From Octopus vulgaris (lineage: Eukaryota), in NCBI GenBank assembly GCA_951406725.2, contig OX597833.1, positions 24,118,001 to 24,182,000 of the forward strand: a stretch of DNA of 64,000 nt, given 5' to 3'. Positions 1-64,000 of the stretch are shown one piece after another. A program made the translations under genes and the position numbers. Every line of letters starts with the position of its first letter. The stretch's first letter is position 1. The notes under the pieces are model-generated. The model did not search any database. It was not told the origin of the DNA and saw nothing but the letters and a program-made list of their open reading frames with translations.

Positions 1-276
1 TAGCTGTAATTCTTCCATGAGTTCTGCTACTTCATGTGGCAGAGAGTGAAAGAGAAAGAGAGAGACAGAGGGAGAGTGTATGTTTGTGTGTGAGAATGTG
101 TGAGTGTGTCTGTGTGTACGTATATATGGGTGTATGATGTGGTGTGTGTGTGTGTGTGTGTGTAAAATAAACTTACAGATAACAACACTTTTGGTCACAA
201 ACAAAAATAGCAGATTGGTTATTGACATATATATCACAGTATCACAGGATTAACCAGACCATCAGATGCTGTTATA

Positions 277-829
277 TGTGGTCTGATCAATAAGTATCTG
301 GAATGTTGCCATAGTAACGAAGCTAAAGCATGCAGAGTGAAGCTGCTTGGCACAGTGATAATGGACTGAACTGAATTGCAACTAATCTGCACGTCCTCTG
401 ATAACTCACAGATGGTTATTCAATGATTTCCCCTCACAGCTGCATGCACATCTGCAATGTTTTTTCTCATTTCTGCTGGTTGCAGGTCACCCAGAATGTT
501 CGTCAATATTGACATTTTTTCAGCCATCTTGGAAACGTCTAAACCACGTGTGGCTCATATACTCCTCTCCATACACTTCCTACAACTTTGCATAGGTCTC
601 TGTGCAGGTATCGACATGAACAACTTTCTCTGTCATGGTCAATATGATGATCACATGCTACACACCTTCCTTCCAAGCACTGCTGTAAGCAGCAGAAGTG
701 AACTAGAACATCAAAACTTAGTGTGCATGTATAGCAGAGTTAAAGGTCACTCTTGGCCAAGTGGCTTCACTCTGTGTGCTTTAGCTTCATTACTATAGCA
801 ACAGCCGGATACTTATTGATCAGACCTCA
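277..829 (-). mobile_element. Internally deleted mariner-type DNA transposon
   Basis: TIRs TGTGGTCTGATCAATAAGTATC (277) and GATACTTATTGATCAGACCTCA (829), TA flanks; minus-strand remnant WFRRFQDG*KNVNIDEHSG*P resembles the mariner HTH linker. Confidence 0.8.
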
Positions 830-1167
830 TACACTGCTTCTCACAATATGTTTCCAATTCTGTCTTGATTCTGTATTAACCCAAATTGCTTTACAAAATT
901 ATCTTCACATAATCGTGGAGGTTTTCCAAGTGGTGTTTCCTCATGCACACATATACGTATTTAATGGTCAAAACTTCAAATTCTTGTGGTAATGTCCTTA
1001 CTTGTCCAGTCTTTATCTGTCCAGTCTACGATAAAGAAGAACAACTCACATCAACATCTTCCTCTCCATCCAGATATCGAAATTACGGAACTTTACAGAT
1101 CAGAACGAACTGTAAAGAACTCATCTGAAAATATTAGCAAACTTTTACAATACAACATCTACAAATA

Positions 1168-1237
<70 letters not shown>

Positions 1238-1282
1238 TATATTAATATTATATATACACACACACACACTCACACATATATA

Positions 1283-1921
1283 CAGGGGTGTCTTAGTTGT
1301 GTTATAGCCCCCACCTCACTGCTCCCTGGCAAATCAGTGCACTGGGCCATATAGTACTTATTTACTGAGAGCAAGCCACAGTATACATACACTGATCAGA
1401 ATTGGCCTCTTAGCACCATGAACAAGATATCTATGTGACACTGCTAGAGACTGTGGTCAATCCCTGGCTGGAGGGAGTTGCTGCTGGAAGGCCATATATG
1501 TGATAGTAAGATTTAGCTCCTTGCTATACCTCCAGAAAGAGTCAGAAGTGGTTGTTGAAGAATTTCTATGACTTTACCAGGCCCAATTTCTGGCCTCCTA
1601 ATCCCTTCAATTGTAATCCCATGGATTATTATGTGTTGGATACAGTTGAGAAAGAGACACTGACTGCTCTGTCTGAAACTGCAAGGCTGAGCTGGTGGCC
1701 AAGATCAATGAGGTATTCAAATATTTTCCAAGGGACACAGTGAAGAATGCATGCATTAGGTCCAAGAACTGTCTTGAGACCTTTGTGGAAGGTGAGGGTG
1801 GCTACTTTGAGTAAACTGAGTGATCTCTGCCATAATTTAGTTGATAATTTTTGATTTTGGATGGGATGTCATGTTTCCTTTTCTTTTTTTTTAAACTATC
1901 AAATTTAGCTTGAACATCCTG
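1283..1921 (+). mobile_element. Degenerate Tc1/mariner-superfamily transposon fragment
   Basis: Ends TA-CAGGGGTG...CATCCTG-TA; remnant FWPPNPFNCNPMDYYV matches the WPPNSPDLNPMDY motif. Confidence 0.7.
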
Positions 1922-1926
1922 TATAT

Positions 1927-2290
1927 CATCATCATCATCGTTTAACATCTACTTTCCATGCTAGCATGGGTTGGACGATTTGACTGAGGACTGGTGAACC
2001 AGATGGCTGCACCTGGCTCCAATCTTGATCTGGCAGAGTTTCTACAGCTGGATGCTCTTCCTAATGCCAATCACCCTGAGAGTTTAGTGGGTGCTTTTAT
2101 GTGCCACCAGCACGAGGGCCAGTCAGGTGGTACTGGCAATGGCCATGCTCAAATGGTGTTTTTTTTTACGTGCCACCTGCACAGGACCTTGCTTGAATGT
2201 TACTTTGTTGGGTAATTTATTGAGTGTTAAAGAAAGGCTAAGGAAGTCCAGCAGCACTGGCAACGACCTCGCTTGAATGTTTTTTCACAT
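1927..2290 (-). mobile_element. SINE or LINE 3' end with RTE-type tail (CCAACCCATGCTAGCATGGAAA...(GAT)n)
   Basis: Same tail recurs at 11682-11830 (+), 12440-12548 (-), 13290-13450 (-) and 62510-62655 (+). Confidence 0.7.
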
Positions 2291-4362
2291 GCCATCTATA
2301 TAAATGTATGTGTGTGTGTTTGAGTCTGTGTTGGAGCCCCACCTCTATTTGACTACTGGTATTAATTTGTTTACATCCTTGTAACTTAGAGGTTTGGCAA
2401 AAGAGACGTAAAACTGTGAGCACTGCAGTCAATTTGTTCAAGGTAATGCTGCGGCTTGGCTGTACTGAAACAAGTATAAAATAAAAGAAATAAAGGTGGT
2501 TGGTTGTGAGCTGAGTGAGACTTAGCTGTTATTTCTAGCAGATTAAAGAACCATGTAGAAGTTGGCCTATCCACTGGTTTTGGACTGATGTAGTTTTTGT
2601 TGTTGTTGTTGTTGATGATGATGTATAGTCCCAATTCCACTACAACCAAGTAAATTTACATCAAATGTCACATTGTAGCCATACACACCTCAAGTTTTTT
2701 TAAGGATATCTCAGTCAACATTATCTTATGTGCCTCGCCTTTTTAAGATGACTATGTAATTTGAGAGGGATTTGACTGCTATTTTTTATTGCAGGTCACA
2801 GGAGCTGCATAGATCTCCCTCCCCACCCACACACTGCCTTGTAATTGGTTGGTTAGTTGTGTGAATATATTATTATTGTTATTTGCTGTTGTTATTTAAC
2901 CATAGATCAGCCTTGTTCAAGCACATTTTTCATTAAAGTCATCCCAGCCATAATTTGTCTCAAACCTATTATAGATCCTTCTACCAGCCAGCACTTAATG
3001 CCCTTTTCATGACATTTAAGTGACTCAGAATACAAGACTCCTCCCTGAACAGAATGCTGATCTATCACAGAGACAACCACCCTACCCTACCCCAGCTGTT
3101 GTTGGCACTCATTTTTATTTGAATAAACTGAAATAATGTGAAGTAAAGTGACCTGCTTAAGTACCCAACACATGGGCCTGTCTGAGGAGCCAACACTGAA
3201 ACTACTATGCCATATGCCTTCACATTCCAGCTATGAGCAAACAAGATTTATTTTCTAGCATAATGTATCTAGGACTACATTATTCAATATATCCTTTTTT
3301 TAGATAGTAAGCCATAGAGTTTGACATCAGAAGTAGGTCATTCACCGACACCCCATAGACCTAGGGCAGATGAGGCCTTTCATTCAGCTCTTTTGTTGCT
3401 CATCTCCATTCAAATTCTTTTTGCCCCAGATTGATACAAGTTTAAAGGACAGACAGTGGAACTTACAGTACAAACCATGCCCACTATAAAATAAATCACT
3501 GTTACTTTGTGGGGTAATTTACTGAGTGTTAAAGAAAGGCTAAGAAAGTAAACCCAAACAGAAAATACAGAGAGGGAAACCCTAAGGCAGATATGTATGA
3601 TTATACTTAACCATTATCTGGCATCCCTTGCAGCTCCATGGATGCTGCAAATGTATTGACTTGTCTTTCCCTTGTGGTGTATCCATGACTGGAGAGGTCA
3701 TGGTAAGTGTACTTGGGATTAGTCATTTGCTTCTAGAAACAGTCCAAACAGAGCAGAGGTGGTTAAGTTACTGTCTCTGCAATTATGAAAAAGGTCAACC
3801 AAGGTTGGTAACAATGGCTTATGTATTGTTTGTGTTTGCTGTTATTGTTGTCACTGTTTAGCCCTCAGATAACAACTCTAATAGAATAAGTCTGTAATGA
3901 AAGGCATTCCAGTCTTCACTCTCCAGTCATTTTAGGAGTACAAAAGACTGCATGATTTAGTGTGTCCTTTCTTTATTTAAGACAGTGTGATATAATTGAA
4001 GAGAGAGTTGGCTGCTATATCTAGCATGTTGAGTTTTAGCAAGAAGGCCCCATCACTGGTGCATTCAATAATTCCTTTGGGGTCTGGTTTCCTTTTGGTA
4101 TGTTTGTGATTTTGCCAGTCTCTAAGGCTTCTGAAATTTTGAATTTCTTTTTGCTTTTCTGAAGTCAGATCAAAGGAAATGATCAAGTTATCGTGGGAAG
4201 GAATCCTTTGATAATGGCCAAAATAGGTCACCTGCCTATGAAAACTCTAAAAAGGAAAAACAAAAATAAAGAGATAAAAGGGTTTTTTTGTCCTTAAGAT
4301 CAAAACAGTAGTTTAATATAACCTATGACTTTGTAAAATTAAAGATTTATTATTTTTCTCAG

Positions 4363-4515
4363 TTTGGCTAAGTGGTAAGAAGCTTACTTCCCACCATGTG
4401 GTTCCGAGTTCAGTCCCACTGCATGTTCACTTGGGCAAGTGTCTTCCACTATAGCCTTAGGCTGACCAAAGCCTTGTTGTGAGTGGATTTGGTGGATGGA
4501 AACTGAAAGGAACCT

Positions 4516-4577
<62 letters not shown>

Positions 4578-4835
4578 TATGTTTATGTGTATGTGTATGT
4601 GTCTTTATGTTTGGGTTTGCCCCACCACCACCACCATCACTATTGGTTGACAACTAATGTTGGTGTGTTTACATCCCCATAACTTAGCGGTTCAGCAAAA
4701 GAGACTGATTGAATAAGTACTAGGGTTACAAACAATAAGTCCTGGGGACAATTTATTTGACTTTAAAAAAAAACCTTTAAGGCAGTGCTCCAGCATGGCT
4801 GCAGTCAAATGGCTGAAACAAGTAAAAGAATAAAA
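4363..4835 (+). mobile_element. tRNA-derived SINE, family A (internal (TA)n/(TG)n)
   Basis: Pol III A-box TGGCTAAGTGG and B-box GAGTTCAGTCCC; body and 3' end CAGTCAAATGRCTGAAACAAGTAAAAGA shared with many copies in the window. Confidence 0.85.
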
Positions 4836-5520
4836 AAATAAAAGAACAAAATAAAACTTAATTATTAGCAACAAAGGCAGTATTAGTACCAAAAGGTAAT
4901 CTCTATTTAACATGAATGCCTTGTTTGAATACTGTGCATAAAAGTGCACATAAATTTCAGCAGATGATAACCGTCTGTCATGGGAACCAGAACTCACATA
5001 TCATATGATTTCAGTCTAAATGCAGTTTAGTTGTGTTGCCGTTGTCTGTGTTGTTTTTATATCAGCATGTGTTGTATACATTCAGTTTCCATCCAATGAC
5101 GATGCTTTGGAATATGTTATGATGCTTTACATTGTGTGTGCGTGTGTGTGTGTGTGTGTATGTTGTAGTAGAATTCTTGATGCAGTTAATAGTGCTATGT
5201 ATACAGTTTCTGCATTGATGTGTTTTGCATTGCTGCTTTTTATCTTGAATACTTGTAATGCATATTTTTCTGAACAAACAAGACATGTCCCACAAAAAAA
5301 CAGCCTTTATCTTTTAAACACGAAGTTGGGGTTTAAGTTACTGACAAATAGCATTTTAAGAAAGTATCTGTCAAAATTAAAATGTGACTTTTAAGCACAT
5401 ATGTACATACATACATATATACATACATATATATATACACACACACATATATATATACACACACATATATATATACACACGCACACACACACACATATAT
5501 CTATATACACATATATATAA

Positions 5521-5660
5521 AATTAGTCAAGGGACATACTAAGTATGTTTACCTGCTGGAAATAACAGTCAAAACTCTTATTTAAATCTTCAATTTAGAT
5601 AAGAGTTTTGACTGTTATTTCCAGCAGGTAGACATACTTTGTATGTCCTTTGATTAATTT
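5521..5660. repeat. Near-perfect hairpin (about 65-bp arms) next to a (TA/CA)n tract
   Basis: ACCTGCTGGAAATAACAGTCAAAACTCTTAT ... ATAAGAGTTTTGACTGTTATTTCCAGCAGGT. Confidence 0.85.
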
Positions 5661-5849
5661 TAATCCTTTAGCTATTTATTGCTTTTTGGGGGCCTGCAAT
5701 CACCTATATTATTGATTCTGTTATTATCATTTTAAAATTGTTACACTAGATAATAACAGAGTCAATGATATCTTTGCAAATTATTTTTTCATGAATTATT
5801 TGCTCTGTATATATCTAACCAAGGGAGTAACAGAAAAGAAGTTTGCCTA

Positions 5850-7850
5850 TGTTCAGCAACATGAAGAACTGAAGCATTTCGGGTTGCAAGACAGTGTGTG
5901 AGAGAAAATTGTAATGTCATAAGAGAGAGATGTGTCCATGTGGATGATGGTGCACTTGCTTTTAATGATTCTGCAAAGAAAGAGGCTTGCAGATACCATT
6001 ATGAATGATTGCTGAATGTGGAGAATGAATGGGAGGAGGAGGGTCTGCCAAATGTTGACCCAATTGAAGGACCAGCTACCCAAATCGACAGTCCTTAGTA
6101 GATAATGCGATTATGGATATGAATACAAGGAAAGCCCTCGGCCCATCAAGGATCACTGCCGAGATATTTAAAATATCTGGTAGTGTGGGTTATGGTCTAG
6201 TCACCTGTATTGTAAATCAGGTGGTTCATGAAGGATGACTGGTGTAGCAGCACTATAGTCAACTGCTGCAAAGGTAAAGGTGATGTCTAAGATAGAAATA
6301 ATTACAGAGGTATCAAATTGTTGGATGAGGTAATGAAAATTACAGAGAGAGTCATAGCCCAACTAATTAGGAAGAGAGCTTAAATGAGATGCAGTTGATT
6401 TGTGCTGGGGAGAAATACCACTGATTCTATATTTCTGATAAGGTAGCTGCAGGAGAAATACATAGCTAAAGATAAACCTCTGTACTTGGCCTTTGTTGAT
6501 TTGGAGAAAGCCTTTGACAGGGTCCCCCGATCCCTTATCTAGTGGTCAAACTAGTGATAGATGAGCAGGTAATGAGAGCTGTACAAGCTATGTACAGGAA
6601 TACTACCAGTAAGGTGAGGGTTGGCAATGAGTATAGCAAAGAATTCAGAGTACAAGTTTACCAGGGATCAGTGCTCAGTCCCCCCCCTCTTGTTCATCAT
6701 AATACTCCAGGCAACAACAGAGGAATTTAAGACAGGCTGCCCTTGAGAGCTCCTCTACACTGATGACCTTGCTCTTATTGCTGAATTACTACCTGAACTA
6801 GAGAAGTTCCAGGTATGGAAAGATGGGCCTTAGAGTTAACCTAGCAAAAACCAAAGTCTTAGTATGTAGGAAGGCAGAGAAATCCCTTCAGATAGAAAAG
6901 GCATAGGTAGAAACTCTATAAGATGCACCTGATGAAACCTTTGGGTACACAAAAAGGTGCTGCAAAATCAGAGGAAGGTTAACAAGGAAACTAGCATTTG
7001 TATGTGGAAGATGCACAGGTACAATAAATGCTGAAAATGAGCAGAAAGCAGACTCCATCATCTGCCAAGGGGCAAGCTACAGTTAGTAGATAGCTTCTGT
7101 TTTCTAGGTGACCAAGTTAGTAGTGGAGGTGACTGCTCCAAGAGCATAGCTGTGAGAATAAGATTAGGCTGGACAAAGTTCAGAGAGCTCCTACCTCTGC
7201 TGGCAACAAAGAGCCTCTCTCTCAAAGTAAAAGGCAGATTGTATGATGCCTGTGTGTTAACAGCTATGCTACATGGCAGTGAAACATGGGCTGTGACAGC
7301 TGAGGACATGAGTAGGCTTGAAAGAAATGAAGCCAGTATGCTTCACTGGATGTGCAATGTCAGTGTGCATGTTCGACAGAGTGTAAGCACCGTGAGAGAA
7401 AAGTTAGGCATAAGAGGCATCAGATGTGTGCAAGAGAGACCATTACACTGGTATGGTCATGTGATGCATATGGACAAGGACAGCTGTGTTAAGAGGTGCC
7501 GATCTCTAACTGTTGAGGGAACCTGTGGTAGAGGTAGACCCAGATCTTCAAACATTGAGTCTCACAGAGGCAATGATTAGTGAGTGAGACCTTTGGCATC
7601 GCTGTGCTTGAGAAGACCCATCAAGCCAAATGAAATTGTAGTCATGGCTGATGCTGGTGTCACATAACTGGCACCTGTGCCTTTTGGTATGTAAAGAACA
7701 TATTTCAAGTGTTGGGCCTCATGGAGGCAAACTGACTGAGTTCCTTTTGAGTGTTGGCATTCACAGGCAATGACTGAGACCTTTAGTATTATGTTGTGCT
7801 TGAGAAGAAAACTCATCAGGTCAAGCAAAATCACAGTTGTGGAAGATATT
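5850..7850 (+). mobile_element. 5'-truncated, decayed RTE-clade LINE (RT pseudogene plus 3' UTR)
   Basis: Remnants KGKGDV*DRNNYRGIKLL, LYLAFVDLEKAFDRVPR, YQGSVLSP, LLYTDDLAL; ORF 7152-7580 (RIRLGWTKFREL...MLHGSETW...WYGHVMHM...RGRGRP) is the typical RTE C-terminus. Confidence 0.9.
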
Positions 7851-8185
7851 CAGTCCCACTCCATAGTACATTAGGTGTCTTCCACTGTAGCCTCAGGCTG
7901 ACCAAATCCTTGTGAGTGAATTTAGTAGATGGAAACTGAAAGAAGCTAGTCACACACACACACACACATTTATGTGTGTGTGTCTTTGTTTCCCCACCAT
8001 CCCTTAACCAATGTTGGCGTGTTTATGTTCCTTTAACTTGCATTCAACTAAAGAGACCAATAGAATAAGTACTAGGCTTACAAAGAATAAGTCCTGGAGG
8101 CGATTTCTTTGACTAAAAACCCCCGTTTAACGTGGTGCACCAGCATGGCTGCAGTCAAGTGACTGAAACAAGTCAAAATAAAGCA
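7850..8185 (+). mobile_element. SINE family A, 5'-truncated
   Basis: Shares the family A body and 3' end. Confidence 0.75.
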
Positions 8186-8289
8186 AAAACAAATAAAAGA
8201 CCCGGGGGGGGGGGGGCTAAGCAACAATAAAAACAATAGACAAGAAAACTATTCCCACACCTTCCCAACATGTACATTCCCTTCCCATC

Positions 8290-8960
8290 AACAACAGACA
8301 ACAACAACAACAACAGCAACAGGACAGTCTTAAACCATTTAACAAGTTTCAAATGAACGAGGAAACAGACAGAATTTCACCTCCACCCTACACCCATCCG
8401 AAAATCAGAATTAACCTTTACAAAAAAACGTTCCTACTCCAACACTACTACCACCACATGAACAACAGCTGCAACCACCAACACCAACATTATACTACCA
8501 CTAACATCATAATCTTTACCACCACCACTACCGCTGCAGCATTAATTACCACGAACTATCTTTATCACTACCATCAAGGATATTTGTGATCATAATCATG
8601 ACTATTACTACCAATAATACAACCATCACCACCACCACCAACAACAACAACAACTACAACAGGAACATCACTACCAGAGGCATAACCTGTATAATAGCCA
8701 TCTCTCTACCAACAACTGCTTACCATCAAAACACACAACCATGAGTAACACCACTACCATTATTAGCCCCATCTCCACTATCAGGATCACTGCTATGACC
8801 ACAACCATTACCATCACTGCTGCCGCCACCACTACCACCATCACAACCACAGGTGCCACCAGAGTCTCCACCAACACAACTACCACTGTCACCACTGCCA
8901 CCGCCACCATAACCTCTACAAACACAACCATCTCAGCACAATCATCTACCCTCCCGGGCC
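8290..8960. repeat. Degenerate (CAA/CAC/ACC)n low-complexity tract
   Basis: Thr/Val-rich pseudo-ORFs arise from the trinucleotide repeats. Confidence 0.75.
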
Positions 8961-9398
8961 ACAACTCTCAGTATTGCACACACAGAACAGGAGAAAAAAT
9001 GTCAAAAGCTTAACTAAAGGAATGACAAGGCTAAAAAGTAGGTTAACCATGGAAGAAAGGAAAAAATGCCTTGTCTGTTATATATATATTTAATGTTATA
9101 TTTAGGCAGGTCTCTTTTGAAAATGCTAATAGAATTTTCATTAACAGATTAGTATTATTAATATCTGTAATAACACTTATTTTTTTCTGAAATTAGTATT
9201 ATTATTAATGCTATCCAAATGGCTTTGTTTATGTACTGTGTCAGACTGTATTTATCATCATGTTGTGTATTTGATACTTTTCCACCCAGACACTGCTAGT
9301 AATAAATAGATGTTTTCAACTTCTGTCTGTATTTCCCACCCATTGACTCCCTATATACATGTGCGTGCCCACGCATGTGTGAGCCAATGCTTGCTTAT

Positions 9399-9524
9399 AG
9401 GTGCGGGCATGGCTGTGTGGTTCTGTCCCACTTGGGCAAGTGTCTTCTACTACCGGCTCAAGCAGACCAAAGTCTTGTGAGTGGATTTGGCAGGCAGAAA
9501 CGGAAAGAAGCCCACCATATATGT

Positions 9525-9586
<62 letters not shown>

Positions 9587-9725
9587 CTATCTTTGTCCCA
9601 CCACCACCTCCACTTGACAACTGGTGTTGGTGTGTTTACAACCCCGTAACTTAGCAGTTCAGCAAAAGAGATCGATGAAATAAATTCCAGTGTTAAAAAA
9701 AGAAATACTGGGGTTGATTTGTCAT
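9399..9725 (+). mobile_element. SINE family A
   Basis: GGTGCGGGCATGGCTGTGTGG head, internal (TA)n(TG)n, family body. Confidence 0.8.
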
Positions 9726-9736
9726 TTAATAAAAGA

Positions 9737-9955
9737 AGGCAGCGAGCTGGCAGAAACGTTAGCACTCCAGGCGAAATACTTAGTGCTATTTCACCTGTCT
9801 TTACATCCTGAGTTCAAATTCTGCTGATGTTGACTTTGCTTTTCATCCTTTTGGAGTCGATAAATTAAATACCAGATGTGTATTGGGGTTGATCTAATCA
9901 ACTGGCTCTCTCCTCAAAAATTCTGGGCATTGTGCCTAGCGTGGAAAAGAATAAA
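9737..9955 (+). mobile_element. tRNA-derived SINE, family B
   Basis: AGGCAGCGAGCTGGCAGAAACGTTAGCAC head, B-box GAGTTCAAATTC, conserved CTTTCATCCTTTyGGrGTCGATAAATTAArTACCAG domain. Confidence 0.8.
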
Positions 9956-10777
9956 AGAACTGGCTTATTTGTCTGCAGATAAAAGGACAGTCATGGACAT
10001 GTTTTGGTTTAGTAACTTTTGTCAGGACGACAAATTTCTGACCTTATCTCCAGTAGCAGAGAGATTTAGCCCCATTTGAGTAGAACACATTTATGGCCTT
10101 TGTGTGTGTGAGTGGTTTTTGTCGGCTAAATTCTATTCATATTGGTCAATGTGAAAGCTGTAGTTGAAGACATGTCCAAGTTGCCACACAGATTGAAAGA
10201 GAAGCAACTGAGATGCAAATTGTTCTTCTTAATTAACTGTTGAAGCATGATTGTAGAAATATGCATATACATTCACACACACATTCACACAAATTTTCAA
10301 AAAAAAATTTTTATAAACTAGAAATACCAGAGAGTCAAGACTATTGAAAAGGTTGCAAGATGCAACGAAAATTTTAGGAAAAAAAAAAAAGAAATAGGTG
10401 GAAATTTTACTGATGATTATGTTAAATTATAAGGCACAAAAAGGAAATGACTCTCCCCAGACACAATAGAAATACCAGATTTCATGGAGAAAGGGCAAAA
10501 GAAAATGGCATAGATTCTCCAATCCAATCTATTAGTGGCACAGTGAAAATTTGTAAGACATTCCCAAAATTCTTCATCTGAGCTTCTTTTGTGAATAGAT
10601 GCACACACTTGGGTTTATGCATCAACATTTCAACTAACACACCAGCTAAACCAGGTATTTACAAACACTGGGAACTCTCTTGACTTAAAAAGTCATGTCA
10701 CTTTGTTAGTGACCAGCTTGAACTCTCTCAAAAGCTTGCATAAAGTTCAAAAAATCATACATACATTCATACATACT

Positions 10778-11010
10778 TATTTCTTTACTACCCACAAAGG
10801 GCTAAACACAGAGAGGACAGACAAGGACAGACAAACGGATTAAGTCGATTATATCGACCCCAGTGCATAACTGGTACTTATTTAATCGACCCTGAAAGGA
10901 TGAAAGGCAAAGTCGACCTCGGTGGAATTTGAACTCAGAACGTAACAGCAGACGAAATACGGCTATGCATTTCGCCCGGTGTGCTAATGTTTCTGCCAGC
11001 TTGCCGCCTT
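10778..11010 (-). mobile_element. SINE family B, full-length with Tx1-like 3' tail
   Basis: Reverse complement of the family B consensus, ending TGTGGGTAGTAAAGAAAT. Confidence 0.85.
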
Positions 11011-11057
11011 AAATACATTTATACATACTGACAGACAGACATGGTGATTGCACCATC

Positions 11058-11110
11058 ATCACAGATGATTACCATCACAGATGATTACCATCACAGATGA
11101 TTACCATCAC
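11058..11110. repeat. 16-bp minisatellite (ATCACAGATGATTACC), about 3.3 copies
   Basis: Direct inspection. Confidence 0.85.
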
Positions 11111-11842
11111 TTTGTGCTGCCTTGTTGTCAATAGCACTTCTGACTTTCCATCCATGACCTCTCAGATGACTATTCAGTCCTGCTGCAGATCTGCATGATT
11201 TGAAGCATGGGTGACAGACCAAAGTTTATAACTTGCTGTACACCTCCAGCTGGTTAGGTCTGCACATGTTGCCGCTCTTCCCATGCCATAGTACTTTCAG
11301 TGGAGGAAACGACAAAGTCTGCATAAAGAGACAGCTATACATCATTACATGATAGTGATAAATGCTTGTACAACACAAGTACCATACTCTAAGTCTCTAT
11401 AATTAATACCTAGTGACAGGCTGAAATGAGGTGACCAGTAATCACATGAAACTGCAGGCTTTACAAAAGAGTGTCCCTCTCCGAGAAGGATGCTGTGATG
11501 ACTCATGGTGGTTTACATACATTTCTTTTATTTTTTTACATCAGTCATTGGATTATGGCAGTCCTGGGGTACCACCATGAAGGGTTTAGTCAACCAAATC
11601 AACCCTAATATTTTTTTTTAAGGCCGGTACTTATTCTCAATGTCTCGTTTGCCAAATTGCTATGTTACAGGAATATATATATGGCGTTAGGAAGGGCATC
11701 CAGCTGTAGAAACACTGCCAGATCAGATTGGAGCTTGGTGCAGCCTTTTGGCTTCCCAGACCCCGGTCAGACCGTCCAACCCGTGCTAGCACGGAAAACG
11801 GACGTTAAACGATGATGATGATGATGATGATATATATATATA

Positions 11843-11942
11843 TGTAAGAATTTTTTGTGTAATAAGATAAAAAAACCAAGGCTGTATGCTCTAATATCAA
11901 TACAGCCTTGGTTTTTTTATCATATTACGCAAAAAATTCTTA
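11843..11942. repeat. Hairpin of a probable PLE-related 3' terminus flanked by (TA)n
   Basis: AAGAATTTTTTGTGTAATAAGATAAAAAAACCAAGGCTGTA ... TACAGCCTTGGTTTTTTTATCATATTACGCAAAAAATTCTT; ACAGCCTTGG also lies near the end of the HHR element at 32371. Confidence 0.7.
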
Positions 11943-12396
11943 TATACACACGCTGACATAGAACCAACGTTGAACCCTTTATTCACAATATTACCGAATC
12001 TGGAACTTAACTATGGTCTGTCTATAGCACTTATTCAGCATTACTGGACACCTTTGTGTGTCAATGACACCATTATCTCTTATATATACATATGTATGTA
12101 TTTATAGTTATATTTACCTGAGTGACTCATGTTCTGATAGTTGTGTGTTGGCACTTAGGATACTTTGAGTCACTCTGTTACTTCTACTAGGTATTAATAA
12201 AAATACACATATACTCATACACTCATATTTTGAGTTAAGCTCCTTTCAGTTTCTGTCTGCTAAATCCATTCACAATGCTTGGTTGTAGTAGAAGACACTT
12301 GCCAAAGGTGCCGTGCAGTAAGACTAAACTCAGAAGCATGTGACTGAGAAGCAAATTTCTTACCACATAGCCATGCCTATATATATATAGGCATGG

Positions 12397-12442
<46 letters not shown>

Positions 12443-13217
12443 TCATCATCATCATCATTTAACGTCCGCTTTCCATGCTAGCATGGGTTGGACGGTTCAA
12501 CTGGGGTCTGGGGAGCCCGAAGGCTGCACCAGGCCAGTCAGATCTGGTAGATATATATATATATATATATGCATACACCACACATATATAAATATGGCTT
12601 GCAGGACGGCCTGCTGTGCTAACCTTGGATCGTAGGATGACCCGCTGTGCTTGAGGAGACCTACTGAGTCAAGTACATCAACATTTATTTATGGTGTGTG
12701 TGGTTTTGTCAAACAAATTTAACAGTGTATTGATCAATGTGAAGCTGTATTACAGTAGTTCTTTACTAGGCTTCATATGACCCTTGAGGGTCATTATCAA
12801 TCTTGGGAGTCCATTATAAGATTTGGTTGTTAATAATTAGGTGCAATAAATTGGTTATACTACTACAATACACAAAATATTTAAACTAATTGTTTTATAC
12901 AATGCTACACAGTCAGACAGAGAAATGGGATGCAAGCAGACATCAAACTTTGTGTAGGCATTACCAGCATTTTGCATGGTCATTGCTGCTTAATTTTCTG
13001 CATGCACCACTGGGGCAGACTGAGACTATTAAGAGCCCTTGAGCATAACTGTTTACTGGGTCACTTAACATTGATATCAGTAGAGTTAACATGTAGAGTG
13101 CAGGCCCCTCAGAGCTCTGGGCCCTTGGGCAGTGCCTGACTGACCAATAGCTCAGCCCACTCTTGGTGCACCATGTTCTTAATGTTCAGTGATGGTCTAC
13201 CTTGGTGAAGTGTGGAC

Positions 13218-13256
<39 letters not shown>

Positions 13257-13769
13257 TGTGTGCGCGTGCGTGTATGAGTGTAGGTATATCATCATTCATC
13301 ATCATCATTTAATGTCTGCTTTCCATGCTGGCATGGGTTAGACAGTTTGACTGGAACTGGTAAACCAGAGAACTGTATCAAGATTCCAGTCTGATTTGGC
13401 ATGGTTCCTACAGCTGGGTGCCCTTCCTAATACCAACCACTCTGAGAATGTTTCTTACCACTGCAATCTTGCAGAAGAGAACTGTTACAGCTTCATTATG
13501 GCTGTTCATTTATATCCACTCAAATGGATGTGGTCTCTTATTTGTTGTTAGGTTTTCTACTTTGTTTCTCTTGGTTGTTTCTTATCGTCTGTTTCTTGTT
13601 TAACTGTTTTAGTCATTTACTGTCCCTTGTTGGTAACTAAGGTTTACTTTCATTAAATTTGTTTGGTTTGGGTTTTGTTTAGATGCTTGTATTTTTGTGT
13701 TCCTTATTTTTACTTTTGCTTATCTCATCTTGTTATATATTTGTTGAATTCATCTGGTGACCTCTTTAA

Positions 13770-13992
13770 CCCATTTAGTCCCCAGAGTACTTAAATATCT
13801 GAATATTACTTTTAAATTTTTACAAATGATTGAAAATAGGTTAAAATGAAAAAAATAATTATTAAAACTCCTGTACTTCAAGTAGAAATGGAAACACTTG
13901 GTGTCCTATAAATATGACACTGAGACAATGTGATATAGCTTATTTAATGTTCTCATTTAGTGTCCTATTTATAGGACAGTGAATTTAATGGG
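13770..13992. mobile_element. piggyBac-like MITE
   Basis: TTAA-CCCATT...AATGGG-TTAA (TTAA TSD, short TIR). Confidence 0.6.
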
Positions 13993-15177
13993 TTAAGGGC
14001 TTGCTTAATTGTGAAGCATCTATGTTGTGTTTGTTTTGTTTCTCTCATCAAAGGCAGAGTATTTCTGGAGAAATTTGTCCCCAAGAAAGTTTTGCATTTC
14101 ATGGGTCCATATTAGGGTTCACAGTTGAGTGATATTTAATTGGTTGCTTCCAATATGTATTCCTATGTTCTTTTATCTGTGTTTCAATTTTGTTTTGGCT
14201 AAGATTAAAAGATTTAATGAATTTATGTGTGGCAGTATATTTTGTAGTCCATGAGACCTGGTGTATCAATTACGTATGGCTGGGTAATTGTTAAGACTTG
14301 TCTTTATCTGGGGTATTGTAAACTTTAATGTAGGTTAAATGTTCTTGTGGCCATCAATGCTTCTTTTTTCTTTGAATGTGTTGAAACTAGCTTCCTTGGT
14401 GACTGTTTTATCCCTTTTGGAGTGCAGACCGTTTAGTTAAGATGAATTTGTTTTGGTGAATAGTGTGAAATAATCTCTTGTCTATTGAGATTAATGTTTA
14501 ATTTTTCAGTGATTCACAGTGAGCATGTTCTAGAACTATTTTTATGTACAAGGGCGCACAGACTATTAATTACTATGTAACATGTATTGCAAGATAAATA
14601 TTCAGAACAAATGATCCATATAACTTACACATATTAAATACTTACTTCTTTGTTTGTTCAAGAAATACTGTTTTGCATGCAACTGTGAGTACATACAAAT
14701 ACACACACAGATGGCTATGTGGATTAAGACTTATTTTATAACCACATGGTTTTGAATTCAATCCCACAGTGTGACACCTTGGGCAAGTGTTTTCTACAAT
14801 AGCTTCACATTAACAATACCTTGTGAATGAAATTTGGTTGACTGAAACTATACAGAAGTCTGACGTATATGTGTGTATGTGAATATAAATGTATGTACAG
14901 GTATTTGTCTGTCTCTTTACAATGAAAACACTTAGGCAACAGTGACATTTGTTATGTCCAATAAGAATAGTGATTCGCAGTTCTGTATGTGAGTGTGTGT
15001 GTGTGCGCATGTGTGTATAGGTTTGTATATATGTATGCATAGGTGTGTATATATATATGCATATATATATATATATATATATTTGTAAAAAATGAAGTTC
15101 GAAAATGCTGCTGTATTATACAATTTTTAATTTTTATATATACATTATAACATGTTTCAGTTCCTGAAATGAACCTT

Positions 15178-15238
<61 letters not shown>

Positions 15239-15259
15239 TATATATATAGTGTCTCAATA

Positions 15260-15835
15260 TACTGTTTTATGGTACACCACATTCCAGAAAAATCAAGGAG
15301 AATGATGCCTCTTAACCCATGAAACATTCACAATGAGTTTCTGTGATGTCTGCTGGGTCTTGAATATCTGAGACCTTAAAGAAGAACTGTGATACCATTC
15401 CATGGCATGAACCCATGTTTCTGGATCATAAACATATGTTCACATTTCATTCCCTCCCTTCAGATCAGAAAGAAAATGTGTCTTCATTGGTTTCAAAAAC
15501 ATCCATCAGACCAGAACATACTTCTAACCTTCTCTTATTCAAATTGTGTAATAACTGATAAGGTGTCCCCCACTTTACATACACTTACTGATTCTCAAAG
15601 TCTTCCACCATCTTCTGCAATCCATTGTGATCTAAAACCCAGTTGTGCAGTAAGCACAAAGATTGTGGCTTGTCTGTCTGTGTAAATTATTTAGTCCAAT
15701 CACTAACACTTGGTGTCATGGATCACAATTACTGGTCCCCCACTATGTGGCTTGTCTTTCATGCTGGTTTCCTCTTCTTTAATCTTCTTCATTTATCTGT
15801 GCACATTGTTCTTGTCAATGGTGTCATCTCCTGAA
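15260..15835 (-). mobile_element. Decayed mariner transposase fragment
   Basis: Minus strand GDDTIDKNNVHR*MKKIKEEETSMKDKPHSGGP resembles the mariner HTH and (R)SGRP linker. Confidence 0.7.
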
Positions 15836-17794
15836 ACAACCTATGTCAGATAATTAAAAAAAACATTATAACTACTTGTGCAGGAACTTGTTAAATTTCT
15901 TCCAACCACTTGAAGTATTTCAAATTCTCACCAGATTGTATTTTAAGAAAATGTAGCTATGCATGCTGATGACAAAAATCGCATTCATTTTTTAAAAATC
16001 TAGAAATTGAAAATAAAGAAGTTACGTAAGTGAAGAAAATTTTTTAAAAATCTGAAATACCTTAAGTGTTAGGAAGAAATTTAACAAGTTCCTCTTTTGC
16101 ATTACTGTTGATACAGCTGTCATCTATACATATGTATGCTAATACACACTGGCACACATACAAGCACACATGCGCATACACACACACACATTCTTTTATT
16201 CTTTTAATGATTTCAGTATAACTTATGTATACACATAAATGCATACATACAAACATGTGTATATGTATGTATGTATGTATATATATATATATGTATGTAT
16301 ATATATACACGTATATATGTATGTATGTATATATATATACACATATATATATATGTATGTATGTGTATATATATATACACACATATGTACATATGTGTGT
16401 GTATATATATATATACACACACACACACACATATATATGTGTGTGTGTACATGTACACACACACACACACACACATACACACACAAACACACATGACTAT
16501 TGTGTTGATGCTTGTCAAAACAGATAAAGATAAAGAGACCAAAGAAATTGGAATTTCATGGCAACCATAACAAAACATCTATAGCAAGATTCGTTGCTAT
16601 TGACAACAAATATATTTTCCACAAATGGCCAAAACAAATCAGGATTCCGTCTGCAGCTTAGCTTTTTCTGAGTTACAATATAAAAGGTAGTTCAATTTAT
16701 TTAGTGTAGATGTGTGTGCATATATGTGTTTTGTTGTTGCTGTTCATGCTTAATCACATTTGTGACCATTCTGTCATATTTTTAGACAGTGTATCTTAAA
16801 GTATGGTAAAGTTTTACTATTACACTCATCATATGAAATAGATAGAATAGTAAAAATTTATTGGAAAAGTTCATGGAAATGGTGAGGCAAAAGTCCCATA
16901 AAAAATTCTTATATTTTAGACCGAAAATTCTTTCACAGTAAGAATAATCACCCAATTTCTTGTTCTTTTTTCTCTCTCCTTATTTAGAAAGGATCAGAGT
17001 TTGGAGACTAGTCTAATAGTAAAGAATTACATTGTCTTATTTGGCTTTCCTTTACTTTTTCTAAAGATAGTAGTATATGATTTCAGGGATATTTAGCTTT
17101 TACAACAATTACCTCTAACCAGCAGTTCCAACCAGCATTAATACTATCAGAGAATGTCTTGGTTCTTTTAATCCACATTGTAATATTGTTATATTGGAAA
17201 CTGGTACTTATACTATATCTACATTTTGAGTTGCTTGACCATTTTGTTCTTATTAAGTCTTCATCTACTTTACCCTCTCCTCTATAAACTCACCTTTTTG
17301 TCATATTCATTGTACTATGCCCTTGGATCTGTCCCTATTCAATACCCTCTACCATCTCCCTTCTGTACTGATAGCCATAACTCTATCACACCTGATCACT
17401 CACTATTGGTATCCTCCATTCCTCTCTATCACTGTCCATCATTTGTCCTCTCTCACACCACCATCCATCCATCTTTATTGCAATCCATCACTTTCTCATG
17501 TTACTCCTTTCCTTATCACTCATTATTGTCATACATCACCTTGTCTCCTCACCTCTTTCTCTCTCACCAGTCTCTCAATCCCAATATTCTGTCTCCCTCC
17601 TCATGGTTTTCATTCCAAATCACTCTACTCAATTGTTTTTTTTTTTTTTTAATCCCTTTACTAGCAAACAACAACAGATAGCTACCATCAGTCTCCCTTC
17701 TCCATCACTCTCTACCACCCTCTTATTCCTATCCCTGTTTGTTCTATCATACTTCAATAGGGACATGTCAGAGGCATATGAAAGAAAGAGGAAA

Positions 17795-18305
17795 GATGGT
17801 CTACTTACTATCACAGGTTGGACAGATTGTTAGAGTCCAAGTCAGTTTTTATTTGGAGTTCCTGCTCTCATAGACAGATTAGCAACATTCCAGTTTTGTT
17901 GTTCATACTGATGCCAACCACTATACTGTGTATATTTTAATGTGGCACCATTACCAGAGAGGCTGCCTTGTTCTCAACAAGACTAAAGTGTACCCACTGC
18001 TGTATATTGACTCTTCTCATTCAATACAACATAACTGTCTCTTCTATTCATTCTGTCAGTTATGTTGTATTGAAAGAGACAATATAGAGCAGTGAGTATA
18101 CTTTAGTCTTGTTGATAACAAGGCAGCCTCTCTGATAATGGTGGTGCATTAAAATGTACACGCAGTACACACAGTACAGTAGTTGGCATCAGGAAGAGCA
18201 ACAAAACTGGAATGTTGCTAATCTGTCTGAGAGCAGGAACTCTGAATAAGAACTGACTTGGACTTTAATAATATCTCCAACCTGTTATAGTATAGAAAGT
18301 AGACA
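17795..18305. repeat. Long inverted repeat (about 245-bp arms, about 15-nt loop) of RTE-tail-like sequence
   Basis: e.g. CAGATTAGCAACATTCCAGTTTTGTTG (17874) vs CAACAAAACTGGAATGTTGCTAATCTG (18199); CAATACAACATAACTG / CAGTTATGTTGTATTG at the centre. Confidence 0.9.
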
Positions 18306-18461
18306 TAAGATTATGATGACGATGATGTAATATGCTTTTTTCCTCTTTTATCCATGCAACAATCACACCAACCTGGGTGCAGCTGTAACCACAGTAACTA
18401 TTTTGTTTTAATATTTGCTGAGGATTTGCTTTTCTCTCTCATCTTTCCTCTTTCTCTCATA

Positions 18462-18825
18462 TACTCTTTACTCTTTTACTCTTTTACTTGTTTCAGTCAT
18501 TTGACTGCGGCCATGCTGGAGCACCACCTTTAGTACTTATTCTATCGGTCTCTTTTTGCCGAACCGCTAAGTAACGGGGACATAAACACAACAGCATCGG
18601 TTGTCAAGCAATGCTAGGGGGACAAACACAGACACACACATATACATATATATACATATATACGACAGGCTTCTTTCAGTTTCCGTCTACCAAATCCACT
18701 CACAAGGCATTGGTCGGCCCGGGGCTATAGCAGAAGACACTTGCCCAAGATGCCACGCAGTGGGACTGAACCCGCAACCGTGTGGTTGGTTAGCAAGCTA
18801 CTTACCACATAGCCACTCCTGCGCC
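18462..18825 (-). mobile_element. SINE family A (young-looking copy)
   Basis: GGCGCAGGAGTGGCTATGTGG...GGGTTCAGTCCC on the minus strand; CpGs retained. Confidence 0.9.
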
Positions 18826-20360
18826 ATATGCTTCTGATATATCCCAATGAAGCATTTTCCGCGTCTTCCTCCAGATCATGCATCACTGCTCTGCTATCCT
18901 TTCTAAGACCTATGCCAACCAGGTAGGGTCCTAGAAGCCCTGCCATTGTGCCTCACACAATTTCCTAAATCTTTCATATTTTTAACCATCCTCTCATGTT
19001 GCTTTCTGAAGTTACCATCTGCTCAACAATAGTACTTTTTTGTCAAATTAGACAATACCATAAGGTCAGGGTGCTGCTTCATTATTGCAATAAGTTTTGG
19101 GAACACAAACACTTTATTTAAATTCATCAGCACCTTCTAGTTATTAGTGATCGGAAATTTTTCTCATAATGTTCTTTTTTTTATACCCTTGCATTATCCC
19201 CTTTTGCCCTTCCTCTAGAAGGCAACAGGGTGCAACTTGATGTTGATCCACATTGCATTGTTGTTTTAAGGCCTCAACAAGCATACTCAAGGCATTGTTA
19301 TTCTGCCAGATTTACTGTGTAGCAGGATAACGTGCATGCTACTGGAACATTTGCCAGTGATGCCTAGGCTCTGCACTAATGATGACCAAGTCTCAGTTCA
19401 ACCTTTCTCAGGAGAAATTAATCTTAGCTAGCTCCATTTTCTGCAACATACCACATGACAAGTTCCATTACATGTTTCCTATGTGCATTTGCTTTCTAAC
19501 CATGCAGTTTTAATCATACACACTCATCTTTGATATCTTCCTGCTTTTGTTACTCTGGTGACATATTCATTTGTTCCATATCTTTCTCAGAGTTGCTTGT
19601 GAATTCTGCATGTATGCCCTCTTTGATTTAATTTTTAGGCTGGTTTTGACCTCAGCATTTTTTCTCATACTCCATTTCATTCCTGTCAGCACTATTGGCT
19701 GGACTTCTTGAACACTGAGATTCACTGAACCCCAGAGCATCATGTGCTAACAGGCTTTTGCTAACTTAAACTCCTCCACTATTGATGTTAAAGACATGTA
19801 GTTTTGTAGTAGCAAAATGCATCTACCTTTAATCCAAAATGGAGAACCAAGCCACTTTCGTAGAACCTTACTAGCACACTTGCCTATTCTATCCACTATT
19901 GTGAAAGGTATTTCATGCATTTGGCAAGGCCATGTAAGCCTTGGTAAATGGCTATGTTCACAACTTTACATCTTAAACTTGCATGCCAAACCACAGTTCT
20001 CAAGGGTAGTCAGTACTCTTCTCAACATGACTTCAATCTCAATACCAGCTCTTGGTATCATCTAAAGCAGTGCTTCTCAAAGTGGATCATACTGCCTCCT
20101 GGTTGGTGAAAGGAAAGGAAAATTTTATATAGGTACTGAAGAGAAAGGAAGCTGTAAGAGTTGGGGTGTTAGGTGAATAGGTACAGTGTAAAAAAATTTT
20201 TTTAGCGTTTGTCTCCTGTTTATGTATTAACTTTAAAAAAAAACTGTTTAAATGTAATATCATATAAACTGTTTATTAGCTGTATTCAGAACAGCAGCAT
20301 AAATAATAATGGATAGACTTTGAAATGTAAATAAGTGAATAAACAAAACTAAATTTATAT

Positions 20361-20518
20361 AGGCGCAGGAGTGGCTGTGTGGTAAGAAGCTTGCATCTCA
20401 ACCACATGGTTCTAGGTTTGGTCCCACTGTGTGGAACCTTGGGCAAGTGGCTTCTGCTATAGCCTCAGGCCTGACCAAAGCCTTGTTAGTGGATTCAGTG
20501 GATGGAAACTGAAAGAAG

Positions 20519-20573
<55 letters not shown>

Positions 20574-20798
20574 ATATGTATGTATGTATTTTTGTGCTTG
20601 TGTTTGTCCCCCTGCCATCACTTGACAACTGATGTTGGTGTGTTTACATCTCTGTAACTTTACGGTTCGGCAAAAGAGACTGATAGAATAAGTACTAGGC
20701 TTATAAAGAATAAGTCCTGGGTTGATTTGTTTGACTGAAGGTGGTGCTCCAACATGGCCACAGTCAAATGATTGAAACAAGTAAAAGAATAAAAGAAT
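20361..20798 (+). mobile_element. SINE family A
   Basis: GGCGCAGGAGTGGCTGTGTGG head, full body and 3' end. Confidence 0.9.
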
Positions 20799-22494
20799 AT
20801 CATCTATAAATGCAAATTATAAACAATAAGCAAGAGTATAATTTGAGAAGCATGTCAAAATTTGTGGTTATCTCCATCTACATTATGATGGAGATAGCTG
20901 CTTATTAATTAGGTATGTAAGAGTTACTAAAAGAAAGCAATTATTAAAGGCTTGACCATCTAGAAATTTTTTTATAAAAATCATGTTCCAAGAAATTTCC
21001 TTTAACTTCGATTTCTGAAGTTTATTGAATATTTGAACTATACGTTTTTCACAGATTTAAATATTCATTGCAGGCGAAATTTTCTGTTTTTGTTTGTAAC
21101 AGTTTCTCACTCTCTTTTGCTTCTATTTTCATTAATGATAATTTAATATATATTCATTTTAATGTTTTGATTTCAAGTTTTAATTCACTATTTGAAAACC
21201 TCACAATTTATTCTATATATATAATGTAAAAAAAATTATTGAATGAATGAATGCTATTAGACAAAATAACTGTATAACTTTGTTAAATGAATATTTTTGA
21301 TAAAATTTTTTTCATATACCAGTATGAAGTGAGTTTGTTGGTATGACTGTTTGGAATGCTATAAGCCTTACAATAATAATTATGTGATTGCTGCTATTTC
21401 TATCATGCTAAACGTAGCTGGGTTACCTTGAAGTTTGTTTAAATTAGAGATAAATTACTGAAAGAAATATTTACCAATCAAGTGAGATTTTTTATTAATT
21501 GAAGTTCTCAGAAAAATTTACTTTTTGAACTTCCTTTAATTATTGAATATTTCAAGTTCACAAATTTAAATATTTGGTGCAGTTTTTAGTGAGCTTTTAT
21601 TTATACATGTTTATTTCATTCATTGCTTGTAGTGTTCTCTCTCCTGCTCTCTCTCTCTCTCACACATACACACGTACATCTTTTGGTTATGCATTTGTTG
21701 TTTCTGATATTAGAGCCATATCACCTGAAGAATTGAACACATGAACTATGATCCACCTGATGTCCATGGATACTACAGACTGTACAGTAATCATCCCAGG
21801 AATATGGACTATGATCATAAGAAACATGTGATTCGTGGAAATGTGCTACTAAAAGGAAGTTTGTGATAGTTGAAAAAGTTGGGAAAGTACTGATCTACAG
21901 GTGTTTTGTATGGAATGACATAACTGTAATAGCTCAGCCAGCCTTAACAAGAGAGTTAATGCTTCTCTCTTTGTTTCCACACATGAAGTAAGATCAATTG
22001 CAAACACTTGCAGTAGTGAGGGTACCATAAATCTTATATTCATTCATTTTGAATTATTCTTTAAATTTCTGAATACTGATTCCATAGCCATCACAAAGAG
22101 GAGTGAAAGAAAAGTACACTCTGCCATGATGTCTATTTTTCACTCATTCCAGTTACTTGTAAATTCTTTGGTTGGGAAACTGCACAAATGCTAATTCAAG
22201 TTATGTGTTAGAAATTCCTTTACTCTTCTTGGAATTTAAAAACATATAAAACTCAATGCTTTATTTATCAGTATGTTGTATACTGATCCTTATACATTTG
22301 CCAGGTCAATCCAAACATCCTGCAGGGCTTTTCTTCCATTCCTAGCATACTGAATGATCTGGGAATGCTTAAGCTCATCTGGGGATCCTGGGAAACTGGC
22401 TTTCTGGACTGATGTGTTTATGAGTTTATTCAGTATGAGGAACCCTGTCACCTATATCACCATCACTCCATAAAACACTTTACTCTCTACACTG

Positions 22495-22705
22495 GTTTCA
22501 AATTTTGGCACAAGGTCAGCAGGTTTGAGGGAAGGGGTAAGTCAATTACATTAACCCTAGTGCTCATCTGGTATTAATTTATTGACCCCAAAAGGATGAA
22601 AGGCAAAGTCGATCTCAGTGGAATTAGCACTCAGACTGCAAAGACATGACATGCTGGTAAACATTTTGCCCAGCATGCTAAGGATTCTGCCATCTCACTG
22701 CCTTA
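22495..22705 (-). mobile_element. SINE family B
   Basis: GGATGAAAGGCAAAGTCGA core on the plus strand. Confidence 0.75.
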
Positions 22706-23129
22706 AACTTTACTCTCTACATTAATGAGATACATTGGGTGGAGCTAGTTAATTGATGATGTCCTCACTTCATTTGGTACCTGCAGGTCCTCTAGAAAGC
22801 ACTAGTCTTGTATTGTAATTTCTTTTCCACATGCTCACTGCAATAGATTTGCCAATAGTGTGAGGAAGTCAGGGCAGTGTTTGTAACTCTGGTACAAGAT
22901 ACCATTGTTATTTGGGGTATTTTTGGACTTTGCCTTCTTCACAGACATCTTGGTTGAGAGATTAGAAAGGTTGAGATTTGAACTCAGAATGTAAAGGGAG
23001 CTGGAATAAAATTGCAACACTAACAATTTTCACCAGTCTACTATTCTAACAATAATAATGATGATGTTACTCCTACTGCTGCTACTGCTACTTCTACTAT
23101 TACTACTACTATTACTGATGATAATGATT

Positions 23130-23149
23130 GTTTTTTTTTCTTTTTGTAG
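23130..23149 (+). promoter_or_regulatory. Probable 3' splice acceptor upstream of the microprotein exon
   Basis: Polypyrimidine tract TTTTTTTTTCTTTTTGTAG ending at 23149, about 100 nt before the ATG. Confidence 0.55.
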
Positions 23150-23252
23150 ATTGTCTATTTTGCTCCTGCTTCAATTCAGATCAGAAACTGTTAAAAGAGA
23201 AAGAAAAATAAACTTTAAATTTACCTTTAGAGAGATTCAAGCATCATAAAAC

Positions 23253-23480
23253 ATGGCTGAACTTTGTCCTGGACTTCTTTGGGCTGTTGTCTGGTTTCTT
23301 CTGCTCATATTTGTTGGTTGGCCCTTGGGATTTATGATTGCATTTCTGTACATCTTTCTCTTACCATTTGGAGTCTGCTTGGAACCTATAAAAGGTGTGT
23401 GTGATGCATTGCTGAAAGTGGTTCAATTTCCACTGACCTTTGCTGAAAACATGGTTGCTATGAAATCACCCTGCGGATGA
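23253..23480 (+). CDS. 75-aa hydrophobic membrane microprotein (uncharacterised; loosely caveolin-like hairpin topology)
   Basis: Non-repetitive intact ORF, strong start context AAAACATGG, natural-looking protein (long hydrophobic segment kinked by GWP/LLPF, Cys residues, amphipathic C-terminal helix), upstream acceptor, downstream ATTAAA (23611) and AATAAA (23834). Confidence 0.8.
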   Translation: MAELCPGLLWAVVWFLLLIFVGWPLGFMIAFLYIFLLPFGVCLEPIKGVCDALLKVVQFPLTFAENMVAMKSPCG

Positions 23481-23660
23481 AGTGCTTGCTGTCTTGACCA
23501 CTACAAGAAATGGCCACAGCAAGGAATAACCACAAGAAGAAATGGCCATCAGCTTAAAATAATCACAGAACAAAAAAATATATAAAAAGAAAATGGCTAC
23601 AAGGACAAAAATTAAAAAGTAAATTACATGAAGTCAAATTAAAAGTTTTTATATATATGC

Positions 23661-23691
<31 letters not shown>

Positions 23692-23704
23692 TATATATAT
23701 ATGC

Positions 23705-23737
<33 letters not shown>

Positions 23738-23755
23738 GCATATATACATATATAT

Positions 23756-23802
<47 letters not shown>

Positions 23803-24889
23803 ATGTTAAGAAATTAATTACAATAATCATGTGAATAAATAATTATCAGTTAACAAGTGGACGAAAAATTTTGAAAGATAATAAGAAGACTTGATTGAAA
23901 ATTCAATACAAAGTTAATTATGCAATACTAGTTATTAAGTATTGAAGGCTGGTAGATGCTAGAATCAGTTGAGTGCTGGCAAGATGGATTTCTCTAATTA
24001 ATAACATCCCTTAATGTTTTATAGTTCAAAATCTACCGAGCTTGACTTGACTGTCTTTCACCTTTCTGAGGGAAAGAGCAAGGAAAGAGGGTTGATGAGA
24101 TAGTAACTGGACTGAATTCATCTTCCCATAAAATTTGTGTTCTTGTGCCTGCCTACGTTCAATATCATTAATATGACATTAATTAATCATAGGAATAATA
24201 TTTAAAAAAATAACTTTTGGTTAATCCATCTTAATGATAAATTTACTAATCAAAAATTGATATGTAATTAATTAATTAAATGGCATTTCATCAGTTAAGG
24301 ATTAACTAATTAATTAATCATAGCCTAAAAATGATAAATCAATAAGTAATTAATTATTAATTAATATATAATGTGTTAATTTGATTAATTACCTGCTAAG
24401 TAATTGTTAATGATTATTGTTTAATTAATTATTAATTCATTGCTATTATAAAGCAATTAATTAATATTTAAATAGTTATAAATTAACAAATTACAAGTTT
24501 AAATACTTTCAGCTAATACTAATTTACAATTTATAGATAAGTATTGCTGTAGTTTTACTGAGTTTTAAAATCACATACAATTAAATAATCAATAACCTAT
24601 GAAATGAAATACAAACAAGTACATCAATATATTCACATTTTCGTATCATCCTGGTAAATCTGTCAAGTAAAGAATCTTGAATGTGTTTTACAAAGTGTTG
24701 TCTTATTTTCTTTTTTAAAATATGATTTTGATGGGAGATGGGGGTGGGGAGTTGGAGGTTGAAGTAGTGACTATATTTGGGTACTTTTGTTTAGAGGATC
24801 CTGGTGTACTGGAAATTGTAGCGCATTTAACAAAATGCCTTATTTGTTTGTTGTGGATACATTAACTGTAATGTTTCTTGGTGTCTTTC

Positions 24890-25470
24890 AACATCAGATA
24901 CCTTCACTCAGGAGACCCGGCTAGAGTGGGATCAAGCTCTAGCATTTGTCCAGTTAGCATCACATTTAGTAGCACTCCCTCGGGACAGTGGGATTAGCCA
25001 TTGCAAGAGCCTCCACCTTACAGAAAAAATTACCGTCTTAGTCAAGGCTGGTGTGAAGAAGATGCCAGCAGCCAGATTCACCCCTTACTTGTAACAGTAA
25101 ATGATAGAAAGTTGAAAGTTCCCATGAATTGCTACCTCAACATCACTAAAGCTAGACATGGTACTGATTTCAGAAGAATCCAAGCAGGTGCTTCTGTTAC
25201 AACTCTCCGTTCCCTGGAAGGACTGCATTGAAGAGGGAAATGAAAGAAAAAAGAAATATGCTATGTTAGCAGAACTATATGAAAGGAATGCATGGCAAGC
25301 ATGGTGCAATTGAATTGAGTTGGGATGTGGGGGATTTGCAGGCTAGTCTCTCTGTAGAGCTTACAACATGTTGGGTATCACAGGTGCCAGTAAACAGAAA
25401 GCCTTCATCAAGTTGACTATGAAGGAGAGGCTGCCATGAGGGAATTATGAGTCATGATGCATCAGTCCTG
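24890..25470 (+). mobile_element. 3' fragment of a second HERO-like non-LTR element (restriction-like endonuclease domain)
   Basis: Frame reads SLKLDMVLISEESKQVLLLQLSVPWKDCIEEGNERKKKY...IELGCGGFAG*SLCRAY, matching the (R)PD..ELTVPWE..ERK..KY..VEVGCRGF signature. Confidence 0.8.
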
Positions 25471-25489
25471 GATGTAAATGATACATCAT

Positions 25490-25690
25490 TTCTACTATAG
25501 GCACAAGGCCTGAAATTTTGGGAGAGGGGGCCAGTCGATTAGATCAATCTCCAGTATGCTTCTGGTACTTAATTTATCTACCCCAAAAGGATGAAAGACA
25601 ATATCGACCTTGGCAGAATTTGAACTCAGAATGTAAAGACGGACAAAATACCTCTAAGCTTTTCACCCAGCATGCTAACGATTCTGCCAA
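25490..25690 (-). mobile_element. SINE family B
   Basis: Family B core and head on the minus strand. Confidence 0.75.
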
Positions 25691-26435
25691 TGTCACAACT
25701 TTTTGCTATGACCTTCAGGAACTGGTCATACCTTCCAGTAGCAGTACTACAGAGAGACAAGCTTGTGACTCTGACTTTCCTCAGCAAAAAAAGTTGGATT
25801 GATGTGGTAGAACTTCATAAATTGCCTGAATTAGGAATTTTATTTGGTGGGGCTCCACTCTCCAAGGGTCAAGCCATTAGACTTTGCATGCTACTACTTG
25901 CTCTCTTTTTATCCAGGCTCCTTACTGGTGTATCCCAACACACTTGCTGGCTTATTTCTATTCAACTAATTCTCCCACCTCATTCCAGATCTGTAGCCTC
26001 CTGTCATTATCTTTCACTGTATCAAAGCAAGATGTGATACTACCCAAGCTAGCCCTGAGATACAAACACTGTGTCTTAGCTTTGTCTTTGCAACCTCGAC
26101 AGCCTCTACTTTCATTCTGTGCTAACTGCATTACCAGCTTGAGAGATTTTAGGGTTATATGAGTCTTGATATTGCAATACTTCCTCGGCACAGGTCACCG
26201 TTAATTTTTCTTTCAGGCAGCTGATGAAGAGCTTCAACATATTTTGTTCAAATAAAACAATGTTTTTCAGACATGAACGAAGTACTAGCCAATTTTGCAG
26301 GAGCCTGTTAACTCTTCTCAAAACCTTCTACTGTGAATATTGTGACCTCATATATCAAGAGCAGCCAAAGAATCGTTGAAGGATGTCATACTGGTGAATC
26401 CAGACCTTAAACTTGCCTGTTTGCTATGGATAATC

Positions 26436-26840
26436 AGTGGGAATAATTATTACCTCCTGGTATTAATACTATCTCTATCGCTAATACGTATTTTTTTAAT
26501 AAACTCCCTGGATAATCACGACACCAGTGTTTGTCCTGTCACTGATCTTCTATATATCGCTGCCTGAGAGAGGAGTCGCTGGTATCTCTAGTAGTCGAGC
26601 GTCATCACTGACGAGACCAGCGAAGGTCGAAATCGCGCGATCTGATAGTCTCGGCGCTGGAGATGGCGGTGATTTATCTCCCCGCCAACAATATAAACAA
26701 AAGTGCAGTTTGCCCCAAAAGCCTATATGAGAGTTTCTCTCATGATATGTACCGCAGTAAAGTTTGTTCTACCAGAATACCCACGTTTAAGTGGGGATAA
26801 TTATTACCTCGCGTTATTAATACTGCCTCTGTCACTAATA
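26436..26840 (+). mobile_element. Small non-coding HHR retroelement (retrozyme-like), 354-nt unit plus 51-nt terminal direct repeat
   Basis: AGTGGGrATAATTATTACCTC...CTAATA at 26436-26486 and 26790-26840; internal intact HHR; ends in (TA)n. Confidence 0.75.
26584..26664 (+). ncRNA. Type I hammerhead ribozyme with canonical core
   Basis: Stem I ATCA/TGAT (extended GTCGAG/CTCGGC and ATCTCTAGT/GCTGGAGAT), CTGACGA (26608-26614), stem II GACC-AGCGAA-GGTC, GAAA, palindromic stem III TCGCGCGA, AUC cleavage predicted after 26642. Confidence 0.92.
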
Positions 26841-26848
26841 TATATATA

Positions 26849-27473
26849 TGTGAAATCACAGGTGATATAGAACTAAATTCATTTTTTAAATGTCTTGCTT
26901 TGAAAAACTGCATTGGGTATGATTAGTGAAATTTTGGTAGTAATGACTTATGTCCCTCTTAGTGTGAGGCATTTATGTGTAATAATGCCCTCTATATAAT
27001 ATAAATTAATATGTTAAAAAAAAAAATTATTTTCGAATTTTTCTCTTATGAGGTTTTTCACGCTAACTACCTGATAATTTCTTGTTAAGATTCCTTATTA
27101 AGAAGTTATCCTTAATTGTTAAATTTATTCCGAAAAAACTTTTCCTACCCGAAATACAGTTCGAAAAATCCCGCCAGTTACCGAATATATGATTTATAAA
27201 CATCTCCATGTGCTTCGCCGGAGAGAGCAGTTGCCTGTTCGACTTCGCCAGGTAGTGTTGGTCGTTTATTTATGATGTGTTCAGAATCAGTTCTACCGAT
27301 GAGCATAGACGCATTTTTTATGCGGTAAGTGTGAAATCACAGGTGATATAGAACTAAATTCATTTTTTAAATGTCTTGCTTTGAAAAACTGCATTGGGTA
27401 TGATTAGTGAAATTTTGGTAGTAATGACTTATGTCCCTCTTAGTGTGAGACATTTGTGTGTAATAATGCCCTC

Positions 27474-27480
<7 letters not shown>
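26849..27480 (+). mobile_element. Small non-coding HHR retroelement, about 480-nt unit plus about 150-nt direct repeat, between (TA)n tracts
   Basis: TGTGAAATCACAGGTGATATAGAAC...CCCTCTATATAAT repeated at 26849-27000 and 27330-27481. Confidence 0.75.
27290..27354 (+). ncRNA. Type I hammerhead ribozyme (CCGAUGA core variant)
   Basis: GTTCTA/TAGAAC stem I, CCGATGA, stem II GCAT...GTGT with inner CGCAT/ATGCG, GAAA, TCAC-AG-GTGA stem III, AUA cleavage predicted after 27348. Confidence 0.8.
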
Positions 27481-27539
<59 letters not shown>

Positions 27540-27546
<7 letters not shown>

Positions 27547-28000
27547 CAGGGGTTGCACAGCAAGCGGAGAACTAACAAAAAACACAAAATACGGAAAACT
27601 AGACGATAACATAACAAACGGGAAACTGGACAAAAACAAGAAACACGGGACATTTGCAGCCGATTTCCTCCCCAGTCAATGTCCAGAATGTTCTAGTAGT
27701 TTTGCGCTTTTTAACATTGAGACTGCTCGATTCTGAGAGGCGCCAAAACATTAAGCTTCTGGGAAAAGCGAACCAATGTATACAAGAACAAGGAAGCTAA
27801 AATAAATGTGTATACAATATGTGATGAAATAATACAAGTGCAACAGAAAAATAATTATACATATACAACAGAAAAATGTCTTTCGGCTATACTACAAAAG
27901 GAAAATAATTATACATCCTTAACAGAGAGGATCTTTCGACTACTAGACGAATGCAGTAGGTTAGCGCCAAGGAGAAATGGAAAGTCTTGACAGACTGAGC
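27540..28000 (-). mobile_element. Probable PLE-related terminal fragment beside (TA)n
   Basis: Similar to the short fragment at 45550-45630; only a degenerate HHR-like motif. Confidence 0.35.
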
Positions 28001-28989
28001 AGGAGAACAGACAAATGTGACCAGCTTAGACGGCGGCTGGTTGAAAAAGAACTGGCTAGGAAAGGAAGAGTTGTAGAGGGCAGATATATAAAGGTAATAA
28101 ATAGGAAGAATCATTAAAAAGTCTGTCAGAGTGTCTTGCAGTATTCGTTTCGACTCCCTTGCGCTCCGATTTCTAATCCGGTGGAGGTAAAAATTGGCCT
28201 TTCGTCCTTTAAAATTCAATAAATAGAGCAGCGGTCCAGTACTGGGATTGATATTTCTTTTCTCGCTCCCCGCCGCCGACTGTCTCCTTTGGAAGAAATC
28301 GGCAATGTTCAAAGCTGGAAAGAGATTGACTCCGTCAGGTTTATACTGCTTAAGTACGCGTTATGTTACGACGGTACAGCTTCAACTCAATGCAGAGTGC
28401 CATGCCCAATAATATTACTTGCTTTTACGAAAGTGATAGTTGCTGGTTTCTTGGAAATAGCTGTGAGAAATTAATCATTCACATATCTTTCTGAAATGGT
28501 GGAAGCGAAGGAATGTACGTTATTTGAGTTTGGGAAGAAAAGGAAAGAAAGAGAGAAAAGAAACAGAAAGCGGGAAGGAAAGAAAAAGGGGAGAGAGACT
28601 AAAAAGGAGAAATAGGGAAAGAGGAATGGAAGTAAAAAAGAAGAGAAAAAGATGAAACGAAGTAAGAGTGGGAGAAATAAATAAATAAAGAAAAAGAAAA
28701 TGAAATTGAGAAAGAAACAAAGAGAAAAAGTTAAAGAAAGAAAGACAGACAGAAGGAAAGAAAAATTGATAAACAGATTGATCGCTAGATAGATGATAAT
28801 TAGTATTTTTTTTTAACCGGAACTTATTATGAAAAGAATTAAAACACAAAACTAACGTACCAATAAATTTTGGAGAAATATTTAAGAATCTTGATTAATA
28901 TTTCTGTTTAGTTTTGTATTAATTTACTTCTATTAAAATAAGAAAGTTCATCCTTTGAACAATGATAACATGGTAACGTTCTCCAATGA

Positions 28990-29105
28990 CCAGTAACTCT
29001 GGTATCAACATTTTCGGACCGCTTTGCATTAAAACACCTAAATAACATTTTATCCAGTCTTGGATATTTTGATGTTTTAACAGGTGGTGCCATTAAGTTA
29101 GACAT
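28990..29105 (-). mobile_element. Tigger/pogo (CENP-B-type HTH) transposase remnant
   Basis: SKYPRLDKMLFRCFNAKRSENV resembles the CENP-B HTH motif KYP.LD..L..WF...RS. Confidence 0.45.
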
Positions 29106-30370
29106 GGCCTAGGCTTATACTGGCCGAAACCTATCAAACTTATGTTTGCCACACACCGCAACATCAACTGGTCTCTGGACAAGCAATTAAGTGCACCATG
29201 TTTCTTAATGTCATACATAAACTGTTGAAGAACTGTTATATTCTCTCATAACAGCTTTTCACTTCCAGCTTTCGTAGCTCTGTTCTAAAGTTAGGGGGTG
29301 TGAGCACATAAAAAAAGGGCGCAGTGATACATACTAAACAATTTTTAACTCATTACTTTATATTTCGCGAAATATTTCATTAGTTATAATATATGTAACT
29401 ATTTCACATTCATTAATTTTGTTTCATTAGCAATGTCTTTATGTATGAAACTTACAACTACTAATTGTGATTTGAAAAAGATGAAACTCCACAGGGTCGT
29501 CTAGTGTTGAGAGGTTATAATGTCAGGATTTGTTTTGGTACTTCAGATGTCAGCGGCTGCCAACACATCACAGGAGATTGAACAGACAGTTCGAAAACAC
29601 AAGTTGATAAAAAATAAAGTAATGACTCCAGAAAGTCTTTCCAAGGCCATGAGATGAACAAAGAAAAAAAATTCCACGTTTATTGCACAAGTGAACTGAA
29701 TGAGTTAAAAAAATTATTAAAAAGACGCCTATTTTGAACAGTGTGCTTTGGTGGGTGAGATCCCCTTGCTCTCCTATTAGCTACGCCACTGTTTACTTCT
29801 TACCAACATTGTATAATTTCAAATTCCAGTTGTAATGAGAGAGTTACATGTTTTTTTTCTTCTTTTTTTCGCACCATTTCCACACTGGTTACTCATATTA
29901 ATATCAGAAGAGATTTTCATCGATGGATGCACAGTATATAAGGAAAGGTATATACTAAACACTTAGGTGCTGGTCACTGTTATCTTCAACTTGTATGTTA
30001 ACTATAACAGAAAATTGTAACAAAAGTTTGGTTGACAAGAACAAAAGTCTGTGTAAAGTTTACAAAACAATCATTTCGTATGTGTTCGTGAAAGACGTGT
30101 GTGTCAGCCAAGATAGTTGACTGCAGTAATTACATTCTGTAGCCGAAGCTGAGCAGCGTAACTTCCTGCAGTCATTGGTCTTGGCTGTCTTGTAATCACT
30201 GCTCAGTTATTAAATAAACCCCCTATATACAGCCGATAAGTCCATTAAAGAAAAGACGCTAAAGACAAAATCGTTAATGAGATTTCAATACTTTGTCTTA
30301 AAATGATTGTTTACAACTGGGACTCTAATGAGTTAAGCACATGCTGGCTCTACTATATTTTCGCCGGTTA

Positions 30371-31205
30371 AGGCGGCGAGCTGGCAGAAACGTTAGCACG
30401 CCGGGCGAAATGCGTAGCCGTATTCTCACGCTATTGTTCAGTGTCCGGGGATAACTGAAATGTGGGCTTATGCTGAACATCTGATGTCCAGCGAAGGAAG
30501 AGTACAGCTGTCGACTGAGTCAATTATAAAAATTGACCCACCGGGAGTTCTAACGAACGAAGGTAAGAATTGTTTTCTCACGGTTGTAGCAATAGCAAAA
30601 GAGGCAGTATGGAAGACAAGGATAAAAGGAATTAAGACAGGCAACTTTATCTCTGGTCACAATTTACGATCCTTTTTTTCCTTTTCATTTGAAAAGGAAA
30701 CTGTGGCTGGAGAAGAGGTGTCTGTCGGAGTGTACGTTCCAAAAGAGATGGAAGTATGTTGCACGAGTGTTGTGCGTGCAAGGAACCGTGTGAATAGACG
30801 AGAAATAAAAAGGTATCAGCGGTAGATCGGGGCTTGTGAGATCGGAGCGTAACTTGATCATCGCTTCATTTGTATTGTTTTTGTACTGTGTATTCCATTC
30901 GATTTTTATGTATTGTATTTTATTTTTGAAGTCACATTTATGTAAAATCATATCGATTCACTGATCCCATCAGTTGTACTGTCCATATCTATGTTTGGCC
31001 CCCGGTGGGCAATAAAGAAATTCGTATTTCGTCTGCCGTTACGTTCTGAGTTCAAATTCCGCCGAGGTTGACTTTGCCTTTCATCCTTTCGGGGTCGATA
31101 AATTAAGTACCAGTTACGCACTGGGGTCGATGTAATCGACTTAATCCGTTTGTCTGTCCTTGTTTGTCCCCTCTGTGTGTAGCCCCTTGTGGGTAGTAAA
31201 GAAAT
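30371..31205 (+). mobile_element. SINE family B interrupted by a LINE insertion
   Basis: Head 30371-30424 resumes at 31023 (CGTATTTCGTCTGCCG). Confidence 0.85.
30425..31022 (+). mobile_element. 5'-truncated Tx1/L1-like LINE 3' end
   Basis: HAIVQCPGITEMWAYAE...AKEAVWKTR (C-terminal zinc-knuckle region), 3' end GGCCCCCGGTGGGCAATAAAGAAAT, TSD CGTATT. Confidence 0.75.
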
Positions 31206-31571
31206 ATATTTTTTCGCCGGTCAGCCCACGGAGATAAGAATGGCTAGCTATTTGCTGACGTAATAAATCTCCCCAAAATCCTGTTTAATATATTTATTAT
31301 TTTTTACATCTGAACACAGTGATTCAGGTTCGGTTCCTAGGAGCTTGTGTTTGGGACTCTGCTAATATTCCTGCTACAAATATTAATAGCATAAAATGTA
31401 CAACTTTGCAATTAATAGTACCTTGCTATATGAAGTATATACATAATATAGCTAATAATAATAGTGCTGAGTCACTAATAGTCGTCTAACATTTACAACT
31501 TTACGAATCTGTCTATATCTGCTATTACTAAAGTATTAGTTTTTCTCGATTGTTCATTACAGACAACTATA

Positions 31572-32050
31572 CAGTAATCCCTCGACTATCGCGGATGTTA
31601 CATTCCAAACCCCTCCCCCGCGATAGGTGAAAATCCGCGAAGTAGAAACAATACTGTACTGCATATTATTTTTAAATTATTTTTATAATTTGTATTTATT
31701 TATTTTATTATAAATGCAAGACAACACAACACATTCGCCTCTCGAGTTTCGTTTTCTGTATAGTATGTATGTGCGATTCTTTGTTTACTCATCTACGGTA
31801 CGCTGCGTATTTTCTTTTAAAATATTTTAATTAATGTGTTATACAGTGCAGTACTGTACTGTATTTTTTTTTAGCAATTTTTAGGAGTGAAATTACGTAT
31901 AATAGCCACAGAAGTAATTAAAATCTAAAAAAATATAAACACCCATCGGCTGCAGAAACCCGCAATAAACTGAGAGGTTTGCGATATAAATTTACATATA
32001 ATAGCTAGAAAAATTTGCGATGTGCTGAGAGCGCGATAAGTGAACCGTGA
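31572..32050. mobile_element. Tigger/pogo-type MITE; partial second copy at 35711-35835
   Basis: TA-CAGTAATCCCTCGACTATCGCG end; 31907-32030 duplicated at 35711-35835. Confidence 0.6.
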
Positions 32051-32293
32051 GTCACTTTAAAAAAAACTTCGATTCAAAAACACCGTTTACAAACTCTATG
32101 CTTGGAATGACCAATTTTAGATACTATTGGAACTTACAAGGTACAGGAATCTTATACGTATACCATTCTGCCTAAATAATGGAACTGAAGATACGATATT
32201 CCTGCAAATCTCACGTCTATTTTCATTCCCCCACTTCACTCTCTATTTCATATCTTATCTAGAATAACTATTGCTTAGCTATTTTCTCACACC

Positions 32294-32341
32294 GTCTCCG
32301 ATGAAGGGATATATAAAATATTCCGGAAACAGCTGTAAGGC
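32294..32341 (+). ncRNA. Minimal type I hammerhead ribozyme (CCGAUGA variant) near the 3' end of a (TA)n-inserted element
   Basis: GTCT/AGGC stem I, CCGATGA, GGGATAT/ATATTCC stem II, GAAA, palindrome CAGCTG, GUA cleavage; (TA)n starts about 60 nt downstream. Confidence 0.75.
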
Positions 32342-32397
32342 CTTCTATTTATAAATGCTCTGAAATCTTTACAGCCTTGGACTTCTATCACATTCTG

Positions 32398-32464
<67 letters not shown>

Positions 32465-32833
32465 GTCTATTGTCAGCAACAGTGAGACAACGTCCCACAA
32501 CCCTCACTAGCTCTAATACCGTTCTCTTACAACATCATTCTAGCTCTCTCTCTGCAATTACTACTAAACAATGCAGAGAACACAAACACAAACTTTACTT
32601 CGTATGCTTTTGGATTTATCATAACCTGCCCGTTGAGGCAAGGTATTGTAACGTAACGGTAAATAAATATTTCCTTAAAACTTCATGCATTGTTTATCTT
32701 TCACATCCTACAACTTGCCGTTATAACAAATTTTTATCGTTATATCTGCTTACTCCGACATTTCATATTATTGTGTACCTAATCAATCTTACCCGTTATA
32801 GCTGGTAACTACACTAATTAAAATCTAACCATT

Positions 32834-32863
<30 letters not shown>

Positions 32864-32866
<3 letters not shown>

Positions 32867-33532
32867 GAATGGTTGTATACTGTCAATCTAACAAGAACGT
32901 GACAGTAGGGGGTACACCACCGCTGTATAGCCCTAGGAAGCATCGAACGCCTCCTGATGGCTTTGACACATTTTCCCCTGTGTCCTTATATACATATACG
33001 AAGGGAGACAAACACCCCCGGCTGCCGAAGCTGCATCTAGGGACACGTGTTTCAGGATCGTTGTCCTTCATCGGCCTAGAGTAGCAGACACCGGTCAGCT
33101 GGTGATATTTGTCTCGACTTCGTAATTGTATATATCTATAACTCAGTGAAGTCTATTCACTGATTATCAAAATAAGAAATATTGAATTCCTAAATCTCTC
33201 GTAGAGACATGTACGGTGGTGGGGCGATAGAATGGTTGTATACTGTCAATCTAACAAGAACGTGACCGTAGGGGGTACACCACCGCTGTATAGCCTAGGA
33301 AGCATCGAACGCCTCCTGATGGCTTTGACACATTCCCCCCCCCCAAGTATATGTATATAAGGACACTGGGAAAAATGTGTCAAAGCCATCAGGAGGCGTT
33401 CGATGCTTCCTAGGGCTATACAGCGGTGGTGTACCCCCTACAGTCACGTTCTTGTTAGATTGACAGTATACAACCATTCTATCGCCCCACCACCGTACAA
33501 GTCTCTACGAGAGATTTAGAAATTCAATATTT

Positions 33533-33537
<5 letters not shown>
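32864..33537 (-). mobile_element. Small non-coding HHR retroelement: 363-nt unit plus about 110-nt tandem extension plus about 190-nt inverted copy, between microsatellites
   Basis: ATAGAATGGTTGTATACTG at 32864 and 33227; reverse complement at 33347-33537. Confidence 0.8.
33018..33094 (-). ncRNA. Type I hammerhead ribozyme (CCGAUGA variant)
   Basis: Minus strand TCTAGG CCGATGA AGGA CAACGA TCCT GAAA CACGTG TC CCTAGA (33080-33036); stem I extends further to CCGG/CCGG. Confidence 0.9.
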
Positions 33538-33591
<54 letters not shown>

Positions 33592-33712
33592 TATTACAGA
33601 TACAGGGTAAAGAATTATTAATTTAATAATTAATAAATTTTACCAAGTAGTTTCGGTATGGAAAGAGAACCATTATCGGTAGAAGCTTTTACAAAAAGTT
33701 TTTTTATATATA

Positions 33713-35367
33713 TCTCTTATTATAAAAGGCAGATTTTATCTGCCTCCCTTTGTAACTTATAGAAATCTACAATATAGGATTTCTTCAATTACAATTTACC
33801 TAGCATTTTTAAGAGTAGAATGCATCGGGTCATGCCAGGTCCAGTTTTTAAAATTTAAACTCCAATTAAGCAAAATTTACAGAAAACTCACATTCTGGTG
33901 TGTATGTCAAATGCTTTTCTTAATGTGGTTTACACCACACGCACACACACAGTGTGCAACGAATAAAATGAAAGTAAATAGCGACAGAGTGATTTGAGGA
34001 AGACTAAACTGAAAGTATTTAAACCACTACTCAAAAAATAAAAAAACACAGCAAACAGAAACAAATAAATACATAACGATTTACTCCTCACACAATTTCT
34101 TCAATTAGAGTTTACCTAAGATTTTTCAAAGTACTCCATTCGGTCATGCCATAATATATTTCTTTCAATTTCACCCCCAATTAAGACAAAATTCGAGAAA
34201 ACTCAATATTTTAACATTTCACTCCGAAAGCATTGATGTACATGTGTGCGTGCGTGAGTGTGTGTGTGTGTGTGTGTGTGTGTTTGATGGGTTGTGCGAC
34301 ACAGAAAGTGTGGTGTGTAAGTGAAGTGCTTTTGTTAGTGTGTGTAAAGAGACAGACAGAGTGAAAGACAGAAATAACTTTTTTTATTCACTTTTTGTAG
34401 TGAGTGACTGAGAGAGAAAAGAGAGAGAGAGAGGTTATGTATGTATATATGTATGTATGGCTTCAGTGACACACACACACAAAAACACATACCTACGTAC
34501 ACCTAAAGCACGCACACACACACACACAAGCGGAGCGCGAACTTCAAAATTTTGGTAGTATTAATTTGCGAGCGTACTTCTAAGCGCGCGTAATTGAAAG
34601 TTTTCACTATGATATCATCACGTGCGAAAAAATTCGAAGGGTTTTGAACAATTGAGATACAGATGTCACGCCTGTATTGAAACCATTGCTAAGCTGCCGT
34701 AATTGCTTAATTAAGACTTTGTTTAAATTGAAAGGGGCAAATATGTGACGAGGTTGAAAAAAAATACCCCAGAAAAAATGTACTGCTGGTATTTATATAA
34801 TTCACTACTATTTTGCTACAATGTCATGAAAAAGAAAAAATTTAGGTATGTAAATCGAATTCGCCACCCCCTTTTCCCCGTTCGCGTTTGTGTAAAAAAA
34901 ATTATTATTTAAGTTTTAAAAATTATTTACTTTGTTCAAAAAATATTAATATTAATTAATTTTCAAGAATTATTTAATTTTATTCTGTAAAATAGTAATT
35001 AATTCATTTATCTGTAAATCCGCGAGGTTGTTACTCAGGCACCTAGAATGGTAACCTTCAACTAACACTATCTCCTCCGAGACCCTGCGGCGCAAGTTGA
35101 CCAAAATTGAGAGTATGGTAGAAGAAGGGTTGCTCTTCCTTCCGTAGAACATAAAATTCAAATCGGACCATGTTAACACCAAAAATTATTTACATCAAAA
35201 AGATGCTTTTTTCTATGAAAATCCCTATTTTTTACGATTTTTTCACTGCTGTGTCGCCACTTTTCGGTGTATTTCGACCAGAAAAATGTTCACAAAATTT
35301 TTACTTTTCAAAATTACAATTCCAGCGGGTCGAAACAAACCCGAGCAACGCCGGGCGATACTGCTAG
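33713..35367 (+). mobile_element. Non-autonomous Helitron
   Basis: A|TC 5' end, subterminal hairpin CCCGAGCAACGCCGGG, 3' CTAG|T; splits a host repeat (33600-33712 / 35368-35645) related to 54296-55308. Confidence 0.85.
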
Positions 35368-35644
35368 TAATTAAATATAATTAAAGGTTAAGCAACAAGT
35401 TGCTTCACCACATACCGATAATTTAGAAATAGCACCCAAAAGACAGCTCATTCCTTTTTACTACAGATATGACTCCACAGATAACAATATTTGAACTCAC
35501 ATAGGCAAAAAGAAGAAAAAATAACAAAGTCAAACAGTCTTCGACTAAAAACGCGTCCATAATTAATCGAAGACTGTTTGATTTCGGTATTTTTTCTTCT
35601 TTTTGCCTATGTGAGTTACAAATATTGTTACCTGTGAAGTCATA

Positions 35645-35701
<57 letters not shown>

Positions 35702-35839
35702 TAGATATACCACAGAGGTAATTAAAATCTAAAAAAATATAAATATCTATCGGCCGCAGAACCCCCCGATATACTGAGGGCTTCGCGATATAAATTTACG
35801 TATAATAGCCAGAAAAATTTGCGATGTACTGAGAATAAG

Positions 35840-36145
35840 TTAGATAATACTGGTTTATGGGATTACTCTGGGTTTCACGTCCATAAAGCGCTTAACTTTG
35901 CGGTGTATCACCAGATCCCAAACCTGTTGGTTTATGAACCCTCAAGCATTTCAGGAAATTCCTGCTGGCCTATTGGAACCCACATGATTACAGAGTCACT
36001 TATGATCGATAGTCAAAAGGAGACAACCCCCTGTTGTTAACATTGAGTAGTGAGGTCCTTTCCTCCTGCATACGCCGTAAAGCTAAGCGCTTTATGGACG
36101 TGAAACACAGGGTAATCTCATAAACCGGTCTTATCTATCTTTATC
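35840..36145 (+). mobile_element. Severely 5'-truncated PLE: endonuclease C-terminus plus pLTR, with an inverted pLTR copy
   Basis: KHFRKFLLAYWNPHD matches LHFRKFQLALWNPQD of the PLE at about 41860-41905; inverted ends 35840-35925 / 36070-36145. Confidence 0.75.
35859..35919 (-). ncRNA. Hammerhead ribozyme of the PLE pLTR (A6G-mutated copy)
   Basis: GGGAT CTGGTGA [long stem II] GAAA CCCAGAG TA ATCCC. Confidence 0.6.
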
Positions 36146-36239
36146 TATATAATATAGTGCTCTATAACTTAAAGTGTGTTCCTTTTTCGGACTTCTGTTT
36201 TACTGGCGATGTGTGTGTGTGTGTGCGTGTGAGTGTGTA

Positions 36240-37139
36240 TGAGGTGGTATCAAAAAGTTCCCAGACTAGTTCTGTAGCGCGCCAACTGATGGCAGCACAC
36301 GATTGCGTGCGCAGTGAGAGCTAGCAGTGACCTTCATGAAGCAGTGAGTCGAGTAACATGACTGTCTTCTCTTCACAAGTTGTGAAATTTCTGTTTTAGT
36401 GATCACGTGTATTCAGTAGTCTGCGATTTTATCACAGACAGGAACAAAGAGCCAACACGTGAAATTTTGCGTTAAATTTGTGAAGTCTGCTGCAGAGACA
36501 ATCAGCATGCTTCGGCAAACTTACGGTGACGAGGCAATGGGCCGTACGCAATGTTTCGAGTGACACTGGCGCTTCAAAAGCGCAAGAATGTCCCTGAAAG
36601 ACGATGAGCCTTCTGGAAGACCTGTCACGTGCGTTACCACCGAGAATGTGATATGCATCGAGAATTCGTCGCCCATGGCCAGACTTAGTGGAAAGTTCTA
36701 CTGAGACGTTTAGAAGCGTTTGAGAGAGAACATTCGACAAATGGGACCGGATCTGTGGAGCGCAAAGAATTGGATTGTTCACGACGACAATGCACTCTGT
36801 CACCGAGCTCTCCTCACTTGTGAGTTTCTCGCCCAAAATAACAAGGTATCGCCTCCTCACCCGCTCTATTCACCAGATCTGTAGATTTCTATCTCTTCCC
36901 CAAGATGAAAATGCAACTCAAAGGTCGCCGTTTTAACTCCGTTGTCGAGATCCAGAGCGAATCACAGAAGGTCTTCGACTCACTTACGGGAAACGACTTC
37001 CCGGCCGGATTCCAAAGGAAGCAGGAACGCTGGAACCGGTGTAGTGCTGCGCAAGGTAGCTACTTCAAAGGGAAACTAAGGTAAATAAGTTATTTTTCTT
37101 TTAACATAACTACACCTGGAACATTTTGATACCACCTTG
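36240..37139 (+). mobile_element. Internally deleted mariner transposon
   Basis: TIRs GAGGTGGTATCAAAAAGTTCC / GGAACATTTTGATACCACCTTG, TA flanks; EQRAN, DDEPSGRP, HDDNALCH, HPLYSPDL remnants. Confidence 0.9.
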
Positions 37140-37143
37140 TATG

Positions 37144-37187
<44 letters not shown>

Positions 37188-37292
37188 AGGTGGAATCAAA
37201 ATGTTCTAGATATAGTTATGTTAAAACGATATATATATATATATATATGTACAAGGTGGTATCAAAATGTTCCAGGTGTAGTTATGTTAAAA

Positions 37293-37369
<77 letters not shown>

Positions 37370-37370
<1 letters not shown>

Positions 37371-37605
37371 ATTATTGGTGATATATGAACGCAATTGAAC
37401 AGAAATCGTTTTATATACACGTGTTCGAAAGCACAAATTACAAATATATATATTTGCTTTCTCTTCAGGAAGAAAATAGAAATTTTCTATATACATATGG
37501 TCCCATATCATCGGATTTATATTTGTGCCTTGAACACGTGTAGAATGAAATAAAACGATTTCTGTTCAATCTGCGTTCACTCCATTTCTTCAATTCACCA
37601 ATAAT
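37370..37605. repeat. Inverted-repeat element with a degenerate HHR between (TA)n tracts
   Basis: Arms GAACGCAATTGAACAGAAATCGTTTTAT / ATAAAACGATTTCTGTTCAATCTGCGTTC; minus strand CTGAAGA-GAAAGC...GCTTTC-GAA-CACGTG-TA at 37416-37477. Confidence 0.6.
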
Positions 37606-37757
37606 GTTCTAATTTCAATTATCCGCACCAACGCACGGTTGCAACACCATATGGTTGTACCTCCAACCGTGCTGTTTTACTGCTGTGATTTTTGCTACTA
37701 AGGTATCGGTTAAACTTTGATTAATCTACTACAAGATTATTCATCTTTCTATTTCAC

Positions 37758-37800
<43 letters not shown>

Positions 37801-38275
37801 GTCCCTCCCCCCACACATGTATGTATTTATGCATGTATGTGCGATAGAAAATGAATAAGTTAATAGAATCACAATGCTAATTGTAAACTAATAGTATTCT
37901 TTTTCATTAACGCGTAACTTATATTCCTATTCGTTTATTGTTTTTCTTTTTCACAAAAAATGGTATTACAATTTATCTATACTATTTTGATGGTTGGACC
38001 AGCTGTTTTCTCAACAATTGTCCTCTGTGCTAACATTTATTTAAATAGTATATTACCTTTGTTACTACAGCTGTCACTCTTGCTGAACCAATCGATATTA
38101 CAGTGTATCTATATGATATGATATGTATATATATAAATATGGATGCATTCATATATGCATAACAAAAGAATCAACAAACTGTTGTTTTGAATAAATGGAT
38201 ATACGAAATTTACTTACTAAACATTTATTTTAGTTTCACTGGAAACATATACTGTGAATAGACCAGAGAATATTC

Positions 38276-38329
<54 letters not shown>

Positions 38330-38333
<4 letters not shown>

Positions 38334-39567
38334 GTCAGCCAATAAATAATACGATTTTTTAATACTCCTTGCATTTTTCCTAGATAAAATTATTTTTCAA
38401 TCTAAAATATACTCTCCTTCATTTTCTACAATGCTCTTCCATCTATCTGGTAGACTTGCAAAATCCCTCCTCCAAAATTCACTTGTTCGTGACGAAAAAT
38501 ACTCCTTCAGTTTTGTTCTGACCTCGTCTACAGAATTCATATTTTTTTCGTCCAAATGATTTTGAAGACTGCAGAATAAATAATAATCAGATGGGGCAAT
38601 ATCCGGCGTATATGATGGATGGGGCATCGTTTCCTATTCAAACTACTCCAGACTTTGGAATGTCACCCTCACTGTATGTGGCCGAGCATTATCCTGATGG
38701 CAGTATACCTTTCGTCTTGAAACCAAAGATGGTCATTTTCCATTTAGGGCTGATTTAAGTCGTGCAAGCTGCTTGCTGTTGATCTCCTTTGCGTTTAAAA
38801 GTTCAAAGTGGACTAAACCTTTCATATCCCACCAAAGAGATAACAACACCTTACGTGGGTGAAGACCTACTTCAGCTTGGGGTACCGGTGTTTCTCCTTT
38901 TTCTACCCACTGTCTTCGGCACTTGACAATTTTATAGAGAACCCATTTCTCGTCGCCAGTCACTATTCAGTCTAAAAAAGGTTCATTCGTGAGATGTGGC
39001 AGCATAGAAGAGCATACATTCACTCTCTGCGCGCGATTAGCCTAGGAAAGTTTGTGAGGAACCCATTGACCCAATTTGCTGACTTTTCCGATGATGCGCA
39101 GGTGTCAATGAATGGTTAAATGACCAAATCCAAGCATCAGTTACGATGATATTTTGTTCCTCCAGGGTTTGCAGGACGTCCTTGTCGAACACTGCAAATC
39201 TTCCAGGACGCGGCTCACTTTCTAGGCTGTAGTTTCCGGCTCAGAATTTCTGAAACCACTGTTGACACTAGCCTACGCTTACTGTCCGACGTCCATATAC
39301 TGCATTAATAGTCATCGCACTTTCCGTTGCGTTGTCGCCTTTGTTGAACTCATAAAGTATGCCGAATATGACCCTTTGTCACTTCCATTATAGCTTTGAA
39401 AATATGTTAAAATCGAACTGCATTCTTCAAAACTTGCATAAAGAATAAATACAAGGTAAAATTACTAGCTGCTTTTATAGCAAGTTGATGCAGGCAGTTT
39501 ATCCCGTGCCCATCCGACTTTTAGTTCATGTAATTGAAAAAAGCGCACTATTTATGGGATGACCCAA
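38330..39567 (-). mobile_element. Near full-length mariner (Mos1-like) transposon, pseudogenised
   Basis: TIRs TTGGGTCAGCCAATAAATA / TATTTATGGGATGACCCAA; TGDEKWV, HQDNARPH, HPSYTPDIAPSDYYLF motifs with stops and frameshifts. Confidence 0.92.
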
Positions 39568-39572
39568 TATAA

Positions 39573-39608
<36 letters not shown>

Positions 39609-39842
39609 CTGCTTGTTTCTTTCAAAAGAATCTTAAAGTTTTCCTTCACTCTTGTACGACTTAAGGCCACACAAAGCTGGCCGTGACTAAATACGGGATA
39701 GAACATGTATGGTAAATCAGATTAATACACTTCGCATACTTCCCTTGTACACACACACACATACACACATATACTCACACAGAGTTGAAAAGCTGTTTGA
39801 TTTTTCTTTTCAGAGTTGAATGTTTACTATCCCACTTCCATT

Positions 39843-39898
<56 letters not shown>

Positions 39899-40248
39899 AC
39901 ACACACACTTCCTTTTTACATACACACACATATACTCACACAGAATTGAAACGCTGTTTGACTTTTTCACCGTAGAATTTCCATCATCCCACTACCAAGT
40001 TTGCCATCATCCCTTCTTTTCTCATTCATATGTTGTCATGGAGAAAAACACAAGAGTATTATTATAGTGTCCGCGTGTGTGTGTATACACACACACACAC
40101 ACACAAAGTAAAATCTCTATTTGCAAACGTAAAGTAGAAGTCTTGATTGGGACGATGTTACTAACTTTTTTAACTTCGGGAAAACAATTTCCAGCTTGCT
40201 ACCGACGCCCAAGTGCATCCTTATACCTCGAACGAAGCCTTAACAGTA

Positions 40249-40293
40249 CCTGCAGACAATGGTTTCTAGGTTATTTCTCTTCATCGGCACAGG
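40249..40293 (-). ncRNA. Type I hammerhead ribozyme (CCGAUGA variant), copy 1
   Basis: CCTGTG CCGATGA ... GAAA CCATTG TC TGCAGG; weak stem II. Confidence 0.65.
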
Positions 40294-40596
40294 ATAACCG
40301 TTGGTTACAGACAGTAGCACTATGCCTTGCTCGAGGTATATACTTTTAATGTGACACACAGTCATTGATCTCATGAAGAGGAAAACAATTAGTTTTAAAT
40401 CTCTGAGCAAGAAATAAGTATTAGCAGTACTACAAAGTAAAATATATTTGATACCGTAAAGTGGCAGTCCTGATTAGGACGATGTTACTACATTCTTTGG
40501 CCCCTGGGAAACATCTTTTCCAGCTGGTTACCGACACAACTGCGTCCTTATACCTCGGTCAATGGAGCTAATGTCCCCACTCAGCCTTAAACGGTA

Positions 40597-40641
40597 CTTG
40601 CGGACCATGGTTTCTGAATTATTTCGTTTCATCGGCACAGG
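40597..40641 (-). ncRNA. Type I hammerhead ribozyme (CCGAUGA variant), copy 2
   Basis: CCTGTG CCGATGA AAC-GAA-ATAA-TTC-A GAAA CCATGG TC CGCAAG; palindromic stem III. Confidence 0.7.
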
Positions 40642-41235
40642 ATAACCGTTGGCTAGAGATGGGGCTAAAAAAGGTAGCAACATCATCTTAATCAGGACTG
40701 CCACTTTACGTTGGTAAATAGATTTTACTTTGTAGTACTGTTACTACTTACTTCTCGCTCAGAGAATTAAAACTAATGGTTTTCCTCTTTACGAGATCAG
40801 TGACTGCGTGTCTCTTTAAAAGTTTGTACCTCGAACAAGGCCTAATGCTGCCATCTCTAGCCACTCTCCACTCGTTAGCCGCACAGATTTTCTTAAACTC
40901 TGGCAATACGTTTCTAGTAATCTATCCTTCTTTATGGGGCTCATCGAAATCCACGATCTTCCGAAATATTTCTTGAGGACGTTATGAAGAGTTTCATTTG
41001 CTTCAAACTTATATTTAATTCGAGTAATGGTAAGTCGCATAGATAGCTCTGTTTGTAACTCCCCCATAAACTGTCTTGGTACTTTGATTTTCAAACCTCC
41101 AGAAGCACTTTAGGGTAAATTTCTTTTATTCTAAACTTAATCTGGATCCCTTCATTATTTGTTATAGGTTTAAACTGAAAAAGAAATTAAAATTGAGTTA
41201 TCAGCTGCTAAAGTGTATACAATTTTTGATTACAA

Positions 41236-41277
<42 letters not shown>

Positions 41278-41588
41278 CAATCACACACACACACATACAT
41301 ACAGACAGACAGACACACACATACGTATAGACACAAACATATGGAATAACAACGCAACATCGATTACAAGAGCCACAAAATTGAGTTTCTATATTTTGAT
41401 GTTTTTGATACAATATGTTCCACTCTAATGACTTAAAACAGAGAAGCAACTAGATATAATAACGTTGACACCTATTTGGAATTAGTTTGGCAACAGCTTT
41501 CTAGAACAGCCGATACATACTATACACACGCACACATATTTCTGTCCATCCATCCATCTGTTTCTCTGCCTCCTTTCTGTCTGTCTAA

Positions 41589-41671
<83 letters not shown>

Positions 41672-41672
<1 letters not shown>

Positions 41673-43435
41673 ATTAATGGGGAAGGCTGGCTTATGAGAT
41701 TACCCTGAGTTTCGTGTCCATAAAGGGTTTAGCTTTGTGGCGTATCGTCAGACCCCAAGACCTCTTCAAAAAATGGAGGGGGAAAAGCCTCGTTACAAAG
41801 GTTAATAATAGGGGATTATCCCCTATGCCATTAGCTATCGACTTCCGGCTTGCCGTCATCTTGCGGATTCCATAGCGCTAGCTGGAATTTCCTAAAATGT
41901 AAACATGGCCCGAAAATCTCCGTTCTGGAGTTAAGGATGTTCCCTGGTTCGAGCGAGTCTTTTAGGATTCTCGCGTGTTCATCTATGCATAACTAGCAGC
42001 GCTTCGTCCCGTTGGTGTGCGGGCCTGGGTTTTCGAGGATTTTCCATGAGATCGCGTATGGGATCCCATCGTCTCTTAGTTACCAGGCGTGATTGGCCAG
42101 CGACGTTATGTATCTCCTTTCCGGAACTCTGAAGGAGGACCTAACGTTGGAGAGACGCTACTTGAGAGAATTCCCAGTGCTTCCAATGTATTTCCGTGGG
42201 CGCCTGTTGTCGATGCTGCACCTGTTGCTATTGTTTTTGCTGCTGTCGCTGATATTGTTGCTAGTGCAGAAGATGATAGTGGAGTCAGTAATGCTACCGC
42301 CATTGCCGGTTATGAAGTAGGTGCTCACTAACAAGGGAAGAAGCAGAGCAAGGTTCACCCAATTTCATATAGTCGATTTTTACCCGTCTATATCAAAAGG
42401 GCTACTGACCAAGGCGCTTTCTTTCGTTAGGGGCTTCACTAGAATTAGCGACAAAGATGTAGAAATTATGTATGCCAGAAAGACAGTGCTGTTCAACAGG
42501 TTCGGTATGGGTCAAGCAATCCGACCCCGCAGGCTCCTTTGACGTAGTGATGGGAGCCTACGACAGCGCTGACGTACGCGACCCCATCGGGCTGTATATC
42601 CTAGATACCCTTAGGAAAAGTTCCCCTCTGTCCTCTTTGGCCTCTACAGAAATGACGCCCTAGCCATCTCTAGGAGAGCAAGCGGCCATCCACTAGACAG
42701 GCTTAGGAAAGACTTAATCAGCACGCTTGCCTCTATGGGATTGTAGATCACCATAAAGACCAACCTCACAACAGTGGATTTCTTAGACGTCACTCTTGAT
42801 TTGGGTTCCGGTACTTACAGGCCCTACCGCAAACCAAATGAGAGGCTAACGTATATCAACCCAGCCTCATGTCACCCACAGAACGTGTTCAAGAGTGTTA
42901 GTAAGAGGTTTACGAGCCTTTCCTCCAACTAAGCGGCTTTTAGCCCAGCGTCCCCGTACTATAACGAGGCCCTAGCTGCTAGCAGGTTTAGAGATTTCGT
43001 CTTCTACATGCCGAAACCCAACAGCCACAGAAGGAAGCGCCGCAGAAATACAATTTGGTTTGCTCCCCTTCTCCCTTAACACAATAATGCCCGTAGGTAG
43101 ACTTTTCCTTAAATTAATAGACAAGCATTTCGCTAGTCCCCATAGGCACGGGCCCATTTTCAACAGGCGCAACTTTAGGGTCTCGTTTAGTTGTGCCTCC
43201 AATATTAAAAGCATCCTGGTTAACGCTCCTAAGCTACAGGAAGAGATAGTTTGTTCATGTAGGAACCGCAACAGTTTCCCGGTAGGAGGCCGCTGTGAAA
43301 CCAAAGTGGTCGTCTATCAAGTCGAAATAGTAGCGAACTCTGCCAATACCACCGGCAGAAGCAATAGCAGCAGTAGACACGAGAACAGAACCAACAACAC
43401 TACCACTACCATCGCCATAGTGGACAGCATAATCA
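41672..43435. mobile_element. 5'-truncated, 5'-inverted Penelope-like element (RT plus GIY-YIG pseudogene, HHR-bearing 3' end)
   Basis: Plus strand 42325-43435: FHIVDFYPSIS, SFDVVMGAYDSAD, GLYRNDAL, VDFLDVTLDL, IFNRRNFRVSFSC, CSCRNRNSFPVGGRC, VVYQV. Minus strand 42320-41840: KYIGSTGNSLK*R, ISWKILE, KRC*LC, LNSRTEI..CLH. Confidence 0.88.
41696..41756 (-). ncRNA. Type I hammerhead ribozyme in the PLE 3' pLTR
   Basis: GGGGT CTGACGA [CCA-CAAAG...CTTTA-TGG] GAAA CTCAGGG TA ATCTC, same strand as the GIY-YIG remnant. Confidence 0.75.
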
Positions 43436-44047
43436 TTTCTTTATTCCTGAGAGAAGGAATGTATGCTTACCATGCTCGAAGATTTGTGAATAGTTGAACG
43501 ACAGCAAAGCAACGTACTTGCGTGAAATTGTGTTTCAAACTGCGAAATGCTTTTACGGAAACCTTATCTAATACTGAAACAGGTTCGGTCTAGCACTGTA
43601 TTCTGGGTAAGAAGGACTGAGATTGAATGTTAAGGAATGACCAAAAGAATGGTAACTAGAGGGGGCCAGTGGGGAGTGTCTAGGTGACAATGACATGAGG
43701 CCATCCAGCACCGATCCGCGATCCTATACAGTTTTAGTAGATATGTTTTGATTGATAAAGTATGACGTTTTAGGGGGAACACTTTTTTTGCTTGTTTTCT
43801 TTAGAAGGTGATGTTGTGTCTTGTTTTGGTGAGATTTTTCTTGAGCCATATTTCTGGTGTATGTAAAAATGATGTCATTTTCTAGTCAGTGGTAGTTTCT
43901 CTCCCCACTCCCTCTCTCTTTTGTTATCTCTCTTTGTTTCTTCGCTTTCTTTTCCTCTTTCGCGACTTTAGAATACTGATGACATGACACACTCACCACA
44001 AAACCCAGTAATTAAAATTGGAACAAGTAACATGTTTTGCTAATTTC

Positions 44048-44205
<158 letters not shown>

Positions 44206-44377
44206 ATATTTCATATTTTTTGCTTGGTTAAGGAAGCAAAACAATTATGAATTTTATTATCTATGTTTATGTTCGGAAAATAAAATGTTCTTTAGATTAT
44301 AAGATTATAAGAAAGGAAAATAGGTAGGCTATATCTCAAACCAAAGAACCATGCAAAGTATATATATATATATATAT

Positions 44378-45548
44378 GTATATATATAAAACTGAGAATG
44401 TGTGTCTGTCTGTTTGTCTGTCTGTGTGTTTCTCTAAACTTGAGAACTACTCAACCAATTTCATTCAAATTTTACACATGCCTTACTTAGAGTCCGGGGA
44501 GTGTCATCGGCGAAAAATTTTTTTAACTTTTTGCCTAGGGCGAGCTCACAGCAATATCATATCTTCTCCACTACGATTCCCTAAAACTTGAGAACTACTC
44601 AACCAATTTCATTCAAATTTTACACATGCCTTACTTAGTGTCCATGTAGTTTCATGGGCAAAAAAAAGTTCAACTTCTTGCCTAGAGCGAGCCCATAGCA
44701 ATATCATATCTTCTCCACTATTTCAGTATTACATGTTAAAAGTGAAACAAAAACATTTCTCTATTTTATGTCAGATACTTTCACTTTAACAGTTATAATA
44801 ACAATTGAATTATATGTAGTAAGTAATAATTAAAATCAAACTAAAGTATAATATAATCGTAACATAACAAAAGTAAAAATAGCAATTGGTATGAAATTGC
44901 ATCAATGAATTGAACTTGAATAAGTGGTTTCACATGAATGGGAATAAATCAAAAATAAAATTAGCGTGCAGAAATGGAATAGTCCAGATGGATAATAAAA
45001 AAATAAATTAAAGAAAAGACTATTGTCTATAAAGTATACAATGTAGAGAAAAAAGATTTGAACACATGGAGGAAAGCACCTTCGAAAAGTGTCTTGGTGC
45101 GACTATGAAAGATATCTAATCAGAGGCGGTAAATTCGCCACAATAGAAGCAAGGTTCGAGTCAACGGTACGTGCAAGGGAGTACTCGACTCGAACTTGCT
45201 AAGTGGAAATATTTTATTTTTACCTTTATATCTGGGACGTAAGACGTCCCGGAAAAAATTTTAAATGCCCCCCCCCGAAATAGAGGTAGGCTGGATTGTA
45301 GCCACATTTCTATACAAGAGGGAGGACAAGATACAATTGATCGAAATTACAAGAGACGGGCTAACAATTCCAGTCTGTTATATATTTTGAGTATTGTTAT
45401 CACTAGCGATATCAAGATATAACTTTGTACTTTGTATTTTATGTGTAGATGTATATATATAGATGTACATATAATATGTATACATATATATACACATATA
45501 TACATGCACTAGCACTATGACCCGGCAACGACGGGTCTTTAATGCTAG
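44378..45548 (+). mobile_element. Non-autonomous Helitron-like element with an internal ~148-bp tandem duplication
   Basis: 3' hairpin GACCCGGCAACGACGGGTC then CTAG|T; TA-rich 5' start; duplicated AAACTTGAGAACTACTCAACC unit at about 44435 and 44584. Confidence 0.65.
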
Positions 45549-46079
45549 TATATATATAAAATACAGAATGGGACAAGAACGCAAAACATCCGGACAACTA
45601 GGTGATACAAAAAGGGACAACAAAACATCACACACACACACAGACAGACAGACAGACAGACACACACACACAGACAGACAGACAGACAGACAGATAGACA
45701 CACACACACATATACACACGCACTGTCATGTCTTCGTAATTAGATATGTTACCTTTACTGCTTAACTGTTCTGAACCAACACCTTCAAGTATCTTTTACT
45801 TGTTTCAATCTTTCGACTGCGGCCATTTTAGGGGTACCACCTTAAAGAGCATAGTCAAGCAAATTGACTCCAGTATGTATTTTTCTAAAAGCCTGGTATT
45901 GACTCAGTCGGTTTCTTTTGCCGACCCTCTAAGTTACAGAGACGTAAACAAACCAACACCAGTTGTCAAACGATGGTTGAGGCAAAACACACACACACTA
46001 CACACACATACAAATACTCACAAGCACACACACACACGGTATGTATGTATGAATGTATGCATGTATGCATGCATGCATG

Positions 46080-46113
<34 letters not shown>

Positions 46114-46389
46114 TGTATGTATGTATGTATGTATGTATGCATGCATGCATGCATGTGTGTGTATACATGCATGTGTGTGTATGTATGTATGTATGTATGT
46201 ATGTATGTATGTATGTATGTATGTATGTATGTATAAAGATAGGATTCAACGATCAAGGAGTAGGAAGTTAGTGAGCTTCAAGCAATCCGTTGAAGATATA
46301 GAAAAACAACTTTCAGGAACAATAGTAGCTTATTGGCGCAGAAGTTTGAGAATTTTTTTCCGTATCGAGGTACGATAAGCTGAAAAAAA

Positions 46390-46690
46390 TTCAGGCTACC
46401 TATGTTTCATAGCTAGTGGAAGCTCGGAAATAGTAAATTACCCAAACAACCGGTAGACCGCAAGCTACCCTTCAGGCCAGGGATACTTTAATTATATGAA
46501 GTTTACATTGTCGTTACGAGATCCCGTGTTAACTCTCCAACAAGTTTACACGGGATCTCGTTACGACAAAGTAAACTTCACATAATCAAGGTACCCTTGG
46601 CCTGATGAGTATCTTGCGATCTACCCCTCGTCTGGATAATTTACTACTTCTGAGGTTTTGCTTGCTATGAAACATGTGTAGCCTGGATTT
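46390..46690. repeat. Inverted repeat with a hammerhead motif in each arm
   Basis: Plus arm GGC CTGATGA GTATC...GCTAT GAAA CATGTG TA GCC (46599-46683); minus arm GGC CTGAAGG GTAGC...GCTAT GAAA CATAGG TA GCC (46478-46394). Confidence 0.7.
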
Positions 46691-46713
46691 TATCTCCTCC
46701 ATTCCCTAAATTT

Positions 46714-46772
<59 letters not shown>

Positions 46773-46773
46773 T

Positions 46774-46829
<56 letters not shown>

Positions 46830-46830
<1 letters not shown>

Positions 46831-47560
46831 TAGATGTACCCGCCCTGACCTGTTGGGTCACAACCACTCCAAGCTGAAAATGTCGATGCGCAGCAGTAAA
46901 GGAAAAAATACTATTCCGAACTTCATGCAATCAAGTTTTTTAATCATACAGTTCTTCTGCCTTTGATGTGACGACATAAACATGACCAAGTGTTTCTTCT
47001 TTGAAAACGTTCAAATGGCCTTCAACTTTTTTTCCTCTCTTTCTTTACCATTCTTTGTTAACACTGTTCCAAATGAAATACGTGGGTATTTCAGCAGAAA
47101 GTAATGTTTTTGCAAAGTCATCATTGATGCACAATGAAAAGAATTCTGTCAATGTTCTTCTCATATATCGTTCATTGACAGCCATATAAATCCTCATTAG
47201 TTCTGAGTAATATTCTTTGTTCATCTAGCAGATGAACTTGCAGCCTCACTATTGTAGGTGTTCTTTCATGAATTGAAAATCCTAAAATGGATGCAACTGC
47301 TTCGAATAGTCCTATATACCTTCCCATTAGATATTGACTAATTTCCTTATTATTTATTTCAACAGTAGCTTGGTCATTTCCTTTCGGCATGTACTTGATG
47401 ACGTATTTAATTGACCTCACTGAAGCAACGATTTCAATGGCATCTGAATGCTCTTAAATGAGTTTCTTTATAAAGTACAACCCATTTGTCGTTGTTTGTT
47501 TTTCCATTCTTATGAGATTCAACTCCTTCCATTGCAACTGATCTTCGTCTATAAAGAGAT
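46830..47560 (-). mobile_element. Helitron RepHel remnant with its 3' terminus
   Basis: SIKYVIKYMPKGND..EISQYLMGRYIG..EAV..ILGFSIHERTPTIVRLQVHL; TEFFSLCINDDFAKTLL..EIPTYF; 3' hairpin and CTAG|T at 46830. Confidence 0.85.
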
Positions 47561-47739
47561 ATTCTTTCTGTTTGTTTTTCTGTCTTTTAATTGCGATGAT
47601 AAAGATTAATATTTTATTTCAAATATATAAAATAGTATTTTTCCCCTTTAAGAAAAAAAAAAAAAATCAGTACCCGTGATACAAAAATTACAATTATAAA
47701 TACAAGTGTTTTATATTTTTAGATTAATAATTGTATTTG

Positions 47740-48345
47740 CAGGCGGGTCGAAATGCTTGGCAGCATTTCATCTGCCGTTACGTTCAGAGTTCAAATTCCG
47801 CCGAGGTCGACTTTGCCTTTCATCCTATCGGAGTCGACAAATTAAGTACCAGTTACGTACTGGGATCAATATAATCGACTTAATCCGTCTGTCTGTCCTT
47901 GTTTGTCTCCTCTGTGTTTAGCCCTTTGTGGGTTGTAAAGAAATAGGTATTTCACCCGCCTTTACGTTTTGAGTTCAAATTCCCCCTAGGTCGAATTTGC
48001 CTTTAATCCTTTCGGGGTCGATAAATTAAGTACTAGTGAAACACTGGGGTCGATGTAATCGACTAGTTCCCTCCTTCAAAATTTTAGGCCTTGTGCCTTT
48101 AGTAGAAAGGATTATTATTACTATCGCAAAGGCAACGAGCTGGTAGAATCGTTAGCACGTCAGACAAAATGCTTAACGGCATTTCGTCCGTTTTTACGTT
48201 CTGAGTTCAAATTCCGCCGAGGTTGATTTAGCCTTTTATCCTTTCGAGGTCGTTGAAATAAGTCCCAGTTGAGCACTGGGGTCAATAGAGTCGAATAGCC
48301 CCATCACCCCAAATTTCAGGCCTTGTACCTATAGTAGAGAGGAAT
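47740..48345 (+). mobile_element. Nested/tandem cluster of family B SINEs
   Basis: Three GAGTTCAAATTCC...CATCC/AATCC/TATCC cores in series. Confidence 0.8.
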
Positions 48346-48352
48346 ATTATTA

Positions 48353-48917
48353 TTGGGTTGTCCGGAAAGTTCGGGCCGATTTTTAAAGGAAAGAAAAGGT
48401 CAATAAATACTTGCCATTACATTTTTAATCAACCAAATATGAACCATTTTGTTGCACAATGCGTCTCCATCTTTCCTTTAACTTGAAAATACCCTCTTCC
48501 CAGAATTGAAGTGGTTTCATAGCAAAGAATTCATCAAGGTATCTTTTTACGTCATCCAAGGAATTGAAATTTTTACCATTAAGACTATTCTGCAGAGACC
48601 TGAATAAGTGGGAATCCGAAGGAGCAATATGTGGTGAATATGGAAGGTGGGATAACACATCCCAGACAAGCTGCAGCAATTTTTGTCTGGTTCCCAAAGC
48701 ATCAAGTGCCGAAATTGAACTTTCTTATCTTCTATTTTAAAGGGTTACAGAATTAACACAGCTTATAGGAACATAAACCTTCTTCCACGAAAAGATAGAT
48801 TAAACTGTGCTCTAAATGGAGGTGTAGTAAAATTCTATTTTATAGACTCAACCATGCTCTAAAATAAGTCGAAAGGTAAGCTACTATAAATCGGCACGAA
48901 CTTTCCGGACAACCCAG
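48353..48917 (-). mobile_element. Internally deleted mariner transposon
   Basis: TIRs TTGGGTTGTCCGGAAAGTTCG / CGAACTTTCCGGACAACCCAG; ORF remnant HLPYSPHIAPSDSHLFRSL. Confidence 0.92.
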
Positions 48918-49329
48918 TATTATTGTTGTTGAGCTTGAGAAGAACGTGAAGAGTGTCCCTAATTTTCTACCCATCCTAATCTGGTGAATTTGGTACACTT
49001 GATACCCATCTAGAAATTAAGCACATCAGTGTCCATCAGTTTCGAAAGACCCTGGATCGTGTCAGCTGCTGATGTTGGTGCGGCGTCTGTTGTAACTCTT
49101 AAGACCCGCACAGGAGTGGCTGTAGCACAGCAGTATGAAGATAGAAAGTGGGTAGCAGAAGCTCCAGGTGAGAGAAACAATTAGCCAAATTTTTAGAACA
49201 GTGTCTGAAGTATGAGAGATATATAATTGATAACCAGCAGTGCATTAATTAGGCTGGTTTAGGGTAGTGGTGTCTTAAAGGCCAGTGTTTCTCAGTGCAG
49301 TTATTCAAAGTGTCACCCACGTACTACAC

Positions 49330-50660
49330 AAAATTCAGAGCTACTATAATATGATATTTACCATCCATTTTCTACTGTAGTATGATATCTACTATTAATT
49401 TTCTACTATAGTATATCTACCAACAGTTGGTAGTATGAAGTATGTTAAAGATCATTAAACATTTATTCTACAAAAAGAAAGGAGCAGTTTGTAGTGTAAA
49501 ATTTATTAAGAATTACTAATACCTTATACAAAATAAAAATGATCAAATATTGATTTTAATGTTTATAAACTGATCTGATATCATTTAAAAAAGCAGTGAA
49601 CAGGTCATCGTTTTTCCTGAGCATGTTCCAACAATGATGCAAATGTGATTGAAAATGTTGAGTAGGTGCGCCTCTTTTTTTCTTGAGTATTTCAATCTTA
49701 GCATCAAGCCACGATCGCTCAATAGCTTGTATATGAGCTCCTGATGTCGGGTCCACATAATTCACTTGTTGATTGACGGTTTTGTGCTTATAACCGATAT
49801 TCCTTAAGCAACGGTAGGCCGGTCACTCATCGGAATGGATCGCAGAGCCAAGCTTACATTTACGTTCTCTGATAAGAATCAGTGTCCCTATCTCTTCGTT
49901 TAACATAAAAGTACTGACAATCAAGCCTGTTTTCCAGACCAAAAGGCCAGGGGCCATCTATGCATGCTCCACAGTTCTTTTTTCTAAGTTCTGCATCAGA
50001 ATCCTCTGAGTTCGGAGGTTGATCACCAGTGAACATTCGACCACGGTTATATTTACGACGACCAGCAGACCGAACCTCGTCAATCTGTATAGGATTTTCC
50101 TGTATGACACTCATTTGACCCCTCGTCTGGTGTGATATTATCTTGCTACTAGCTCCACGACACATATTAAACCAGTCAGTAATAGTATTGGGCGACTTTC
50201 CAGTAAAGGTTACTGTAATACTCATCGGGATTTCGTGAATAAAATAGTACACTAATTCTAAAATTTCACACACATTCAAGCTGCTATTGATCTTCCCATT
50301 CAAATTGGTACAGTGGAAAAACTGATTTCCTTTCCGAACTGAGTGATATACTTGGCACCCTTTTTTCGGATATCTCAGAATTGGCTGGAATTCTTCCGTT
50401 CTATTCCTCTTTCTTTTTTATTGCATTTATGTTCCGCATTTATGACCTACCTGGTCAATAAGATTGTGCTCTCTCAAAAAGGACACCACTTCATCTTCAC
50501 TTGAGATTATTTTGTAAAAGTTTCTGGCCAGCATGGTGTAGTGCGAACAACTAAATGGGCTACAATTAATTGTTGAAGGCCTAAGTGGGTTGTTTGTAAT
50601 TGTCATTTACAGTGGGTCGCAAATAGCAAGACAGCTATACTATAGCAGCACCCTGAATTC
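49330..50660 (-). mobile_element. Merlin (IS1016/ISXO2-like DDE) transposon remnant
   Basis: IQIDEVRSAGRRKYNRGR, IHSDE*PAY, YVDPTSGAHIQAIERSW motifs; degenerate inverted ends near 49330 and 50660. Confidence 0.8.
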
Positions 50661-50918
50661 TTAGAAATGTTTTGTGGATTCTTTTTACTCGTAGCACAAA
50701 ATTCCCGTTTATCACTGACTATTATGGCAATAGTTGTTAGCATAAGCAAATAGTAATATTGATTTCAAATTTTGGCACAAATTCTGCCAAGGTCGATTTT
50801 GCTTTTCATCCTTTCGTGGTCGTTGAAATAAGTGCCAGTTGTGCACTGGGGTCGATATAATCGAATAGCCTCCTCACCCCAAATTTCAGGTCTTTTGGAG
50901 CAGGGAGTAAGTCGATTA

Positions 50919-53045
50919 TGTAAGAAATATGAACGCACGTGGTCGCATTGTGTAGGGAATACGATCGCACGTGGTCATATTCCTAATGAATTATTACAAG
51001 CCATAAATACATGCAGTAACAACAGAACATAAGTGAATCGACGACAAGTCTTGCTGTGGAGAGATAAATATTATTTATTTTACAACCGTGTCAATGTTAG
51101 GAGTTCGTAAGCGTTAACACGCGTGTGCGCATGCAACACGTGTTTGTGTCTGTGTGTTCGTGTGTGTGACAGAACAATCAGAGTGAATGCGTTTGGCATA
51201 GAAGGGTACAGAACATAGAATATATAATGGAAATTGGTTTACTGTTCGTATGGCGAAAACGTTGGAAACGACTTGAAGTTGATACATGATGGTGGAGACG
51301 GCGAAGATAGTAGGCTTTCTGTGATTGTGTACATTAGCGTCGTAGCTAGTGGTAGCAGGAACAATCATATATCGTTTGGTTGAGTAGCGCTGTGGTCTAA
51401 AGTTAGTTCTTAGAAGAACTGGAACCAAAGACGAATGTGTCTGAGAACACTCCCTTATATACCGGTTGGGTGGCTCAAACGAGCCTCAGAAATGGGATCT
51501 TAACCAAAGGCCGTGATTGGTTGGCTTTGGCCAGTGGCGCGAAATAAGTAGAGAGACAGACCGCGCTTAGATGCCAACCAATCAAAATAGTGGACACAAC
51601 AACGTTAAACTAGCCAAAGATGTTTGTAATCTCAAACGAGATCATTCTAAATATTTCTCTCAAACGGTGAAGATAGCAATGTAGAAAACAATATTGCTAC
51701 AGATAGCCTCTTGCCAGACGTTTTGTCGTAGACAAAACGACGATAAAATTGAAGCAAAGATGATATTCGAACGGTTGGTCAATTTAACTGGCACTAAGTC
51801 ACCTATGTGGAATGTTCGAGTGAACATAAAATGGCTGCGTGTTTGAAAACGGCGGGTCACCAGTGTAAGTAATATGAATGCACGTGGTCGTATTGTGTAG
51901 GGAATACGATCGCACGTGGTCATATTCTTAACGATTTATTATAAGCCATAAATACAATGCAGTACCAAAAGAACATAGGTGAATTGACGACAAAGCCGTT
52001 CCACTGTTTGAGAGAAGATAAGATTTTATTTACAATTGATGTTAAGGTTAGAAAGTTGTGAGTGCTAGCAAGTGCATATGTGCGTGTGTGCATGCAACAT
52101 GTGTTTGTGTCTGTGTGTTCGTGTGTGTGACAGATACAATAAGGATGAAAGCGTGTGACATAGTAGGTACAGAGCATAGAGTTAATGATGGAAATTGATT
52201 TACTGTTCATGAGGTACACGAAGTGTAAGCGTTCAATATCAAGATGTTGTGTCTCGGAGCTGAGATTAGTTGAATCACTTGTGCTTATCTTTCTCTTGAT
52301 ATAGATAGATATACTGCAACTGTTTTTCCGTGGTGAGATTTTCACCTAACAGCATGAGTTGAATCTGTAGTTATCTTGTGTACAAGTTAAATCTTCGTAG
52401 ATAGAGACGATGTTGGCGATGACGTTATGTCTGTCGCTTGGTTTACTATAGCGTCTTCATATCATGTTTTGCTTGGTTATTTTTCTCTTGATATATTCTT
52501 TCAGATATATATACTGCAACTGTTTTTCCGTGATGAGATTTTCACACTAACAGCATGAGTTGAATCTGTATTTATCTTGTCGTGTGCAAGTTGAATCTTC
52601 GTAGATGGAGACGATGTTGGTACAATGATGGTGACGACGGCGGCGGAGATAGAAATTGGTTTTCTGTTGCGGGTGTACATTAGCGTCGTCGTGGCTGATC
52701 GTCTGTCGCTGTGACTGGACATGTTGAGTAGCTCTGTGGTCAGAGGTTAGCCCTTATAAGGACTGGAACCAAAGACGAAAGTGTCTGAGAACACTCCCTT
52801 ATATACCGGTTGGGTGGCTCAAACGAGCCTCAGAAATGGGATCTTAACCAAAGGCCGTGATTGGTTGGCTTTGGCCAGTGGCGCGAAATAAGTAGAGAGA
52901 CAGACCGCGCTTAGATGCCAACCAATCAAAATAGTGGACACAACAACGTTAAGCTAGCCAAAGATGTTTGTAATCTCAAACGAGATCATTCTTAATATTT
53001 CTCTCAAACGGTGAAGATAGCAATGAAGAAAACAATATTGCTACA
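50919..53045 (-). mobile_element. TRIM-like non-autonomous LTR retroelement inserted into a family B SINE
   Basis: Two TG...CA LTRs (50919-51701, 51864-53045), 162-bp internal region, ATTA 4-bp TSD, minus-strand PBS-like TGGTGACCCG, TATA (TATATAAG) and CCAAT motifs in each LTR. Confidence 0.8.
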
Positions 53046-53445
53046 ATTACATTGACCCCAGTGCTAAACGGGTACTTATGTTATCGGCCCCGAAGGGAAT
53101 GAAAGGCAAAGTCAATTTCGGCTGAATTTGAACACAGAATGTAGAGGCAGATGAAATACCGCTAACCAATTTAGTCCGGAATGATAACAATTCTGCCAGT
53201 TTGCCATCTTTAAACAAGTTGAAATATTAGTTTTAAAATTCTGACCCAAGGACAGCAATTTCGGGGAAGGGGTTAAGTCGATTGTATCGACCCCAGTGAT
53301 TAACTGGTACTTATTTCATCGACCCCAAAGGATGAAAGGCAAAGTTGACCTCGACGGAATTTTAACTCAGTACGTAAAAACATGAAATACCGCTAAACGT
53401 TTTTGTCTGGCGTGCCAACGAAACTACCAGCTCGTCACCTTAAAA
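53046..53445 (-). mobile_element. Family B SINE cluster
   Basis: Family B cores. Confidence 0.75.
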
Positions 53446-54129
53446 AGTTTGTAGTGATATTAAAATTACACTTAAATCACTACACAAAACATAACAGTTT
53501 CATTGTAAAACCTTTATGCTAGACGAAATGGAAAGGCAGATCAAAATGTGTCAAAGCTATTAAATATGGAATTATAGGAATCCGGGAGGCTGTTTATGAA
53601 CTTTAAAAAAATGTCTGCTTCTGATCTTACAATGCAACATGAAGCAGAAATTGCTATTCCACGAATAGGAAAGTAGCAGTTTTCTCATGATAATGAACGT
53701 GTAGTATGAGATCTTAGGGACAGCAAATGTTACCAGTAAAATTATGCACAGTGCTACTGTAGAAGTATCTACCGCAATGTCATTAACGAACAGTGTCATT
53801 GATAATTTCATTCATTATATTCAAATTCTGTTGCAATAGAATTAAATGTAGAGTCAGGTTTTAAAAGTAAGAGTATAGGTGCAGGCATGGCTGTGTGGTT
53901 TAGGAGATTGCTTTGCAACCATTTGGTTCGGGTTCAGTTCTACTGCGAAACACTTTGGGCAAGTGTCTTCCATTATAGCTGCAGATGACAAATGTCCTGT
54001 GAGAAAATTTTACAGACGGAGACTGTAGAAGCCCATCGTGTGAGAGTTTACGAAAAAAGCAAAAGACGGAGACAGGTGGTGTACAAAACAAACAGATGTA
54101 TTAGTATAACGCTCAGGAATAGAAAGAGT

Positions 54130-54165
54130 CTTTTACGTTTCGAGCCTACGCTCTTCTACAGAAAG
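54130..54165 (-). ncRNA. Minimal hammerhead-like motif (A6U change) in a (TA)n-adjacent terminal fragment
   Basis: CTTT CTGTAGA A GAGC-GTAG-GCTC GAAA CG TA AAAG. Confidence 0.5.
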
Positions 54166-54236
54166 GGACACAGAAAAAACAAGGAGAGAAAAATGTGTGT
54201 TGTGGCTAACGATCTATCATGGCGACTAGTGCCGAT

Positions 54237-54295
<59 letters not shown>

Positions 54296-54299
<4 letters not shown>

Positions 54300-55304
54300 G
54301 ATAAGAGTAAATAATTTCTATAAAGGCTTTTAAAAAAACCCCAATTATTTACTGGTAGAATTCGGTATGTAAATATAGCCGATTACCGGCAGGAACTTCT
54401 GTAAAGTTCAGTATATATATTGTATATAAGAAAAAGGGACAGGCAAAACAGGTTGCTTGACCGCATACCGAAAAAATAGAAATAGCAGTCAAGAATGCTT
54501 ATTTCTATCAAAGTTGGACTCAGGGCATGACAGACCCTGTAATTCACATATGCAAAACAGAAGGAATAGATAACGAATACGAAGTCTGGCGGTTATCTGT
54601 GAACATCATGTTTCTGGATTATAAACATATTGAATATATATTCCATATATTTTTGATATATATTTCATATATATTGCAAATATATTTCACATCCTTCTTC
54701 AGCACAGCTTTCCATTGAAAAAGATTTATCATAGATTTATCAAATGCTACGTACCTCAAACCTTCTGACCATGCGACATCAAAATATTTGAAGAAAGTGA
54801 GCAAAGGCTAAACCTACATAGACGTTTGAATTCATAAATCTTCCCTCCAAAATTTTGCCATGCGCACTACAGTTAGGTTGTCAAAGGGAGTGAAAAATCC
54901 AAATAGTAATATAATGATAAGAGTAAATAATTTCTATAAAGGCTTTTAAAAAAACCCCAATTATTTACTGGTAGAATTCGGTATGTAAATATAGCCGATT
55001 ACCGGCAGGAACTTCTGTAAAGTTCAGTATATATATTGTATATAAGAAAAAGGGACAGGCAAAACAGGTTGCTTGACCGCATACCGAAAAAATAGAAATA
55101 GCAGTCAAGAATGCTTATTTCTATCAAAGTTGGACTCCGGGCATGACAGACCCTGTAATTCACATATGCAAAACAGAAGGAATAGATAACGAATACGAAG
55201 TCTGGCGGTTATCTGTGAACATCATATTTCTGGATTATAAACATATTGAATATATATTCCATATATTTTTCCATATATTACCTGTTTTGCCTGTCCCTTT
55301 TTCT

Positions 55305-55308
<4 letters not shown>
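54296..55308. mobile_element. Microsatellite-flanked element: 616-nt unit plus about 360-nt near-identical tandem extension plus short inverted tail
   Basis: TAATGATAAGAGTAAAT at 54296 and 54912; 55279-55308 is the reverse complement of part of the unit. Confidence 0.75.
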
Positions 55309-55349
<41 letters not shown>

Positions 55350-55356
<7 letters not shown>

Positions 55357-55627
55357 AGAAAAAATGGAGAAATTGACTTGCAGACAAAAGTTTATTTAAA
55401 GATTTTCCAATTCAATTTAATGAAATTCTAGTCCTACAACCGTTTCCATCTCCAATTAGTTCAATTAATTTAATTTAATTTAATTTAATTTAATTTAATT
55501 TCTGTAATTGAACTAATTGGAGATGGAAACGGTTGTTGGACTAAAATTTCATTATAAGGATTTGAATATCTTTAAATAAACTGATGTCTGCATGTCAATT
55601 TCTCCATTTTCTCCTTTTTCTCATTCA
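55350..55627. repeat. Inverted repeat around (AATTT)n carrying the 3' half of an HHR
   Basis: ACAACCGTTTCCATCTCCAATTAGTTCAATT / AATTGAACTAATTGGAGATGGAAACGGTTGT. Confidence 0.75.
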
Positions 55628-55814
55628 TAAGTATTTTAAATACCTATTTATTTATATCAATGCAAAACTAATATATTCAGCTTTCACTGAACACTGGTAT
55701 AAATCGGAGGACTAGGATGCTAGCATCCCTTAAAGGATTATAGGTCCTTAATACAATTAAATTATGACTACCAGATAATTATCCTTCACGTGATTTTTAT
55801 TCTTATTTTATGAG

Positions 55815-55854
<40 letters not shown>

Positions 55855-55874
55855 TATATACACCCACACACACA

Positions 55875-56017
55875 CGAGAAGATGCTGGGAAGTTCCTGGC
55901 TTTGAGTAAAAGAAAATACAGGAGGATTGTTTAATTATGATTTTATTTGGTATATTCCCCTCTCGGATTCACACACTGCGATACTTTTAAAACCAAGAAC
56001 TATTCAGAAGCCCTTGT
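55875..56017. mobile_element. Mariner-derived MITE
   Basis: Degenerate TIRs CGAGAAGATGCTGGGAAGTTCCTGGCTTT / AAAACCAAGAACTATTCAGAAGCCCTTG. Confidence 0.5.
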
Positions 56018-56045
56018 ATATGTACATTTGTGTGTGTGTGTTGTG

Positions 56046-56091
<46 letters not shown>

Positions 56092-56609
56092 CCCCGTTTA
56101 TCTCCTCACTCCTTAACAATTGGTTGTTATGTTCCTGTAAATTAGCGGTTCGGTAGAACAGACTGATAGAATGAGTATGCGACTTTAAAAAAACGTAAGT
56201 AGTGGAGGCGATTTGTATTGGCTAAAACCCTTCAAGGTGGTGCTCCAGCATGGCCGCAGTCTAATAACCGAAACAAGTAAAAGATAAAAGATACAGAACA
56301 AAAAAATGAGAAAAATAATAAATAAATAAAACACTTTGAATTGACGAGGTTCCAAGCGCAGATGATTCAGAAAGAAGATTAATAAGTCATGTTCAGTTTA
56401 ACACTCAACATAGTTATTTCTTCTTTATCAGAAAGTTTTTAAATTCCAAAGTTCCACAGATTTTTTTAAACAACAAAATATTTACCCGATAAAAATTAAA
56501 ATTAAAATTAGACTGACATTAGGATGTCAGTGTTCGGAGGACAGTTTACCAAGAAAATAGTGTTAATAATGAATGTAGTCTCTTGGCTAATTTAGATATT
56601 CTTCCCTAA

Positions 56610-57030
56610 TCTAGGCACAAGGCATGACATTTATTGGGGAGGGTGCCAATCGATTAGATCGACCCAGCACACAACTGGTACTTAATTTATCAACCCCGAA
56701 AGGATGAAAGGCAAAGTCGACCTCGGCGCAATTGAAACTCAGAACCCAAAGCCAGACGAAATACCACTAAGCATTTCGCCCGGCGTGCTAACGTTTCTTA
56801 TTTCTTTACTGCCCACAAGGGGCTAAGCACAGAGGGGACAAAAAAGGACAGACAACAGGATTAAGTCGATTATATCGACCCCAATGCGTAACTGGTACTT
56901 AATTTATCGACCACGAAAGGATGAAAGCTAAAGTCGACCTCGGCGGAATTTGAACTCAGAACCTAAAGACAGACAAAATACCGCTACGTATTTCGCCCAG
57001 CACGCTAACGTTTCTGCCAGCTCGCCGCCT
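56610..57030 (-). mobile_element. Nested family B SINEs
   Basis: Two cores; the inner copy carries the Tx1-like tail. Confidence 0.8.
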
Positions 57031-57074
57031 TGCTAATTTAGGTATTACAAAAGTAATGTTAACACAAATTCCTT

Positions 57075-57235
57075 TCTCTTTTATCTTATAATTGTTTCAG
57101 TCATCTGACTGGGGCACCACCTTGAAAGGTTTTAGTCAAACAAATCGACCTCAGTACATGTTTTTTAAAGTCTTGTACTTATTCTATCGGCCACTTTTGC
57201 TGAATCATTAAGTTACGGTTCCAAGTGGTGGTGGG

Positions 57236-57267
<32 letters not shown>

Positions 57268-57440
57268 ACACAATATACGACGGGCTTCTTCCATTTTCTT
57301 TCTACCAAATCTACTTACAAGGCTTTAGTCGGTCTGAGGTCATAGCAGAAGACACTTGCTCAAGGTGCCATGCAGTGGAACGGAACCCTTAACCAAGTGG
57401 TTGGGAAGCAAACTTCTTACAACATAGCCACACCTGCACC
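57075..57440 (-). mobile_element. SINE family A
   Basis: Reverse complement of family A. Confidence 0.8.
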
Positions 57441-58879
57441 TTTCCCTTAGATTTATCATTAGTAACAAGTTTATAGGATATCATGCCAAACATGTGGGTT
57501 GCCTGTAAGGATATTTATTAGCAGAAAATCTGCTTGTAATAATGATTTCAAATTTTATCACAAGGCCAGCAATTTCGGGGGATGGCATAAGTGGATTCCA
57601 GTGCTCAACTGCTACTTATTCCGTTGACCCTGAAAGGATAGGCCAAGTCGATTCTGCCTGTTCGCTAATTTTTTTGCGAGTAATAATAATCCTTTTTACT
57701 ATAGGCACAAAACCTGTACTCAACTGGCCCATATTTTATCAACCCCAAATGGATGAAAGGTAAAGCCCATCTACCAATTTTTAGTGAAAATTGGCCATCA
57801 GAACATAATGCACGTTCTAACTTACAGAGTGACATGTAGAATTATATGATTATACCATACCAGTAATCATGGGAGAGACGATTTTTAGTAAAGTTTATAA
57901 AGACATTTGCAGTTGTCAATGATGCAAGACTTTAAATTCTTTAGCAATCTCTTGATAGAAAATTGTGTAAAAAAAAAGATAAAGTGAAAAAAAGTGGTGT
58001 GAAAACATTTGCAAATCTAAAAAGTCAGAAAAAACAATTTTGTCATCCACCGACCCTCCACTCAGTGTTTGTAAAAAAAAATGTGCTGAGATCATAAATC
58101 TACTTTCAGTCTCCCCATCTCTCTCTCCACTTATATTGGTTTCAAATTTTGACACAAAGCCAGCCAGTTCGGGGGAGAGGGTAAGTCATTTACATCAACT
58201 CCGGTGATCAACTTGTTTTACCAACTTGAAAGGATGAAAGGCAAAATCGACCTCATCGGAATTTGGACTGAGAACATAAAGACGGACGAAATACCACTTA
58301 ACATTTTGCCCGACGTGCCAACAATTCAGCTAGCTCATTGCATTCTCCCTACTTGTGTTGATGTGAGAATCTGCAGCTTTGATGCTGCATTTGAACTTTA
58401 CTCATTATCATGTATAATTATAATAAACACTATATTCCTAAAGTAGCAGTTTATTCCCTCCTACGAAAACAAAACAAAAATAAATAAATAAAGAAAGAAA
58501 CTTGTAAAGGCCCCGCAGTTCAGTTTGTCTCTTGGACATCAACAACCTCAGGGCAGGGCTTGACTGTAAGGTATTACATTTTTTAATAAACATACAATTT
58601 GAATCTCGCGGTTACACCACAAGTTTCTTTATCTGTCTGTGGGTAGAAAAAGTTGGATCGATCTGATTTATGTCTGGTCATCTTAAGCCTTCACAAAGAT
58701 CTAAGAAGACCAAGCCTAGTCAGATTCAGAACCATAAATATTGTTATATGTTTACATGTTTATTCATTTATGAATCGACTAACCAAACAAAAAAAGAAAT
58801 CTATGCACGACCTACATTTTTACTGAACAAAATCAAATTTATCCCATATCAAATAAAGGTGATTGAATTTAGGTCAAAT

Positions 58880-59760
58880 ATTGATTTCAAAATTTAGCAC
58901 AAGGCCAGCAATTTCGGGGGAGGGGGTAAGTCGATTACATTGACCTCAATACTTAATAGACACTTATTTTATCGACCCCGCGAGGATGAAAGGCAAAGTT
59001 GATGTCGGTGAAATTTGAACTCAGAATGTAAAGATAAACGAAATGCCGATTATGTAAATAATGTACATAATTCCTCATCTCTTAAATAAAGAACTGTATT
59101 ATCTAGGCAGAAAGCTAAAATTTTTGGGGAGGGGACCAGTCAATTAAATCTACCCCAGTACATAACTGGTACTTAATTTAACAACCCCGAAAGGCTGAAA
59201 GGCAAAATTGACTTTGGCGGAATTCGAACTCAGAATGTAAAGACAGATGAAATACCTATTTCTTTACTACCCACAAGGGGCTAAACACAGAAGGGACAAA
59301 CAAGGACAGACAAACGGATTAAGTCGATCATATTGACCCCAGTGCGTAACTGGTACTTATTTAATCGACCCCGAAAGGATGAAAGGCAAAGTCGACCTCG
59401 GCGGAATTTGAACTCAGAACGTAGCGACAGACGAAATACTGCTGAGCATTTCGCCCGACATGCTAACGATTCTGCCAGCTTGCTGCCTTGCTGCCCTATT
59501 TAAGTTGAATATTAAAAGAAAAAATGTTTGGCATGAGATTTTCTTTTACAATATTTCGCATTTTAGGCAGCGAGCCAGCAGAAATGTTAGCATGCCGGGC
59601 AAAATGCTTTGCTGTATTTCCTCTGTCTTTACGTTCTGAGTTCAAACCCCACTGAGGTCAACTTTGCCTTTCATCCATTTGTGTACTGGAGTCACTCTAA
59701 TCGATTGGACCCCTCCCCCAAAATTTCGGGCCTTGTGCCTAGAGTAGAAAAGAATATTTT
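58880..59760. mobile_element. Cluster of family B SINEs in both orientations
   Basis: Three minus-strand cores and one plus-strand copy. Confidence 0.8.
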
Positions 59761-60053
59761 GCATTTTATTTGAACATTCTGCTATATTTTGAGAAAAAAA
59801 AGAGGGTTGTTTTTGAAATTACTTTGGTGTAATAAAAGTGAAAACAGTTTAAAACATGCAATAATGTTTCAACTGAATGAATATAATTTTAAAATTAAAG
59901 TATATTGTTATATAACATAATACTAATAGACTAGGATTACTAATAATGGTTCAAATCATGTAGAACATGTTGACAAAAATATATGGAAATATTTCCATAA
60001 ATGACATAATCTTATAAACTAGCATTTTAGCATTTAATGAACATCTTAAATCA

Positions 60054-60405
60054 AGGCGTAGAAGTGGCTGTGTGGTAAGTAGCTTGCTTACCAACCACAT
60101 GGTTCCAGGTTCAGCCCCACTTCGTGGCACCTTGGGCAAGTGTCTTCTACTATAGCCTCGGGCCGACCAATCCTTGTTAGTGGATTTGGTAATGTTTGTG
60201 TCTCTGTGTTTGTCCCCCCAACATCGCTTGACAACTGATGCTGGTGTGTTTACGTCTCCGTTACTTAGCAGTTTGGCAAAATGAGACCGATAGAATAAGT
60301 ACTAGGCTTACAAAGAATAAGTCCTGGGGTCGATTTGCTCGACTAAAGGCAGTGCTCCAGCATGGCCACAGTCAAATGACTGAAACAAGTAAAAGAGTAA
60401 AGAGT
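60054..60405 (+). mobile_element. SINE family A
   Basis: GGCGTAGAAGTGGCTGTGTGGTAAG head to AAACAAGTAAAAGAG tail. Confidence 0.9.
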
Positions 60406-61989
60406 ATCTTAATTAATTCAGAACTTGCATATCTTGATCTTCAAAGCTGAGGATTTGTAAATCACTTCATAGAAATCAAAGTCTTTCACAATTTCCTTTT
60501 AATTAATAATGTCACAAGATTAGAAAGCCTTGATGTCTCATGGTAGTTCTCAAATAAATCTTAAATACTTTCCGCGTTGAAAAACCTTCAAAAGTATACA
60601 CGCAGAAATTGCTAGAACTAAGATTAGGCTAAGTGAGAGGGCTGGAAAGGATTCTACAGAAGCTTTTACCTGATCAATCTTTACTGTCTTCTGGTACCTT
60701 CCAGCTTTGGTATTTCTATTAAAAGAGCACTTTTAGATAGTTCACCATGGAAAGTGGCTAGTTTTGGGAACTGGTGCCTTTAGCTCTTCTTCAGTGACGG
60801 ATATAAGAGTCATCATTTAAACAACCTCAAACATGGTTGCAAATTCCTTGACAGGTCTTGATCAGAATGAACGTGATTGATGCATTCTTATTTTCTTGTT
60901 GAGGAGTACATTTGACCTCATTTGCCACTCCCAACCCTTACTATCTAGCTTCCTCTTGAATTTAACTTTTCTCTCTACCGCAATTCCATATTTGCCTGCT
61001 TTTAGAGGCATTTGTTCAACTGTACACTCAAGCAGGTAACTGCACTCCTTGAACAGGTAAAAATAAAAAAAGCTTTAGCACCTCTAGTTATGTCACTATT
61101 TTGTCAAGACTGAAGTTCTTAATCTGTAGGTATTATAGTGTAAAAATTAACTGCCTGAAATACACCACATCAAAAATAAAGACAGCAGAGGAAAACGAAA
61201 TCACAGATAAGGGAAAAGGGTTTCTATTGCTCTTCTTGTGTTCAGATTTTCACAAAGAGCTTCAATGAGTGTGATTGAAAAGTCATCAATAGAGTTTTTT
61301 TATTAGTCTAATTGTCTATTAAATCTTTATTATGAATAATAGATTGCTAATTAAGTCAGACTTTATCAAACTTATAAGAGTGCTAATGTAGTCCATATGG
61401 ACATGCCCATGCATGTATATATTTCTGTATGTATTCACATTTACACACATATAAGAATTATACGCATCCACCAAATCATTTAAAACTTATTCATTTACTG
61501 AAGTGCAGCATACCTAAGCCCTAAGGTAAAGGACATAGAAACACAGATTTTTTTTATAGACTTCAATTTATATATTTCAACCAAATGTTCTTTCTTTTGG
61601 CTGTGATTGCAAACAGCCAACTATGTAAGACAATACTGTCAAACCTTACAATACAAAAAACAGGCCTTTGCCAGTTTGTAGTAAAAGCAGCTATTGTACA
61701 ATCTTTGAACAATGTAACTGCCATAAACAAAGATGAAATAGAAGCTTCAGCATTTATCTGAGCAAGAATCACATGGACTTTTATATATAAAATAATATGT
61801 GGCTGGTAGATGCTGTGTCCACTTAAACTTGTGCTGACTGGATAGATGCTAGGAGCTGTATATGATCGCTGATACTGGAGGCTGACTGTTTCCTCAGGAA
61901 TTATTTTTTTAAAGTCTGTGAGTAATCTATTTGTTAGACCATAATGTTACAGGATATAAACACAGATATCATTTTTGCAAATATCATAG

Positions 61990-62305
61990 GGCTACCCTTC
62001 GGTCATGAATGCACTTACAGTTACCCTCTGAGACACAAGTCTGGGCAAGGTTGTTTATGGAAGACCAGTAGTTGCTCATACATACTGGCCTCCCATCTTC
62101 ACGCTACCAATGTTATTCATGGGAAAGGCAAAGGTTAATACAGCTTGGCACCAGTGACATTGTAACTCGTTTCTACAGCTGAGCAAACTGAAGCAACGTG
62201 AAATAAAGTGCCTTGCTCAAGAGCACAACACACAGCCCTGTCCTGGAATCAAACTACCTCATAATTGTGAGCCTGATGGTCTAACCACTGAGCCATATGC
62301 CTTCG
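61990..62305 (-). mobile_element. tRNA-derived CORE-like SINE
   Basis: Minus strand TGGCTCAGTGGTTAG A-box and GCTCTTGAGCAAGGCACTT core-like segment. Confidence 0.65.
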
Positions 62306-62321
62306 TGTGTGTGTGTGTGTG

Positions 62322-62378
<57 letters not shown>

Positions 62379-62654
62379 ATGTAAATATATGTGCATATAA
62401 ATATGTTTGAGTGTATGTAGCGTGTGTGTGTCTCCTGCTCTTGACATTGTGAAATAGTTGAAAATGAGTGTCACCGACATGCAAGTAGATGTTTCTCATT
62501 TTCAACTTTCATTAGAAACATATTTGGCCATAGAGAACAAAATACCTTGCCTGGAAACAGGTGAGGATTGGCGTAAGGAATAGCATCCGACTCTCTCAAT
62601 AGAATCCATCTGTGTTGCGCAGACATAGAAAAGTGGACATCAAAAAGATGATAG

Positions 62655-62965
62655 TGGAGGCACATGGCCTCAAAGTTAGAGCAGCAGACTTACAGTTGAG
62701 GGATCGCAGGTTTGAATCTCAAACCAGGTGATGTGTGTATTTATGAGTGAAACATGTAAACACCATGCAGCTCCAGCTGAAGGTAATGGCAAACTTCTGC
62801 TGACTCTTTCGCCACAACTTTCTCTCACTCTTTCCCCCTGCATCTAGCATCTCACTTGTGACAAATCGATATCCCATCCAGGTGGGGAATCTATATGCCA
62901 ATGAAATCGGGAAACCGGCCCTTATGAACCAGGTATGGCTCAAAAAGGAACAAACAACAACAAAA
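62655..62965 (+). mobile_element. tRNA-derived SINE (another family)
   Basis: GGAGGCACATGGCCTCAAAGTTAGAG A-box-like, GGTTTGAATCTC B-box-like, (CAA)n tail. Confidence 0.6.
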
Positions 62966-64000
62966 GGATGATAATGATGATTTATATCAACTTAAATAGT
63001 TCTGATAGTCATATAATACAGTGTTAACATCTTTAGTTTCACATTCAAGGGTTTTCAAGCTGTTACTCAATAACAGATTGATTTGACCTGTTATGTACAA
63101 TAGCATGTCCATAAGTTTTTTTAAATGTGTTTATCACTTTAAACAAATCATAAGAAATCATCATTCAATATTTAATATTGATTTAGAGAATCTTTATATT
63201 TCGTTATGCATTCTAGTTCTAATTCACGTGACTTGGTAATGTGATATCTGGACTTAAGGTGGTGAGTTGGCAAAATAGTTACCTTACTGGGAAAAATGCT
63301 TAGCAGCATTTCTTTCGACCTAACGTTTTGAGTGCATATACTCCGGAGTCACCCTTACTTTTCATCCTTTTGAGGTTGATGAAATAAATACCAGTTGAGC
63401 ACTTGTGTCAATGTAATTGACTTACTCTTTTCCCCAAATCGCTGGCCTTGCGCCAAAATTTGAAACCAATATGATATCTGGGCTTTTAATCTTGATGTTA
63501 TTATTCACTAATAATATATGTAACATTTTTACTATCTGAGGATGAATGTAAAATACACATCCCAGAATGGCATCAAAGTAGCAATCAAAGAAAAACCTTC
63601 CTCTTACACCTTCATAAAACAAAAGCAGCTAAACAAAAGCTATAAAGAAACCACTTAAGGTATTGTGATTAATATTAACACTAAGTTGCGATCTGTTACA
63701 TGAACCAACATTTATTGTTCCATCGCTGACACTAATGCCATAATATATTAGCATACGTATGAATGACAATATTAGAGGTGTTTTATCTTAGCTATATATG
63801 TCTTGCAAACAACTTGCACATGCTACCAGTTAAAAGCTCCGTATACCGGAAGCTAGCAAGTGTATGGGGTCATCAGGAGAGAATGCGTGCCGTTTCGGGG
63901 CCTACCTCTCGACGGCATCAATGCTCACTGATATGAGGCCCCGCTTGCTAGATCAGCTGGTTATGAAGAACTCAATATACTTCTAGCCATCACTCATCGT

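What the first reader, a model, noticed from the sequence alone, without database searches (positions are those of the whole stretch)
27290..40641. Recurrent CCGAUGA (U4C) catalytic-core variant in four distinct HHR families
The HHRs at 27296, 32298, 33068 (minus), 40281 and 40629 (minus) all read CCGAUGA instead of CUGAUGA, although their flanks and stems are unrelated. The change creates a CpG, which runs against the direction of decay, so it is probably the family consensus. It may be a lineage-specific, possibly attenuated, ribozyme core. Strict CUGANGA searches would miss it.
Basis: partly seen in the sequence, partly recalled or inferred. Interest (0 to 1): 0.7.

Follow-up and report, generated by a model that had tools for sequence, protein, structure and literature searches.

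The report
C4-core hammerheads in Penelope-type repeats
Thousands of small jumping repeats in this animal genome, from at least five unrelated families, carry a likely self-cutting hammerhead RNA whose core reads CCGA instead of the textbook CUGA, a change already known from viroids and likely tolerated, but one that makes strict motif searches miss about half of such motifs here.

Summary
Confirmed. All five sites are type I hammerhead motifs with a CCGAUGA core, in four families with no detectable similarity outside the motif (40281 is on the minus strand; 40281 and 40629 are one family). C4 is the majority letter genome-wide: A 33/46, B 1,549/2,588, C 96/100 listed, D 10/15, plus a fifth family E of 11,159 copies (73/100). 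Of 24,750 minimal-hammerhead matches, 11,363 read CCGA; a purine at position 4 gives only 296. In A, B and E, C4 and U4 sort by subfamily, so masters of both kinds multiplied. A, C and D are non-coding 348-481-base units inserted as more-than-unit tandems with inverted ends, like Penelope-mobilised retrozymes. 'Lineage-specific' fails for the variant: CCGA cores are published from a viroid, a citrus viroid-like RNA and zeta viruses (two cleave in vitro), and this scan noted them in phages and once elsewhere in this genome. As a family consensus in animal retroelements I did not find it in print. Best reading: position 4 tolerates either pyrimidine, and founder masters fixed C repeatedly. Cleavage and attenuation are untested; a search for a genomic cut footprint was negative.

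The parts
27290..27354 (+). Family A type I hammerhead: core CCGAUGA 27296-27302, extended helix II, GAAA 27333-27336, 5-bp helix III, predicted cut after 27348 (AUA)
26849..27493 (+). Family A insertion: 481-base non-coding unit, about 1.3 copies, flanked by (TA)n
   Evidence: 164-nt direct repeat, spacing 481, 97%; same period in 8 of 30 loci
32294..32341 (+). Family B type I hammerhead: core 32298-32304, 7-bp helix II behind an A/G mismatch, palindromic helix III (ACAGCUGU), predicted cut after 32337 (GUA); short solo repeat ending in (TA)n
33030..33087 (-). Family C extended type I hammerhead: core 33074-33068, helix II AGGA/UCCU with CAACGA loop, palindromic helix III (ACACGUGU), predicted cut after 33042 (GUC), 6-bp helix I plus an outer helix
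32864..33544 (-). Family C insertion: 362-363-base unit, about 1.3 tandem copies plus an inverted partial copy, between microsatellites
   Evidence: same period in 17 of 30 loci
40249..40293 (-). Family D hammerhead, copy 1 (core 40287-40281; helix III palindrome decayed to CCAUUG)
40597..40641 (-). Family D hammerhead, copy 2 (core 40635-40629; helix III ACCAUGGU, helix II decayed)
40116..40863 (-). Family D insertion: two diverged tandem units 348 bases apart plus an inverted arm
   Evidence: period 332-361 in 9 of 15 loci
26604..26646 (+). Neighbouring hammerhead with canonical U4 core (CUGACGA) in a 354-base unit; internal contrast, not part of the finding

Best explanation
These are type I hammerhead motifs of short non-coding repeats, likely mobilised by Penelope-like retrotransposons, in which position 4 of the core holds either pyrimidine, so that a C4 core likely still cuts well enough and spread whenever the master copy of a family or subfamily happened to carry it. 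Shown: the anatomy, C4 as majority letter in five families, the near absence of purines at position 4, the sorting of C4 and U4 by subfamily, and more-than-unit tandem and inverted insertions at microsatellites. Inferred: a transcript across tandem units folds the hammerhead (for B, C, D probably as a dimer through the palindromic helix III), cuts after the NUH triplet, the monomer is closed into a circle, and a Penelope-type RT/GIY-YIG protein copies it back in trans. C4 would lose the U4 contact to the A6-N7 phosphate and probably slow the cut without abolishing it.
For: Counts: A 33 C4 / 13 U4 of 46; B 1,549 C4 of 2,588; C 397 copies, first 100 listed 96 CG, 3 TG, 1 CA; D 10 C4 / 5 U4 of 15; E 11,159 copies, first 100 listed 73 CG, 20 TG, 4 CA, 3 other. 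Generic minimal pattern: 24,750 with Y4 (control 30), 11,363 of them C4 (control 13), 296 with purine (control 50). Trees with position 4 masked: label changes A 2 vs 7.3 shuffled, B 3 vs 9.7, E 1 vs 6.5, each 0 of 500 shuffles as low. Subfamily changes keep helices paired (A: U-G/U-A and G-C/G-U; B: G-U/G-C). Family C keeps C4 across two helix III forms and in arrays of up to 3.4 units, one with 493 bases 100% identical between units. Two family-C copies cofold through intermolecular helix III with the core unpaired. CCGA hammerheads of zeta virus ZV1(-) and betaviroid-like 786 cleave in vitro at the predicted site; only passages seen.
Against: No cleavage data for these sequences. A search for family-C copies that begin at the predicted cut gave 2 hits, 1 a true junction, about what chance would give among roughly 400 copies. 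Monomer MFE folds do not show the open hammerhead core, z-scores -2.8 to +0.2. A pairwise mutagenesis study of one type III hammerhead reports low activity for all single mutants of the CUGA region (passages). No coding Penelope element with a C4 terminal hammerhead was found; the young intact 781-aa family carries a U3-A8 core instead. The pattern counts are dominated by a few families and are not independent events. Tree roots are midpoints, so the direction of each switch is not established.
Confidence: 0.68

Rival explanations
1. C4 is a selected brake: slower cutting leaves more uncut multimers or stable circles, which are better templates for more-than-unit reverse transcription, so C4 masters outcompete U4 masters.
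For: C4 is the majority in five dissimilar families. In family A the related copies in three other organisms read U4 (100% of contig depth at 27297) and so does 92% of depth in the same-label organism, so C4 looks derived in a young subfamily. U4C is described as considerably lowering activity in vitro.
Against: U4 subfamilies also amplified inside A, B and E; the large family F is nearly all U4; the youngest coding element uses U4 with U3-A8. Another paper says the same change did not affect self-cleavage. No rate or fitness data.
Confidence: 0.17
2. The C4 hammerheads are dead or dispensable passengers: the repeats are copied from uncut read-through transcripts, and an inactivating change was fixed in the masters.
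For: No cut footprint; minimal Penelope hammerheads cleave poorly even with U4; Naiad elements were reported to spread without canonical hammerheads.
Against: A dead motif should drift at any position, yet the other core letters are invariant across the aligned families (partly built into my patterns), purines at position 4 stay near 1%, and helix changes between subfamilies keep pairing.
Confidence: 0.12
3. The five window copies are random U-to-C mutants of families whose consensus is CUGAUGA.
For: In the wider family A and in part of family B, U4 is common.
Against: C4 majorities in every family counted; in D the U4 copies are the ones with decayed CpGs elsewhere (12 of 17 sites versus 8 of 37, Fisher p = 0.0009).
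Confidence: 0.01

Closest known systems
U4C (CCGA) natural hammerhead variants of viroid-like RNAs: peach latent mosaic viroid (Ambros and Flores 1998, not held, known through PMC3088659 and PMC9608096), citrus CtaHVd-LR1 (PMC9608096), zeta virus ZV1 and betaviroid-like RNAs (bioRxiv 10.64898/2026.09.16.752053)
   Same: Identical core change; reported to self-cleave.
   Different: Those are mostly type III motifs in RNA replicons and single variants or single genomes; here type I motifs in DNA repeats, with C4 as the majority letter of whole families of hundreds to thousands of copies.
Minimal and palindromic-helix-III hammerheads of Penelope-like elements (Cervera and de la Pena 2014, PMC4209133; parts 1-2 of 4 read, supplement file 2 searched)
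   Same: Type I topology, extra nucleotide after A9, palindromic helix III suited to dimers, dispersed solo and inverted copies; family E fits the min-HHR layout.
   Different: Consensus and descriptor there are CUGANGA, with U3-A8 as the one core variant named in the parts read; no C4 core in the supplement passages returned.
Metazoan non-LTR retrozymes (Cervera and de la Pena 2020, PMC7229834, passages; Li et al. 2026 preprint 10.64898/2026.07.22.740005, parts 1-2 of 5)
   Same: Non-coding units of a few hundred bases with one type I hammerhead, in short tandems; proposed Penelope origin.
   Different: C4 core; mostly 1-3.4 units with inverted ends rather than long arrays; family A unit (481) is slightly above the 150-450 range; circular RNA not shown here.

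Membership tests
Type I hammerhead ribozyme | Core C-Y-G-A-N-G-A, G-A-A-A and N-U-H in type I order | tested here: met
   Y4 as in the published descriptor CYGANGA
Type I hammerhead ribozyme | Three helices around the core, kept across copies | tested here: met
   pair counts in 30/30/30/15 loci of A, B, C, D (partly fixed by the search patterns); the two D copies in the window are decayed
Type I hammerhead ribozyme | Match to an Rfam hammerhead model | tested here: not met
   no hammerhead family among 148 matches at E <= 1 in the 64-kb window, also not for the canonical U4 motif at 26608, so the models are insensitive to this layout
Type I hammerhead ribozyme | Self-cleavage at the NUH site | not testable with these tools
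   indirect genomic footprint search inconclusive
min-HHR as defined by the 2014 descriptor | Strict CUGANGA first box | tested here: not met
   descriptor seq=^cuganga; these read CCGANGA, so they are variants outside that descriptor
Non-LTR retrozyme | Short non-coding unit with one type I hammerhead, in tandem copies | tested here: met
   A 481, C 362-365, D about 348 bases; no relevant ORF in the loci. Family B shows no consistent tandem period in 30 loci and is not filed here
Non-LTR retrozyme | Expressed as circular RNA | not testable with these tools
   only assembled contigs were available
Penelope-like element derivative | Partial tandems with an inverted truncated copy, inserted at microsatellites | tested here: met
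   described for PLEs in PMC8557442
Penelope-like element derivative | Sequence link to the terminal repeat of a coding RT/GIY-YIG element | tested here: inconclusive
   50 GIY-YIG loci examined carry U3-A8 cores or none; E copies lie near PLE fragments in a few loci without a consistent layout

The most novel reading that the evidence does not exclude
Penelope-mobilised RNAs in this lineage repeatedly tune their ribozyme by switching U4 to C4: a slower core is selected because it balances cut monomers against uncut or circular templates, making CCGA an adaptive, recurrent rate setting of animal retroelement hammerheads that descriptor-based surveys have missed wholesale.
Probability: 0.17. 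Interest if true: 0.65.

Novelty: new variant of a known kind. Interest (0 to 1): 0.36.

Why it matters
Practical: the published Penelope and retrozyme surveys I could check use a strict CUGANGA box, which here would miss 46% of one minimal-hammerhead class (11,363 of 24,750) and whole retrozyme-like families; claims that an element lacks a hammerhead need re-testing with CYGANGA. Conceptual: sister subfamilies that differ at position 4 in otherwise near-identical RNAs (A, B, E) are natural matched pairs for asking how much cleavage a Penelope-type element needs, which is an open question. If C4 is only tolerated, the finding is a modest extension of a known variant to a new class of element.

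Tried and rejected
Rfam scan: no hammerhead hit, only microsatellite-driven microRNA noise. Random sample of 60 x 10 kb: only 8 strict motifs (7 U4, 1 C4; reversed control 0), too few for a ratio, so I used pattern counts. Cut-footprint search in family C: 2 hits, 1 true junction, no enrichment; I ran no offset control. Search for a coding partner with a C4 terminal repeat: not found. Expression: no RNA holder listed on record; contigs only, so nothing is concluded on transcription, circles or C-to-U editing. Pairwise distances include non-homologous flanks and were dropped in favour of blast identities (C about 94%, A 92%, D 82%, B 79%). Family D tree gave no clustering of U4 (73 of 500 shuffles). 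C4 cores in published Naiad/Chlamys/Hydra consensus files: none of the 16 passages returned was evidently a hammerhead core. Lunse et al. 2017 and Ambros and Flores 1998 are not held, so I could not check whether the former lists C4 among Penelope hammerhead variants; the 2020 retrozyme supplement and file 1 of the 2014 supplement could not be read. These gaps bear directly on the novelty claim. The planned count of CCGA cores in viral contigs was not obtained.
Full report
Observation. CCGATGA stands at all five coordinates, 40281 on the minus strand. The heptamer is enriched in the window (11 against 2.9 expected, 0 of 100 shuffles), the canonical CTGATGA is not (12 against 10.1). Each site continues as helix II, GAAA, helix III, NUH and a strand complementary to the bases before the core, that is a type I hammerhead. 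A strict descriptor passed 27296, 32298 and 33068; the copies at 40281 and 40629 belong to one family and are decayed. Rfam models found none of them, nor the canonical U4 motif at 26608. The four families (A 27296, B 32298, C 33068, D 40281/40629) share no blastn similarity outside the motif.

Is C4 the consensus? Family-specific patterns with position 4 left open were run over the 2.8-Gb own genome; reversed controls gave 0. A: 46 copies, 33 C4, 13 U4. B: 2,588 copies, 1,549 C4. C: 160 with the full helix III pattern, 96 of the first 100 C4; 397 with a shorter pattern, the first 100 reading 96 CG, 3 TG, 1 CA at positions 4-5. D: 15 copies, 10 C4. A generic minimal pattern gave 24,750 matches (control 30), of which 11,363 are CCGA (control 13); most belong to a fifth family E (CCGACGA; 11,159 copies; first 100: 73 CG, 20 TG, 4 CA, 2 AG, 1 CC), while family F is nearly all U4. 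With a purine at position 4 the same pattern gave 296 (control 50), scattered among the same families like post-insertion mutants. These are exact-pattern lower bounds, weighted by a few large families. In 600 kb of arbitrary stretches a strict descriptor found 7 U4 and 1 C4, so the share depends on the motif class counted.

Where do the U4 copies come from? In D they carry decayed CpGs elsewhere (12 of 17 sites against 8 of 37 in C4 copies, p = 0.0009) and do not cluster on the tree: deamination products. In C they are rare and as frequent as expected from mutation. In A, B and E they cluster when position 4 is masked (changes 2, 3 and 1 against 7.3, 9.7 and 6.5 shuffled; 0 of 500 each; 30 loci per family), and in A 12 of 13 U4 copies share a second diagnostic change. 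So masters of both kinds multiplied. Midpoint roots do not fix the direction. Contigs of public runs add a comparison: family A relatives in organisms B, C and D read U at 27297 in all depth laid, and 92% in organism A, so C4 looks derived and recent there; for family C no difference row appears at position 4 (33073) in runs of organisms A-D, though 11 rows were hidden, so C4 is probably shared by those relatives. CpG decay is mild overall, in line with the report that octopus transposons lack methylation (PMC9476566, passages); that the genome is octopus-like is taken from recalled repeats and the scan's notes, not from a call.

What carries the motifs? A, C and D are non-coding units of 481, 362-365 and about 348 bases, inserted as more-than-unit partial tandems, often with an inverted truncated copy, next to (TA)n: direct repeats at the family period in 8 of 30, 17 of 30 (some loci share an insertion) and 9 of 15 loci. 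Family C reaches 3.4 units, and one insertion has 493 bases identical between units. A second C subfamily has a different helix III but keeps C4. This is the layout described for Penelope-like insertions and for non-LTR retrozymes. B and E are short, mostly solo ends. The genome holds young intact Penelope-type elements (781-aa RT plus GIY-YIG) that could supply the enzyme, but their hammerhead is the known U3-A8 variant, and I found no coding element with a C4 terminal motif.

Mechanism. Shown: anatomy, counts, subfamily sorting, pairing-preserving changes between subfamilies. Inferred from the known families: transcription across tandem units, dimeric folding through palindromic helix III (two family-C copies cofold this way; monomer folds do not open the core), cleavage after NUH, circularisation and reverse transcription in trans. 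The A6-N7 phosphate contacts U4 in the crystal structure; cytosine lacks the N3 proton (general chemistry, recalled), so a slower cut is likely, possibly offset by loop contacts in the extended C and D motifs. A direct genomic test, copies that begin exactly at the predicted cut, gave 1 true junction among roughly 400 copies, no enrichment.

Literature. U4C is a known natural variant: 'considerably decreases activity in vitro' yet permits viroid infectivity (PMC3088659, passage and section 8); found in a citrus viroid-like RNA, where the authors say it did not affect self-cleavage in the viroid case (PMC9608096, passages); present in zeta virus ZV1(-) and betaviroid-like 786, whose ribozymes cleave in vitro at the predicted sites (preprint passages). 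One type III mutagenesis found all single mutants of this region low in activity (PMC9901934, passages). A 2026 virome search uses CYGANGA; the Penelope surveys use ^cuganga. Searches for the variant in animal retroelements returned no such report, but Lunse et al. 2017 on Penelope hammerhead variants and two supplements could not be read. The scan's own unchecked notes list U4C in 22 findings from at least 21 genomes, the 8 shown all phages, and one 359-base CCGAUGA tandem elsewhere in this genome.

Verdict. The variant itself is known and not lineage-specific; its role as family consensus in animal retroelements I did not find described. Tolerance with founder effects (0.68) fits better than selected attenuation (0.17) or a dead passenger (0.12). 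Interest 0.36.

Noticed in passing
L226-L245, e.g. L229:1126-3468 (G000:C6:133344000-133349000): A young Penelope-type family with an intact 781-aa RT plus GIY-YIG ORF in many copies 95-99% identical; its 3' hammerhead has the U3-A8 core (UUGAUAA) with a CAUG palindrome about 880-980 bases after the stop.
   Followed up: partly
window 26436-26845 (+): A 354-base unit with a canonical CUGACGA hammerhead (core 26608) and an 8-base palindromic helix III directly abuts the family A insertion; the shared (TA)n suggests a reused target.
   Followed up: no
window about 41700-41760 (-), core at 41751: A decayed type I hammerhead-like motif with CUGACGA core and weak helix II.
   Followed up: no
G000 genome-wide, e.g. 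L248-L277: Family E: 11,159 exact copies of a minimal hammerhead (CCGACGA, C at both 4 and 7) at the end of a pyrimidine-rich repeat; its coding partner was not identified.
   Followed up: partly
L285-L287: Family C subfamily whose helix III has one extra G (ACACGGUGU), no longer a perfect palindrome, in tandems of up to 3.4 units.
   Followed up: partly
L247 (G000:C11:29937507): One family C copy begins exactly at the predicted cleavage site after unrelated A/T-rich DNA; a single case, within chance.
   Followed up: yes
window 37105-37220, 55418-55554: Long perfect-looking hairpins around (TA)n or A/T-rich centres (weak microRNA-model hits), probably inverted termini of mobile repeats.
   Followed up: no
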